In this document: in pieces, positions 1 to 12,632 of the stretch
Position numbering within the stretch: the first letter of the stretch is position 1
Layout: every line of letters starts with the position of its first letter
Source: a virus
Taxonomy: Duplodnaviria; Heunggongvirae; Uroviricota; Caudoviricetes
IMG/VR virus record: IMGVR_UViG_2778261687_000011
Coordinates: 1 to 12,632 of that record
Reading direction: 5' to 3' (one strand)
DNA length: 12,632 nt
The notes under the pieces: generated by a model
Seen by the model: the letters and a program-made list of their open reading frames with translations, nothing else
Databases searched by the model: none
What the model was told of the DNA's origin: nothing
Made by a program: the position numbers and the translations under genes

Positions 1-546
1 AAGCGTGCGTATTGCCTGAAAACACAACCCGCTACGGGGGAGACTTACCCGAAATCTGATTTATTCAACAAAGCCGACTTCCGTCTGATGTCACGAGAGG
101 TCGTAGAGAATATCAAACAGCTACCCGAAAGAAATCTATTTATGAAGGGGGTTCTTTCGTGGGTTGGCGGAAAAACTGATGTTGTAGAATACGTGCGTGC
201 TGAACGTGTCGCAGGTGATTCTAAATTCAACGGCTGGAAGTTGTGGAACCTAGCACTTGAAGGTATAACAAGTTTCTCCACATTCCCGCTGAGGATGTGG
301 ACATACATTGGATTGTTTGTTGCCGGTCTATCTTTTTTATATGGCGCGTGGATGATTGTAAACACTCTTGCCTTTGGCAACCCAGTTCGTGGTTACCCTT
401 CGCTCCTTGTTTCAATCCTTTTCCTTGGCGGAATACAGTTGATTGGAATCGGTGTGTTAGGTGAATATATCGGCAGAATTTATATTGAAACCAAACAACG
501 TCCAAAATATGTTCTAAAAAATGTCAGGAAAGACAGCAATGACTAA
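1..546 (+). CDS. gtrB: Bactoprenol glucosyltransferase GtrB (GT2 family), 5'-partial; continues upstream of the window
   Basis: Frame 1 is open from base 1. The translation [14 protein letters not shown]...[21 protein letters not shown]...[16 protein letters not shown]...[12 protein letters not shown] closely matches my recollection of the GtrB C-terminal half, including the two C-terminal transmembrane helices. The first ~25 codons match less well than the rest. Confidence 0.88.
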
Positions 547-1957
547 CGATTCTAAAAATTTAGGAATTTTACTGTTTGTTGGTTTTTTATATGTGCTCCC
601 TTTCATTATCGGTGGACATTTATACGTAGATGATTTTTTGCGTATAGAGATACCATATGGATGGGATCATAATGGTAGATATTTTTCAACAGTCCTGTCT
701 AATCTCATTGGCAACGGTCATATTCTAATATTATCTCCATTTACTATGATGATTGCAGCGCTGTTCCTCATTTACCCTGCACACAAAATCAGCAGTGTAT
801 TTTTTGGTAGCGAGTTGAGTTTTGCGAAAGCATCATTTTCTTTATCACTTTTACTATCCCCATTTTTTATAAATAATCTTGCCTATCAGTATGATGCAAT
901 TTTGATGTCCGCATCTGTAGGCATGGCTGCGATGGCAGCGTACTACTGTTATCTCGGAGTTTCTTCAAAGCTCTTTTATGCTACAGCATTCATTCTGCTA
1001 ATACTGGCAATTTCATCTTATCAGTCATCTATTGCAGTATACTTATCAATTATATTGATACTAGCCATACACAGCATGATGTCAGGTAAAGCAACTATTT
1101 TTAGTGCTATTAAGTTTTGCGTCATTGCTGGCGTTCTAATGCTTGTTGCATACGCACTATACAAGAAGGTGATTTTTAACCCCGATGATATGAGTGAGTA
1201 TACAAAGATGCGCTCTGAAATGCTGGGCATTGACATGTATACGTTAAAAAACATGTTCACCTCCTATCTTAAATTCAAGGAAATCTTTTATGATTTATTC
1301 CATGGGTTTATAGGAAAAATTTTACTTTTGTATGTTACGCTTCCTTTTGCTGTGATTTTATTAAAAAAAGGATTAAGCTTGCCTGTAAAATTAACGAGTG
1401 TTGTTTTTTACTTGTTTATTATCTTCCTTTCCTTTGGCATGCTACTGATTCTAAAAAATCCACCAGTGACCAGTCGTTCTATGGTTTCGGGCGGAGTGAT
1501 AATCATGGCATCGACAATGATTATTTTTACTAATATCACCTTTAAAAGGCTTGATTGGGTATCAGTTGTGCCGATGGTAATATCATTTATTTTTGTAAGC
1601 TGTTTCTTCATGCTTCAAAATATAAATTATTCCAGAATTGATAATGTCTTAATGCGTACAAATGCAGTCTTATCGCTGCAAAATAAAGATTACCAGAAAA
1701 TTTATCTAAAAATAAACAAACCCAGTTCAGCATCAGAACCATACAGAAAAGCATTTCCTTTCATATACAATATGAATAGATACTTCTATACTGGCAATCC
1801 TTTCATGGATAAAGTCTCCCATTTAAAACTGGGGTATAGTATCTACCCGTGCGATTCTGGTTGTAAAAAAATAGAATCAGATGGAACTGTGAGATTCAAC
1901 GCTCAAAACATGATATTGAAAGAGCGAAATGGACAAGCAATTGTTATAGTGAACTAA
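539..1957 (+). CDS. GtrC-like type-specific O-antigen glucosyltransferase (polytopic membrane protein)
   Basis: ORF of 472-478 aa starting immediately after gtrB (ATG 539 overlaps the gtrB stop at 544-546, AGGA about 10 nt upstream; alternative in-frame ATG at 521 has no SD). Many hydrophobic segments in the first ~370 aa and a hydrophilic C-terminal domain; AT-rich like gtr loci. Assignment is by operon position and topology, not by recognised sequence motifs. Confidence 0.65.
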
Positions 1958-1964
1958 TTATTTT

Positions 1965-1988
1965 GATGCCAACACTTTTGTTGGCATC
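1965..1988 (+). terminator. Perfect 10-bp hairpin (gatgccaaca-cttt-tgttggcatc) just after the gtrC-like stop; candidate intrinsic terminator or mRNA-stabilising stem-loop
   Basis: Inverted repeat read directly from the sequence; followed by accTTTgc, a weak U tract. Confidence 0.4.
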
Positions 1989-2020
1989 ACCTTTGCAAAC
2001 TCATTAGTGGGCTGATCTAA

Positions 2021-2690
2021 ATGGCAAAAACAGACATTAATAACGGAGTTGTAGTTGCACGTTTTATTGCTATATTGCTGGTAGTTTTACTACATGCCAG
2101 TGCCGGACCTTTCGGGGCTAAACTCGCTCCTGACTGGGAGTGGGCCAATATTTACAGCGCAATATCGAAACAATGCATTGGTATTTTCATTGTCATAACT
2201 GGCTTTCTCTATGCAAATAAAGAAATTGAGTTTAAAGGCTTCATCCTTAAAGGAATAAATCTCCTTGTAATTCCACTGGCGTTTTGGTGGGTAATTTACG
2301 CAGCATATTTGATACTTTTTAAAAATGCAGGCATAGATAGTTTTAGCCCTATGAAACCATCAAGCATACACCTTTGGTTTATGTACGATTACATTGCAAT
2401 TTATCTTTTTGTTCCAATGATAGTTATGGGATGTAGAGAAATAAGAACGCGCTATAGCCTTTTGATATTCGCAGTTCTGTTTTACAGCACATCCTTATAC
2501 CCAGAGCTTAATGCAATAGGAATACCCGCTCCGAAGATAAACGTTCCATTTGCAAGTTATTTAATGCTCTATGTTTTTGCAGGTTACATAGCTGCACGCA
2601 AGGAAGATTTAATAATTAAGTACAGGATTGTATTTGCTCTCCTTTCATTGACACTTTCCGTTGTTACCATTTATGTTAATAAAGGGATAC
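2021..2690 (+). pseudogene. Acyltransferase family 3 (Oac/OafA-like O-antigen acetyltransferase) gene, 3'-truncated at about 2690
   Basis: N-terminal ~224 aa are hydrophobic with acyltransferase-3-like segments (VVARFIAILLVVLLHASAGPFG, IFIVITGFLY, HLWFMYDYIAIYLFVPMIV). At about 2690 composition switches from AT-rich to GC-rich and the rest of ORF 2021..3250 becomes Arg/Pro/Ser-rich nonsense that is the reverse strand of phage genes. Full-length family members are about 330 aa. Confidence 0.6.
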
Positions 2691-3030
2691 CGAATTCAAT
2701 CAGGCGCCAGTGTGGCGTCGGGGCGTTTTCACCGAGATCAGGATGTTTTTTCAGGACTGCACCATGCAGCACGCCGATCCTAAATCCGAGGTTACCGGTG
2801 GTTTTGAAGATGCGGTTGTTCCATCGCATAGCCACGTTTGCGGCAATGCTGCGGCCTGTTAACGGGTCATCAATCCTGGCGGCGTTCGCTTTTGCTTTTT
2901 CGACAATCACGTTACCAGCGCGCCGGAGTGCGGCCCGTCCACCGCGACGACGCAGATCGTCACTGATGGATGATAGTTTCCCCACCAAACTCTCAACTCC
3001 AGTAATGCTGATATCAATGCCGTCAGCCAT
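2671..3030 (-). CDS. HK97 gp10-family tail-completion/head-tail joining protein, C-terminally truncated at the junction
   Basis: Translation contains IDDPLTGRSIAANV...TPHWRLIEFG, typical of the HK97 gp10 family, but ends 5 codons after EFG with residues (IPLLT) encoded by AT-rich non-phage DNA. Family members normally continue about 40-50 aa further. GAGGAG SD upstream of ATG 3030. Confidence 0.65.
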   Translation of the reverse strand: MADGIDISITGVESLVGKLSSISDDLRRRGGRAALRRAGNVIVEKAKANAARIDDPLTGRSIAANVAMRWNNRIFKTTGNLGFRIGVLHGAVLKKHPDLGENAPTPHWRLIEFGIPLLT

Positions 3031-3355
3031 CGTTCACTCCTCGCGAGCATGGCAGCGTCAGATATTCCCGGCCGCTTTTATCGTCTTCCAGCACGCCCTG
3101 AATATCGTAAACGCGTCCACGGTAAAGAATGCGGTGCTTATCCGTGACATCATCACGCCAGCGAATAGTGATCCGTGTGGTTACCTCGTTTTGTCCGGCC
3201 TGCGCGGCCACAAAATCGCGAGCAGACAAATCGGTAACGTTGGCCCATAGCTCAGCCATGTCAGCCCATCCATTAACCACCGCGCCGGTAACCGGGCTCT
3301 GCGTTTTAACAGGCTTCTGAAGCATGATTCGTTTATTGAGCTTCCCCGCCTGCAT
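3023..3355 (-). CDS. Phage head-closure / head-tail adaptor protein
   Basis: 110-aa ORF in the expected position between connector and gp10-like gene; ITIRWRDDV...RILYRGRVYDIQGV resembles the head-closure family; AGGGGG SD upstream; 8-nt overlap with the downstream gene. Confidence 0.7.
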   Translation of the reverse strand: MQAGKLNKRIMLQKPVKTQSPVTGAVVNGWADMAELWANVTDLSARDFVAAQAGQNEVTTRITIRWRDDVTDKHRILYRGRVYDIQGVLEDDKSGREYLTLPCSRGVNDG

Positions 3356-3357
3356 GA

Positions 3358-3537
3358 TTACCCCCTGGGCTTGCCGCTGAGGTAAGTATGCTGTGGAAGT
3401 TCAGCTTCACTCTCTTCAACTACCATTGACTGGTAGATCACCGCCGTCAGAGCTTCGTTTGACTCCGCCAGCCGATTCATCGCTGCTGTCTGGGCTGCCA
3501 TTGCTGTCAGCAGCTGGTTTACCTGTTGCTCGTTCAT
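3358..3537 (-). CDS. Small hypothetical protein (59 aa), head-module gene not present in the ORF track
   Basis: Hand translation of the minus strand gives MNEQQVNQLLTAMAAQTAAMNRLAESNEALTAVIYQSMVVEESEAELPQHTYLSGKPRG with a natural helical composition; its stop lies 2 nt before the head-closure ATG. Weak SD. Competes with the overlapping ORF 3416..3607. Confidence 0.4.
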   Translation of the reverse strand: MNEQQVNQLLTAMAAQTAAMNRLAESNEALTAVIYQSMVVEESEAELPQHTYLSGKPRG

Positions 3538-3597
3538 AGGCGATTTTCATCCACTTTTTTAGCCACTCACGGCGGGCGGCACATCCTGAACAGGCCA

Positions 3598-3930
3598 TCA
3601 GTGCCACCTCCTGTGCTGCATCAGTAGTGCTTCAACTCCAAGCGGTAGCTCAGAAGTAATATTTCCGACATTGACTGCTTCCCGGTTTGCGTACCAGTGA
3701 CCGATAAGAAGCAGCATTGCCGCCCATATGCCGGAAGTGAAAAGGATCTCACGTGGCGGCATTTCCCCTTCCACTGGCGGCGTCAACGACTCCACCAGCG
3801 TGCCGTCGCAGAATTTCTCAACATAATCGACGGCAGCCGATGCGTAGGCCGCAATAAGAGAATCTTCGGCGTCGCTATCAACCCTCAGATGCGTCTTTAT
3901 CTGCGCCATCTGCTCCGCGCTTATTTCCAC
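3598..3930 (-). CDS. Phage gp6-like head-tail connector protein
   Basis: N-terminus AQIKTHLRVDSDAEDSLI and C-terminal HWYANRE...LPLGVEALL are characteristic of the gp6-like connector family. GTG start at 3930 with GGGGT upstream; an in-frame ATG at 3909 is an alternative start. Confidence 0.75.
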   Translation of the reverse strand: MEISAEQMAQIKTHLRVDSDAEDSLIAAYASAAVDYVEKFCDGTLVESLTPPVEGEMPPREILFTSGIWAAMLLLIGHWYANREAVNVGNITSELPLGVEALLMQHRRWH

Positions 3931-4120
3931 CTTTACCCCCGGTTTTGGCTTTTACAGGCTGTTCAGGATCGGAGGTTTTCGCCTTTTCGGGATCAACCTC
4001 TTCGGCCAGGTGCAGTTTTACCAGCGCTTCGCCGATTTCTTTCTTCACTACGCGGGTTTCGCCCTGGGATACTGTACCCAGGTGATAATGCGAGAACATA
4101 CGAAGAGCTTTAATTTTCAT
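3878..4120 (-). CDS. Hypothetical small protein immediately downstream of the major capsid gene
   Basis: 80-aa ORF starting 37 nt after the capsid stop; the N-terminal ~55 aa look protein-like, the Gly/Lys-rich C-terminus overlaps the gp6-like start by 32-53 nt and may be frame noise. No clear SD. Confidence 0.3.
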   Translation of the reverse strand: MKIKALRMFSHYHLGTVSQGETRVVKKEIGEALVKLHLAEEVDPEKAKTSDPEQPVKAKTGGKGGNKRGADGADKDASEG

Positions 4121-4156
4121 ACATTAAACGCGGCCATTGCTGACCGCGTCCTCCTG

Positions 4157-5320
4157 TCAGGAGCCAGCAGAAACCGCAATATCGCCAGTGACGATAGCTG
4201 CAGGACGATAGTGCGCCAGCGCCAGGCGTTCTTCGCACAGGATGGTCAGCATGTTTTTAACGAAGTTATCGCGATCCTGGTTGCTGATCTCGATAGTGGC
4301 ATCCATGCGGTCCCACACCTGCGATGCCAGACCAAACGCACCAACGGTAAATTTGCCTGCCGTCTGCGCCGTGGTCGAAACTACCGGCAGACCCCAGAGC
4401 ACTTTGGAGGCAAAGGCCTGTGGGCCGCCAAGGATGTAATTGCCGTTAGCATCTTTCAGCAGCGCGATACGGTGCCAGTCCGCCGGGTTGAGAATGATAC
4501 CGTCGGCTTCAAACTCGCTCAGCGACACCTGATAGATTGCATGCGCCAGAACATCAGCACCGGTATCTCCGGTCGCGTTGAGTGCAGTTTCGTAGTCGTT
4601 CGCCACCACGTTCAGCCCCTGGAGGTTGTCGCCGGTGCCATCACCGTTCAGCATCTGGTTTTCTTCCACCAGCGCCAGGCCATACATCATGCGGGAGTTG
4701 ATGTAGGACTGCAGTGCCGGGGCATCGTCCATGATCTGGCGCGACGCCTGGATCCAGTGAGCGATGGTTTTCACGTTCGCCGTTTCTTTGGTGAAGGTAA
4801 TGTTACTTTCCGGCTTGAGGGTACCTTCCGCCACTGGCGCCGCGGCGTTGGTAAACACATTTTCACGCACGTATTCAAGCGCGTTACTGGTGATGCGCCC
4901 CTGCGCCAGCAGGTCACGTACGGTCAGGCGACGCAGGCCCGGCATAAGGATACCCGGTTGCTGCTGCGGCAGAACCAGTGCGCCGGCGGAGTTCGCGCCA
5001 GAGCCGATCGCTTTGTCGAAGCTGGTCACTTTCGCTTTGGTACGTGAGCCGTCCCAGCCTTTCATCAGGTCTTCGGACACGCGTTCTGCAAAGGATTTCT
5101 GGGCGGTCTGTTCAGGCGAGTTGCCAGCCAGCTTCTGCTCAAGATCGAACAGTCGAGTGCCGGTGGCTTTCAGCTCATCCTGGGCTTTCGCCAGGTCGGT
5201 CTGCAGCTGCTTGTTGATTTCGCCGTTCTGGTTGATGGATTTACGCTGTTCCTCGATAAGCTCCTTCACTTCTTTCTGGGAGTTCTCGATCGCTTTTTCC
5301 AGGGTTGCTAATTCAGACAT
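4157..5320 (-). CDS. Major capsid protein, HK97 family (with N-terminal delta/scaffolding domain)
   Basis: 387 aa; coiled-coil N-terminal ~100 aa followed by a capsid domain, the same size and architecture as HK97 gp5; sits directly after the prohead protease gene; GGAG SD. Confidence 0.92.
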   Translation of the reverse strand: MSELATLEKAIENSQKEVKELIEEQRKSINQNGEINKQLQTDLAKAQDELKATGTRLFDLEQKLAGNSPEQTAQKSFAERVSEDLMKGWDGSRTKAKVTSFDKAIGSGANSAGALVLPQQQPGILMPGLRRLTVRDLLAQGRITSNALEYVRENVFTNAAAPVAEGTLKPESNITFTKETANVKTIAHWIQASRQIMDDAPALQSYINSRMMYGLALVEENQMLNGDGTGDNLQGLNVVANDYETALNATGDTGADVLAHAIYQVSLSEFEADGIILNPADWHRIALLKDANGNYILGGPQAFASKVLWGLPVVSTTAQTAGKFTVGAFGLASQVWDRMDATIEISNQDRDNFVKNMLTILCEERLALAHYRPAAIVTGDIAVSAGS

Positions 5321-5331
5321 GTTTTGCTCCG

Positions 5332-6012
5332 TTAGGGATTCCGCAGGTTAGCGGCAAAGGAAGTTATGCGCTGTGCCAGCGCGTCAATGTCGCCGCCGCC
5401 GAACTCGCTTCGGCCTGCGGACTTCACGCGGGCGATAAACGCCTGCGCTTCAGCACGCGTAAGGCCGACTGAATCCCTCAGCCAGGCCTCCGCGTCACGA
5501 ATGGTTTTAATGCCGTCAATGCTCTTCATGGCGGTTACGCCCGCCAGTTCGTTGGCCGGGAATGTGCAGACACTGATTTCCCGCAGATAAGTAATGTTTT
5601 TGAAAATGAGGCCGGACGTGCCGACGGTGTAATCGTCAGGGCCGACTGAAAAACCCACCGACATGCCTTCAACCGTGCCATGCTGCATGGCGGCCTTCAG
5701 ATCCTCGGCCAGGCTCAATCTGGGTGTGAGCTGCCCTCGGACATAAAGCCCCTTCTCGTCTTCGTGCATGGCATCCCATTTGCCAACCGGGATGGCTCGC
5801 GTCTGGTGGTTGAAGAACATCGCCACCTTGCGGCTCTGGTTAGCCACCACACCAGCGAAAGCCCCGGGCAAAATAATGTCGCCGTCGGCGTCGGTGTTAT
5901 TGAAAACCGAGGCATACCCTTCAAACGTTCCCTTGCTGCCGTCGCCGGTGAACTTGATTTCGGTCTGGTCGAACGCCAGCGTCTTGTGAATATCAGGCAT
6001 CGTGGCCCCCAT
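5332..6012 (-). CDS. Prohead maturation protease, HK97 family (peptidase U35/S78)
   Basis: 226 aa, between portal and capsid genes; sequence ADGDIILPGAF...GLYVRGQL...FSVGF is typical of HK97-type prohead proteases. An alternative ATG at 5998-6000 (M5) has a better SD. Confidence 0.9.
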   Translation of the reverse strand: MGATMPDIHKTLAFDQTEIKFTGDGSKGTFEGYASVFNNTDADGDIILPGAFAGVVANQSRKVAMFFNHQTRAIPVGKWDAMHEDEKGLYVRGQLTPRLSLAEDLKAAMQHGTVEGMSVGFSVGPDDYTVGTSGLIFKNITYLREISVCTFPANELAGVTAMKSIDGIKTIRDAEAWLRDSVGLTRAEAQAFIARVKSAGRSEFGGGDIDALAQRITSFAANLRNP

Positions 6013-6039
6013 AAAAATTAAGCCCCGTCATTGCGGGGC
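6011..6039 (-). terminator. Terminator-like hairpin (GCCCCG-CAAUGA-CGGGGC) plus UUAAUUUUU at the portal/protease boundary; possible attenuator
   Basis: Read from the sequence; the stem encodes the last portal codons and the U tract runs into the protease start. Confidence 0.25.
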
Positions 6040-7289
6040 TCTTTGTTTGTTCCGAGGTCGGTAATGGGAACGTTCTGCGACTGGCGCGTCGCCACATCAC
6101 CGCCAGGCAAAGGCGGAAGATTATCCAGTCGCCGCACTTCGTTAACGGTACGGATCCCTGTATTAACCATGGTTTGCATGAAGGTAGCGCGGCTCGCTGA
6201 GTCACCACGAAGCAGGCCATCAAGGTTATGCTCGGCGTGCAGCCTTCCCTGATCGGACTCTTTTACCAGCCAGCGCTCTATGCTGTACTCCCAGCGATCG
6301 AGATAGGGCTTCAGGGTGTACTGGAGAAAGCCGAGGTTCTGCTGTTCAATGCCGCTGCCCCATGAAGTTGTTTTTTCAACATCACCAACCAGGTGCGGCG
6401 GAACACCGTAAAAGCGCGCCAGCTCTGCCACCTGAAACTTACGGGCCTCAAGCATCTGTGCGTCCTGCGGCGAGATGCCTATCGGCTGCGTGGTGAACCC
6501 GCTCTCAATGATCCAGAGGCGTTTTCTCACCGGGCCGCCGGCAATCTCCTTAAAGTTTTCCTCCAGCTGTCCGCGCTGCTCTTTGGTCAGCACCTTGCCG
6601 TCAGTCATCAGGATTTGCGGTGATTTGGCGCCGTTGGCGAAAAACTCCCGCTGGTTATCTTCCATAGCAATAGCCACGCCTGCAGATTTGGCGCTGAACG
6701 CCAGCGGCGATAACCCGACCAGCCCGTTAAAGCCGAAGCCTTTCAGGTGGAATATTTCTTTCGGCTTAAAGTCCACATACTCGCTGTCGCGCCGGTACCG
6801 GTAGATGACATTTTTTCCATCGAGCCGGACATCCATATTCGCGCTCATCAGCGGAAGCAGGCTGATGACATCGCCGACGCTGTTTCGCTCCACATGCGCG
6901 TAGGCATTGCCGTAGGCGCAAAGCTGCATTGTCATTGCCTCGCGAAACTCCAGCGCGGTCATGAAGTTGTTGGGCCGGAAGCGAAGAAGCTTCGCCAGCG
7001 GGTTCTGGTTGTCGACTTTCTTTCGCTGATCATCGATGGTTTCAAAAACATCCAGCGGTAACGAGGCTGTTACGGTGGAGATGAGCCGGATGCAGGCCCA
7101 TACGGTGCTGATCGACATGTTGCGCTCATCGCTCACCACCGATTCCCCGACGGTGCCGTGAGCTGATGTGCCCGCCATCTGCGAGCCATTATCCGGTGAA
7201 ACCAGGCGGCCACCGGTCAGAATAGAGGCCATGCGCGCCCAGAATGGCGATCGCGTTCGCAGGTCAATGCTGTAATCGGTATCTGCCAT
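6018..7289 (-). CDS. Portal protein, HK97 family
   Basis: 423 aa, immediately downstream of TerL and upstream of the protease; size and position match the HK97 portal family. Confidence 0.9.
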   Translation of the reverse strand: MADTDYSIDLRTRSPFWARMASILTGGRLVSPDNGSQMAGTSAHGTVGESVVSDERNMSISTVWACIRLISTVTASLPLDVFETIDDQRKKVDNQNPLAKLLRFRPNNFMTALEFREAMTMQLCAYGNAYAHVERNSVGDVISLLPLMSANMDVRLDGKNVIYRYRRDSEYVDFKPKEIFHLKGFGFNGLVGLSPLAFSAKSAGVAIAMEDNQREFFANGAKSPQILMTDGKVLTKEQRGQLEENFKEIAGGPVRKRLWIIESGFTTQPIGISPQDAQMLEARKFQVAELARFYGVPPHLVGDVEKTTSWGSGIEQQNLGFLQYTLKPYLDRWEYSIERWLVKESDQGRLHAEHNLDGLLRGDSASRATFMQTMVNTGIRTVNEVRRLDNLPPLPGGDVATRQSQNVPITDLGTNKEPRNDGA

Positions 7290-7291
7290 TT

Positions 7292-8824
7292 TTAAACGCT
7301 CAAAAAGTTGTAAATGAAATCGTTAACGTCGCCCGGATCCTCCACCTCATCACTGGTCTGTGCGCCGATAGACATCGCCAGCGCCACCATGCCGTCGATA
7401 CGGCCGCTCGATTTGCCTTTCACAAACTTGCGGTTACCGGCGGGGTCGGTGATTACCGTGGCGTTTTTGGCGCACATCTCGAGGATCGGATGGTTGCCGT
7501 GCTTCAGTTGCGCGCCGAGCAGTTTAGCTTCCAGCTCCCTGAGCGCAGGCGACATGGAGACAAAACCCTGGCCGAATTCCACGAACCGCTCGAGCTCCGC
7601 CTCAGTGAAACCGGCGTCGATGAGATGCGGGCGAAGGAAGCGCATGTTGTAGCGGTCGAACGCCAGCGCCCGGACGTTACAGATATCAAAAACGCGCCGC
7701 AGCTCCCGTGCAATAAAGGCGTACTCAATGGCTTTGCCCGGCGTCGTGTTCAGCCAGCCCTGCTTCGCCCATATGTCATAAGGCACGCGATCGTTACGCG
7801 CCTTGTCCGCCAGCCCCTCTTCAGGTAGCCAGAACTTACAGTGCACATCGCCCTGCGTTGTGTTGAGCACCAGCGCGGTCAGGTCCGACACGCTGGAAAG
7901 GTCCAGCCCGCCCCAGACGGTAGCGCCCGCCAGTTCGCCAGGCTCTTCTTTGTTCATGTGCCAGACGGTCTGGCTGACGAACGGGCTTTTCGCCTCAACC
8001 CTGCGGTTCAGTACAAGGTTCTCAAATTCAGCCTGGCGCGACGGGAGGCGCTTGGCGCTGGCGGCCATATCCAGCACTTCTTTCTGGTTCATGAACACAT
8101 CGAAGGCCGGGTTAGCCAGCCTGATGGCTTCGACAGAGAAAGGATCGATATCTTCCGGCGCGGTCTGCAGCCGTACCACCGTTCGCGGATCGGCACCGGT
8201 CAGGCCATCATCAATCAGCAGGCTGAGCAGGTCGCTCGCATCGGGTGCCTGGGTGCTGATGATTACCGAGATAGGGTTGTCCTGAGCAGCGGTCGCGGTT
8301 TCCAGAGCTTCATAAAGCGGGTCACGCGGCCCGCGCACCTGGCCCAGCTCATCATGGGCGACAAATCGCGGCGAGAAACCGTAGGCCGTTGTGGCCTCAG
8401 CGCTCAACGCGCGATAGTAAGAGCCCAGTTCAGGGCAGTGAATCTCTTTGGCTGAATCTTTTATGGCAACGTATTGCATCAGTGTCGGATTCATACGACA
8501 CATTTTCGAAGCAAGGTTAAACAGAATTGCTGCCTGATCGCGTGATCGGGCTGCGGAATACAATTGTGAGTTAGGCGCTGATTCGGGACCAACCAGATAA
8601 AGCAGCATGATTATCGCTGTCTCTACCGTCTTGGCGTTCTTTCGCCCCCTGCTGATAATCGCGCGGCGAGTACCATGCTCATTATCAAATATTGCTCTGA
8701 AGTCATCCTTCATGAAAGGAGCCATCTTCAGAGGCTGGCCTACGTACTTCCCTTCAGGGATCAGGATGTGTTTCTCACACCAGGCTATATTGCGCTCAGC
8801 CCTTGTAAGCTTTTTTTTCGCCAT
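7292..8824 (-). CDS. Terminase large subunit
   Basis: 510 aa; Walker A-like SRGRKNAKT near the N-terminus, Walker B-like FVAHDELG, C-terminal nuclease-like region; follows the TerS gene after a 13-nt gap. Confidence 0.92.
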   Translation of the reverse strand: MAKKKLTRAERNIAWCEKHILIPEGKYVGQPLKMAPFMKDDFRAIFDNEHGTRRAIISRGRKNAKTVETAIIMLLYLVGPESAPNSQLYSAARSRDQAAILFNLASKMCRMNPTLMQYVAIKDSAKEIHCPELGSYYRALSAEATTAYGFSPRFVAHDELGQVRGPRDPLYEALETATAAQDNPISVIISTQAPDASDLLSLLIDDGLTGADPRTVVRLQTAPEDIDPFSVEAIRLANPAFDVFMNQKEVLDMAASAKRLPSRQAEFENLVLNRRVEAKSPFVSQTVWHMNKEEPGELAGATVWGGLDLSSVSDLTALVLNTTQGDVHCKFWLPEEGLADKARNDRVPYDIWAKQGWLNTTPGKAIEYAFIARELRRVFDICNVRALAFDRYNMRFLRPHLIDAGFTEAELERFVEFGQGFVSMSPALRELEAKLLGAQLKHGNHPILEMCAKNATVITDPAGNRKFVKGKSSGRIDGMVALAMSIGAQTSDEVEDPGDVNDFIYNFLSV

Positions 8825-8837
8825 TCGCTAATCAGCC

Positions 8838-9272
8838 TTAATCAATTTCCCAGGGCTTTTTCTCCCGAGCCAGATTGCTGTTGGCCCGGCCAACAGTTTT
8901 GGGATCGGCAGTAGCCTGGCGGGTAATCCGCAGGCGGGTCGCAAGAGAAGATGCCGATCGCACCTCGCGCTCGCGCATCGTGAGCAGCCTGTCGTAGCGC
9001 TTCAGCCCGTCTTCGCGGGACAACCACTCGAGCTCAAACTCTTCAATCTGGGTGGTGAGCAGCCGGGCCTGCACCACATGCCGACAGTACATCTCCAGCA
9101 TGTCCCGGTGTGTTTCGGTGAATGAGCTGGCCGGGTTGTCATTAACCAGCCGGACCCAGACGTTAATCTCCGGATCGCTCAGGTGAATGGACGGCTGCAA
9201 CCTGCTTTCAGCCAGTGCCGGCAGCGAGACAGCAGACGTCGCAGCCAGAGACTTTCTGCCTCGCTGTGCCAT
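8838..9272 (-). CDS. Terminase small subunit (probably P27/HK97-like family)
   Basis: ATG at 9270-9272 (aa 45 of the longer TTG-initiated ORF 8838..9404) preceded by AAGGA. Basic N-terminus MAQRGRKS; position directly upstream of TerL and downstream of HNH. The family name is an inference. Confidence 0.72.
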   Translation of the reverse strand: MAQRGRKSLAATSAVSLPALAESRLQPSIHLSDPEINVWVRLVNDNPASSFTETHRDMLEMYCRHVVQARLLTTQIEEFELEWLSREDGLKRYDRLLTMREREVRSASSLATRLRITRQATADPKTVGRANSNLAREKKPWEID

Positions 9273-9404
9273 CGCGTTTTTCCTTTTTTTCTGGACGTTT
9301 TTAAAAATAAAACTGGGAGCGCGGTCTTTAAGAATTTGGTACCAGAGTTTTACCCCTCCCCCTCCCTTACCAACATAAATATGAGAATTGATATCATTTC
9401 TCAA

Positions 9405-9614
9405 TTACGTGTAAGCTTGAGTGAGGTATGCCAGAGGGCACCAGACGATCACCAACGCCGATTGGCAATGTGAGGGTAATGGTAGGGTAATGGTAGGCAG
9501 CATCTCACCGACCTCATGATTGAAGGAGACTGCAGTGGCATGTTTAAAGCTCACGCTATCAATGCTCAACTCAATCAACTTCCCATCACGGTATTCAATC
9601 TTCATGTCTTGCAT
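9405..9614 (-). CDS. Hypothetical small protein between HNH and terS genes (may instead be non-coding cos region)
   Basis: ATG preceded by AGGAG that overlaps the HNH stop (translational-coupling geometry); the N-terminal ~40 aa look natural, but the C-terminal part reads through an 11-bp tandem repeat. Confidence 0.35.
   Translation of the reverse strand: MQDMKIEYRDGKLIELSIDSVSFKHATAVSFNHEVGEMLPTITLPLPSHCQSALVIVWCPLAYLTQAYT
9473..9497. repeat. Tandem direct repeat, about 2.3 copies of the 11-mer agggtaatggt, in the HNH-terS interval
   Basis: Read directly: agggtaatggt agggtaatggt agg. Coordinates may be off by 1. Confidence 0.55.
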
Positions 9615-9626
9615 CAACTACTCCTG

Positions 9627-9917
9627 TTACCAGATAACACGGCCTTCATTATCGAACTCGGTGACCGTTCCGCCCTTCTCCATCCTCTGCTTTACCGAGT
9701 CGTGGCAACGTTTGCAAAGTGACTGAAGATTATCCGGATCATGAAAGAGCCTATCGTCTCCTTTGTGCGGGATGACATGGTCAACGATCGTTGCCGCTAT
9801 CACCTGATTGCGCCGGAGGTGGAACTCACAAAGAGGTTGCTTCTGAAGCTGGTGATAGCGGAGTCGGTACCAACGCTTGGAATTGTAGAGGCTATGCCAA
9901 GGTGAATTGGATGCCAT
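9627..9917 (-). CDS. HNH endonuclease (terminase-associated)
   Basis: 96 aa with Cys/His pairs (CEFH...DHVIPH...CKRCH) typical of phage HNH proteins; lies upstream of terS as in HK97-like cos phages; GAGGGAG SD. Confidence 0.88.
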   Translation of the reverse strand: MASNSPWHSLYNSKRWYRLRYHQLQKQPLCEFHLRRNQVIAATIVDHVIPHKGDDRLFHDPDNLQSLCKRCHDSVKQRMEKGGTVTEFDNEGRVIW

Positions 9918-9994
9918 GGTTAATCTCCCTCTGCATTGCTAAATCGCCAATTCCGGCTAACGGCGTGCCCAGGCTCACAGCTGAAAGACTTTCT

Positions 9995-10024
9995 TTGAAG
10001 TGCGCGTGAGATGCGCTTTATACT
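9995..10024 (+). promoter_or_regulatory. Candidate sigma70 promoter (TTGAAG, 18-nt spacer, TATACT) for the moron gene
   Basis: Hexamers read from the sequence about 95 nt upstream of ATG 10120 in the divergent intergenic region. Not validated. Confidence 0.3.
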
Positions 10025-10119
10025 CCAGCAATAGCCGCCAGCAATGCCAGTAAGTATCAAATTACAAAATTATCTTTGTTCATTTTGTTGAGTGACACCT
10101 CAAAAAGGAGGCATGGGAA

Positions 10120-10653
10120 ATGAGTCTGGAAAAATTGCTAATCAAAGATAGAAAATGTGGTTCATGTTCTGTTTGTTGTAAATCCCTGAGAATCGAAGAG
10201 CCAGAGCTTAAAAAATTTGCTGGAGTGCCATGTCAGCATCTTAAAGCACAGGGCGGATGTTCGATTTATAATGATCGCCCATCTCTATGTCGTACGTGGT
10301 ACTGCGGATGGAGAGTTTTAGGTATCGGTCCGGAAATGAGGCCTGATCGTTGTGGTGTTCTTATTCGCTTCGATGGCAAAGCTCTGTGCTTTCAGCCAGT
10401 AAATGATGGTCAAGTTACTACATTGCTTGATCCAGAGCCTTTACGTGTTTTAAGCAGTTCAATTGCAAATGGGATGACCGTTCAGATTTCGATTCCGACA
10501 AAAGAAGGCTTTTGCTCTTCAAATGTCGACGTTACAGCAGCTATGACCGAGGTAGTTAAAACCAGAGAGTTTGATAAGATTCGTGCAACTATGATTGGAT
10601 TAATTCAATTCGCTGCGAATTCGAAGACAGACCCGATTGCTCCTTTAAATTAG
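10120..10653 (+). CDS. YkgJ/UPF0153-family cysteine-cluster protein (CxxCxxCC putative zinc/iron-chelating domain); moron
   Basis: 177 aa with N-terminal CGSCSVCC then C..H...GGCSIYNDRP..C....C, matching the CxxCxxCC domain family that includes flagellin lysine-N-methylase FliB. Strong SD AAGGAGG 9 nt upstream. Lower GC than the flanking phage genes and opposite orientation to the late operon. Confidence 0.75.
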   Translation: MSLEKLLIKDRKCGSCSVCCKSLRIEEPELKKFAGVPCQHLKAQGGCSIYNDRPSLCRTWYCGWRVLGIGPEMRPDRCGVLIRFDGKALCFQPVNDGQVTTLLDPEPLRVLSSSIANGMTVQISIPTKEGFCSSNVDVTAAMTEVVKTREFDKIRATMIGLIQFAANSKTDPIAPLN

Positions 10654-10661
10654 CATCCGAT

Positions 10662-10679
10662 GCCGGGGTTGCACCCGGC
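10662..10679 (+). terminator. Weak terminator-like hairpin (gccggg-gttgca-cccggc) after the moron gene
   Basis: 6-bp GC stem 9 nt after the stop codon; the following tract TTAACAAAC is only weakly U-rich. Confidence 0.25.
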
Positions 10680-11047
10680 TTAACAAACGAGAAACATACG
10701 AATCGGTTGCAAATCTCAAGCAGCTCTTGTCTTTTAACATTAGACGATCGTTTCATTAGCATTTCATCTGATGTACTGAATAAGTTTTTCATAAAACATT
10801 CCCATTCTAATTATCTAGGCTGCATTTAAATGCCTCACCACTTCCCGGAGTGGCCACGCTCATGCCCTTGAGTTGCTGTCGCTTCATCGCCGCTTATAAC
10901 CGGTGCGCGTCTGGCGTTCGCGCTGCTCTACCGGAGCTTATTTTGATATAAGAACCTTGACCCGTCGCTATACAGGCTCGCTCAATGGCGACTCAGGGCA
11001 GCATCATTACTGCTGCATTGCCTTTCGGCTGCGGTCTAACCGCTTTG

Positions 11048-11278
11048 CTACTTGATTTCGAGTTTCTCCTTCTGACAATTTGCCTGCCACGCTTTGTTAT
11101 GCGTCAGGATGTCGCGCTTGGTCTGCTTATCCAACACATCCCAGTCATTATCTGTTGCATAGATAGGATGAACCCAGTCGCACGCCGTATCGACTACCTC
11201 AACCCTTACGGGTCCAGTTTGTGCGCAGCTCGCGATCAACGTCGTCGCCAGGCATATGATTAACTTTCTGCTGTACAT
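11048..11278 (-). CDS. Outer-membrane spanin (Rz1-like lipoprotein, o-spanin), overlapped architecture
   Basis: Internal ATG at 11276-11278 of ORF 11048..11449 gives MYSRKLIICLATTLIASC..., a signal peptide with lipobox LIASC, followed by a short periplasmic domain with extra Cys. Starts inside the i-spanin gene in another frame and extends beyond it. Confidence 0.6.
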   Translation of the reverse strand: MYSRKLIICLATTLIASCAQTGPVRVEVVDTACDWVHPIYATDNDWDVLDKQTKRDILTHNKAWQANCQKEKLEIK

Positions 11279-11471
11279 TACTGGCCTCTCTGGTGACTTC
11301 TGCCTGACGTTCTGCCACTGCAACCTTCGCCGCTGCGTTTTCTTCAGTGCGTTGTTGATCGGCTTTCGCTTCTGCTTTGCTGGTTCCGCGAATATGGCCA
11401 AGACCAAACCCACCAGCAGCGGCAACACAGATAGCACCAATGACACCAATGATGATTTCTACAATGCTCAT
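11199..11471 (-). CDS. Inner-membrane spanin (Rz-like, i-spanin)
   Basis: 90 aa with one N-terminal transmembrane helix (IVEIIIGVIGAICVAAAGG) then a charged Ala/Glu/Gln-rich coiled-coil-like region; start overlaps the endolysin stop (ATGA); contains the o-spanin start. Confidence 0.6.
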   Translation of the reverse strand: MSIVEIIIGVIGAICVAAAGGFGLGHIRGTSKAEAKADQQRTEENAAAKVAVAERQAEVTREASNVQQKVNHMPGDDVDRELRTNWTRKG

Positions 11472-11998
11472 GCAATCACCGCTTTCGCTTTGCCGTAACG
11501 CACGCGTCTGTCGTTAATGCCGTTCTGACCGCCATTGATAATCTGAGTGATGCGCACCAGGTCATCGGTGTACTTCAGGCAACCTTTGGAGGCGTAGAAC
11601 CATGCAGCAGAACGCGCAGCATTGATGTCTTTCTCCAGCAGTTCAGGGTTAGTAACCAGGTCAAGCTTCAGACCATTGCCGCAATCACGGTAATTGGTGA
11701 GACCGGTAATCTGAATTAATCCGCGCCCACGGTATTTCCAGCCATCACCAGCAGCTTTATTACCCAGGCGGTTGCTGTATACCAGGTTCGCGATAGCTTC
11801 CTGACTTGCTGGCTTACCGTTGGCACGTCCAAGCATTAAGGCCTGGTAGTTCGTTACCCGGCGTCCAAACGTCGTCAGTAATGCGGCAGGCGTGTAGTTG
11901 AAGTTCTCCACCAGCGCAGAGAATCCCGCCGATTCATGTCCTACCTGAGCAATGAACATCGCCTTATCTTTTGGTTCAGTGATGCCGAACTCTTTCAT
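11468..11998 (-). CDS. Endolysin, glycoside hydrolase family 19 (chitinase-like), missing about 25-30 N-terminal residues
   Basis: FIAQVGHESAGF...GDGWKYRGRGLIQITGLTNYR...ITQIINGGQNGINDRR are GH19 endolysin motifs. The frame stays open and homologous-looking upstream of M1 for about 15 codons, then hits a stop at about 12044 with no start codon. No holin gene upstream. Confidence 0.85.
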   Translation of the reverse strand: MKEFGITEPKDKAMFIAQVGHESAGFSALVENFNYTPAALLTTFGRRVTNYQALMLGRANGKPASQEAIANLVYSNRLGNKAAGDGWKYRGRGLIQITGLTNYRDCGNGLKLDLVTNPELLEKDINAARSAAWFYASKGCLKYTDDLVRITQIINGGQNGINDRRVRYGKAKAVIA

Positions 11999-12032
11999 TG
12001 CATCCGTACAGGCTAACCATGAGCATAGTTCG

Positions 12033-12632
12033 ATGTCACGCGTTTACAGGTGGGGATATCAACGTGGATTTGTGCCAGGCAACCCATGCGTAGGCGTCGA
12101 TAAATACCCTAAACCTCAGCGCGACCGATACATTACGGATGAAGAGTATTTAGCAATTTATGACTGTGCTACTGATCCGGTAAAAGCCGCAATGGAAATT
12201 GCTTATCTCTGTGCAGCGAGGGTTTCCGATGTTCTGAAAATGGACTGGAATCAGATAATGGATAAAGGAATTTTCATTCAACAGGGTAAAACTGGAGTTA
12301 AGCAGATTAAAGCGTGGACAGACCGCTTGCACTCCGCTGTCAATCTTTGCAGGAAATCAGGGGAAGATGGCGCTGTCATCAAAACCATGTACGGAGAGCG
12401 ATATTCCTATAAAGGTTTCAATGAAGCCTGGAGAAAGGCTAGGAATGCGGCTGCTGAAAAAATTGGCAGACCGTTAGACTGCACGTTCCATGATCTGAAG
12501 GCGAAAGGCATTTCTGACTATGAAGGAAGTGGCCGTGATAAGCAAAAATTCAGTGGTCACAAAACTGAATCACAGGTGTTGGTATACGACAGGAAAGTAA
12601 AAATTAGCCCAACTTTAAACAGAAAAATGTGA
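12033..12632 (+). pseudogene. Lambda-family tyrosine integrase, C-terminal catalytic domain only (5'-truncated)
   Basis: Catalytic-domain motifs ARVSD (Arg-I), QQGKTG (Lys), TFHDLK (His), GHKTESQ...LVYDR (His, Tyr) with spacing parallel to lambda Int; the N-terminal arm-binding and core-binding domains are absent. The preceding part of ORF 11952..12632 is the reverse strand of the endolysin 5' end. Stop codon at the window end. Confidence 0.75.

Follow-up and report, generated by a model that had tools for sequence, protein, structure and literature searches.

The left end of the viral DNA analysed here (12,632 nucleotides, the whole of which is referred to as the window) raises the question of whether it carries a working serotype-conversion module with a glucosylation specificity of its own, or only what is left of such a module. 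The reading put forward below, to which a probability of roughly 0.85 is assigned, is that the region represents a decayed prophage-borne O-antigen modification cassette from a cryptic prophage of E. coli, in which the gtrC gene has been orphaned and is probably silent. It belongs to a known kind of module and is an ordinary example of one in decay, with two of the four cassette genes destroyed and, within the window, only gtrC still whole.

Layout of the window

A composition scan of the window reveals a low-G+C block (~0.32–0.38) at ~250–2690, a step from ~0.37 to 0.55 at ~2690, and a block of ~0.55 G+C thereafter. From the ORF listing and domain scans, the latter block contains head genes of the HK97 type, which are on the minus strand (Table 1). 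Past the head genes are found a Cys-rich ORF, genes for lysis and part of an integrase gene. Scanning the window with Rfam and for tRNAs yielded no match, and thus no att-site tRNA is present within it. The C-terminal part of gtrB, the GtrC-like protein, the hairpin and the AT3 acyltransferase fragment that an earlier note on this DNA had described are all present where it had placed them. Likewise, the right boundary that it had drawn, at 2690, proved to be a real breakpoint, as the intact relatives diverge from the window at 2689/2690.

Table 1. Coordinates of features in the window, with the evidence on which each assignment is based
Feature	Positions	Strand	Basis
IS903 end, 75 bp	1–75		100% identity to phage IS903 copies
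Right-hand 9-bp target-site duplication, GACTTCCGT	76–84	+	Same 9 bp at other IS903 end
gtrB 3' remnant, codons 155–310 and stop	76–546	+	Exact match to GtrB of L008
gtrC-type gene, intact, 472 aa	539–1957	+	PF14264
Stem-loop between gtrC and acyltransferase gene	1964–1989	+	Fold
AT3 acyltransferase 5' remnant, codons 1–223 of 328	2021–2689	+	PF01757, identity to L003
Read-through tail of acyltransferase ORF, 186 codons	2690–3250	+	ORF listing, divergence of intact relatives
gp10-like gene (HK97-gp10-like head-tail)	2671–3030	-	PF04883
Head-completion gene	3023–3355	-	Domain scan
Connector	3598–3930	-	Domain scan
Capsid	4157–5320	-	Domain scan
Prohead protease	5332–6012	-	Domain scan
Portal	6018–7289	-	Domain scan
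Large terminase	7292–8824	-	Domain scan
HNH endonuclease	9627–9917	-	Domain scan

The junctions in gtrB and in the acyltransferase gene

The first 75 bases of the window do not belong to gtrB, but form one end of IS903, an element of the IS5 family, and are identical over their whole length in a sequence search to the IS903 of phages HK022, O276 and SJ46; megablast returned IS903B matches to this edge in thousands, from plasmids and E. coli. The inverted repeat of the element, GGCTTTGTTGAATAAATC, is found as its reverse complement at 58–75, ending at base 75. The insertion site corresponds to gtrB codons 155–157, and gtrB is split after codon 157. Target duplication by IS903 is usually 9 bp, and the 9 bp adjoining the element in the window, GACTTCCGT, recur at 6463–6471 of a second locus, L015 (contig NLGV01000042.1 of the E. 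coli assembly GCA_002226155.1), where they precede the other IS903 end. Across the two contigs (L015 on the left, L012 or the window on the right) the element is consequently bounded by GACTTCCGT on either side, and the right junction between IS903 and gtrB is identical in L012 and the window.

The product of the left junction was predicted beforehand as GtrB residues 1–157 with GFVE added at their C-terminal end, the four extra residues and the stop being encoded by the IS repeat. The predicted protein of 161 aa was found as an exact match in a public protein collection, its gene being located at the extreme end of NLGV01000042.1. Upstream of this junction, L015 carries an intact gtrA (120 aa) and the chromosomal genes hiuH-msrPQ-zinT-yodB. 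Another contig of the same assembly, NLGV01000045.1, starts 2 nt to the left of window base 1 and has the same gene series as the window over its first 10.5 kb. Judged by the sequence on its two sides, the boundary between IS903 and gtrB is a genuine transposition of IS903 into gtrB. The window starts inside a repeat, as draft contigs do, and the start of the matching draft contig falls inside IS903 as well; both GCA_002226155.1 contigs break off 75–77 bp inside the element, the interior of which was collapsed by short-read assembly. Such a start is what would be expected if this junction, together with that between the acyltransferase and gp10-like genes, were a chimera of draft assembly. That explanation is nevertheless extremely improbable in view of the perfect 9-bp target duplication at both IS903 junctions, as in real transposition, and of the presence of the 2689/2690 junction in the independent assemblies L008 (GCA_012386995.2) and L012 (GCA_002226155.1).

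What remains of gtrB in the window translates, without a single difference, to the C-terminal half of the 310-aa GtrB of L008. The remnant keeps two hydrophobic segments (GtrB residues 231–249 and 264–282), gave no domain in a Pfam scan, and is devoid of the GT-A catalytic domain (residues 1–154, including the DVD motif at 93–95). The GT-A half lies beyond IS903, where it is ended by IS sequence after four extra codons. As the GT-A domain has been lost, the cassette in the window would be unable to make UndP-glucose by itself. The intact GtrB (310 aa, GT2) is 88% identical to YfdH of E. coli K-12, annotated as a bactoprenol glucosyl transferase, and the intact GtrA (120 aa, PF04138) is 84% identical to K-12 YfdG. 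The gtrA gene itself is outside the window; it is intact and the first gene in all related loci, and in L015 it is found just across IS903. The earlier note had proposed that this copy of the module may confer a new glucosylation specificity, while conceding that disruption of the operon upstream would speak against it. The proposal is undercut by the splitting of gtrB and the loss of its GT-A domain, the disruption being in gtrB and gtrA remaining intact beyond the IS.

The acyltransferase gene has the same orientation as gtrC and starts 63 nt downstream of it. Its remnant matches Pfam PF01757 (1.6e-24, profile positions 6–226 of 326) and is 100% identical to residues 1–223 of the 328-aa protein of L003. 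Retained are R14-X10-H25, in the first hydrophobic segment, and FIVITG, which is FFXISG-like. An R/K-X10-H motif in TMH1 and FFXISG have been defined for AT3 proteins, R-X10-H is essential in OafA, and AT3-only proteins end after TMH10 (PMC7448272). The remnant is without the last 105 residues, among them the hydrophobic segments 268–286 and 300–318, and the AT3 membrane domain is consequently incomplete. At full length (328 aa) the protein is AT3-only, with no SGNH domain. Among characterised phage proteins phiV10 Oac comes closest to it (26% identity, E 6e-7); Sf6 Oac was undetected at E ≤ 1e-3 with the AT3 protein as query against the phage collection. The label "Oac-like" fits the protein only in a loose sense.

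At 2689/2690 the acyltransferase sequence is joined to the antisense of a gp10-like gene, and the intact relatives all part from the window exactly at this position. The reading frame continues across the junction to give an ORF of 409 aa (2021–3250). This ORF was considered as a real, longer acyltransferase and rejected, since its last 186 codons, rich in A, S, R and P, are antisense to phage genes, and also because of the divergence of all intact relatives at 2689/2690; it is a chimera. The same junction cuts the gp10-like gene at its 3' end. Residues 1–114 of the gp10-like protein align to homologues (tblastn to phage D3 orf14), and its last five codons are acyltransferase antisense; relative to D3 orf14 (495 nt, 164 aa) the protein is short by ~50 C-terminal residues. 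Megablast of 2660–3400 against E. coli gave no match, so that this search did not yield the parental sequence of the gp10 side from before the deletion.

The hairpin between gtrC and the acyltransferase gene has a perfect stem of 11 bp (1964–1974 paired with 1979–1989) and a loop of 4 nt (TTTT), with a centroid energy of -16.5 kcal/mol and a z-score of -2.2. It was rejected as a classical intrinsic terminator, as the T-run is absent after the stem.

The undamaged state of the locus is visible in other E. coli. Six loci (L003–L007 and L009) match window 76–2689 at 100% identity, bar two mismatches in L004, and run on past 2689 into a complete 328-aa AT3 gene, the last 105 codons included. The order of the intact cassette is gtrA-gtrB-gtrC-acyltransferase, and the occurrence of identical DNA in this form bears out the suggestion that the locus once combined glucosylation and acylation. 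The state of the acyltransferase gene was compared in 24 contigs: it is full in 21/24, has the deletion in 2/24, and in 1/24 the contig ends within the gene. One of the loci, L008, matches window 76–11957 at 99.99%, with the same acyltransferase truncation. The two lesions would be independent of each other. Within gtrB, IS903 would have cut off gtrC and the 3' end of gtrB from the promoter, from gtrA and from the sequence encoding the catalytic domain. At 2689/2690, an illegitimate deletion or recombination would have removed the last 105 acyltransferase codons and fused the remainder to the truncated gp10-like gene. Because L008 has the 2689/2690 junction yet retains intact gtrA and gtrB, it is likely that the 3' end of the acyltransferase gene was deleted first (the L008 state), and that IS903 entered gtrB afterwards (the window state).

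The GtrC protein and its relatives

The gtrC product comprises 472 aa when read from the ATG at 539, which has an AGGAAA ribosome-binding site 6–7 nt upstream; the first 8 nt of the gene overlap the end of gtrB, its stop included. A start at another ATG, at 521, would give 478 aa. The earlier note had described a polytopic protein of 470 aa without recognised motifs. Its polytopic character is evident from the hydropathy profile, with ~11 hydrophobic segments in residues 1–360 followed by a soluble tail of ~110 aa. The length required slight correction, and a known family is in fact recognisable: the protein matches Pfam PF14264 (Glucos_trans_II) at 6.9e-25 and 88.3 bits (cut-off 30), over profile positions 4–317 of 317, and PHROG 4829 ("GtrC-like") at 1.2e-37. 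In an alignment of 26 GtrC sequences, D31, D32, R35, R47, P67, D119, Q162, Y208 and R313 are invariant. D31 and D32 directly follow the first hydrophobic segment (residues 8–26), and are probably on the periplasmic side of the membrane. The AlphaFold model computed from the same alignment (pLDDT 90.3, pTM 0.90) predicts a GT-C fold, i.e. that of polyprenyl-phosphate-sugar-dependent membrane glycosyltransferases. In combination, these features support GtrC as a putative periplasm-facing GT-C enzyme that would transfer glucose from UndP-Glc, with both donor and acceptor suggested by family membership.

Relatives of the protein are few. An HMMER search of 1.84 billion representatives returned only four matches below 1e-30, and the best full-length relatives outside its own cluster are 37%, 31% and 31% identical. 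The nearest named relative is a Proteus protein (32% identity). In the phage collection P22 GtrC is 25% identical, and beyond it nothing was found at E ≤ 1e-3; similarity to K-12 YfdI was not detectable. Likewise, pattern scans of the GTDB representative genomes and IMG/VR did not find relatives, a sequence search against PDB chains gave no match, NCBIfam holds no model matching either GtrC or the AT3 protein, and literature searches found no paper that characterises this GtrC. With P22 GtrC as the closest type-specific transferase and no detectable likeness to YfdI, there is no near-identity to any of the characterised transferases compared, and the view of GtrC as uncharacterised stands. Such distances are familiar from Salmonella, where GtrC families are <46% similar to one another and extreme divergence is the rule (PMC3688519). 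As far as its sequence tells, the GtrC family is new only in having no assigned specificity, and otherwise within the known kind. That the locus is a serotype-conversion module of the gtr type, in which the third gene varies, is supported by PF14264 and by the gtrA-gtrB-gtrC order in the relatives.

The module shares with the gtrABC operons of P22, of S. flexneri SfI, SfII, SfIV, SfV and SfX, and of K-12 CPS-53 (yfdG-yfdH-yfdI) the possession of gtrA, gtrB and a variable, polytopic third gene, here of PF14264, in low-G+C prophage DNA next to a tail-spike gene. It differs from them in that gtrB is split by IS903, with gtrA beyond the IS, and in the sequence distance of its third gene from P22 GtrC and YfdI given above. 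Shigella phage SfII resembles the intact cassette in combining gtr glucosylation (gtrII) with an AT3-only O-acetyltransferase (oacD) in one phage, although its proteins are unrelated or very distant, as no Sf matches were obtained in the phage searches with GtrC and AT3. A temperate phage with both gtr and oac functions, SfII, was thus already known (PMC9558356). The acyltransferase is in turn comparable to phiV10 Oac and Sf6 Oac/OacA in being a phage-borne PF01757 protein of ~330 aa with an R-X10-H motif (here R14-X10-H25) and no SGNH domain. The copy in the window is without its C-terminal third.

The orphaned gtrC

In most loci yodB and mtfA-yeeJ flank the prophage remnant that contains the cassette; one locus type has the cassette between yciC/ispA genes and a 4HBT (yciA-like) gene. 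The prophage remnants that carry it differ by several independent deletions. The AT3 gene is convergent with a tailspike gene, the product of which has 811–812 aa in L005, L006, L007 and L009; in L003 and L004 what remains of it is a C-terminal part of 224 aa. Conversion genes beside a tailspike gene are the classic arrangement of O-antigen-converting phages. The attempt to infer the target O-antigen from the tailspike failed, as its identity to phage proteins does not exceed 29% for most of its length. The cluster to which GtrC belongs at 90% identity has 38 members, all named ones from E. coli, and an identical GtrC protein occurs in 56 blocks of a large assembly collection. One cluster member comes from an O28ac/O42:H37 strain, the same serotype as given for mastitis isolate D6-117.29. 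The gtrC module is rare, being absent in a megablast search from 5,426 complete RefSeq E. coli genomes. Megablast of 1–3100 against complete E. coli, phages and plasmids returned only IS903, a distant yfdH and a related acyltransferase, with ≤21% of the query covered by any single record.

From family membership, GtrB of the intact cassette would make undecaprenyl-phosphate-glucose, GtrA would flip it to the periplasm, GtrC (GT-C) would move the glucose onto a specific O-unit sugar, and the AT3 protein would add an acyl group. Alternatively, the PF14264 protein could act on another periplasmic glycan (ECA, capsule or LPS core) or move another sugar, in which case "serotype conversion" would be a mislabel. 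This is conceivable insofar as the closest characterised relative is just 25% identical and specificity is unreadable from sequence, and as O-antigen modification went undetected in an LPS gel assay for two Salmonella GtrC families (PMC3688519). It is very unlikely for a gene that is the third after gtrA and a GtrB so close to the K-12 bactoprenol glucosyl transferase, that lies near a tailspike gene in prophage DNA, and whose Proteus relative likewise stands third after gtrA and gtrB and faces a convergent tail-fibre gene.

A more direct challenge to the reading of the window copy as decayed and probably silent is that the gtrC gene shows no lesion, and that its sequence is the same (100% identity) as in the intact cassettes. 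The orphan gene might be functional if its transcription were driven by an internal promoter or by one derived from the IS, and if its product were supplied with UndP-glucose by GtrA and GtrB of another prophage, so that acylation alone would be lost. A promoter-like hexamer pair, TTGAAA-17-TATGTT, is indeed present at 485–513, just upstream of gtrC, but such sites are not enriched over shuffles, occurring in the window at chance frequency (13 found vs 9.7 ± 2.9 expected). With regard to the supply of UndP-glucose, a second gtr operon could in principle provide GtrA and GtrB; E. coli K-12, for example, carries yfdG/yfdH in CPS-53, and Salmonella genomes have 1–4 gtr operons each (PMC3688519). 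A parallel is found in the Salmonella GtrC family II operons, which likewise combine a defective gtrB with an intact downstream gene: gtrB is deleted, the third gene is intact, and it has been suggested as a possibility that a second operon complements them in trans (PMC3688519). The likeness is limited, as the third gene of family II encodes the AT3-SGNH acetyltransferase OafB (PMC9558356) and that of the window a PF14264 GT-C enzyme, and as the gtrB deletion is family-wide in Salmonella whereas the IS903 insertion is found in a minority of genomes. Moreover, the inserted IS903 separates the native promoter and gtrA from gtrC, the 8-nt overlap between gtrB and gtrC suggests translational coupling to a now headless gtrB, and decay has affected the adjoining acyltransferase gene as well, consistent with relaxed selection acting on the module as a whole. 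A functional orphan gtrC is, on balance, unlikely. The more specific proposal that GtrC performs an uncharacterised O-antigen glucosylation of E. coli, paired with O-acylation in intact strains and acting here via GtrA and GtrB in trans, is quite unlikely. If GtrC did confer a new glucosylation, this might be the reason why strains whose O-antigen gene clusters are nearly identical are split serologically; one of the carriers is typed O28ac/O42:H37.

As a decayed cassette, the locus alone most probably yields neither glucosylation nor acylation. Cataloguing distinct GtrC families helps to identify the genes that underlie O-antigen chemistry, serotyping and phage resistance, and for this purpose it is the intact cassette of other strains that is of use, rather than the window copy. 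The window itself records a stepwise loss that would have taken the acyltransferase first and gtrB second, and as such has a modest bearing on how cryptic prophages shed their conversion genes.

Deletion variants and junctions of the cryptic prophage

The prophage carried by the window circulates in E. coli as at least three deletion variants that arose independently. Another of its remnants, found in three related loci (L001, L003 and L004), has a complete acyltransferase gene and is devoid of all head genes (those of window 2690-9661), and here a C-terminal tailspike fragment of 224 aa with a Peptidase_S74 domain is fused directly to the HNH gene. Within the window, a tyrosine integrase fragment, comprising the C-terminal region, abuts a GH19 endolysin gene that lacks its 5' end, with 176 aa of the endolysin present in the window vs 203 aa in L005, a related E. 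coli locus in which both parental sequences are seen. The sequence at this joint, CGTA, is a 4-bp microhomology of the two parents. The joint is a further illegitimate deletion within the cryptic prophage.

The head-tail joining module in addition contains a mosaic boundary: a megablast search of complete E. coli genomes returned no match for the gp10-like and head-completion genes (window 2690-3285), and the head genes from approximately 3500 onwards are 84-87% identical to those of Klebsiella and E. coli prophages. The top protein match of the gp10-like gene was orf14 of Pseudomonas phage D3 (63%).

Features of the window and of related E. coli loci
Feature	Location	Strand	Remark
AT3 acyltransferase gene, relative of the window's	L011 8002-8973 (E. 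coli NZ_CP182159.1)		
Tailspike fragment/HNH join in the alternative remnant	e.g. L003 12515-13466		compared with window 2690-9661
gtrABC-AT3-tailspike block within ~12.5-kb element	L006 7308-19771		second chromosomal site
GH19 endolysin gene joined to tyrosine integrase fragment	window 11468-12632, junction 12005-12008	endolysin -, integrase +	
Cys-rich ORF, 177 aa	window 10120-10653	+	between HNH gene and lysis genes
LexA-box-like palindrome TACTGTATGCATATACAGTA, near-perfect	L008 8617-8640		beyond the window, on the 5' side of gtrA

The Cys-rich ORF and the gtrA upstream region

The Cys-rich ORF, which lies in a patch of lower G+C (~0.43-0.46) and is kept in every remnant variant that retains the HNH gene, looks like a phage moron. 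It matches PHROG 9155 (unknown function), and a weak CxxCxxCC (PF03692) match falls slightly under the Pfam cut-off.

In L008, a locus with intact gtrA, the palindrome is located in the 115 bp separating gtrA from a divergent 79-aa gene, beyond which follows a gene of 106-127 aa with a Peptidase_S24 match in L006. The divergent genes may be under SOS control. Salmonella gtr operons carry a four-GATC/OxyR signature of phase variation; in contrast, this signature was not apparent in the 115-bp gap, which holds a single GATC.

Conversion genes at other loci

The L006 element, comprising integrase, Dam, TraR-like and DUF4406 genes alongside the gtrABC-AT3-tailspike block, has neither head nor tail-shaft genes and represents either a prophage that has undergone heavy deletion or a small integrative element retaining only receptor-binding and conversion genes.

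In L011, the AT3 gene (92% nucleotide identity to window 2035-2690) adjoins an IS26/qnrS1/aac(3)-IId resistance region. No gtr genes lie alongside; it stands by an integrase remnant at tRNA-Asn, with mtfA next, and thus the acyltransferase moves independently of the gtr genes.

What the first reader, a model, noticed from the sequence alone, without database searches (positions are those of the whole stretch)
2660..2710. Junction A: truncated acyltransferase fused tail-to-tail to truncated gp10-like gene; tail module missing
Seen in sequence: at about 2690 the composition switches abruptly from AT-rich to GC-rich. The acyltransferase-3 ORF loses protein-like character there, and the minus-strand gp10-family ORF ends 5 codons after its conserved HWRLIEFG motif, with those last codons coming from the AT-rich side. 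Established knowledge: in HK97-like phages the gp10 gene is followed by major tail, tape-measure and tail-tip genes, and Oac-like acyltransferases are about 330 aa. Inference: a deletion or illegitimate recombination removed the 3' end of both genes and the whole tail module.
Basis: partly seen in the sequence, partly recalled or inferred. Interest (0 to 1): 0.5.

Follow-up and report, generated by a model that had tools for sequence, protein, structure and literature searches.

The report
Deletion scar in a decaying prophage
This is the scar of a roughly 8.5-12 kb deletion inside an E. coli prophage remnant that removed the phage's tail genes and cut two genes short, which is an ordinary step in prophage decay.

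Summary
GC content steps from 0.35 to 0.56 at about 2690. The plus-strand acyltransferase (AT3/Oac-like) matches its intact 328-aa form only up to codon 223 (window 2689). The minus-strand HK97-gp10-like gene keeps 114 of 161 codons, then adds 5 foreign codons (IPLLT*). The two parental sequences share only "TA" (2688-2689).

The window is 100% identical to an E. coli draft contig, and the same junction ORF occurs in at least 10 contigs, so it is not an assembly artefact. The element lies between two copies of a ~63-nt tRNA-Ser repeat, between mtfA and yodB, so both sides of the junction belong to one prophage.

Sibling E. coli loci with the identical GtrC carry the full acyltransferase followed by a convergent tailspike. 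Intact relatives (97.8% identical) carry a full tail module after gp10. The deletion was about 8.5 kb, or about 12.4 kb if the distal tail genes were still present.

The most likely mechanism is short-homology illegitimate recombination; no IS element is present. This is ordinary prophage decay.

One side observation is unexplained. Across sibling variants, deletion breakpoints are reused and cluster on GGT(N)ACC palindromes, including this one.

The parts
88..546 (+). 3' part of gtrB (bactoprenol glucosyltransferase); the gene is cut by the window start
   Evidence: NCBIfam glycosyltransferase profiles match positions 159-304 of 308. The full 310-aa PF00535 gene is called at this place in L002.
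539..1957 (+). gtrC-type O-antigen glucosyltransferase (472 aa), intact
   Evidence: PF14264 Glucos_trans_II, E = 6.9e-25. The identical protein is found in 56 blocks of the collection, always after gtrA-gtrB.
2021..2689 (+). Truncated O-antigen acyltransferase (AT3/Oac-like), codons 1-223 of 328
   Evidence: PF01757 profile positions 6-228 of 326. 100% DNA identity to full-length alleles in L016, L012, L010 and others up to 2689, unrelated afterwards. The full-length protein P0121 is 328 aa.
2688..2689 (.). Deletion junction: the dinucleotide TA shared by both parents
   Evidence: The left parent reads ...AAAGGGATA|GTTCATGG. The right parent (reverse complement) reads ...TCTCGG|TACCGAATTC. 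The window reads ...AAAGGGATACCGAATTC. The right-hand breakpoint lies inside a GGTACC / TCGGTACCGA palindrome of the intact gp10 gene.
2690..3030 (-). Truncated HK97-gp10-family gene, codons 1-114 of 161. The called ORF is 2671-3030 because it runs on for 5 foreign codons (IPLLT) to a stop in acyltransferase DNA.
   Evidence: PF04883 E = 2e-7. TIGR01725 positions 1-86 of 120. Relatives at 97-99% identity are 161 aa. DNA alignment to L006/L007/L008.
2021..3250 (+). Chimeric read-through ORF (409 aa): 223 acyltransferase codons followed by 186 codons of antisense gp10 and head-closure DNA. It is a by-product of the junction.
   Evidence: The ORF list and translation show arginine/proline-rich sequence after residue 223 that does not look like a protein. 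The Pfam match stops at residue 219.
3023..9917 (-). Retained head and packaging half of the late operon: head closure, 59-aa gene, connector, 80-aa gene, capsid, protease, portal, large terminase, small terminase, HNH
   Evidence: Pfam PF05521, PF05135, PF05065. PF04586, PF04860, PF03354 and PF01844 in the identical loci. 97.8% identity to intact prophage L024 over 2688-9917. 82.5% identity to Klebsiella phage KPP5665-2 over 3019-8000.
12005..12008 (.). Second deletion junction of the same element (lysozyme 5' end joined to an internal point of the integrase gene); shared tetranucleotide CGTA
   Evidence: Parents identified in L012; position in the window. The lysozyme ORF is 176 aa here against 203 aa in L012/L027.

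Best explanation
The junction is the scar of one internal deletion in a serotype-converting lambdoid (HK97-like head) prophage integrated at tRNA-Ser(CGA), between mtfA and yodB, in E. coli.

In the ancestor the late operon ran ...head closure - gp10 - tail completion - tube - chaperone - tape measure - (distal tail genes) - tailspike. It met head-on the cargo operon gtrA-gtrB-gtrC-oac, which is transcribed inward from the att end.

An illegitimate, RecA-independent joining between two sites sharing only TA removed everything from gp10 codon 115 to oac codon 224. That is 8,531 bp if the distal tail genes had already been lost, as in sibling variants, or about 12.4 kb otherwise.

The result is a tail-less, non-inducible remnant. 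It keeps an intact gtrABC operon and the head genes. The acyltransferase is dead: its C-terminal third is missing and it is fused to 186 nonsense codons. The gp10 fragment is also dead.

Shown: the truncations, the parental sequences, the position of the crossover, the single pair of att repeats, and the recurrence of the junction in independent assemblies.

Inferred: the enzymology of the joining, the loss of acetyltransferase function, and which ancestor state the deletion acted on.
For: - The window is 100% identical to L003, an NCBI E. coli draft.
- The exact 119-aa junction ORF is present in 10 contigs from NCBI assemblies and independent Logan read sets. NCBI labels it E. coli.
- The left parent is 100% identical up to 2689 and then continues as a full 328-aa acyltransferase, with a convergent 812-aa tailspike downstream.
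- The right parent is 97.8% identical from 2688 onward and continues as a 161-aa gp10 plus a tail module.
- There are only two copies of the ~63-nt tRNA-Ser 3' repeat, 14.4 kb apart, and they bracket both sides of the junction.
- No transposase or IS sequence lies at or near the junction.
- All seven junctions in sibling variants whose parents could be identified show 2-5 nt of microhomology. By my calculation a random join has P = 0.156 of showing 2 nt or more.
- The deleted span measures 8,531 bp on the composite ancestor.
- The AT3 domain needs 10 transmembrane helices (PMC7448272), and here profile positions 229-326 are gone.
- E. coli illegitimate recombination resembles microhomology-mediated end joining (PMC11372144).
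Against: - Two nucleotides of microhomology at this junction alone is within chance (P about 0.16), so the short-homology mechanism rests on the family-wide pattern.
- No assembly was found that carries the direct ancestor (the lysozyme|int junction but an undeleted late region). The size of the deletion is therefore reconstructed from siblings and from relatives at 97.8% identity.
- The breakpoint clustering on GGT(N)ACC palindromes suggests the initiating lesion may not be random, which plain slippage or end joining does not explain.
Confidence: 0.9

Rival explanations
1. The deletion was not random illegitimate recombination. It was started by a sequence-directed cut or binding event at a short palindrome, CGGT(N)ACCG / GGT(N)ACC, and the broken end was then joined to a site sharing 2-5 nt. 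The agent could be a restriction-type nuclease, or the prophage integrase acting on a look-alike of its core site. This is a rival for the mechanism only, not for what the feature is.
For: - The window's gp10 breakpoint lies inside TCGGTACCGA.
- On a 22,983-nt composite ancestor there are 16 GGT.?ACC sites, and 4 of 10 distinct breakpoint sites fall within 2.5 nt of a site centre. In a family-wise permutation over all XXX.?YYY motifs, 0 of 4000 random sets did as well.
- Three of the five CGGT.?ACCG sites are breakpoints.
- Three further junctions, examined after the motif was defined, read GGTAACC, GGTAC| and TGTA^CC at the join.
- Breakpoint sites are reused to within 1 nt in different variants.
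- The anticodon stem of the tRNA-Ser attachment site is CCGGT/ACCGG, the same half-site.
Against: - The motif was defined after seeing the data, and unbiased fixed-length k-mer tests are not significant (P = 0.08-0.75).
- The sample is ten or so junctions from one prophage family, and some may be serial derivatives of one another.
- GGTACC and GGTNACC are targets of different known restriction enzymes (my knowledge).
- A 0-1 nt spacer is unlike a tyrosine-recombinase core.
- The partner site in the acyltransferase gene has no such motif.
- No nuclease, methylase or active integrase was identified. The integrase is truncated in the window-type loci.
Confidence: 0.25
2. The junction is an assembly or scaffolding chimera that joins an AT-rich gtr/oac contig to an unrelated phage contig.
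For: The abrupt GC step and the two truncated genes look like a mis-join when only this window is seen.
Against: - The identical junction ORF is in 10 contigs from different projects and assemblers (NCBI GCA_012386995.2 and GCA_002226155.1; Logan SRR9914100 and DRR031242; six more not shown), in contigs up to 67 kb.
- The overlap between the two parents is 2 nt, far below any assembler k-mer.
Confidence: 0.01
3. Instead, an AT-rich gtr/oac cassette (a moron, or a separate island) inserted into or recombined next to a phage that was already truncated, or two neighbouring elements were fused.
For: The gtr/oac module is compositionally foreign (GC 0.35 against 0.56). It also occurs with a different integrase at another chromosomal site (L013), so it is mobile between phage backbones.
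Against: - Sibling loci at the same site, 99.9-100% identical in shared DNA, show the same module with full-length oac followed by the tailspike and further late genes of the same phage.
- Only one att pair brackets the whole element, with no third copy between the halves.
- An insertion would not truncate the inserted gene's own 3' end at the same point.
Confidence: 0.03
4. The deletion was made by an insertion sequence (adjacent deletion) or by homologous recombination between repeats.
For: IS elements do visit this element: an ISL3-family transposase sits upstream of gtrA in L011.
Against: - No IS or IS end remains at the junction. The sequence passes directly from oac to gp10.
- The parents share only 2 nt.
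- None of the seven resolved sibling junctions carries an IS.
Confidence: 0.02

Closest known systems
Serotype-converting temperate phages with O-antigen modification cargo at the att end (Salmonella P22 gtrABC, Shigella Sf6 oac, SfV/SfII/SfX gtr, E. coli phiV10 oac)
   Same: - The gtrA-gtrB-gtrC (+oac) cargo sits between the att site and the tailspike gene and is transcribed against the late operon. That is the layout seen in undeleted sibling loci.
- The attachment site is a tRNA gene.
- gtr operons on prophages and on prophage remnants at fixed chromosomal loci are documented in Salmonella (PMC3688519).
   Different: - The acyltransferase is at most 26.5% identical to any Oac in 50,697 sequenced phage records (phiV10 26%).
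- The virion module is HK97-like siphoviral, not P22-like.
- In this window the cargo operon has lost its last gene's 3' end and the phage has lost its tail.
- The P22, Sf6 and SfV gene orders are from my own knowledge and were not tested here.
Intact HK97-like siphophages and prophages with the same head module (Klebsiella phage KPP5665-2, ST16-OXA48phi5.3, KpF5; uncultured/enterobacterial prophages L024/L025)
   Same: - The order and sizes of large terminase (510 aa), portal (423), protease (226), capsid (387), connector and head closure (110) are the same.
- Identity is 82.5% (Klebsiella phages) and 97.8% (L024/L025).
- In all of them the gp10-position gene is followed by about 12-13 kb of tail genes.
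   Different: The window stops at gp10 codon 114. In the Klebsiella phages DNA similarity ends at the start of gp10 (window 3019), so their gp10 and tail genes are a different mosaic module.
Cryptic (defective) prophages of E. coli formed by successive deletions, and short-homology illegitimate recombination as studied with lambda Spi- phages
   Same: - Loss of morphogenesis genes with retention of cargo.
- Junctions with a few nucleotides of homology and no IS.
- E. coli illegitimate recombination is described as similar to microhomology-mediated end joining (PMC11372144; PMC3375238 listed).
   Different: Here at least seven differently deleted versions of one nearly identical prophage coexist in the species at one locus. 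Their breakpoints are reused and sit on GGT(N)ACC palindromes, which I did not find described in the papers I read.

Membership tests
HK97 gp10 family (Pfam PF04883, NCBIfam TIGR01725) | Significant match to the family profile above the curated cut-off | tested here: met
   PF04883 scores 32.3 bits against a cut-off of 21.4. TIGR01725 scores 40.9 bits against a cut-off of 30.8.
HK97 gp10 family (Pfam PF04883, NCBIfam TIGR01725) | Full-length protein, covering the whole equivalog profile and the length of close relatives | tested here: not met
   Only profile positions 1-86 of 120 are covered. The protein has 114 native residues against 161 in all relatives at 70-99% identity. The DNA alignment shows the break after ...EFG.
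Acyltransferase 3 (AT3, PF01757) O-antigen acetyltransferases (Oac-like, AT3-only) | Match to the AT3 profile above the cut-off | tested here: met
   83.3 bits against a cut-off of 31, E = 2.1e-23.
Acyltransferase 3 (AT3, PF01757) O-antigen acetyltransferases (Oac-like, AT3-only) | Complete 10-helix membrane domain (about 320-335 aa) | tested here: not met
   Profile positions 229-326 are absent. 223 of 328 residues are retained. The AT3 domain has 10 transmembrane helices (PMC7448272).
Acyltransferase 3 (AT3, PF01757) O-antigen acetyltransferases (Oac-like, AT3-only) | O-acetylation activity on O-antigen | not testable with these tools
   This needs LPS chemistry or serology. Loss of function is inferred from the truncation.
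gtr-type serotype-converting prophage | gtrA-gtrB-gtrC operon next to the attachment site, inside att repeats at a tRNA gene | tested here: met
   L002 has gtrA (120 aa), gtrB (310) and gtrC (472) next to the yodB-side repeat. The two 63-nt repeats correspond to the 3' part of tRNA-Ser(CGA).
Intact (inducible) tailed prophage | Complete tail module, full-length integrase, and early/regulatory region | tested here: not met
   There are no tail genes. The integrase is a fragment of 199-226 aa joined to a truncated lysozyme, and no early genes lie between the integrase and the lysis genes.
Microhomology-associated illegitimate deletion | Both parental sequences identified; junction with a few shared bases; no filler DNA; no mobile element or recombinase site | tested here: met
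   Parents at 100% and 97.8% identity, a TA overlap, and no extra bases. Sibling junctions have 2-5 nt.
Type IIA topoisomerase (gyrase / Topo IV)-mediated illegitimate recombination | Breakpoints fit the cleavage determinants -4G/+8C, -2A/+6T, -1T/+5A | tested here: not met
   The determinants come from PMC12324340 and PMC10117906. Centred on GGTACC, the window's site TTCGGTACCGAG matches only +1G/+4C (my comparison).

The most novel reading that the evidence does not exclude
Decay of this prophage is not random. Deletions start at short palindromes, CGGT(N)ACCG / GGT(N)ACC, whose half-site equals the anticodon stem (CCGGT/ACCGG) of the tRNA-Ser attachment site. This implies a sequence-directed agent that repeatedly breaks the prophage at the same few sites. 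Candidates are the phage integrase acting on pseudo-core sites, or a restriction-type nuclease. The broken ends are then joined through 2-5 nt of homology. Junction A would be one product of this process.
Probability: 0.2. Interest if true: 0.55.

Novelty: new member of a known kind. Interest (0 to 1): 0.25.

Why it matters
For annotation, it tells curators three things. The 119-aa "HK97 gp10 family protein" and the 409-aa ORF are junction artefacts (pseudogenes). The element cannot make tailed particles. The strain probably glucosylates its O-antigen but no longer acetylates it through this locus, which could affect serotyping and phage susceptibility.

More broadly, the locus offers a natural series of at least seven differently deleted, otherwise near-identical copies of one prophage at one chromosomal site, all with base-resolved junctions. 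This is useful material for studying how prophages are whittled down while cargo genes remain. If the clustering of breakpoints on GGT(N)ACC palindromes is real, it would point to a directed component in prophage decay.

Tried and rejected
- Megablast of 1900-3500 against 50,697 phage records found nothing.
- The same query against 5,426 complete E. coli genomes hit only the acyltransferase half, in two genomes at 92-95% identity. The element is therefore absent from complete RefSeq E. coli genomes and had to be traced through draft assemblies.
- A scan of one genome per GTDB species for the full-length acyltransferase found no relative.
- The IMG/VR scan gave one 12.5-kb contig (L023) with a 92% acyltransferase and an 86% tailspike but no head or tail context, so it did not help size the deletion.
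- Gyrase / Topo IV as the source of the breakpoint motif was rejected, because the published cleavage determinants do not fit.
- Unbiased tests for a shared fixed-length 3-, 4- or 5-mer across breakpoints were not significant. Only the gapped-motif family test was.
- L043 looked like a new variant from its gene calls but is identical to L027.
- The left parents of the integrase-side junctions of L012 and L027/L041 could not be found in any fetched locus.
- The 177-aa ORF (10120-10653) is a widespread lambdoid cargo gene (404 blocks) and gave no new variants of this element.
- I considered hairpin-mediated slippage at the palindromes and rejected it: a 4-bp stem with a 0-1 nt loop cannot fold (my reasoning).
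- A Chi-like octamer (GCTGGTCG) lies 4-5 nt from one reused breakpoint. It is a 7/8 match seen at a single site, and I treated it as coincidence.

Full report
**What is in the window.** On the plus strand, the AT-rich left part holds the 3' part of gtrB (88-546), a GtrC-type glucosyltransferase (539-1957, PF14264) and an AT3 acyltransferase ORF starting at 2021. From about 2690 the sequence is GC-rich and carries, on the minus strand, an HK97-like late operon read right to left. It runs HNH, small and large terminase, portal, protease, capsid, connector, head closure (3023-3355) and a gp10-family ORF (2671-3030). GC is 0.353 for 521-2689 and 0.555 for 2690-9917. The maximum-likelihood change point is 2684-2703, and the two flanking 200-nt blocks differ with p = 8.7e-5.

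**Both genes are truncated at the join.**
- The acyltransferase matches PF01757 over profile positions 6-228 of 326.
- The gp10 ORF matches TIGR01725 over positions 1-86 of 120.
- A database search found the exact 119-aa junction protein, labelled E. coli by NCBI. Its 70-99% identical relatives are all 160-162 aa.
- The closest full-length acyltransferase, P0121, is 328 aa. It differs from the window's first 223 residues by one substitution.

**The junction is real and recurrent.** The window is 100% identical to NLGV01000045.1 of E. coli assembly GCA_002226155.1 (L003). The exact junction ORF is encoded on 10 contigs, including another NCBI assembly (a 67-kb contig) and independent Logan read-set assemblies. 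This rules out a one-off chimera.

**One prophage, one pair of att sites.** In the longer contigs the order is: mtfA - tRNA-Ser(CGA) - integrase fragment - truncated lysozyme - 90-aa gene - 177-aa gene - HNH - terminases - portal - protease - capsid - connectors - head closure - gp10' | oac' - gtrC - gtrB - gtrA - two small ORFs - yodB - zinT - msrQP. A ~63-nt direct repeat (23 + 39 nt with one mismatch between them) is present exactly twice, 14.4 kb apart. It corresponds to tRNA-Ser from the anticodon arm to the 3' end, and it brackets everything. Both halves of the junction therefore lie inside a single att-bounded element.

**The parents.**
- *Left parent.* Looking up the identical GtrC protein showed the same chromosomal locus in other E. 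coli assemblies with a full 328-aa acyltransferase followed by a convergent 812-aa tailspike (L010-L014, L016-L019). Their DNA is 100% identical to the window from gtrB up to window 2689.
- *Right parent.* Looking up the identical capsid and large-terminase proteins found intact prophages (L024, L025, L044) that are 97.8% identical to window 2688-9917. After a 161-aa gp10 they carry tail completion (121 aa), tube (165), chaperone (160 plus a frameshift product), a 227-aa protein, tape measure (815), three distal tail proteins and a 1029-aa GpJ-like tip. More distant relatives (L006-L008, about 92%) show a tailspike gene after GpJ.
- *Closest sequenced phage.* Klebsiella phage KPP5665-2 (82.5% over 3019-8000) has about 13 kb of tail genes after the gp10 position.

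**The crossover.** The left parent reads ...AATAAAGGGATA|GTTCATGG. The right parent, in window orientation, reads ...ATTCTCGG|TACCGAATTCAATCAG. The window reads ...AATAAAGGGATACCGAATTCAATCAG. Only TA (2688-2689) is common to both. There is no filler DNA and no IS. The gp10 reading frame then continues into the reverse complement of acyltransferase DNA for five codons (I P L L T, stop at 2671-2673). The acyltransferase frame continues through antisense phage DNA to 3250.

**Size of the loss.** The 180-aa ORF next to the tailspike in the sibling loci is 55-59% identical to the last 183 residues of the GpJ-like protein. The most complete siblings have therefore already lost about 3.9 kb of distal tail genes in an older deletion. 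On a composite ancestor (sibling DNA plus L024 for the missing 1.8 kb), the span from the gp10 breakpoint to the oac breakpoint is 8,531 bp. If the window's ancestor still had the distal tail genes, the loss was about 12.4 kb. I could not find an assembly with the direct ancestor.

**Mechanism.** For seven junctions in this prophage family both parents could be identified. They share TA, TTA, TA, GGTA, GGTCA, CGTA and TAC(C). A random join has a 0.156 chance of 2 nt or more (my calculation), so the family as a whole shows microhomology use. This fits RecA-independent illegitimate recombination in E. coli, which has been likened to microhomology-mediated end joining (PMC11372144). For Junction A alone, 2 nt is not significant.

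**Consequences (inferred).**
- The acyltransferase lacks the last third of a domain that needs 10 transmembrane helices (PMC7448272) and is almost certainly inactive.
- gtrA, gtrB and gtrC are intact.
- The element has no tail genes, no early region and only an integrase fragment, so it cannot excise or form infectious particles.

**A decay series, and an unexplained regularity.** At the same locus, DNA that is 99.9-100% identical occurs in at least six structural states:
- L027/L016/L043: head closure joined to the chaperone gene.
- L028: head closure joined to the GpJ remnant.
- L019/L018: a holin gene joined to the chaperone gene.
- L012/L014: the 90-aa gene joined to the GpJ remnant.
- L010/L011: HNH joined to the tailspike, plus the lysozyme|int junction.
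- The window type: gp10|oac, plus the same lysozyme|int junction.

The window type and the L010 type share the lysozyme|int junction (window 12005-12008), so they descend from a common ancestor that later suffered different late-region deletions.

Three breakpoint sites are each used in two different junctions, to within 1 nt. The junction sequences cannot tell independent hits at hot spots from serial deletions that each start at an earlier scar.

Four of ten distinct breakpoint sites, including the window's gp10 site (TCGGTACCGA), lie within 2.5 nt of the centre of one of only 16 GGT.?ACC sites in the 23-kb composite. A permutation test over all motifs of that form gave 0 of 4000. Three of the five CGGT.?ACCG sites are breakpoints. 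Three integrase- and Q-side junctions examined afterwards read GGTAACC, GGTAC| and TGTA^CC at the join. Against this, fixed-length k-mer tests were not significant, the motif was defined after seeing the data, and the sample is small.

The half-site equals the anticodon stem of the tRNA-Ser attachment site, CCGGT/ACCGG. I record that as a lead, not a finding. Type IIA topoisomerase determinants do not fit.

**Comparison with what is known.** The undeleted layout (cargo gtrABC-oac between att and the tailspike, convergent with the late operon, at a tRNA gene) is that of classical serotype-converting phages, from my knowledge of P22, Sf6 and SfV. gtr operons on prophages and prophage remnants at fixed loci are documented in Salmonella (PMC3688519). 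The acyltransferase itself is only 26.5% identical, at most, to any in sequenced phages. The feature is therefore a new example of a well-known kind: a deletion scar in a cryptic serotype-converting prophage.

**Verdict.** Interest is low (0.25). What raises it slightly is the natural deletion series and the possible sequence-directed breakpoints.

**Caveat on ascertainment.** The variants were found by looking up GtrC, the capsid, the large terminase and the acyltransferase. Variants lacking all of these would not have been seen, so "gtr is always retained" cannot be concluded from these data.

Noticed in passing
window 12005-12008 (ORFs 11468-11998 minus strand and 11952-12632 plus strand): A second deletion junction in the same element. 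The 5' end of the GH19 lysozyme gene (176 aa here, 203 aa in L012/L027) is joined to an internal point of the integrase gene through a shared CGTA. This removes the holins, antiterminator Q and whatever early genes remained. The L010/L011 variants share this junction.
   Followed up: yes
L010-L019, L027, L028, L041-L043 (same yodB-mtfA locus as the window): At least six structural states of one 99.9-100% identical prophage coexist in E. coli, each with a different internal deletion. All those sampled keep gtrABC, and all but the window type keep full-length oac. The sampling was biased by the proteins used for the look-ups.
   Followed up: yes
composite ancestor sites A (= window 3283-3296), B, C; L016 19465, L019 9636, L028 12033, L012 15220: Three breakpoint sites are each used in two different junctions, to within 1 nt. 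They are the head-closure site CCCGGTTAC, the chaperone site TTTATCCGACC and the GpJ-remnant site GTCGGTACCCGAA. This means either hot spots or serial deletions that each start exactly at an earlier scar.
   Followed up: partly
window 2688-2697 (retained half of TCGGTACCGA); intact motif copies at window 3286, 6793, 7431, 9659: Breakpoints cluster on GGT(N)ACC / CGGT(N)ACCG palindromes: 4 of 10 sites against 16 motif sites in 23 kb, and 0 of 4000 in a family-wise permutation. Three later-examined junctions also show the motif or a 5-of-6 version of it. The cause is unknown. Gyrase / Topo IV determinants do not fit.
   Followed up: partly
L002 223-285 and 14586-14648 (att repeats); tRNA-Ser at L002 194-283: The att identity block starts inside the anticodon arm of tRNA-Ser(CGA). 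The anticodon stem CCGGT/ACCGG has the same half-site as the breakpoint palindromes. This may be coincidence and was not tested further.
   Followed up: no
L019 5177-5719 (minus strand), also in L016/L018/L012: The 180-aa ORF beside the tailspike is the C-terminal 183 residues of a ~1030-aa GpJ-like tail-tip protein (55-59% identity). It marks an older ~3.9-kb deletion of the distal tail genes in the sibling variants.
   Followed up: partly
L013 (ERR4317646 contig), 8717-14951: The identical gtrA-gtrB-gtrC-oac module plus the C-terminal two thirds of the same tailspike sits at a different chromosomal site (near trp/ompW), in a different phage backbone with a 393-aa integrase. Similarity ends inside the tailspike N-terminal region, which is a typical mosaic boundary.
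   Followed up: no
window 10120-10653 (+): A 177-aa ORF with no Pfam match, on the opposite strand between the HNH and lysis genes. The exact protein is recorded in 404 blocks of the collection and sits at the same position in many unrelated lambdoid prophages with different head modules. It looks like a widespread cargo (moron) gene of unknown function.
   Followed up: partly
L001 (E. coli CUPF12, NZ_CP182159.1) 6002-6973: A 92% identical 323-aa acyltransferase lies beside an integrase remnant at tRNA-Asn, on the other side of mtfA. It is directly adjacent to a resistance island (qnrS1, aac(3)-IId, IS26, Tn3 fragments).
   Followed up: no
L011/L035 7339-8559 (locus L011 coordinates): An ISL3-family transposase is inserted between the att-side small ORFs and gtrA in one variant, just upstream of the gtr operon.
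   Followed up: no
L016 19440-19465 (gtr orientation): A 7-of-8 Chi-like octamer (GCTGGTCG) lies 4-5 nt inside the retained side of the twice-used chaperone-gene breakpoint, in the orientation that RecBCD coming from the deleted side would meet. It is a single instance and I treated it as coincidence.
   Followed up: no

What the first reader, a model, noticed from the sequence alone, without database searches (positions are those of the whole stretch)
2671..9917. Apparently intact tail-less packaging and head module retained inside an otherwise decayed prophage
Seen in sequence: HNH, TerS, TerL, portal, protease, major capsid, gp6-like and head-closure genes form an uninterrupted minus-strand operon with tight or overlapping junctions and recognisable ribosome-binding sites, while every flanking gene (gp10-like, acyltransferase, endolysin, integrase) is truncated. 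Inference: this may be simple decay caught before the head genes were hit, or it may reflect selection for a capsid and packaging function, as in capsid-forming phage-inducible islands and gene-transfer-agent-like remnants.
Basis: inference. Interest (0 to 1): 0.5.

Follow-up and report, generated by a model that had tools for sequence, protein, structure and literature searches.

The report
Decaying prophage with surviving head genes
This is an ordinary, recently crippled E. coli prophage whose head and packaging genes have not yet been deleted; sister strains carry the same remnant with those genes damaged or gone, so nothing suggests the bacterium keeps them for a purpose.

Summary
The described genes are real. 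HNH, TerS, TerL, portal, S78 protease, HK97-type capsid, gp6-like adaptor and head-closure genes are full length on the minus strand (3023-9917). They are flanked by truncated gp10, acyltransferase, GH19 endolysin and integrase genes.

The element is a deletion derivative of a lambdoid, HK97-headed siphovirus prophage at tRNA-serU (yodB/mtfA) in one clonal E. coli lineage.

- **Young, phage-derived:** TerS to head-closure (6.3 kb) differs at only 3 bases from a complete, tailed prophage.
- **Relaxed constraint:** two of those changes are non-synonymous, derived and at otherwise invariant residues (protease G98R, portal L261I). The small ORF between HNH and TerS carries an 11-bp duplication frameshift.
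- **Dispensable in sister strains:** with 99.9-100% identical flanks, some have head-closure cut to 23 codons. Others, sharing the window's endolysin::integrase junction, have lost HNH's end through to the tail spike. Markers of that head-less form are on 22-24 contigs, against 7 for the window's form.
- **No means of expression or spread:** the antiterminator, holins, replication genes and a working integrase are absent.

The "simple decay" reading is supported. The cf-PICI-like and GTA-like readings are not. Interest is low.

The parts
1..75 (.). End of an IS903B (IS5 family) copy that interrupts gtrB in this strain. It is probably also the reason the contig ends here.
   Evidence: 100% matches to annotated IS903B/IS5 transposase copies in 1414 E. 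coli genomes. L004, L006 and L009 match the window only from base 76.
76..546 (+). 3' part of gtrB (bactoprenol glucosyltransferase). The 5' part is displaced by the IS.
   Evidence: intact 310-aa Glycos_transf_2 GtrB at the same place in L004 and L009; about 75% nucleotide identity to yfdH.
521..1957 (+). Serotype-specific GtrII-type glucosyltransferase, full length (478 aa)
   Evidence: PF14264, E 6.9e-25; the exact protein sits in gtrA-gtrB-gtr operons of sister loci.
2021..2689 (+). Acyltransferase, 5' fragment (codons 1-223 of 328). The listed 409-aa ORF 2021-3250 is a chimera that reads on into the antisense of gp10 and head-closure.
   Evidence: Acyl_transf_3 matches residues 12-219 only; intact 328-aa gene in L009-L012; homology ends at 2689.
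2688..2689 (.). Deletion junction J1 (gp10' :: acyltransferase'). It removed the 3' end of gp10, all tail genes, the tail spike and the 3' end of the acyltransferase.
   Evidence: sister loci match up to 2689 and intact prophage L003 matches from 2688; abrupt AT-rich to GC-rich switch.
2671..3030 (-). HK97-gp10-like gene, truncated (119 aa against 161; the last few codons are foreign)
   Evidence: PF04883; the full-length orthologue is 161 aa.
3023..3355 (-). Head-closure protein (110 aa), intact
   Evidence: PF05521, E 5e-32; phrog_25; 100% identical to L003.
3358..3537 (-). Small conserved head-module ORF (59 aa), function unknown
   Evidence: phrog_2612; identical to L003. T31M in L006 and L011.
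3598..3909 (-). gp6-like head-tail adaptor (103 aa from the ATG; 110 aa from the GTG at 3930), intact
   Evidence: PF05135; phrog_40; identical to L003.
3878..4120 (-). Small conserved ORF (80 aa) after the capsid gene, function unknown
   Evidence: phrog_18204, E 1.4e-40. T22P in L005, L007 and L010.
4157..5320 (-). HK97-type major capsid protein (387 aa), intact
   Evidence: PF05065, E 3e-54; identical to L003 and 96% identical to the KpF5 protein; 74.5% nucleotide identity to HK97 gp5.
5332..6012 (-). S78 prohead protease (226 aa), full length, with the remnant-specific substitution G98R (base 5721)
   Evidence: PF04586. Gly is conserved in L001, L002, L003, HK97 gp4 and every other listed cluster member that spans the site; the R98 allele was found only in remnant contexts.
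6018..7289 (-). Portal protein (423 aa), full length, with the remnant-specific substitution L261I (base 6509)
   Evidence: PF04860, E 2.8e-97..
7292..8824 (-). Terminase large subunit (510 aa), intact
   Evidence: TerL_ATPase plus TerL_nuclease; the exact protein is also encoded by complete tailed prophages (L003 and 16 similar places).
8838..9272 (-). Terminase small subunit (144 aa from the ATG at 9272), intact
   Evidence: phrog_12559, E 4.5e-76; identical to L003.
9295..9365 (-). cos-like region upstream of TerS: a G-run plus GACCGCGCTCCCAGTTTTATTTTT. This is inferred, not shown.
   Evidence: the segment is conserved among the window, L001, L002 and L003, and aligns with the joined ends of the HK97 genome.
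9405..9614 (-). Small accessory ORF between HNH and TerS, frameshifted by an 11-bp tandem duplication at 9475-9496
   Evidence: phrog_24041 matches residues 1-46 only; removing one repeat copy restores a C-terminus homologous to L001 and L003.
9627..9917 (-). HNH endonuclease (96 aa), the terminase accessory nuclease of HK97-type packaging, intact
   Evidence: PF01844; full-length alignment to orthologues, 85-91% identity.
10120..10653 (+). YkgJ-family CxxCxxCC protein (177 aa) on the opposite strand, a moron
   Evidence: PF03692; the exact protein is on 188 contigs across Enterobacteriaceae.
11048..11471 (-). Overlapping spanin pair (Rz-like 11199-11471; Rz1-like inside 11048-11278)
   Evidence: phrog_1026 and phrog_1275, both Rz-like spanins.
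11468..12008 (-). GH19 endolysin, 3' fragment (176 aa ORF against 203 aa)
   Evidence: PF00182; the 203-aa gene and two holin genes lie upstream in L005-L007, and homology ends at 12008.
12005..12632 (+). Tyrosine integrase, 3' fragment (about 209 of 329 codons). Junction J2 with the endolysin lies at about 12005-12008.
   Evidence: PF00589. H14/L019 has a 329-aa integrase, 97.6% identical from base 12005, next to tRNA-Ser and mtfA.

Best explanation
The window is a defective (cryptic) prophage. It derives from a lambdoid siphovirus with an HK97-type head and a serotype-converting cargo (gtrABC plus an acyltransferase), integrated at tRNA-serU between yodB and mtfA in one clonal E. coli lineage. 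It is being taken apart by successive illegitimate deletions and an IS insertion.

In this strain one deletion (J2) fused the integrase 3' part to the endolysin 3' part. That deletion, together with earlier losses already visible in the sister loci, leaves the window without the integrase 5' part, regulatory, replication or antiterminator genes, or holins. A second deletion (J1) fused gp10 to the acyltransferase and removed all tail genes. IS903B then hit gtrB.

The head and packaging block survives intact only because the remnant is young and no deletion has yet landed in it in this sub-lineage. It is not maintained by selection and has no means of being expressed, replicated, excised, packaged as a unit or released. 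The identities, junctions, sister variants and substitution pattern are shown. The absence of expression is inferred.
For: - **Synteny with complete prophages.** The window is homologous and syntenic with complete tailed prophages in E. coli F467 and MRSN346595, with L003/L008, and with phage KpF5.
- **Very recent divergence.** TerS to head-closure (bases 3031-9300) differs from L003 at 3 positions only: one intergenic, protease G98R and portal L261I. Both amino-acid changes are derived and hit residues invariant in relatives, including HK97. The R98 allele occurs only in remnant contexts.
- **Frameshift.** The accessory ORF at 9405-9614 is frameshifted.
- **Independent deletions at the same site.** L005, L006, L007, L010 and L011 keep only 23 codons of head-closure. 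L009, L014 and E. coli D6-117.29 fuse the tail spike to HNH and lack TerS through to the tail genes, while sharing junction J2 with the window.
- **Clonal background.** Chromosomal flanks are 99.88-100% identical among carriers, against 98.8% to an unrelated E. coli.
- **Variant frequencies.** Exact marker proteins of the head-less form are on 22-24 contigs, the window-type gp10 fusion on 7, and the intact tail spike on 13.
- **Substitution pattern.** Head-module substitutions within the remnant lineage are 4 non-synonymous to 1 synonymous. The neutral expectation is 76% non-synonymous. At the omega of 0.03-0.06 measured for these genes between active phages, 4 of 4 has P of about 6e-5 to 4e-4. 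With the synonymous SNP included, 4 or more of 5 has P of about 0.002 at omega 0.05 (my arithmetic).
- **No expression signals.** Promoter-like sites upstream of the operon are no more frequent than chance, and there are no Rfam hits.
Against: - In every head-bearing variant seen, TerS through the capsid gene is untouched, and no SNP among the assembled sister genomes falls in the 5.8 kb from HNH to the capsid gene (about P 0.013 for 4 SNPs if placed at random, a post-hoc test). A metagenome scaffold (L025) adds one synonymous SNP, in portal.
- Those loci were retrieved through exact TerL or protease sequences, which biases the sample towards intact head genes.
- A cos-like site and all core head genes are formally intact, so residual activity cannot be excluded from sequence alone.
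- Surveys report that terminase, portal and capsid genes are usually lost preferentially in incomplete prophages (PMC7744054). A head-rich, tail-less remnant is therefore the less common state.
Confidence: 0.93

Rival explanations
1. The block is kept by selection as a capsid-and-packaging device. It would be a cf-PICI-like satellite, or a proto-satellite, that builds its own capsids, packages DNA from its cos site and borrows tails from helper siphoviruses.
For: - The window holds HNH, TerS, TerL, portal, protease, capsid, adaptor and head-closure genes with no tail or holin gene. This superficially matches 8 or 9 of the 11 cfPICI core components and avoids the forbidden components of the published model (PMC10085698).
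- A cos-like site is retained.
- cf-PICI packaging operons are themselves of HK97 origin (bioRxiv 10.1101/2025.02.11.637232).
Against: - There is no AlpA/MerR-type regulator and no primase-replicase, and the integrase lacks about its first 120 codons.
- The module is nucleotide-identical, apart from 3 bases, to that of a complete tailed prophage, so it is not a satellite-specific lineage or a small-capsid variant.
- Tails and holins are absent through mapped deletions. Sister loci still carry the tape measure, tail spike, holins and Q.
- Clonal sisters have lost head-closure or the whole module, and the head-less form is the commoner one.
- Substitutions fit neutrality, and there is a frameshift in the operon.
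Confidence: 0.03
2. It is a gene-transfer-agent-like domesticated remnant that packages random host DNA.
For: Only the presence of intact terminase, portal and capsid genes without replication or immunity genes.
Against: - There are no tail genes, no holin and a truncated endolysin, so particles could be neither infective nor released.
- The element is confined to one clonal lineage with variable deletions, rather than being conserved across species.
- The terminase is a cos/HNH type, not a headful type (family knowledge of HK97).
Confidence: 0.01
3. The remnant is not selected for its products, but it persists and matters as a recombination donor. Its head module is identical to that of circulating phages and could be picked up by, or rescue, superinfecting relatives.
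For: - There is 6.3 kb of near-perfect identity with the head module of complete prophages found in many assemblies.
- Mosaic breakpoints lie at about 2985 and about 9300, showing that this module is exchanged as a unit among phages.
Against: - Nothing indicates that this has happened from this locus.
- It gives no host-level selective reason to retain the block.
- G98R and L261I would be passed on and may be deleterious.
- This reading is compatible with neutral decay rather than a true alternative to it.
Confidence: 0.03
4. The truncations and junctions are assembly artefacts of a short draft contig.
For: The window begins inside an IS copy and is probably a whole small contig. One related metagenome scaffold shows a false split of TerL caused by a run of N.
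Against: - An independent assembly (L004/L023, GCA_012386995.2) matches bases 76-12632 with a single mismatch and the same two junctions, inside a 67.5-kb contig with chromosomal flanks.
- The gp10 fusion protein is on 7 contigs and the 176-aa endolysin fragment on 27 or more.
Confidence: 0.005

Closest known systems
Defective (cryptic) lambdoid prophages of E. coli, such as the K-12 remnants DLP12, Rac, Qin, e14 and CPS-53 (the last also carries gtr genes next to an integrase at a tRNA); own knowledge
   Same: It is integrated at a tRNA gene, with a truncated integrase, internal deletions with short or no homology at the junctions, an IS insertion and a retained cargo region. It cannot excise, replicate or lyse.
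   Different: It is much younger, with 3 substitutions in 6.3 kb against a live relative. It happens to retain the head and packaging block rather than the more usual integrase, tail-fibre and transposase leftovers (PMC7744054).
Complete HK97-headed lambdoid siphovirus prophages and phages: the E. coli F467 prophage (L001), the MRSN346595 prophage (L027), L003-type prophages, and Klebsiella phages KpF5, KPP5665-2 and ST16-OXA48phi5.3
   Same: The gene order is the same: lysis, (moron), HNH, small ORF, TerS, TerL, portal, protease, capsid, orf80, adaptor, orf59, head-closure, gp10. TerL and the capsid protein are 96-100% identical.
   Different: The window lacks everything after gp10 codon 114 (tail completion, tube, chaperones, tape measure, tip, spike). 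It also lacks everything before endolysin codon 25 (holins, Q, replication, immunity, xis, the 5' end of int).
Capsid-forming PICIs (cf-PICI/cfPICI, e.g. EcCIEDL933, KpCIDSM30104)
   Same: It has an HK97-derived HNH, TerS, TerL, portal, protease, capsid, adaptor and connector set without tail or holin genes.
   Different: It has no regulator or primase-replicase module and no functional integrase. It is not a discrete transferable unit. The head genes are phage alleles rather than a satellite clade. The tail-less state arose by a deletion that is polymorphic within one clone.
Serotype-converting gtr/oac prophages of Shigella and E. coli (SfV, SfII, SfX, Sf6 type); own knowledge
   Same: gtrA-gtrB-gtr(type) plus an O-antigen acyltransferase lie at the attachment-site-proximal end, opposite the integrase. 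SfV also has an HK97-like head.
   Different: In the window the cargo itself is dead: gtrB is interrupted by IS903B and the acyltransferase is truncated. No effect on the O-antigen was tested.

Membership tests
Defective lambdoid prophage (HK97-type head) | Homology and synteny with complete prophages or phages of the same type | tested here: met
   Searches give the gene tables. Searches give the alignments.
Defective lambdoid prophage (HK97-type head) | Sits at a phage attachment site with an adjacent integrase gene | tested here: met
   The order is yodB, gtr ... int', tRNA-Ser (serU), mtfA, tRNA-Asn, yeeJ.
Defective lambdoid prophage (HK97-type head) | Essential modules missing through identifiable deletions, or genes disrupted | tested here: met
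   J1 lies at 2688/2689 and J2 at about 12005-12008. IS903B occupies bases 1-75. An 11-bp duplication causes a frameshift. Tail, holin, Q, replication and immunity genes are absent.
Defective lambdoid prophage (HK97-type head) | Relaxed selection on phage genes since immobilisation | tested here: met
   There are 4 non-synonymous, 1 synonymous and 1 intergenic substitutions in the head module. This is incompatible with the omega of 0.03-0.06 seen between active phages. Power is low because the changes are few.
HK97-type head/packaging module | HNH nuclease, TerS/TerL, PF04860 portal, S78 protease and PF05065 capsid protein in that order, with a cos site upstream of TerS | tested here: met
   Searches identify the genes. 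The protease is 73% identical to HK97 gp4. The capsid gene is 74.5% identical in nucleotides to HK97 gene 5. The cos site is inferred only from alignment to the HK97 ends.
cf-PICI (capsid-forming PICI) | Integrase, transcriptional regulator (AlpA/MerR/Stl) and primase-replicase module | tested here: not met
   No such domains occur in any ORF of the window. The integrase is a 3' fragment.
cf-PICI (capsid-forming PICI) | Own HNH, TerS, TerL, portal, protease, capsid, head-tail adaptor and connector | tested here: met
   The definition comes from PMC10085698.
cf-PICI (capsid-forming PICI) | No tail or holin genes, as a property of the element | tested here: inconclusive
   These genes are absent from the window. 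The absence comes from deletions J1 and J2, and clonal sister loci still carry holins, the tape measure and the tail spike.
cf-PICI (capsid-forming PICI) | Packaging and capsid genes form satellite lineages distinct from phages and build small capsids sized for the island | tested here: not met
   TerS to head-closure is identical, apart from 3 bases, to a complete tailed prophage. All close relatives are full-size tailed prophages or phages. Capsid size itself is not testable here.
cf-PICI (capsid-forming PICI) | Induction, self-packaging and tail piracy | not testable with these tools
   This needs induction and transduction experiments.
Gene transfer agent | A complete head, tail and lysis gene set under host control, vertically conserved across species under purifying selection | tested here: not met
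   There are no tail or holin genes and the endolysin is truncated. The element is confined to one clonal lineage with polymorphic deletions. Substitutions look neutral.

The most novel reading that the evidence does not exclude
The window-type remnant is a satellite in the making. It would have a cos site plus a complete HK97-type capsid, packaging and connector set that is stripped of tails, lysis and regulation. A co-resident or superinfecting relative might drive it, for example by read-through or recombination, to produce tail-less capsids. Those capsids would package cos-linked chromosomal DNA, including the gtr region, and dock onto helper tails. That would be a snapshot of how cf-PICIs arise from prophages.
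Probability: 0.03. Interest if true: 0.6.

Novelty: already known. Interest (0 to 1): 0.12.

Why it matters
As a biological finding it matters little, because prophage decay by deletion is textbook. Two modest practical points follow.

1. The locus is an unusually clean natural decay series. At least five deletion states of one prophage occur at one site in one clone, next to a near-identical live relative. That could serve as a small case study of the order and rate of prophage erosion.
2. The window-type state mimics a cf-PICI in gene content: head, packaging and connector genes plus an integrase domain, with no tail or holin. Marker-based satellite finders that rely on forbidden tail and holin genes could call such remnants Type C cfPICIs. 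I infer this and did not run SatelliteFinder. Checking for the regulator and primase-replicase module, and for near-identity to tailed prophages, avoids the error.

Tried and rejected
- **Not E. coli?** One search found no complete E. coli genome covering more than 60% of the window, and the mtfA-int region is 92% identical over its full length. I rejected this. The chromosomal part is at least 99% identical to 2409 E. coli records, flanks are 98.8% identical to strain CUWW10, and NCBI names the carriers E. coli. The 92% comes from the divergent integrase.
- **TerL split in L025.** TerL is called as 92 plus 403 aa there, which looked like further decay. It is a scaffold gap of N.
- **"105-aa YkgJ", "472-aa GtrII" and "222-aa protease" in sister loci.** These looked like truncations. 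The DNA is identical, so they are only differences in start calling.
- **dN/dS against L003.** It is not computable for TerS to head-closure, because there are no synonymous differences. I used polarised counts instead.
- **Solved structures for the protease.** I searched to place G98 and got no hit. I used an alignment with HK97 gp4 instead.
- **Promoter and terminator scan of 9200-12632.** Counts are at chance level and uninformative.
- **Rfam and tRNA scans.** Neither found anything.
- **Are the closest E. coli hits (H2-H13) cf-PICIs?** I checked H7, which is a full tailed prophage.

Full report
**What is there**

The 12.6-kb window has three low-GC plus-strand genes on the left, a 55-60% GC minus-strand block in the middle, and mixed genes on the right.

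Pfam and PHROGs identify the minus-strand block as follows:
- HNH nuclease, 9627-9917
- a small ORF, 9405-9614
- TerS, 8838-9272
- TerL, 7292-8824
- portal, 6018-7289
- S78 prohead protease, 5332-6012
- HK97-type major capsid protein, 4157-5320
- an 80-aa ORF
- gp6-like adaptor, 3598-3909
- a 59-aa ORF
- head-closure protein, 3023-3355
- an HK97-gp10-like gene of 119 aa, 2671-3030

Junctions are tight, from -32 to +60 nt, except for 132 nt before TerS.

- **To the left:** 75 bases of an IS903B end, the 3' part of gtrB, a full-length GtrII-type glucosyltransferase, and an acyltransferase whose domain stops at residue about 219.
- **To the right:** a YkgJ-family gene on the other strand, a spanin pair, a GH19 endolysin fragment, and the C-terminal part of a tyrosine integrase.

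**Where it comes from**

Chromosomal DNA next to the element in near-identical assemblies is E. coli. The neighbours are hprRS, hiuH, msrPQ, zinT and yodB on one side and tRNA-Ser (serU), mtfA, tRNA-Asn and yeeJ on the other. NCBI names the carriers E. coli.

No complete RefSeq E. coli genome contains the locus. The best hits are complete lambdoid siphovirus prophages at 84-87% identity with the same gene order, carrying full tail, lysis, regulatory and integration modules. The related Klebsiella phage KpF5, isolated from hospital wastewater, also matches.

**The head block is a phage block, and a very young one**

An exact-protein look-up with TerL found the same 510-aa protein in complete tailed prophages (L003, L008 and 16 similar places).

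Across bases 3031-9300 (TerS to head-closure) the window differs from L003 at only three positions: 3356 (intergenic), 5721 (protease G98R) and 6509 (portal L261I). There are no synonymous differences.

Both amino-acid changes are derived. L001, KpF5, L003 and every other listed member of the 90% clusters that spans the sites carry Gly and Leu, and HK97 gp4 also has the Gly. The R98 protease allele was found only in remnant contexts.

Outside this block, HNH with the small ORF and gp10 diverge from L003. These are mosaic boundaries, at about 9300 and about 2985.

The small ORF between HNH and TerS contains an 11-bp tandem duplication (CTACCATTACC twice, 9475-9496). The PHROG family matches only residues 1-46, and deleting one copy restores a C-terminus homologous to L001 and L003. 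So the operon is not lesion-free, although this gene is accessory, since KpF5 lacks it.

**The deletions**

- **J1.** Sister loci with an intact 328-aa acyltransferase match the window up to 2689, and L003 matches from 2688. One deletion therefore runs from gp10 codon about 114 to acyltransferase codon 223 and takes out all tail genes.
- **J2.** Loci with a 203-aa endolysin preceded by two holins and a Q-like antiterminator match up to 12008. Integrase homology to a 329-aa gene starts at 12005. This junction joins the endolysin fragment to the integrase fragment. The holins and Q that lie between them in sister loci are missing from the window, along with the integrase 5' part.

An independent assembly (L004/L023) reproduces both junctions with one mismatch in 12,557 bases, so they are not artefacts.

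**The population evidence**

At the same chromosomal site, in strains whose flanks are 99.88-100% identical to one another (98.8% to an unrelated E. coli), several other deletion states exist.

| Loci | State |
|---|---|
| L007 | Head-closure cut after 23 codons and fused into the tail chaperone gene; tape measure and tail spike kept |
| L005, L010, L022 | Same junction as L007, with more of the tail lost |
| L006, L011, L024 | Same end-point, joined directly to the tail spike |
| L009, L014 and E. coli D6-117.29 | Tail spike C-terminal fragment fused to HNH; the 3' end of HNH, TerS, TerL, portal, protease, capsid, connectors and tails all removed; junction J2 shared with the window |

- The head-less form and the window form are therefore sister derivatives of one J2-bearing ancestor.
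- Marker proteins of the head-less form are on 22-24 contigs. The window-type gp10 fusion is on 7, and the intact 812-aa tail spike on 13.
- A complete head and connector set is thus the minority state. Two of the three sub-lineages have already damaged or lost the module.

**Selection**

Between active phages these genes evolve at dN/dS of 0.03-0.06 (window against L001 or KpF5).

Within the remnant lineage the head module shows:
- four non-synonymous changes: protease G98R, portal L261I, orf80 T22P and orf59 T31M
- one synonymous change: portal T235T, in a metagenome scaffold
- one intergenic change

With 3.19 non-synonymous sites per synonymous site, neutrality predicts 76% non-synonymous. 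At omega 0.05, four of four has P of about 4e-4, and four or more of five has P of about 0.002 (my arithmetic). The numbers are small, but they fit relaxed constraint and not phage-like constraint.

One observation points the other way. None of the four SNPs among the assembled sister genomes falls between HNH and the capsid gene (about P 0.013, post hoc). I do not weigh this heavily, because the loci were retrieved through exact head-protein sequences.

**Could it work?**

All core head genes and a cos-like sequence are formally present. The cos-like sequence is a conserved G-run plus GACCGCGCTCCCAGTTTTATTTTT at about 9295-9365, which aligns to the joined HK97 ends.

Several things are missing:
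- The window has no late antiterminator or late promoter region. Both are present in sister loci and deleted here.
- Promoter-like sites do not exceed chance.
- There are no replication or excision functions to make a packageable cos-to-cos substrate.
- There is no holin, the endolysin is truncated, and there are no tails.

My inference is that the block is silent cargo.

**Comparison with known systems**

The published cfPICI definition requires an integrase, a regulator and a primase-replicase, plus HNH, TerS, TerL, portal, protease, capsid, adaptor and connector, with tail and holin genes as forbidden components (PMC10085698). cf-PICIs make small capsids and steal siphovirus tails (bioRxiv 10.1101/2025.02.11.637232).

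The window meets the structural half only. It fails on the regulatory and replication half, on a working integrase, on being a discrete conserved unit, and on having satellite-type rather than phage-type head genes. It is tail-less and holin-less by recent deletion.

GTA criteria fail for lack of tails, lysis genes and conservation.

The element fits every criterion of a defective lambdoid prophage. Surveys report that terminase, portal and capsid genes are on average lost preferentially in incomplete prophages (PMC7744054). A head-rich remnant is therefore the less common outcome, but not a new one.

**Verdict**

The finding is ordinary. Its only wider uses are as a tidy decay series and as a warning that such remnants can imitate cf-PICIs in marker-based searches.

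Noticed in passing
window 9475-9496 (in ORF 9405-9614, minus strand): An 11-bp tandem duplication (CTACCATTACC twice) frameshifts the C-terminal 25 or so residues of the small phrog_24041 ORF between HNH and TerS. Removing one copy restores homology to relatives. L007 shares it.
   Followed up: yes
window 1-75: The end of an IS903B (IS5 family) element abuts gtrB at base 76. Sister loci have an intact 310-aa GtrB, so in this strain the serotype-conversion operon is interrupted as well.
   Followed up: yes
window 2021-3250 (+): The 409-aa ORF is a chimera. Acyltransferase codons 1-223 read through junction J1 into the antisense of gp10 and head-closure. Only residues 12-219 match Acyl_transf_3.
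   Followed up: yes
window 10120-10653 (+): A YkgJ-family CxxCxxCC cysteine-cluster protein is encoded on the opposite strand between the lysis genes and HNH, as a moron. The exact protein occurs on 188 contigs across Enterobacteriaceae. Its function in phages is unknown.
   Followed up: partly
window ~9295-9365 (minus strand): A conserved G-run and the sequence GACCGCGCTCCCAGTTTTATTTTT upstream of TerS align with the joined genome ends of HK97. This is probably the cos site of this phage group.
   Followed up: partly
L019 (E. coli CUWW10, NZ_CP182145.1 2595920-2602547): A different and more reduced remnant sits at the same serU site: a gtr glucosyltransferase, a hypothetical gene, IS1A and a 329-aa integrase 97.6% identical to the window's fragment. 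serU seems to collect gtr-carrying prophage remnants at different stages of decay.
   Followed up: no
window 521-2689; names: NCBI labels several carriers 'E. coli O28ac/42:H37'. The gtr and acyltransferase cargo may bear on the O28ac versus O42 distinction. In the window strain both gtrB and the acyltransferase are disrupted.
   Followed up: no
L004, L005, L006 and L009 flanks (yeeJ): The inverse-autotransporter gene yeeJ next to the remnant differs in length between otherwise near-identical strains (called at 2358 and 2367 aa, with a gap of about 570 bp in the L005 and L006 alignments). This is probably variation in Big_1 repeat number.
   Followed up: no
L025 2386-2426: A metagenome scaffold carrying the remnant shows TerL split into two ORFs. 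The cause is a run of N, not a mutation, so this is a caution for lesion calls from scaffolds.
   Followed up: yes

What the first reader, a model, noticed from the sequence alone, without database searches (positions are those of the whole stretch)
3878..4150. Hairpin and overlapping small ORF directly after the major capsid gene
Seen in sequence: after the capsid stop there is a stem (acgcgg ... ccgcgt) with a 10-nt loop, then an 80-aa ORF with no SD whose C-terminus overlaps the gp6-like start. Highly expressed capsid genes are often followed by stabilising hairpins, so the small ORF may be spurious or an unannotated small head protein.
Basis: seen in the sequence. Interest (0 to 1): 0.2.

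Follow-up and report, generated by a model that had tools for sequence, protein, structure and literature searches.

The report
Conserved hairpin and small gene after capsid
Just after the capsid gene of this HK97-like prophage there is a real, conserved RNA hairpin followed by a real small gene of unknown function, which is an ordinary phage arrangement with one mildly interesting feature: the hairpin sits between the ribosome-binding site and the start codon.

Summary
All genes here are on the minus strand. Both parts of the observation are real.

The hairpin:
- It is a 9-10 bp stem capped by a GCAA tetraloop (4128-4149), not a 6-bp stem with a 10-nt loop.
- In 98 distinct related loci the 8-bp core is always present. 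The loop is GNRA in 97 of 98, and all 8 pairs show compensatory changes.
- It lies 8-9 nt before the AUG in 95 of 98.
- There is no Shine-Dalgarno (SD) sequence in that spacer. An SD-like motif (AGGAGG in this window) sits directly 5' of the stem.
- Only 3 of 98 have a U-tract, so it is not a typical intrinsic terminator.

The 80-aa ORF:
- It is a genuine gene (PHROG 18204, E 1.4e-40), with third-codon-position variation dominating.
- It always lies between an HK97-type capsid gene and a gp6-like connector gene.
- Its N-terminal 45 residues are predicted with confidence (pLDDT 90-93) to adopt the L9-N / PriA-YqbF fold. Lambda gpFI's C-terminal domain and B. subtilis YqbF share this fold, and both are also encoded just after a capsid gene.
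- The rest of the protein is a variable acidic linker and a basic tail.

The overlap: the 53-nt overlap with gp6 is real but specific to this subfamily. Other relatives mostly have an ATGA overlap.

Best reading: a hairpin-bridged ("split") ribosome-binding site for an FI/YqbF-like head accessory protein. The mechanism and the protein's function are inferred, not shown.

The parts
4157..5320 (-). HK97-type major capsid protein gene; TGA stop at 4157-4159
   Evidence: PF05065 E 3.4e-54 and phrog_10 E 4.9e-88. A homologue (>=69% identity) lies upstream of the hairpin in all 98 distinct related loci.
4150..4155 (-). Shine-Dalgarno-like AGGAGG, directly 5' of the stem and 29 nt before the ATG
   Evidence: Sequence. 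Anti-SD duplex energy is -10.3 kcal/mol here. Across relatives the 5' flank averages -5.6 kcal/mol and is <= -4 in 85 of 98, whereas the spacer is never <= -4. The best anti-SD site abuts the stem in 77 of 98.
4128..4149 (-). RNA hairpin ACGCGGUCA-GCAA-UGGCCGCGU: 9 bp with one U.G, 8-bp conserved core at 4129-4148, GNRA loop at 4137-4140
   Evidence: Fold. In the close subfamily the 9 pairs of this stem are paired in all 33 distinct sequences. Across 75 aligned sequences, 98.8% of cells pair, all 8 pairs show double-sided changes, and 0 of 500 shuffles reach the observed values. The loop is GNRA in 97 of 98. The sequence is unique in the window.
4121..4128 (-). 8-nt spacer (UUUAAUGU) between the 8-bp core and the AUG; contains no SD
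   Evidence: Spacer length is 8 nt in 79 and 9 nt in 16 of 98 distinct relatives, although its sequence varies freely.
3878..4120 (-). Small gene, 80 aa. Residues 1-45 (3986-4120) form a folded domain; residues 46-80 form an acidic/Pro linker and a basic Gly/Lys tail
   Evidence: phrog_18204 E 1.4e-40 over its full length. 106 homologue clusters. Pairwise diversity at codon positions 1/2/3 is 0.26/0.21/0.52, and synonymous:nonsynonymous is 52079:11648. AF2 N-domain pLDDT is 90-93 and the remainder about 50.
3935..3940 (-). SD of the gp6-like gene (GGGGGU here, GGAGGU in several relatives), inside the small gene's Gly-Gly-Lys codons
   Evidence: Sequence. Conserved 4 nt upstream of the conserved GTG.
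3878..3930 (-). 53-nt out-of-frame overlap between the small gene's 3' end and the gp6-like gene's 5' end
   Evidence: The GTG at 3930 is present in every close relative. The ATG at 3909 is lost in the Klebsiella group and in L042. Within the overlap, the gp6 frame is the more constrained. Distant relatives mostly have an ATGA 4-nt overlap.
3598..3930 (-). gp6-like head-tail connector (adaptor Ad1) gene
   Evidence: PF05135 E 3.4e-14 and phrog_40 E 9e-31. A homologue lies downstream in 89 of 98 loci.

Best explanation
Shown:
- Region 3878-4155 (minus strand) holds a conserved intercistronic RNA hairpin and a genuine small gene.
- The layout is capsid stop, then an SD-like purine motif, then a GC-rich 8-10 bp stem with a GNRA tetraloop, then an 8-9 nt spacer with no SD, then the AUG of a 58-119 aa protein, then the gp6-like connector gene.
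- This layout is conserved across a large clade of HK97-like (pro)phages.

Inferred mechanism for the RNA. The hairpin is part of the small gene's translation initiation region. By folding, it removes 20-22 nt from the path between the only available SD (AGGAGG here) and the AUG. That cuts a non-functional 29-nt spacing to about 7-8 nt, as in the 'split' ribosome-binding sites of T4 genes 38 and 25. It may also act as a 3'-exonuclease barrier for the abundant capsid message. The two roles are compatible.

Inferred function for the protein. It is a small head-assembly accessory factor of the lambda gpFI / B. subtilis YqbF kind. It has a 45-residue L9-N / PriA-YqbF-fold domain (the fold of the head-binding domain in gpFI), a flexible acidic linker and a short basic tail. 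gp6 is then translated from its own SD and GTG inside the small gene's 3' end.
For: Real gene:
- PHROG 18204 match over the full length, E 1.4e-40.
- 106 homologue clusters across Enterobacterales, and remote relatives with the same architecture.
- Third-codon-position diversity is twice that of positions 1 and 2.
- Linker length changes keep the reading frame.
- Synteny MCP / small gene / gp6 holds in 98, 98 and 89 loci.

Selected RNA hairpin:
- 98.8% of cells are paired, with compensatory changes at all 8 pairs. 0 of 500 shuffles reach the observed values, and slid controls give <=49% pairing.
- A U.G / C-G / U-A series occurs at one pair in the close subfamily.
- GNRA loop in 97 of 98, varying mainly at N.
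- The flanking spacer and capsid codons vary while the stem does not.

Bridged ribosome-binding site:
- Stem-to-AUG distance is 8 or 9 nt in 95 of 98.
- The spacer never binds the anti-SD (mean +0.85 kcal/mol), whereas the 5' flank does (mean -5.6; -10.3 in this window).
- The same geometry occurs in HK97 itself in front of gp6.
- It also occurs in remote phrog_2616 relatives ('MKVLIS...' proteins).
- Precedent: T4 genes 38 and 25, where the spacing falls from 22 to 5 nt and from 27 to 11 nt (PMC3014915).

Not a plain terminator: only 3 of 98 have >=5 U in the tail, against 46 of 122 in a generic sample of the same hairpin motif. The terminator scan did not list it.

Protein:
- Two AF2 runs give the same topology, with N-domain pLDDT 90-93.
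- FI follows the lambda capsid gene E.
- YqbF lies between the capsid gene and gp6-like YqbG (PMC11526630).
Against: - There is no experimental evidence of any kind.
- The SD-like motif is weak in many relatives (AAGGG, CAGGG; down to -3.1 kcal/mol), and part of it can pair with the U's 3' of the stem.
- In lambda, the hairpin after gene E lies upstream of a normal SD for FI. A post-capsid hairpin therefore clearly can exist without bridging an RBS.
- The same GGGGCGGG-GNRA-CCGCCCC motif is a common post-ORF hairpin in unrelated phages, often with a U-tract.
- The constant spacer length could partly reflect shared ancestry.
- The hairpin alignment was anchored on the best stem found in each sequence, which favours pairing.
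- For the protein, there is no sequence-level link to FI. Pfam PF14000 gives no hit even at E<=10, and hhalign probability is 0.3%.
- The fold is small and common, and it matches GINS and L9 better than FI. The helical N-terminal domain of gpFI is absent.
Confidence: 0.42

Rival explanations
1. The hairpin is only an mRNA-stability or processing element. It acts as a 3'->5' exonuclease barrier that lets the capsid message outlive the distal head-completion genes. The small gene would be translated independently of it, by termination-reinitiation from the capsid stop 36 nt upstream or by SD-independent, S1-mediated initiation on the A/U-rich spacer.
For: - The hairpin begins 7 nt after the stop codon of the most abundant virion protein.
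- Lambda has a UUCG-capped hairpin at the same place, upstream of FI's own SD.
- The same GC-rich GNRA motif follows ORF stops in many unrelated phages.
- A stable GNRA-capped stem of -16 kcal/mol is the kind of structure known to block PNPase and RNase II (established knowledge of intercistronic stabiliser hairpins such as malE-malF REP).
Against: - A pure stabiliser has no need to sit 8-9 nt from the next AUG in 95 of 98 sequences.
- It also has no need for the only SD-like motif to be at its 5' base.
- It does not explain how a gene with no proximal SD is expressed.
Confidence: 0.3
2. The hairpin is a leaky intrinsic transcription terminator that lowers transcription of the genes after the capsid gene. 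This is how the equivalent HK97 feature is annotated.
For: - The HK97 record annotates the 22-nt equivalent as 'putative terminator', and the HK97 version is followed by UUUU.
- Remote 'MKVLIS' relatives have a 7-8 U tract.
Against: - In this family only 3 of 98 have >=5 U in the 8 nt after the stem. Many have 0-2, and the Klebsiella group reads UAAAUGAG.
- The consensus scan does not call this one a terminator.
- Essential neck genes lie downstream in the same operon.
Confidence: 0.1
3. The small protein is a virion structural component rather than an FI-like packaging chaperone. It could be a decoration or cement protein on the capsid, or a minor neck protein.
For: - The gene sits between capsid and connector genes.
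- There are weak PHROG hits to 'head-tail connector' families: phrog_748 E 0.054 and phrog_2322 E 0.038 for a remote relative.
- A paper on a PBSX-like phage speculates that YqbF and YqbG act in head-tail connector assembly (PMC11526630).
Against: - HK97 builds a complete virion without this gene, so it is dispensable for the basic architecture.
- Half of the protein is predicted disordered with a variable repeat length, which is unusual for a fixed lattice component.
- No proteomic data are available.
Confidence: 0.25
4. The 80-aa ORF is a chance open frame and only the hairpin is functional.
For: No Pfam or NCBIfam family, no proximal SD, and it is left unannotated in one phage record.
Against: - phrog_18204 E 1.4e-40.
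- 106 homologue clusters.
- Frame kept through 3n-nt indels.
- Synonymous:nonsynonymous about 4.5:1.
- Confident fold prediction.
Confidence: 0.02

Closest known systems
Split (hairpin-bridged) ribosome-binding sites of phage T4 genes 38 and 25
   Same: The SD and AUG are too far apart in the linear sequence (29 nt here; 22 and 27 nt in T4). A stable, phylogenetically conserved hairpin lies wholly between them and reduces the effective spacing to 7-8 nt (5 and 11 nt in T4). Both occur at an intercistronic junction of late structural genes (PMC3014915).
   Different: T4 is supported by mutagenesis, reporter fusions and DMS probing, whereas nothing is tested here. Here the hairpin directly follows the capsid stop codon and resembles a terminator or stabiliser stem. 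The SD is weak in many relatives.
HK97 gene 5 / gene 6 intergenic 'putative terminator'
   Same: Same position, same layout and probably homologous: UGA-UGGAGG-GGGCGGG-GAAA/GUGA-CCCGCCC-UUUUAACGU-AUG. It has a GNRA loop and about 8-9 nt to the next AUG, with no SD in between.
   Different: In HK97 the gene served is gp6 itself, because the small gene is absent. HK97 has a 4-U tract, which this window and most relatives lack.
Lambda gpFI (Pfam PF14000, PDB 2LSM), the DNA-packaging chaperone
   Different: There is no detectable sequence similarity. The domain order is reversed, with the folded domain N-terminal here. A short basic tail replaces gpFI's ~40-residue helical N-terminal domain. The protein is 80 aa against 132 aa. 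In lambda the post-capsid hairpin precedes a normal SD.
B. subtilis skin-prophage YqbF (PDB 2HJQ; SCOP d.344.1 PriA/YqbF domain)
   Different: YqbF is 111 aa with a second folded part. Its function is also unknown.
Ribosomal protein bL9 N-terminal domain
   Different: No Pfam PF01281 hit. The context is a phage head module, and there is no evidence of RNA binding.

Membership tests
PHROG 18204 / 2616 (small phage proteins of unknown function) | Significant match to the family profile | tested here: met
   phrog_18204 E 1.4e-40 over 1-80 of 80; phrog_2616 E 2.7e-11. Remote relatives with the same gene layout also fall in phrog_2616.
Lambda gpFI (Pfam PF14000 Packaging_FI) | Sequence match to PF14000 or to a gpFI profile | tested here: not met
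   No Pfam hit at E<=10 for any of 26 members. hhalign of the family against an FI alignment gives probability 0.3%. The BLASTP 'ALVKLH' 6-mer match falls in non-equivalent structural elements.
Lambda gpFI (Pfam PF14000 Packaging_FI) | Gene immediately downstream of the major capsid gene and upstream of the head-tail joining gene | tested here: met
   for this family; for lambda.
Lambda gpFI (Pfam PF14000 Packaging_FI) | Fold of the head-binding C-terminal domain (2LSM) | tested here: inconclusive
Lambda gpFI (Pfam PF14000 Packaging_FI) | Second, helical N-terminal domain joined by a flexible linker | tested here: not met
   The linker is present: predicted disordered and variable in length. 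There is no second folded domain, only a basic tail of about 10-20 residues.
Lambda gpFI (Pfam PF14000 Packaging_FI) | Stimulates terminase-prohead interaction; binds the capsid protein | not testable with these tools
   Needs genetics or biochemistry.
YqbF-like (SCOP d.344.1 PriA/YqbF domain) | N-terminal PriA/YqbF-fold domain | tested here: inconclusive
YqbF-like (SCOP d.344.1 PriA/YqbF domain) | Encoded between the capsid gene and the gp6-like connector gene | tested here: met
   for this family; PMC11526630 for YqbF.
T4-type split ribosome-binding site | SD and AUG separated by more than a functional distance in the linear sequence, with no SD nearer | tested here: met
   29 nt in this window. 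The spacer never binds the anti-SD in 98 sequences.
T4-type split ribosome-binding site | Stable, conserved hairpin wholly between SD and AUG that restores a 5-11 nt effective spacing | tested here: met
   The effective spacing is 8-9 nt plus 0-3 nt.
T4-type split ribosome-binding site | Destabilising the stem lowers translation and compensatory changes restore it | not testable with these tools
   Only natural compensatory variation is available.
Intrinsic (Rho-independent) terminator | GC-rich stem-loop | tested here: met
Intrinsic (Rho-independent) terminator | U-tract immediately 3' of the stem | tested here: not met
   The tail is UUUAAUGU here. Only 3 of 98 relatives have >=5 U in 8 nt, and the terminator scan does not list it.
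Rfam RNA families | Match to any curated covariance model | tested here: not met
   The only hit is a chance mir-145 match on the other strand, E 3.8.

The most novel reading that the evidence does not exclude
The small protein, whose folded domain has the fold of the rRNA-binding N-terminal domain of ribosomal protein L9, might bind the conserved GNRA hairpin that precedes its own start codon. It would thereby autoregulate its own translation, or set the capsid-to-connector expression ratio. That would make this a protein-RNA feedback switch in the late operon of HK97-like phages. The evidence does not exclude it, but HK97 keeps the hairpin without the protein, and the FI/YqbF parallels point to protein-protein function.
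Probability: 0.04. Interest if true: 0.6.

Novelty: new member of a known kind. Interest (0 to 1): 0.3.

Why it matters
For annotation:
- The 80-aa ORF should be called as a gene in HK97-like prophages. At least one phage record misses it.
- gp6 in this subfamily most likely starts at the conserved GTG (3930), not at the ATG that PGAP chose in a relative.

For biology:
- If the bridged-RBS reading is right, it would be a second, widely conserved natural example of the rare T4-type split ribosome-binding site. It would sit at the point where a phage must drop from about 400 capsid subunits to about a dozen connector subunits per virion.
- It would also give a testable candidate for an FI/YqbF-like head accessory factor in HK97-type phages. 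HK97 itself lacks this gene.

None of this changes current understanding of phage assembly. It is a modest refinement.

Tried and rejected
- **Mini-ORF.** AUG 4137 (MAAFNV*) overlaps the small gene's start as AUGA. It is rejected because the AUG is part of the loop and 3' arm. The peptide is MAA* in the Klebsiella group, is fused in frame in Pantoea/Erwinia annotations, and is absent from distant relatives whose 3' arm has no AUG.
- **EF-hand.** The family profile hits centrin C-terminal EF-hands (E 0.0013). It is rejected because the calcium-ligand positions are S/Y/L, and two AF2 runs give a beta-rich fold with pLDDT above 90.
- **'ALVKLH' match.** This 6/6 BLASTP match to gpFI aligns a helix here to the first strand region of the FI domain, so it is a coincidence. 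hhalign aligns different segments and is not significant.
- **Family libraries.** Pfam, NCBIfam and Rfam give nothing.
- **Dispersed repeat or DNA-level site.** Each hairpin sequence tested occurred once per window or locus: the window's own sequence once in the window, on the coding strand, and the distant subfamily's motif once in each matching locus, on the coding strand. U.G pairs are the majority state at one position, which argues for RNA.
- **Chance test within the window.** Not significant on its own. The case rests on comparison with relatives.
- **C-terminal tail GNKRGADGADKDASEG as a selected protein feature.** In the 53-nt overlap, variation concentrates at gp6 third positions, and the gp6 frame has the better synonymous:nonsynonymous ratio. 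Distant relatives end at an ATGA junction. This extension therefore looks like a read-through into gp6 after loss of the ancestral stop. A basic Lys-rich tail upstream of it is nevertheless general.
- **Popovic et al. 2012 (gpFI structure).** I could not obtain the paper. What I say about it is from memory.

Full report
**Setting.** The window carries the head module of an HK97-like prophage on the minus strand:

| Gene | Coordinates |
|---|---|
| HNH endonuclease | 9627-9917 |
| Small terminase | 8838-9404 |
| Large terminase | 7292-8824 |
| Portal | 6018-7289 |
| Protease | 5332-6012 |
| Major capsid protein (MCP) | 4157-5320 |
| 80-aa ORF | 3878-4120 |
| gp6-like adaptor | 3598-3930 |
| 59-aa ORF | 3358-3537 |
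| Head closure | 3023-3355 |
| Short HK97-gp10-like gene | 2671-3030 |

The tail genes are missing. A truncated acyltransferase gene on the other strand abuts the phage DNA near 2670-2700, so this copy is a prophage remnant.

**Observation: the hairpin in this window.** After the capsid TGA (4159-4157) the RNA reads C-AGGAGG-ACGCGGUCA-GCAA-UGGCCGCGU-UUAAUGU-AUG.
It is predicted in both the MFE and centroid structures and is worth -16.2 kcal/mol.
- On its own it is not statistically remarkable.
- The ORF, the lack of a proximal SD and the overlap with gp6 are all as described.

**The hairpin is selected.** I collected DNA around homologues of the small protein from viral contigs and genomes. 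This gave 170 loci and 98 distinct upstream sequences.
- Every one has a stem of at least 7 bp with a 4-nt loop at the same place.
- The loop is GCAA (66), GUAA (19), GAAA (9), GGAA (2), GUGA (1) or GAAG (1).
- In the close, enterobacterial subfamily the stem is almost invariant, while the adjacent spacer and capsid codons vary. One pair runs through U.G (25), C-G (7) and U-A (1).
- Between subfamilies the stem sequence differs (CGCGGUCA/UGGCCGCG against CGGGGCAG/CUGCCCCG and variants). On a 75-sequence alignment all 8 pairs show double-sided changes, 98.8% of cells pair, no shuffle out of 500 reaches the observed values, and slid registers give at most 49% pairing.
- Caveat: the sequences were anchored on their best stem, which favours pairing. 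However, the element is at a fixed position and is visibly homologous.
- Each hairpin sequence tested occurred once per window or locus, on the coding strand. No Rfam family matches.

**What the hairpin is positioned for.**
- The distance from the 8-bp core to the AUG is 8 nt in 79 sequences, 9 in 16, 10 in 2 and 7 in 1, although the spacer sequence is free to vary.
- The spacer never pairs with the anti-SD (mean +0.85 kcal/mol; none <= -4).
- The 10 nt 5' of the stem do pair with it (mean -5.6; <= -4 in 85 of 98; -10.3 for AGGAGG in this window).
- Every other gene in this operon that I checked has an ordinary SD 4-7 nt before its start, or a weak one.
- The linear SD-AUG distance of 29 nt is far beyond what works. 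With the 22-nt hairpin folded it becomes 7 nt.
- This is the arrangement shown experimentally for T4 genes 38 and 25 (PMC3014915).
- HK97 itself has the same design, UGA-UGGAGG-stem-GAAA-stem-UUUUAACGU-AUG, but there the AUG belongs to gp6. The record calls the stem a 'putative terminator'.
- Remote relatives in phrog_2616, picked up by a motif scan, again show GGAG, a GNRA hairpin and about 10 nt before the AUG of a 58-63 aa protein with the same architecture.

**Arguments for caution.**
- In lambda, a UUCG-capped hairpin follows gene E, but FI has its own GGAGGAG after it.
- The GGGGCGGG-GNRA-CCGCCCC motif is a common post-ORF hairpin in unrelated phages, often with a U-tract and a downstream SD.
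- A post-capsid hairpin is therefore a general device, most simply a stabiliser or attenuator. The bridged RBS may be a secondary adaptation in this lineage.
- Only 3 of 98 family members have a U-rich tail, so termination is unlikely to be the conserved function here.

**The small gene.**
- It matches phrog_18204 end to end (E 1.4e-40) and phrog_2616.
- It has 106 homologue clusters in Escherichia, Klebsiella, Enterobacter, Citrobacter, Cronobacter, Pantoea, Erwinia and others.
- A full HMMER sweep of 1.84 billion representatives finds only 22 proteins at E <= 0.001, so the sequence family is narrow.
- All members share three parts: a conserved N-terminal domain of about 45 aa (MKIKALRxFSHYHxGxxxxGExRxVxxExxxALVxxxLAE), a low-complexity acidic/Pro linker with PE or PEQ repeat expansions (total length 58-119 aa), and a Lys/Arg-rich end.
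- Diversity at codon positions 1/2/3 is 0.26/0.21/0.52, and synonymous single-step differences outnumber nonsynonymous ones 4.5 to 1.
- All 98 distinct loci have an MCP homologue upstream, and 89 have a gp6 homologue downstream.
- It is rare in E. coli, found in 20 of 5426 complete genomes, where PGAP calls it a hypothetical protein. One phage record leaves it unannotated.

**Fold and likely role.**
- AF2 with the diverse alignment gives pLDDT 90-93 for residues 1-40 (four short strands, a helix, a strand) and about 50 for the rest. An earlier run gave the same topology.
- BFVD returns many small uncharacterised phage proteins.
- gpFI and YqbF are both encoded right after a capsid gene (PMC11526630).
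- From memory of Popovic et al. 2012, the gpFI C-domain is the head-binding part and YqbF was noted as a structural relative. I could not retrieve that paper.
- There is no sequence-level support. I therefore treat 'works like FI/YqbF' as an inference from fold plus synteny, and I do not file the protein in PF14000.

**The overlap with gp6.**
- In the close subfamily a GTG preceded by GG(A/G)GGU-AAAG is invariant. The overlap is always 53 nt (47 in one case). The in-frame ATG 21 nt further on is lost in the Klebsiella group and in L042, so GTG 3930 is the likelier start.
- Most distant relatives end the small gene with ...AAAAAAUGA, the classic 4-nt coupling overlap.
- Within the 53 nt, variation falls mainly on gp6 third positions.
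- The last ~17 residues here therefore look like a read-through extension after loss of the ancestral stop. The stop is now provided by the conserved Val-Asp codons (GUUGAU) of gp6.

**Verdict.** The 'spurious ORF' option is refuted. The feature is an ordinary but well conserved intercistronic module.
- I put about 0.95 on 'real gene plus selected RNA hairpin'.
- I put about 0.4-0.45 on the bridged-RBS mechanism, which is not exclusive of a stabiliser role.
- I put about 0.35-0.4 on an FI/YqbF-like head accessory function.

Noticed in passing
window 6020-6041 (minus strand): A second stable hairpin (GAGCCCCG-CAAUGA-CGGGGCUU, -15 kcal/mol) is formed by the last codons of the portal gene. It ends 7-8 nt before the protease ATG at 6012, and there is no SD in the U-rich spacer. 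The geometry resembles the capsid / small-gene junction.
   Followed up: partly
window 3358-3537 (minus strand): A 59-aa ORF lies between gp6 and the head-closure gene and matches phrog_2612 (E 4e-14). It is annotated as a hypothetical protein at the same place in relatives. This is another conserved small gene of unknown function in the neck module.
   Followed up: no
window 2021-3030: The prophage appears truncated. The HK97-gp10-like gene is 119 aa here, against 161-179 aa in relatives, and no tail genes follow. On the plus strand an Acyl_transf_3 ORF matches only profile positions 6-226 of 326. It then runs on as a spurious 409-aa frame through phage DNA. The junction is near 2650-2700.
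   Followed up: partly
window 521-1957 (+) and 1973-1998: A GtrII-type glucosyltransferase gene (PF14264, E 7e-25) is followed by a perfect 11-bp palindromic hairpin (TGATGCCAACACTTTTGTTGGCATCA). This suggests a serotype-conversion cassette next to the phage remnant, with a possible bidirectional terminator.
   Followed up: no
L176 1061-1102 (lambda 7161-7201): The lambda E-FI intergenic region contains a 7-bp stem with a UUCG tetraloop right after the E stop. A U-rich stretch and FI's own SD follow it. The hairpin position after the capsid gene is the same as here, but its relation to the ribosome-binding site differs.
   Followed up: partly
L178-L297 (viral contigs): The motif GGGGC(R)GG-GNRA-C(Y)GCCCC is very common in environmental phage contigs, nearly always 5-30 nt after an ORF stop. 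One contig (L236) carries it three times at 599-nt intervals.
   Followed up: partly
L090 2501-2857; L140, L150, L171, L174: The linker of the small protein expands through tandem PEQ or PE repeats, up to 15 PEQ units giving 119 aa. This indicates replication slippage in a region tolerant of length change.
   Followed up: no

What the first reader, a model, noticed from the sequence alone, without database searches (positions are those of the whole stretch)
9995..10680. Low-GC moron encoding a CxxCxxCC cysteine-cluster protein at the bor-equivalent position
Seen in sequence: a 177-aa ORF with the CxxCxxCC signature, strong SD, candidate promoter and downstream hairpin, transcribed opposite to the late operon and lower in GC than its neighbours. 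Established knowledge: the Rz-to-cos interval is a classic moron site (bor in lambda), and the CxxCxxCC/YkgJ family includes flagellin lysine methylase FliB, but most members are uncharacterised. Inference: a lysogenic-conversion or accessory gene of unknown function.
Basis: partly seen in the sequence, partly recalled or inferred. Interest (0 to 1): 0.5.

Follow-up and report, generated by a model that had tools for sequence, protein, structure and literature searches.

The report
Prophage cysteine-cluster gene with small partner
The flagged ORF is a real, widely spread prophage accessory gene ("moron") for a cytoplasmic eight-cysteine metal-cluster protein of unknown function. It travels with an overlooked small gene on the opposite strand, in a layout that resembles prophage defence genes carrying their own antidote.

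Summary
Window 10120-10653 (+) encodes a 177-aa protein with CxxCxxCC (C13/16/19/20) and four more invariant cysteines. It has a strong SD, GC 0.42 against 0.51-0.57 for the neighbours, and lies opposite the late operon between Rz/Rz1 and HNH-terS. The Pfam CxxCxxCC match is significant but 0.5 bit below the gathering score. NCBI already names this exact protein "YkgJ family cysteine cluster protein" (188 contigs, mostly Enterobacter and Citrobacter).

In about 60 related loci the gene sits between the lysis and packaging modules of prophages with unrelated head types, so the moron reading is supported.

New points:
- A conserved 58-67-aa gene (window 10589-10792, minus strand, invariant S/T-D-x-x-L-M) converges on the ORF and overlaps its 3' end. 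It accompanies only this cargo.
In relatives it is a covarying terminator.
- Relatives carry a portable promoter motif (CTG-N6-YATCAGGRT, then 21-22 nt, then a -10). That motif also precedes RexAB, kinases and more than 40 other cargoes. It is degenerate in this window.
- A high-confidence model (pLDDT 96.8) has no solved structural relative.

Function is untested. My best guess is an Fe-S protein expressed in the lysogen, possibly defence with a late-expressed antidote.

The parts
9958..10020 (.). 60-nt junction element at the left edge of the cassette. In other phages it lies upstream of a minus-strand tail-tip-like plus glycosyltransferase operon.
   Evidence: 90-93% identical copies occur in HK639, mEp390, FSL SP-016, Aeromonas AsXd-1 and Fostie, none of which has the CxxC gene. 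It occurs in many related loci, sometimes twice. It shows no stable RNA fold (z = +1.2).
9995..10024 (+).
   Evidence: 9 of 12 positions match, and site density is not above shuffles. The TATACT hexamer exists only in the window lineage (window, L018, L019). Other lineages with the same 60-nt element have no -10 at this place.
10043..10090 (+). Degenerate counterpart of the promoter/operator conserved across the family (CTG-N6-YATCAGGRT, then 21-22 nt, then TAnnnT). Here it reads GCCAGTAAGTATCAAATT ... TTTTGT.
   Evidence: The motif is present at the same distance from the ATG in lineages that share only 40-70% protein identity. The window version matches about 9 of 18 positions (my own count by eye against the L089-type copy).
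10105..10111 (+). Shine-Dalgarno AAGGAGG, 8 nt before the ATG.
10120..10653 (+). 177-aa cytoplasmic eight-cysteine protein of the YkgJ/CxxCxxCC superfamily. The N-terminal Cys domain is about residues 11-65. The C-terminal alpha/beta domain is about residues 74-177.
   Evidence: Family matches: (PHROG 9155, E = 1.4e-16). Homologues. Structure: AlphaFold pLDDT 96.8, pTM 0.91, with no solved relative. Public name.
10662..10679 (+). GC-rich hairpin 9 nt after the stop codon, the probable terminator of the CxxC transcript. It has lost its T tract in this lineage.
   Evidence: Relatives have covarying stems and T runs at the same offset.
10589..10792 (-). Conserved small partner gene, 67 aa (MKNLFSTSDEMLMK...). 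It converges on the CxxC ORF and overlaps its last 65 nt. It lies on the late-operon strand.
   Evidence: The S/T-D-x-x-L-M motif is invariant. Ser codons switch between the TCN and AGY families, and Leu codons between CTN and TTR. It is present in 51 of 64 loci by strict pattern, and variant forms occur in more. Public pipelines call it as a gene (P0179, P0178). It is absent from 103 of 104 hotspots that carry other cargo. It has no Pfam or PHROG family.
10829..11045 (-). 215-nt conserved non-coding element between the Rz1 stop and the small gene. It marks the right edge of the cassette. Whether it belongs to the cassette is unclear.
   Evidence: 80-94% identical in 113 E. coli genomes and in many lambdoid phages, with nothing annotated there. 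Indels are not multiples of three, and one hairpin shows a compensatory change. No Rfam match.

Best explanation
This is a two-gene prophage accessory cassette (a moron), inserted between the lysis cassette and the HNH/cos/terminase module.

The large gene (10120-10653, + strand) encodes a soluble cytoplasmic protein. Its N-terminal domain holds eight invariant cysteines in the YkgJ/CxxCxxCC arrangement. By analogy with FliB it most likely binds an oxygen-sensitive [4Fe-4S] cluster, possibly with a second metal site. A family-specific C-terminal alpha/beta domain probably binds the target.

The gene forms its own transcription unit: promoter, strong SD, then a terminator hairpin. It runs against the late operon, so it can be made in the lysogen. 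When Q-dependent late transcription reads through it in antisense on the way to the terminase and head genes, its expression should be shut down.

The small gene (10589-10792, - strand) lies on the late strand and would be made only during lytic growth.

The most likely role is a lysogen-expressed protective or exclusion function, with the small late protein as its counter-agent or partner. This matches the architecture of TERi, Tab, Tai and Tha-Ith.

Shown: gene reality, motif, conservation, position, composition, cassette linkage, and the promoter motif shared with known defence cargo in relatives.

Inferred: the metal identity, expression timing, any defence role, and any interaction between the two proteins.

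Sub-confidences:
- Autonomous moron encoding a YkgJ-superfamily metal-cluster protein: about 0.85.
- Fe-S rather than Zn: about 0.6.
- Expressed mainly in the lysogen: about 0.55.
- Defence with the small protein as self-immunity: about 0.3.
For: Reality and family of the ORF:
- ORF, motif and SD.
- Eight cysteines plus P75 invariant, and R74, D76 and G130 nearly invariant, in 111 homologues.
- Pfam E = 1.9e-4 and PHROG 9155.
- The YkgJ hallmark motif aligns.
- FliB's N-terminal Cys motif binds a [4Fe-4S] cluster (PMC8598068).
- Confident two-domain model.

Moron status:
- The gene always lies between lysis and packaging genes, across HK97-type, lambda Nu1/gpA-type and P22/Mu-F-type heads.
- Window 9966-11408 is 94% identical to loci whose head genes share only 27-35% protein identity.
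- GC 0.42 against 0.51-0.57 for the neighbours.
- A covarying terminator follows the gene in relatives.

Partner gene:
- Codon-level evidence for coding.
- Co-occurrence with the CxxC gene.
- Specific to this cargo, present in 1 of 104 hotspots with other cargo.
- In one lineage its start overlaps the upstream late gene and has a strong SD.

Link to lysogen-expressed defence:
- The promoter motif upstream of CxxC in relatives also precedes rexA-rexB in the same phage, L042.
- The motif heads more than 40 alternating cargoes at one hotspot, including a PD-T4-6-like kinase and a HipA-like kinase.
- Precedent: prophage hotspots with a conserved promoter and alternating defence cargo, and counter-defence genes on the opposite, lytic strand (bioRxiv 10.1101/2025.02.27.640495).
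Against: - No PADLOC, NCBIfam or PDB match for either protein, so nothing ties them directly to defence.
- In this window the family promoter motif is degenerate and the terminator lacks its T tract. The prophage here is a remnant without Q, holin or early genes, so the proposed lysogen/lytic switch cannot operate in this copy.
- One natural variant keeps the small gene after losing CxxC, so the small gene is not strictly dependent on it.
- Cys-domain relatives occur in strictly lytic cyanomyoviruses, and co-oriented inside a structural operon in L092.
- The kinase cargoes are single instances of a 15-base pattern that could arise by chance in a large collection.
- FliB's cysteine spacing differs, and its catalytic region has no counterpart here.
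Confidence: 0.4

Rival explanations
1. Lysogenic-conversion enzyme with no defence role. The Fe-S protein modifies a host molecule (protein, RNA or metabolite) in the lysogen, as FliB methylates flagellin. The small convergent gene is an unrelated late gene, linked only because the 0.8-kb block is rarely split by recombination.
For: - Homology to the family that contains the [4Fe-4S] enzyme FliB.
- Classic conversion-gene position and composition.
- A deletion variant keeps the small gene without CxxC.
- No defence-database hit.
Against: - Apart from G130, the C-terminal domain has no nearly invariant residues, so no obvious catalytic site.
- It has no similarity to FliB's catalytic part and no SAM-binding or other enzyme fold.
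- The small gene accompanies only this cargo across lineages that have diverged to 40% (CxxC) and about 20% (small) identity. Passive linkage is hard to sustain that long in mosaic phages.
Confidence: 0.25
2. Lytic-cycle auxiliary factor. The protein is needed by the phage itself, for example for a redox- or metal-dependent step in replication, packaging or lysis timing. It would be switched on by a phage regulator that binds the conserved palindrome, not expressed in the lysogen.
For: - Cys-domain homologues occur in lytic T4-like cyanophages.
- A homologue sits co-oriented between portal and protease in L092.
- The palindromic CTG-N9-CAG element next to a poor -35 suggests regulator dependence.
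Against: - The gene is dispensable. It is absent from close relatives with the same flanks, deleted in L110 and frameshifted in L044.
- It is antisense to the late operon, which must read through it.
- It is independent of head and terminase type.
- The same promoter motif drives rexAB, a classic lysogen-expressed operon.
Confidence: 0.12
3. Zinc-binding, non-enzymatic protein. The eight cysteines form two Zn(Cys)4 sites that stabilise a small adaptor or nucleic-acid-binding module, acting for example as a regulator or inhibitor rather than as a redox or radical Fe-S protein.
For: - Pfam describes the domain as 'zinc- or iron-chelating'.
- Three family members carry a C-terminal SEC-C zinc motif.
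- Conserved basic residues (R11, K32, R53, R74) surround the Cys domain.
- The conserved residues are concentrated in the Cys domain.
Against: The only biochemically studied relative, FliB, contains iron and a [4Fe-4S] cluster and no other metal. The CC doublet and the C-x-IY-x-x-RP-x-x-CR signature are not typical zinc-ribbon knuckles (my own knowledge).
Confidence: 0.1
4. In this particular window the cassette is an inert relic. The ORF is intact only because it arrived recently, and it is not expressed.
For: - The prophage is a remnant. The integrase fragment abuts a 5'-truncated endolysin, there are no Q, holin or early genes, and the head module is fused to low-GC gtr-like genes at about 2670-2700.
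- The family promoter motif is degenerate and the terminator has lost its T run.
Against: - The identical protein is on 188 contigs in several genera and in intact prophages with different heads.
- The strong SD is retained, and a lineage-specific TTGAAG-18-TATACT sits upstream.
Confidence: 0.13

Closest known systems
E. coli YkgJ / Pfam PF03692 (CxxCxxCC, 'putative zinc- or iron-chelating domain', UPF0153/COG0727)
   Same: It shares the N-terminal CxxCxxCC motif and the second signature C-x-I-Y-x-x-R-(P/S)-x-x-C-R, with about eight cysteines. The HMM match has E = 1.9e-4. hhalign aligns the second signature with YkgJ. NCBI applies the family name to this exact protein.
   Different: The score is 0.5 bit under the gathering cut-off, and only 32 of 111 subfamily members match at E <= 0.01. 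The protein is 177 aa against 109 aa for YkgJ, and it carries an extra, confidently folded C-terminal alpha/beta domain. It is prophage-borne. YkgJ itself has no known function.
FliB, flagellin lysine N-methyltransferase of Salmonella (PMC8598068)
   Same: Both have an N-terminal cysteine motif ending in CC and eight conserved cysteines. Both are cytoplasmic. FliB shows that this type of motif binds an oxygen-sensitive [4Fe-4S] cluster.
   Different: FliB's motif is CX4CX3CC. From my own knowledge FliB is a much larger protein (about 400 aa) encoded next to fliC; neither point was checked here. No similarity outside the Cys motif was found.
Lambda bor (the classic moron between Rz and cos)
   Same: Same position and orientation: between the lysis genes and the packaging end, opposite to the late operon.
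   Different: Bor is an outer-membrane lipoprotein. This protein has no signal peptide or lipobox (read directly from the sequence) and no Lambda_Bor Pfam match. The equivalence is positional only.
Prophage defence systems with cognate self-immunity on the opposite strand (TERi of Listeria phage phi10403S; Tab, Tai, Tha-Ith, BstA-aba as cited there; bioRxiv 10.1101/2025.02.27.640495, PMC8585504)
   Same: One gene has its own promoter on the strand opposite to a lytic operon, and an overlapping or adjacent small gene lies on the lytic strand. In relatives the promoter is conserved while the downstream cargo alternates at a fixed hotspot.
   Different: There is no sequence similarity. Different hosts. 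TERi sits in the early module, whereas this cassette sits in the late module. Neither defence nor counter-defence activity has been shown here, and PADLOC finds nothing.
PHROG 9155 (unknown function)
   Same: Best phage-family match, E = 1.4e-16 over residues 9-84.
   Different: The match covers only the Cys domain, and the family has no annotation.

Membership tests
Pfam PF03692 / YkgJ family | N-terminal CxxCxxCC motif | tested here: met
   C13-x2-C16-x2-C19-C20, invariant in 111 homologues.
Pfam PF03692 / YkgJ family | Second signature C-x-I-Y-x-x-R-P-x-x-C-R downstream | tested here: met
   C47-S-I-Y-N-D-R-P-S-L-C57-R. hhalign aligns it with E. coli YkgJ residues 69-85, with 61% probability on a single-sequence template.
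Pfam PF03692 / YkgJ family | HMM score at or above the curated gathering threshold | tested here: not met
   22.5 bits against 23.0, E = 1.9e-4. 32 of 111 relatives match at E <= 0.01, best 7.1e-5. No NCBIfam model matches.
Pfam PF03692 / YkgJ family | Binds iron (Fe-S) or zinc | not testable with these tools
   Only an analogy with FliB.
FliB flagellin lysine methyltransferase | CX4CX3CC spacing of the cluster-binding motif | tested here: not met
   The spacing here is CX2CX2CC (compared).
FliB flagellin lysine methyltransferase | Large catalytic region beyond the Cys motif and linkage to flagellin genes | tested here: not met
   The protein is 177 aa, its neighbours are phage lysis and packaging genes, and no methyltransferase fold or family was found. 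FliB's own size and gene linkage are from my knowledge and were not checked.
Moron (autonomous extra gene in a phage operon; concept as I recall it from the HK97/HK022 comparative work, not looked up here) | Present in some and absent from other closely related phages at the same junction | tested here: met
   The flanking 60-nt and 215-nt elements and Rz occur in E. coli phages and genomes without the gene. L110 is a deletion derivative. A 1.2-1.4-kb block is shared between phages with different heads.
Moron (autonomous extra gene in a phage operon; concept as I recall it from the HK97/HK022 comparative work, not looked up here) | Own promoter and terminator | tested here: inconclusive
   Relatives have a conserved promoter-like motif with a -10 and a covarying hairpin with a T run. 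In the window both are degenerate, and the alternative promoter is a weak consensus match. No expression data.
Moron (autonomous extra gene in a phage operon; concept as I recall it from the HK97/HK022 comparative work, not looked up here) | Base composition different from the surrounding genes | tested here: met
   GC 0.419 and GC3 0.32, against 0.51-0.57 and 0.43-0.68 for the neighbours.
Lambda Bor | Lipoprotein signal peptide and Bor family sequence | tested here: not met
   The N-terminus MSLEKLLIKDRKCGSC has no signal peptide or lipobox, and there is no Bor Pfam hit.
Prophage defence with opposite-strand self-immunity (TERi/Tab/Tai/Tha-Ith type) | Defence gene on the strand opposite to a lytic operon, with its own promoter, and a partner gene on the lytic strand | tested here: met
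   The layout was checked at sequence level only. The layout is as described.
Prophage defence with opposite-strand self-immunity (TERi/Tab/Tai/Tha-Ith type) | Conserved promoter with alternating cargo at a fixed hotspot | tested here: inconclusive
   True for relatives: 104 contigs share an exact 18-mer, mostly between two glycosyltransferase genes, with 41 cargo clusters including RexAB. The window copy lies outside that hotspot and has a degenerate motif.
Prophage defence with opposite-strand self-immunity (TERi/Tab/Tai/Tha-Ith type) | Protects against phage, and the partner neutralises it on induction | not testable with these tools
   PADLOC gave no hit for CxxC and only a chance-level hit for the small protein (E = 8e-4 to a methyltransferase model).
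PD-(D/E)XK / splicing-endonuclease-like nucleases (raised by weak fold hits) | Significant fold match and conserved acidic/lysine catalytic motif | tested here: not met

The most novel reading that the evidence does not exclude
The 177-aa YkgJ-type Fe-S protein is a previously unrecognised prophage defence (superinfection-exclusion or abortive-infection) effector. The S/T-D-x-x-L-M small protein encoded on the late strand is its cognate self-immunity factor, made only when the prophage itself goes lytic. The pair is one of dozens of interchangeable cargoes served by a portable, regulator-dependent promoter (CTG-N6-YATCAGGRT, then about 22 nt, then a -10). That promoter defines a defence hotspot between the lysis and packaging genes of enterobacterial HK97-like prophages.
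Probability: 0.25. Interest if true: 0.75.

Novelty: new member of a known kind. Interest (0 to 1): 0.45.

Why it matters
In itself this is one more uncharacterised moron, and NCBI already labels it as a YkgJ-family protein. It matters for four reasons.

1. The YkgJ/CxxCxxCC superfamily is large: 6,781 cluster representatives match the profile. It has no solved structure and only one studied member. This subfamily gives a compact, confidently modelled two-domain protein that would suit biochemistry.

2. Its constant pairing with a small late-strand gene matches the architecture recently described for prophage defence systems with self-immunity. That makes a specific hypothesis testable with simple cloning and phage-challenge experiments.

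3. The promoter motif found upstream of its relatives marks a hotspot of alternating cargo that includes RexAB and defence-type kinases. It could serve as a search handle for new lysogen-expressed genes in Klebsiella, Enterobacter and Citrobacter prophages.

4. The identical allele is on 188 contigs, mostly from Enterobacter hormaechei/cloacae and Citrobacter. From my own knowledge these genera include clinically important strains.

Tried and rejected
Searches that found nothing:
- NCBIfam and PADLOC for the CxxC protein.
- A profile search of PDB sequences.
- BFVD: only uncharacterised cyanophage proteins.
- Rfam over 9300-11500.
- Megablast of the ORF against E. coli genomes and isolated phages: only the flanks match.
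- tblastn of the small protein against isolated phages.
- Literature searches for CxxCxxCC, and for YkgJ with prophage: nothing relevant.

Ideas considered and dropped:
- The C-terminal domain as a PD-(D/E)XK nuclease. The fold scores are weak and there is no catalytic motif.
- The small ORF as an artefact of CxxC's coding constraint. Its conserved core lies outside the overlap, and its codons show synonymous and serine-family switches.
- The small ORF as part of the glycosyltransferase operon rather than the CxxC cassette. It is present in only 1 of 104 hotspots with other cargo.
- L110 as an ancestral empty site. It retains the last 20 nt of the CxxC ORF.
- The upstream palindrome as a LexA, FNR, CRP, Cra or IHF site. 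This was compared from memory only. Its spacing (CTG-N9-CAG, or CTGAT-N5-ATCAG) fits none of them.
- The 60-nt element as a structured RNA (z = +1.2).
Full report
**1. The observation**

The window is the late region of a lambdoid, HK97-like prophage read on the minus strand:
- GH19 endolysin, 11468-11998
- Rz/Rz1 spanins, 11048-11471
- HNH endonuclease, 9627-9917
- terS 8838-9404, terL 7292-8824, portal 6018-7289, protease 5332-6012, major capsid 4157-5320

The flagged ORF is the only sizeable plus-strand gene in this stretch. It runs 10120-10653 and encodes 177 aa, with AAGGAGG 8 nt before the ATG. The peptide K-C-G-S-C-S-V-C-C gives CxxCxxCC at C13, C16, C19 and C20.

GC is 0.419 (GC3 0.32), against 0.51-0.57 (GC3 0.43-0.68) for the neighbours.

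It is only a 9-of-12 match, in a region where such matches are no more frequent than in shuffles.

The hairpin at 10662-10679 is real (-14 kcal/mol) but has no T tract.

The two regulatory signals are weak on their own.

**2. Family**

- Pfam gives PF03692 (CxxCxxCC) at E = 1.9e-4 and 22.5 bits, against a cut-off of 23.
- PHROG 9155, of unknown function, matches at 1.4e-16.
- NCBIfam and PADLOC give nothing.
- A word-indexed search found only 25 clusters, named "YkgJ family cysteine cluster protein" in Citrobacter, Rahnella and Enterobacter.
- An exhaustive profile search found 6,781 representatives at E <= 1e-3. Of these, 138 score E <= 1e-30, and the listed top matches cover most of the profile length.

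In 111 sequences that are 25-70% identical, C13, C16, C19, C20, C38, C47, C57, C62 and P75 are invariant. R11, G14, K32, Y50, R53, P54, W64, R74, D76 and G130 are nearly so. The stretch C47-SIYNDRPSL-C57-R is the second hallmark of YkgJ proteins and aligns with E. coli YkgJ.

The exact window protein is in NCBI as [quoted passage not shown]. It is on 188 contigs, mainly Enterobacter hormaechei/cloacae and Citrobacter.

The only characterised relative is FliB. It binds an oxygen-sensitive [4Fe-4S] cluster through its N-terminal CX4CX3CC motif and also has eight conserved cysteines (PMC8598068).

Nearly all conserved residues lie in the Cys domain and the R74-P75-D76 linker. The C-terminal domain is conserved in structure but variable in sequence. 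That fits a binding or scaffold domain better than a catalytic one (inference).

**3. Context: a moron**

Gene-called contigs and IMG/VR loci show the same picture again and again. A lysis cassette lies on one side and a packaging module on the other. The gene runs on the opposite strand.

This holds whether the packaging and head genes are:
- HK97-type (TerL PF03354 with HNH),
- lambda-type (Nu1/gpA), or
- P22/Mu-F-type.

Window 9966-11408 is 94% identical to L018 and L019, where the detectable head and packaging proteins (L018) are only 27-35% identical to the window's and L019 carries a different, lambda-type module. E. coli phages and 113 E. coli genomes share the flanking non-coding pieces (window 9958-10020 and 10829-11045) but not the gene.

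L004 is a remnant next to a transposase. L044 carries a frameshifted copy. No core-genome locus was seen among the enterobacterial relatives. More distant full-length homologues in Burkholderiaceae, Ramlibacter and Dyella lie in island-like contexts, one of them next to a TIR-domain gene.

The equivalence to bor is positional only, because the protein has no signal peptide.

**4. An overlooked partner gene**

On the minus strand, 10589-10792 encodes 67 aa (MKNLFSTSDEMLMK...). It converges on the CxxC ORF and overlaps its last 65 nt.

Equivalent ORFs of 58-67 aa follow the CxxC gene in other lineages. They are only about 20-25% identical, yet they keep an invariant S/T-D-x-x-L-M and a downstream aromatic-x-F/W-K motif.

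The codons argue for selection at the protein level. Ser is TCA, TCT, AGC or AGT. Leu is CTA, TTA, TTG, CTC or CTG. Asp is GAT or GAC. The conserved core lies outside the overlap, so CxxC's reading frame does not impose it.

A strict pattern finds the small ORF in 51 of 64 loci with a full-length homologue. Variant forms (SDKNSM, SDQQRM) occur in four more. Most of the remaining loci are the distant non-enterobacterial ones.

Public pipelines call it as a gene (P0179 in 267 index blocks; P0178 in Klebsiella). It has no Pfam or PHROG family.

One Kosakonia prophage (L110) has the small gene without CxxC. It still holds the last 20 nt of the CxxC ORF, so it is a deletion derivative and not an empty site.

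Conversely, of 104 loci that carry other cargo behind the same promoter (section 5), only one has the small gene, and that one is the locus whose cargo is CxxC. The small gene therefore belongs to the CxxC cassette.

In one lineage its start overlaps the stop of the upstream late gene and has a strong SD. It is evidently expressed as part of the late operon.

In relatives, a hairpin 5-12 nt after the CxxC stop has different but complementary stems and a T run. Stem examples are GTCGGGTG/CACCCGGC, GAGTCGGAG/CTCCGACTC, AAGTCGGGGA/TCCCCGACTT and CCAAGCATCT/AGATGCTTGG. That makes it a plus-strand intrinsic terminator for CxxC. The window copy has lost the T run.

**5. Promoter**

Its conservation is therefore unrelated to CxxC. 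Only the window lineage has TATACT at that place.

What divergent CxxC lineages do share, about 50-120 nt upstream of the ATG, is CTG-N6-YATCAGGRT, followed 21-22 nt later by TATTGT, TAAAGT or TAAAAT. This is a -10 with a poor -35 and a partly palindromic element (CTGAT-N5-ATCAG in the best copies) centred near -45. I read it as a regulator-dependent promoter (inference).

The same motif precedes rexA-rexB in the very phage (L042) that also uses it for CxxC. RexA scores 1.4e-57 in Pfam and 9.5e-107 in PADLOC.

The exact 18-mer CTGTCTGAATATCAGGGT occurs in 104 IMG/VR contigs. Fewer than about three would be expected by chance for any plausible collection size (my own estimate). Most copies lie at one hotspot between two late-strand glycosyltransferase genes (PHROGs 1579 and 854), where CxxC sits in lineages L038-L047, L089 and L111.

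Together with a looser 15-base pattern, the motif heads 41 clusters of cargo:
- an 85-aa coiled-coil-like protein (31 copies)
- DUF1883
- an aspartyl-protease-like protein
- a HipA_2 kinase (PDC-M66A)
- a PD-T4-6-like Ser/Thr kinase
- RexAB

The single-copy cargoes found with the 15-base pattern could be chance hits.

In the window lineage this motif is degenerate: about 9 of 18 positions, with TTTTGT in place of the -10. If the gene is expressed here, it is from the lineage-specific junction promoter.

**6. How it most likely works**

Shown: it is an autonomous two-gene cassette.

Inferred from lambdoid biology: there is a single Q-antiterminated late transcript. To reach HNH, the terminase and the head genes, that transcript must cross the cassette. 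It would translate the small gene and run antisense through CxxC. CxxC can therefore be made in the lysogen and is opposed during lytic growth, while the small protein appears only then.

This is the layout reported for TERi, Tab, Tai and Tha-Ith. There a defence gene is transcribed from its own promoter against a lytic operon that encodes the antidote, and the TERi promoter is conserved while its cargo alternates (bioRxiv 10.1101/2025.02.27.640495; BstA in PMC8585504).

I therefore rank a lysogen-expressed Fe-S protein with a protective or exclusion role, and a late-expressed partner, as the single most likely reading. The defence step has a probability of only about 0.3.

The rivals are:
- a FliB-like host-modifying conversion enzyme whose small neighbour is merely linked;
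- a lytic-cycle auxiliary factor, because Cys-domain relatives occur in lytic cyanophages and inside a structural operon;
- a zinc-binding adaptor.

**7. State of this copy**

The prophage in the window is defective:
- An integrase fragment (12078-12632) abuts an endolysin that lacks its first ~24 codons.
- A near-identical contig (L020) has 2.6 kb more at that point.
- No Q, holin or early genes are present.
- At about 2670-2700 the head-tail genes are fused to low-GC (0.37) gtr-like O-antigen-modification genes.

The lysogen/lytic logic above therefore applies to the intact relatives (for example L093 and L098), not necessarily to this copy.

**8. Verdict**

The gene is already labelled in public databases, its function is unknown, and it counts as a new member of a known kind.

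What this stage adds is the partner gene, the terminator, the portable promoter and hotspot, a confident model with no solved structural relative, and a concrete testable hypothesis.

Noticed in passing
related loci L038-L047, L089, L099, L042 and L114-L217; degenerate counterpart at window 10043-10090: A portable moron promoter: CTG-N6-YATCAGGRT, then 21-22 nt, then TAnnnT, often followed by ATTCAGCCCGTCAGTGGTGG. The exact 18-mer is in 104 viral contigs, mostly between two late-strand glycosyltransferase genes. It precedes 41 clusters of unrelated cargo, including RexAB, a PD-T4-6-like kinase, a HipA_2 kinase, DUF1883 and an aspartyl-protease-like protein. The protein that binds the palindrome is unknown.
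   Followed up: partly
window 10829-11045: A 215-nt GC-rich (0.56) non-coding element just downstream of Rz1. It is 80-94% identical in 113 E. coli genomes and in many lambdoid phages (mEp213 twice, once upstream of a second N gene; vB_EcoS-733R5; Stx2c phages; Hafnia yong1; Klebsiella RothC), with nothing annotated there. Indels are not in threes. The hairpin GCAGCA/TGCTGC shows a compensatory change in one phage. No Rfam hit. It may be a cis-acting late-transcript element or a non-coding RNA.
   Followed up: partly
window 9958-10020: A 60-nt element conserved at 83-96% in many HK97-like phages, including an Aeromonas phage. It normally lies about 50 nt upstream of a minus-strand tail-tip-like (PF09327) plus 485-aa glycosyltransferase operon, and it is sometimes present twice per phage. 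Here that operon is missing and the element abuts HNH. It looks like a recurrent recombination junction.
   Followed up: partly
window 1-2700: A low-GC (0.32-0.39) block of O-antigen-modification-type genes: a GtrB-like C-terminus at 88-546, a 478-aa multi-pass membrane protein at 521-1957, and an acyltransferase-like ORF from 2021. The composition jumps at about 2670-2700, where the acyltransferase reading frame runs on into the antisense of the phage head-tail genes. This looks like a deletion or fusion junction.
   Followed up: no
window 11952-12632, and L020:6518-9131: An integrase fragment (Pfam Phage_integrase over residues 60-214 of the ORF) directly abuts a 5'-truncated endolysin. A 99.97% identical IMG/VR contig has an extra 2.6 kb here, including a longer endolysin start and a holin-like gene. 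The prophage is a remnant without Q, immunity or replication genes.
   Followed up: partly
window 9405-9617 (- strand): A 70-aa ORF between HNH and terS matches PHROGs 24041 and 10282 (unknown function, E = 2e-18). It recurs at the same place in related HK97-like loci, near the expected cos region.
   Followed up: no
L094:9060-11691: In one prophage carrying the identical CxxC allele, the region after the cassette holds a tail-spike-like gene (Peptidase_S74), a small resolvase/HTH_7 gene and a flagellin gene (Flagellin_N/C). This is a curious neighbour, given that FliB is the only studied relative of the family.
   Followed up: no
L013:8660-9139: A distant full-length homologue in a Ramlibacter MAG lies next to a TIR-domain gene (TIR_2 2.5e-18, ThsB_TIR 4.9e-8) and a DUF6998 gene. 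This suggests a defence-island context outside prophages.
   Followed up: no

What the first reader, a model, noticed from the sequence alone, without database searches (positions are those of the whole stretch)
11990..12060. Junction B: N-terminally truncated GH19 endolysin abuts a 5'-truncated integrase; early region and holin deleted
Seen in sequence: the endolysin frame is open and homologous-looking upstream of its first Met but is cut by a stop at about 12044 with no start. On the other strand a lambda-type integrase begins mid-protein at about 12033 with only its catalytic domain. Established knowledge: in lambdoid prophages int and the lysis cassette are separated by about 15-25 kb of early genes, and a holin precedes the endolysin. 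Inference: a second internal deletion removed everything between int and the endolysin.
Basis: partly seen in the sequence, partly recalled or inferred. Interest (0 to 1): 0.5.

Follow-up and report, generated by a model that had tools for sequence, protein, structure and literature searches.

The report
Deletion scar in decaying E. coli prophage
This is an ordinary scar of prophage decay: about 14 kb between a phage cell-wall-lysis gene and the phage integrase gene was lost, leaving two head-to-head gene fragments joined at a 4-base overlap.

Summary
The junction is real, but it sits at 12005-12008, not at about 12033-12044. On the minus strand, a GH19 endolysin is missing its first 24 codons. 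An ORF of 176 aa (11468-11998) survives from a conserved internal Met28; full length is 203 aa. On the plus strand, a lambda-type tyrosine integrase is missing its first 362 nt. Residues 122-329 of 329 remain (12005-12632).

One IMG/VR phage contig carries both genes intact: the integrase is 100% identical in protein and the endolysin 98%. In that contig the two breakpoints each lie at a CGTA and are 13,952 bp apart. The window keeps a single CGTA.

The lost interval in that relative holds two holins, antiterminator Q, DUF968, RusA, a methylase, a replication gene, cII-, cro- and cI-like regulators, early-left genes and a small DUF4224 gene next to int.

The element is a degraded gtr/oac serotype-converting prophage with HK97-like head genes. 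It sits at tRNA-Ser(cga), next to mtfA-yeeJ, in E. coli. Other E. coli strains carry the same integrase cut at different points.

This is routine prophage decay and of low interest.

The parts
11468..11998 (-). N-terminally truncated GH19 endolysin ORF, 176 aa, equal to residues 28-203 of the 203-aa full-length protein. It starts at the conserved internal Met28. The motif AQVGHESAGFSALVENFNY, which holds the two presumed catalytic Glu, is retained.
   Evidence: PF00182; a full-length relative matches PDB 4OK7 at E=4.5e-81 from its residue 3; full-length relatives at 98% and 95% aa identity.
11999..12008 (-). Last 10 nt of endolysin-derived DNA upstream of Met28: codons T25-D26-A27 plus the third base of codon I24. 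No longer translated.
   Evidence: Identical to L007 and L008 up to this point, unrelated beyond it.
12005..12008 (.). Deletion junction. A single CGTA is shared by both parental sides (4-bp microhomology).
   Evidence: Lysin side of the reference contig: CATTGCATC-CGTA-ATCGG. Int side: AAAAGCCG-CGTA-CAGGC. Window: CATTGCATC-CGTA-CAGGC.
12005..12632 (+). 5'-truncated lambda-type tyrosine integrase, running from the third base of codon 121 to the stop. It encodes residues 122-329 of 329: the end of the core-binding domain plus the whole catalytic domain. The arm-binding domain and most of the core-binding domain are lost.
   Evidence: PF00589; 100% aa identity to the E. coli CUWW10 integrase over 122-329; alignment to lambda Int..
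11952..12632 (+). Chimeric ORF of 226 aa created by the junction: 18 codons read from the antisense of the endolysin 5' remnant, fused in frame to integrase residues 122-329. Gene callers instead start at Met131 (12033), giving 199 aa.
11199..11471 (-). Intact i-spanin-like gene (90 aa) immediately downstream of the endolysin, with a 4-nt overlap. Context: the rest of the lysis cassette survives.
   Evidence: a 92-aa homologue in the same position..
11048..11278 (-). Candidate o-spanin (about 76 aa from MYSRKL..., lipobox LIASC) overlapping the i-spanin. Context.
   Evidence: sequence; homologous ORF in L008. The lipoprotein assignment is an inference from the sequence motif.

Best explanation
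Junction B is the scar of one internal deletion in a lambdoid, HK97/ST64B-like serotype-converting prophage. The prophage is integrated at the tRNA-Ser(cga) gene next to mtfA in an E. coli chromosome.

In the intact arrangement, int is read towards the tRNA, and the late operon (Q, holins, endolysin, spanins, HNH, terminase, head) is read the other way. The early and immunity region lies between them.

An illegitimate recombination event joined a CGTA in codons 24-25 of the endolysin to a CGTA in codons 121-122 of int. It probably used those 4 bp of microhomology. In the closest relative it removed about 14 kb: the 5' third of int, the small DUF4224 gene next to int, the early-left genes, cI/cro/cII, replication genes, methylase, RusA, DUF968, Q, both holins and the first 24 endolysin codons.

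Both surviving fragments are most likely non-functional pseudogenes (inference):
- They have lost their own promoters.
- The integrase fragment lacks its DNA-targeting N-terminal domains.
- The endolysin fragment lacks the holins and its first 27 residues.

Shown: the truncations, the exact junction, the content of the missing interval in relatives, and the tRNA context. Inferred: the microhomology-mediated mechanism, the loss of function, and that int and the late genes belonged to one phage.
For: 1. Alignments to E. coli relatives break at 12002 and 12005.
2. The full-length endolysins of close relatives are 203 aa, and the window matches them only from the T of codon 24 onward.
3. The full-length integrase is 329 aa, and the window matches only from nt 363.
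4. The same IMG/VR contig carries both full-length genes. The two CGTA sites are at contig positions 8911-8914 and 22863-22866, that is 13,952 bp apart.
5. Pfam on that interval finds Phage_holin_8, Phage_holin_3_7, Antiterm (Q), DUF968, RusA, LexA_DNA_bind, MT-A70, Phg_2220_C, CII (CP76), YdaS/cro-like, HTH_3+Peptidase_S24 (cI-like) and DUF4224.
6. Two other intact relatives show the same order: the E. coli F467 prophage (10.6 kb from the int start to the endolysin start) and Klebsiella phage KpF5 (same int family at 88.8% aa and the same head genes; about 14.2 kb).
7. An assembly with the identical junction shows tRNA-Ser(cga) 116 nt past the int stop, then mtfA, tRNA-Asn and a 2358-aa invasin/intimin-like adhesin gene (annotated yeeJ at the same position in E. 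coli Z142-3). This flank is 99.8% identical to E. coli.
8. Microhomology of 4 nt or more is expected at only about 1.6% of random junctions (my calculation: P(k) = (k+1)(1/4)^k(3/4)^2).
9. No sigma-70-like promoter was found in 11400-12632.
Against: - The reference contig is a mosaic relative, not the true parent. It diverges from the window beyond the spanins. The 13,952-bp size and the parental bases flanking CGTA are therefore proxies.
- No intact phage was found that matches the window over int, lysis and head genes all at once.
- Loss of function was not tested. The endolysin fragment keeps its catalytic motif and an in-frame conserved Met. The int fragment keeps every catalytic residue, and its 15-17 nucleotide differences from full-length relatives are all synonymous.
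- The promoter scan is a crude consensus scan.
Confidence: 0.9

Rival explanations
1. The two fragments come from two different elements that sat side by side at the tRNA-Ser site: a gtr-int remnant like that of E. coli CUWW10 and a separate HK97-like prophage. On this reading the junction is a deletion or recombination between them, not a deletion within one prophage.
For: The int fragment is 97.6% identical to E. coli CUWW10, while the late genes are only 83-87% identical to the best complete E. coli genome. CUWW10 has the int next to gtr genes without any head genes. The reference contig shares int and the lysis cassette but not the head region.
Against: The whole window has exactly the gene order and orientation of one prophage of this type: gtr and oac reading inward, head, terminase and lysis reading the opposite way, and int reading out to the tRNA. 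Int plus lysis cassette co-occur in one phage contig. Int plus these head genes co-occur in phage KpF5. Unequal identity levels are expected from phage mosaicism. In either case the junction is still a deletion scar.
Confidence: 0.07
2. The junction is an assembly artefact (a chimeric contig).
For: Only two assemblies in the large index carry the exact 176-aa protein. None of 5,426 complete E. coli genomes has the junction.
Against: The identical junction occurs in an NCBI assembly (GCA_002226155.1) and in a separately built Logan assembly of run SRR3988171. It is a clean in-register join with a single CGTA and no repeat long enough to mislead an assembler. Whether the two assemblies derive from different isolates is unknown.
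Confidence: 0.02
3. Both ORFs are complete, normal short proteins: a compact endolysin and a small recombinase.
For: Both have in-frame ATG starts and are called as genes by automatic callers.
Against: All close homologues are 203 aa and 329 aa. Their conserved N-terminal regions align to solved full-length structures: 4OK7 from residue 3, and lambda Int from residue 78. DNA homology on each side stops abruptly at the same 4 bp. PGAP marks analogous int fragments at this site in other strains as 'incomplete; missing N-terminus'.
Confidence: 0.01

Closest known systems
Cryptic (defective) lambdoid prophages of E. coli, formed by internal deletions and IS insertions. From my own knowledge: K-12 DLP12, Rac, Qin and e14.
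   Same: A prophage fixed in place by loss or truncation of int and of the early region, with gene fragments abutting at deletion scars. At this same tRNA-Ser site, Z142-3 has the same int cut to its last 369 nt against a truncated YmfL gene. PK5 has it cut to 153 nt against an IS3 fragment. CUWW10 has it full length with an IS1 upstream.
   Different: The breakpoints here are unique to this lineage (0 of 5,426 complete genomes). The junction carries no IS, only a 4-bp microhomology.
Klebsiella phage KpF5 and Salmonella phage ST64B (temperate phages with HK97-like heads and this integrase family)
   Same: The integrase is 88.8% (KpF5) and 84.5% (ST64B) identical at protein level. The KpF5 terminase-to-capsid genes are 84.6% identical in DNA to window 3518-9362. 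The gene order int / early / Q / lysis / HNH / terminase / head is the same.
   Different: Those are complete phages of 38-40 kb. The window element lacks the early region (this junction) and the tail genes (Junction A). It carries gtr/oac O-antigen modification genes instead.
Salmonella phage SPN1S endolysin (PDB 4OK7), a GH19 endolysin of Gram-negative phages
   Same: A full-length relative of the window protein aligns over residues 3-201 at E=4.5e-81, including the AQVGHES...ENFNY motif.
   Different: The window copy lacks the first 27 residues, which are conserved between SPN1S and the E. coli relatives (QF..A.I...LAARWF......AM).
Lambda integrase (PDB 1Z1B, 1Z1G, 1P7D, 1AE9)
   Same: Same fold family. 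Residues aligning with lambda R212, H308, H333 and Y342 are present in the fragment.
   Different: Only about E=1e-12 similarity. The position of lambda R311 is Lys in this whole integrase family. The window copy lacks the arm-binding domain and most of the core-binding domain.
SfV-type serotype-converting phages of Shigella flexneri. The gene order is recalled from my own knowledge and was not tested here.
   Same: gtr genes at one prophage end reading inward, int at the other end next to a tRNA, and an HK97-like head module.
   Different: No sequence comparison with SfV was run. The attachment site here is tRNA-Ser(cga), not thrW.

Membership tests
Glycoside hydrolase family 19 (phage endolysin subgroup) | Significant match to the GH19 profile | tested here: met
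   PF00182, E=3.6e-10, 40.5 bits against a cutoff of 25.5. A close full-length relative matches SPN1S endolysin 4OK7 at E=4.5e-81.
Glycoside hydrolase family 19 (phage endolysin subgroup) | Two catalytic glutamates in the HES...EN motif | tested here: met
   The window has AQVGHESAGFSALVENFNY, which aligns with AQVGHESGGFTRLQENFNY of 4OK7. That these two Glu are the catalytic pair is taken from established GH19 knowledge and was not tested.
Glycoside hydrolase family 19 (phage endolysin subgroup) | Complete protein (about 203-209 aa with a conserved N-terminal segment) | tested here: not met
   Only residues 28-203 are encoded. The closest relatives L007 and L008 and E. coli F467 are all 203 aa. 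This is a gene fragment of a family member.
Glycoside hydrolase family 19 (phage endolysin subgroup) | Peptidoglycan-degrading activity | not testable with these tools
   Needs expression and a lysis or zymogram assay of the 176-aa product.
Tyrosine recombinase / lambda-type phage integrase | Match to the catalytic-domain profile | tested here: met
   PF00589, E=1.1e-11, 45.2 bits against a cutoff of 27.1, covering profile positions 2-167 of 172.
Tyrosine recombinase / lambda-type phage integrase | Catalytic residues R-K-H-R-H-Y | tested here: inconclusive
   Alignment to lambda Int shows R, H, H and Y in place, and the SKTGVK segment (lambda K235 region) aligns with GKTGVK. The second Arg (lambda R311) is Lys (FHDLKAKG). 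The Lys is invariant in relatives down to 47% identity, including isolated temperate phages, so it is a family trait rather than decay.
Tyrosine recombinase / lambda-type phage integrase | N-terminal arm-binding and core-binding domains | tested here: not met
   Residues 1-121 of 329 are absent. The alignment to lambda Int begins at residue 78 of the full-length relative, so most of the core-binding region is lost.
Tyrosine recombinase / lambda-type phage integrase | Gene adjacent to its attachment site at the 3' end of a tRNA gene | tested here: met
   tRNA-Ser(cga) lies 116 nt past the stop, with its 3' end facing int, in the assembly that has the identical junction. The layout is the same in CUWW10, Z142-3 and PK5.
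Defective (cryptic) prophage | Genes essential for excision, immunity, replication and lysis timing are missing relative to intact relatives | tested here: met
   The interval holding holins, Q, replication genes, cI/cro/cII and the DUF4224 gene is present in relatives and absent here. Tail genes are also absent.

The most novel reading that the evidence does not exclude
The fragments might not be dead. One possibility is that the 226-aa chimeric ORF (or the 199-aa ORF from Met131) yields a catalytic-domain-only recombinase that is still used, for example as a modulator of related integrases at this tRNA-Ser site. Another is that the Met28-initiated endolysin, with its intact spanins, is kept as a holin-independent lysis function. 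The only hints are that the int fragment's differences from full-length relatives are all synonymous and that both fragments keep their catalytic motifs. Both hints are equally explained by a recent deletion.
Probability: 0.03. Interest if true: 0.35.

Novelty: already known. Interest (0 to 1): 0.1.

Why it matters
It matters little beyond annotation.

- The 176-aa 'endolysin' and the 199- or 226-aa 'integrase' should be annotated as pseudogene fragments of one defective prophage.
- The element cannot excise or lyse on its own.
- The base-exact junction (CGTA, 12005-12008) is a usable lineage marker for this E. coli clone.
- It adds one clean example of a short-homology deletion to the picture of stepwise prophage decay at this tRNA-Ser hotspot, where other strains carry the same integrase cut at different points.

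Tried and rejected
- An exact 40-mer across the junction found nothing in genome contigs, which holds one genome per species. The junction is strain-level, so this says little.
- megablast of the junction region against 5,426 complete E. coli genomes found no genome spanning it.
- The Python environment never received loci L002-L005, so window-versus-locus BLAST could not be run there. DNA alignment and get_sequence were used instead.
- My first junction alignment against L007 used wrong coordinates and was uninformative. It was redone.
- A search for the reference contig through the head-completion protein did not return it. This fits, which shows that the contig diverges beyond the spanins.
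- A literature search for 'ST64B serU' only hit the word 'serum'. The ST64B attachment site is therefore not cited.
- The ST64B IntA paper (PMC12455584) concerns a different 407-aa integrase and was set aside.
- IS-mediated deletion was considered and rejected, because there is no IS sequence at the junction. The only IS piece in the window is at 1-76.
- An 8-nt inverted match, CATCCGTA at 12001-12008 against TACGGATG at 12134-12141, is at chance level. By my estimate about 1.5 such matches are expected in 451 nt. Being inverted, it could not produce a deletion.
- Structure prediction was not run. Only the truncated window protein could have been submitted, and the tool returns no coordinates from which to judge the role of the missing 27 residues.

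Full report
**What is in the sequence**

On the minus strand, ORF 11468-11998 encodes 176 aa and matches Pfam Glyco_hydro_19 (40.5 bits against a cutoff of 25.5). On the plus strand, a frame open from an ATG at 11952 to the stop at 12632 matches Pfam Phage_integrase over almost the whole catalytic-domain profile (45.2 bits against 27.1). The two genes face away from each other, with their 5' ends abutting.

**Mapping the breakpoints**

megablast against 5,426 complete E. coli genomes gave two non-overlapping matches.
- The endolysin and spanin side matches a prophage of strain F467 up to window position 12002 (83% over the junction region; 87% over the whole 3503-12002 match).
- The integrase side matches strain CUWW10 from 12005 to 12632 (97.6% identity).
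- No genome spans the junction.

The F467 endolysin is 203 aa and the CUWW10 integrase is 329 aa. The window integrase is 100% identical in protein to CUWW10 over residues 122-329 and unrelated before that.

IMG/VR holds closer endolysins at 98% and 95% aa identity (L007, L008). Both are 203 aa and begin MNQSQFQQAAVISAGLAARWFQPITDAMKEFG. Against these, the window's endolysin-derived DNA runs to 12008, that is codons T25-D26-A27 plus the last base of codon I24. The integrase-derived DNA starts at 12005, the third base of codon 121. The four bases 12005-12008, CGTA, belong to both sides.

**A relative carrying both genes intact**

The contig that holds the 98% endolysin (IMGVR_UViG_3300014922_000105, 23,490 bp) also holds the 100%-identical full-length integrase. 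The orientation is the same divergent one as in the window.
- Lysin side of the contig: CATTGCATC-CGTA-ATCGGCTG.
- Integrase side of the contig: AAAAGCCG-CGTA-CAGGCTAACC.
- Window: CATTGCATC-CGTA-CAGGCTAACC.

Converted to contig coordinates, the two CGTA sites are at 8911-8914 and 22863-22866. The window therefore equals this relative minus 13,952 bp, with one CGTA retained.

The missing interval was read except for 596 nt that were not fetched. Pfam finds the following there:
- two holins (Phage_holin_8, Phage_holin_3_7);
- antiterminator Q, DUF968 and RusA;
- a LexA-type DNA-binding protein and an MT-A70 methylase;
- a replication-initiation-type protein (Phg_2220_C/HTH_36);
- cII-like, cro-like (YdaS) and cI-like (HTH_3 + Peptidase_S24) regulators;
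- several small early-left ORFs and a DUF4224 gene directly upstream of int.

Two further intact relatives have the same order. In the F467 prophage the int start and the endolysin start are 10.6 kb apart. In Klebsiella phage KpF5 they are about 14.2 kb apart. KpF5 has this integrase family at 88.8% aa identity and head genes 84.6% identical in DNA to the window.

**Context of the element**

An NCBI assembly (GCA_002226155.1, contig NLGV01000045.1) and a Logan assembly (SRR3988171) encode the identical 176-aa protein. The NCBI contig, read base by base, carries the identical junction; the Logan contig has the same gene order around it. Beyond the int stop come, in order:
- tRNA-Ser(cga) after 116 nt, with its 3' end facing int;
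- mtfA, then tRNA-Asn;
- a 2358-aa invasin/intimin-like adhesin gene, annotated yeeJ at the same position in E. coli Z142-3.

This flank is 99.8% identical to E. coli, so the host is E. coli.

The window as a whole reads as follows:
- the terminal 76 nt of an IS903B;
- a truncated gtrB, then gtrC, then a truncated acyltransferase, all on the plus strand;
- on the minus strand: gp10-like (short), head completion, connector, capsid, protease, portal, TerL, TerS, HNH, spanins and the truncated endolysin;
- the truncated int on the plus strand.

That is the order and orientation of one serotype-converting prophage with HK97-like head genes.

**Mechanism**

The simplest account is one illegitimate recombination between the two CGTA tetramers. 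Microhomology of at least 4 nt is expected at about 1.6% of random joins (my calculation). There is no IS sequence at the join. This supports a short-homology-dependent deletion, but the step is inferred. The reference contig is a mosaic relative that diverges from the window beyond the spanins. It is not the true parent, so the deletion size and the flanking parental bases are proxies.

**Consequences**

These are inferred, not shown.
- The integrase fragment has lost residues 1-121. By alignment with lambda Int, that removes the arm-binding domain and most of the core-binding domain.
- The endolysin fragment has lost residues 1-27, which are conserved with the solved SPN1S endolysin 4OK7. 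It has also lost both holins and the Q-dependent late promoter region.
- A consensus scan finds no sigma-70-like promoter in 11400-12632.
- Both fragments keep their catalytic motifs. The integrase fragment differs from full-length relatives only at synonymous sites. This fits a recent deletion.

**Comparison with what is known**

This is standard prophage decay. The same integrase at the same tRNA-Ser site is cut at other points in other E. coli strains.
- In Z142-3 only the last 369 nt remain, abutting a truncated YmfL gene. In that strain a holin also abuts a portal gene.
- In PK5 only the last 153 nt remain, abutting an IS3 fragment.
- In CUWW10 the gene is complete, with an IS1 86 nt upstream.
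- PGAP labels the Z142-3 and PK5 fragments 'incomplete; missing N-terminus'.

**Verdict**

The truncations and the junction are real, but the junction is at 12005-12008.
- Upstream of Met28, only three codons are endolysin. The rest is antisense integrase.
- There is a conserved in-frame start, contrary to 'no start'.
- The interpretation, an internal deletion of the early region and the holin, is supported.
- Nothing here departs from known biology, and interest is low.

Noticed in passing
window 1-76: The first 76 nt are the terminal segment of an IS903B (IS5 family) element, 100% identical to copies on thousands of enterobacterial plasmids. It abuts a 5'-truncated gtrB/yfdH-like glycosyltransferase whose homology starts at about 76.
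   Followed up: partly
window about 2671-3030 (Junction A): An O-antigen acyltransferase is cut at its 3' end. DNA homology to E. coli acyltransferases ends at 2690, and Pfam covers only aa 12-219 of ORF 2021-3250. It abuts a shortened HK97-gp10-like gene (119 aa against 161 aa in F467). All tail genes are missing between them.
   Followed up: partly
window 12495-12515 (FHDLKAKG); L002, L006, L249-L251: This integrase family has Lys where lambda Int has the second catalytic Arg (R311). The Lys is invariant in relatives down to 47% identity, including phages mEp390, ZF40, ST64B and KpF5. It is therefore a family trait, not decay.
   Followed up: partly
L247 (E. coli Z142-3) 6680-7370; L248 (E. 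coli PK5) 6999-7151; L002 (CUWW10) 2856-4628: The same integrase next to tRNA-Ser/mtfA is independently truncated at different points in other E. coli strains, or is flanked by IS1 or IS3. In Z142-3 a holin gene also directly abuts a portal gene. This tRNA-Ser site is a recurrent site of prophage decay.
   Followed up: partly
window 12005-12632: All 15-17 nucleotide differences between the window's integrase fragment and two full-length relatives are synonymous (100% protein identity at about 97.5% DNA identity).
   Followed up: no
window about 9000-11050 against L007 3950-5990: The IMG/VR contig that shares the integrase and the lysis cassette becomes unrelated to the window just beyond the spanins. 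This is a mosaic boundary between the lysis cassette and the HNH/terminase module.
   Followed up: no
window 10120-10653 (+): A 177-aa ORF with a CxxCxxCC zinc/iron-chelating motif (PF03692, 22.5 bits, just under the cutoff of 23) lies on the opposite strand between the spanins and the HNH gene. It may be a moron. F467 has a different hypothetical gene at that position.
   Followed up: no
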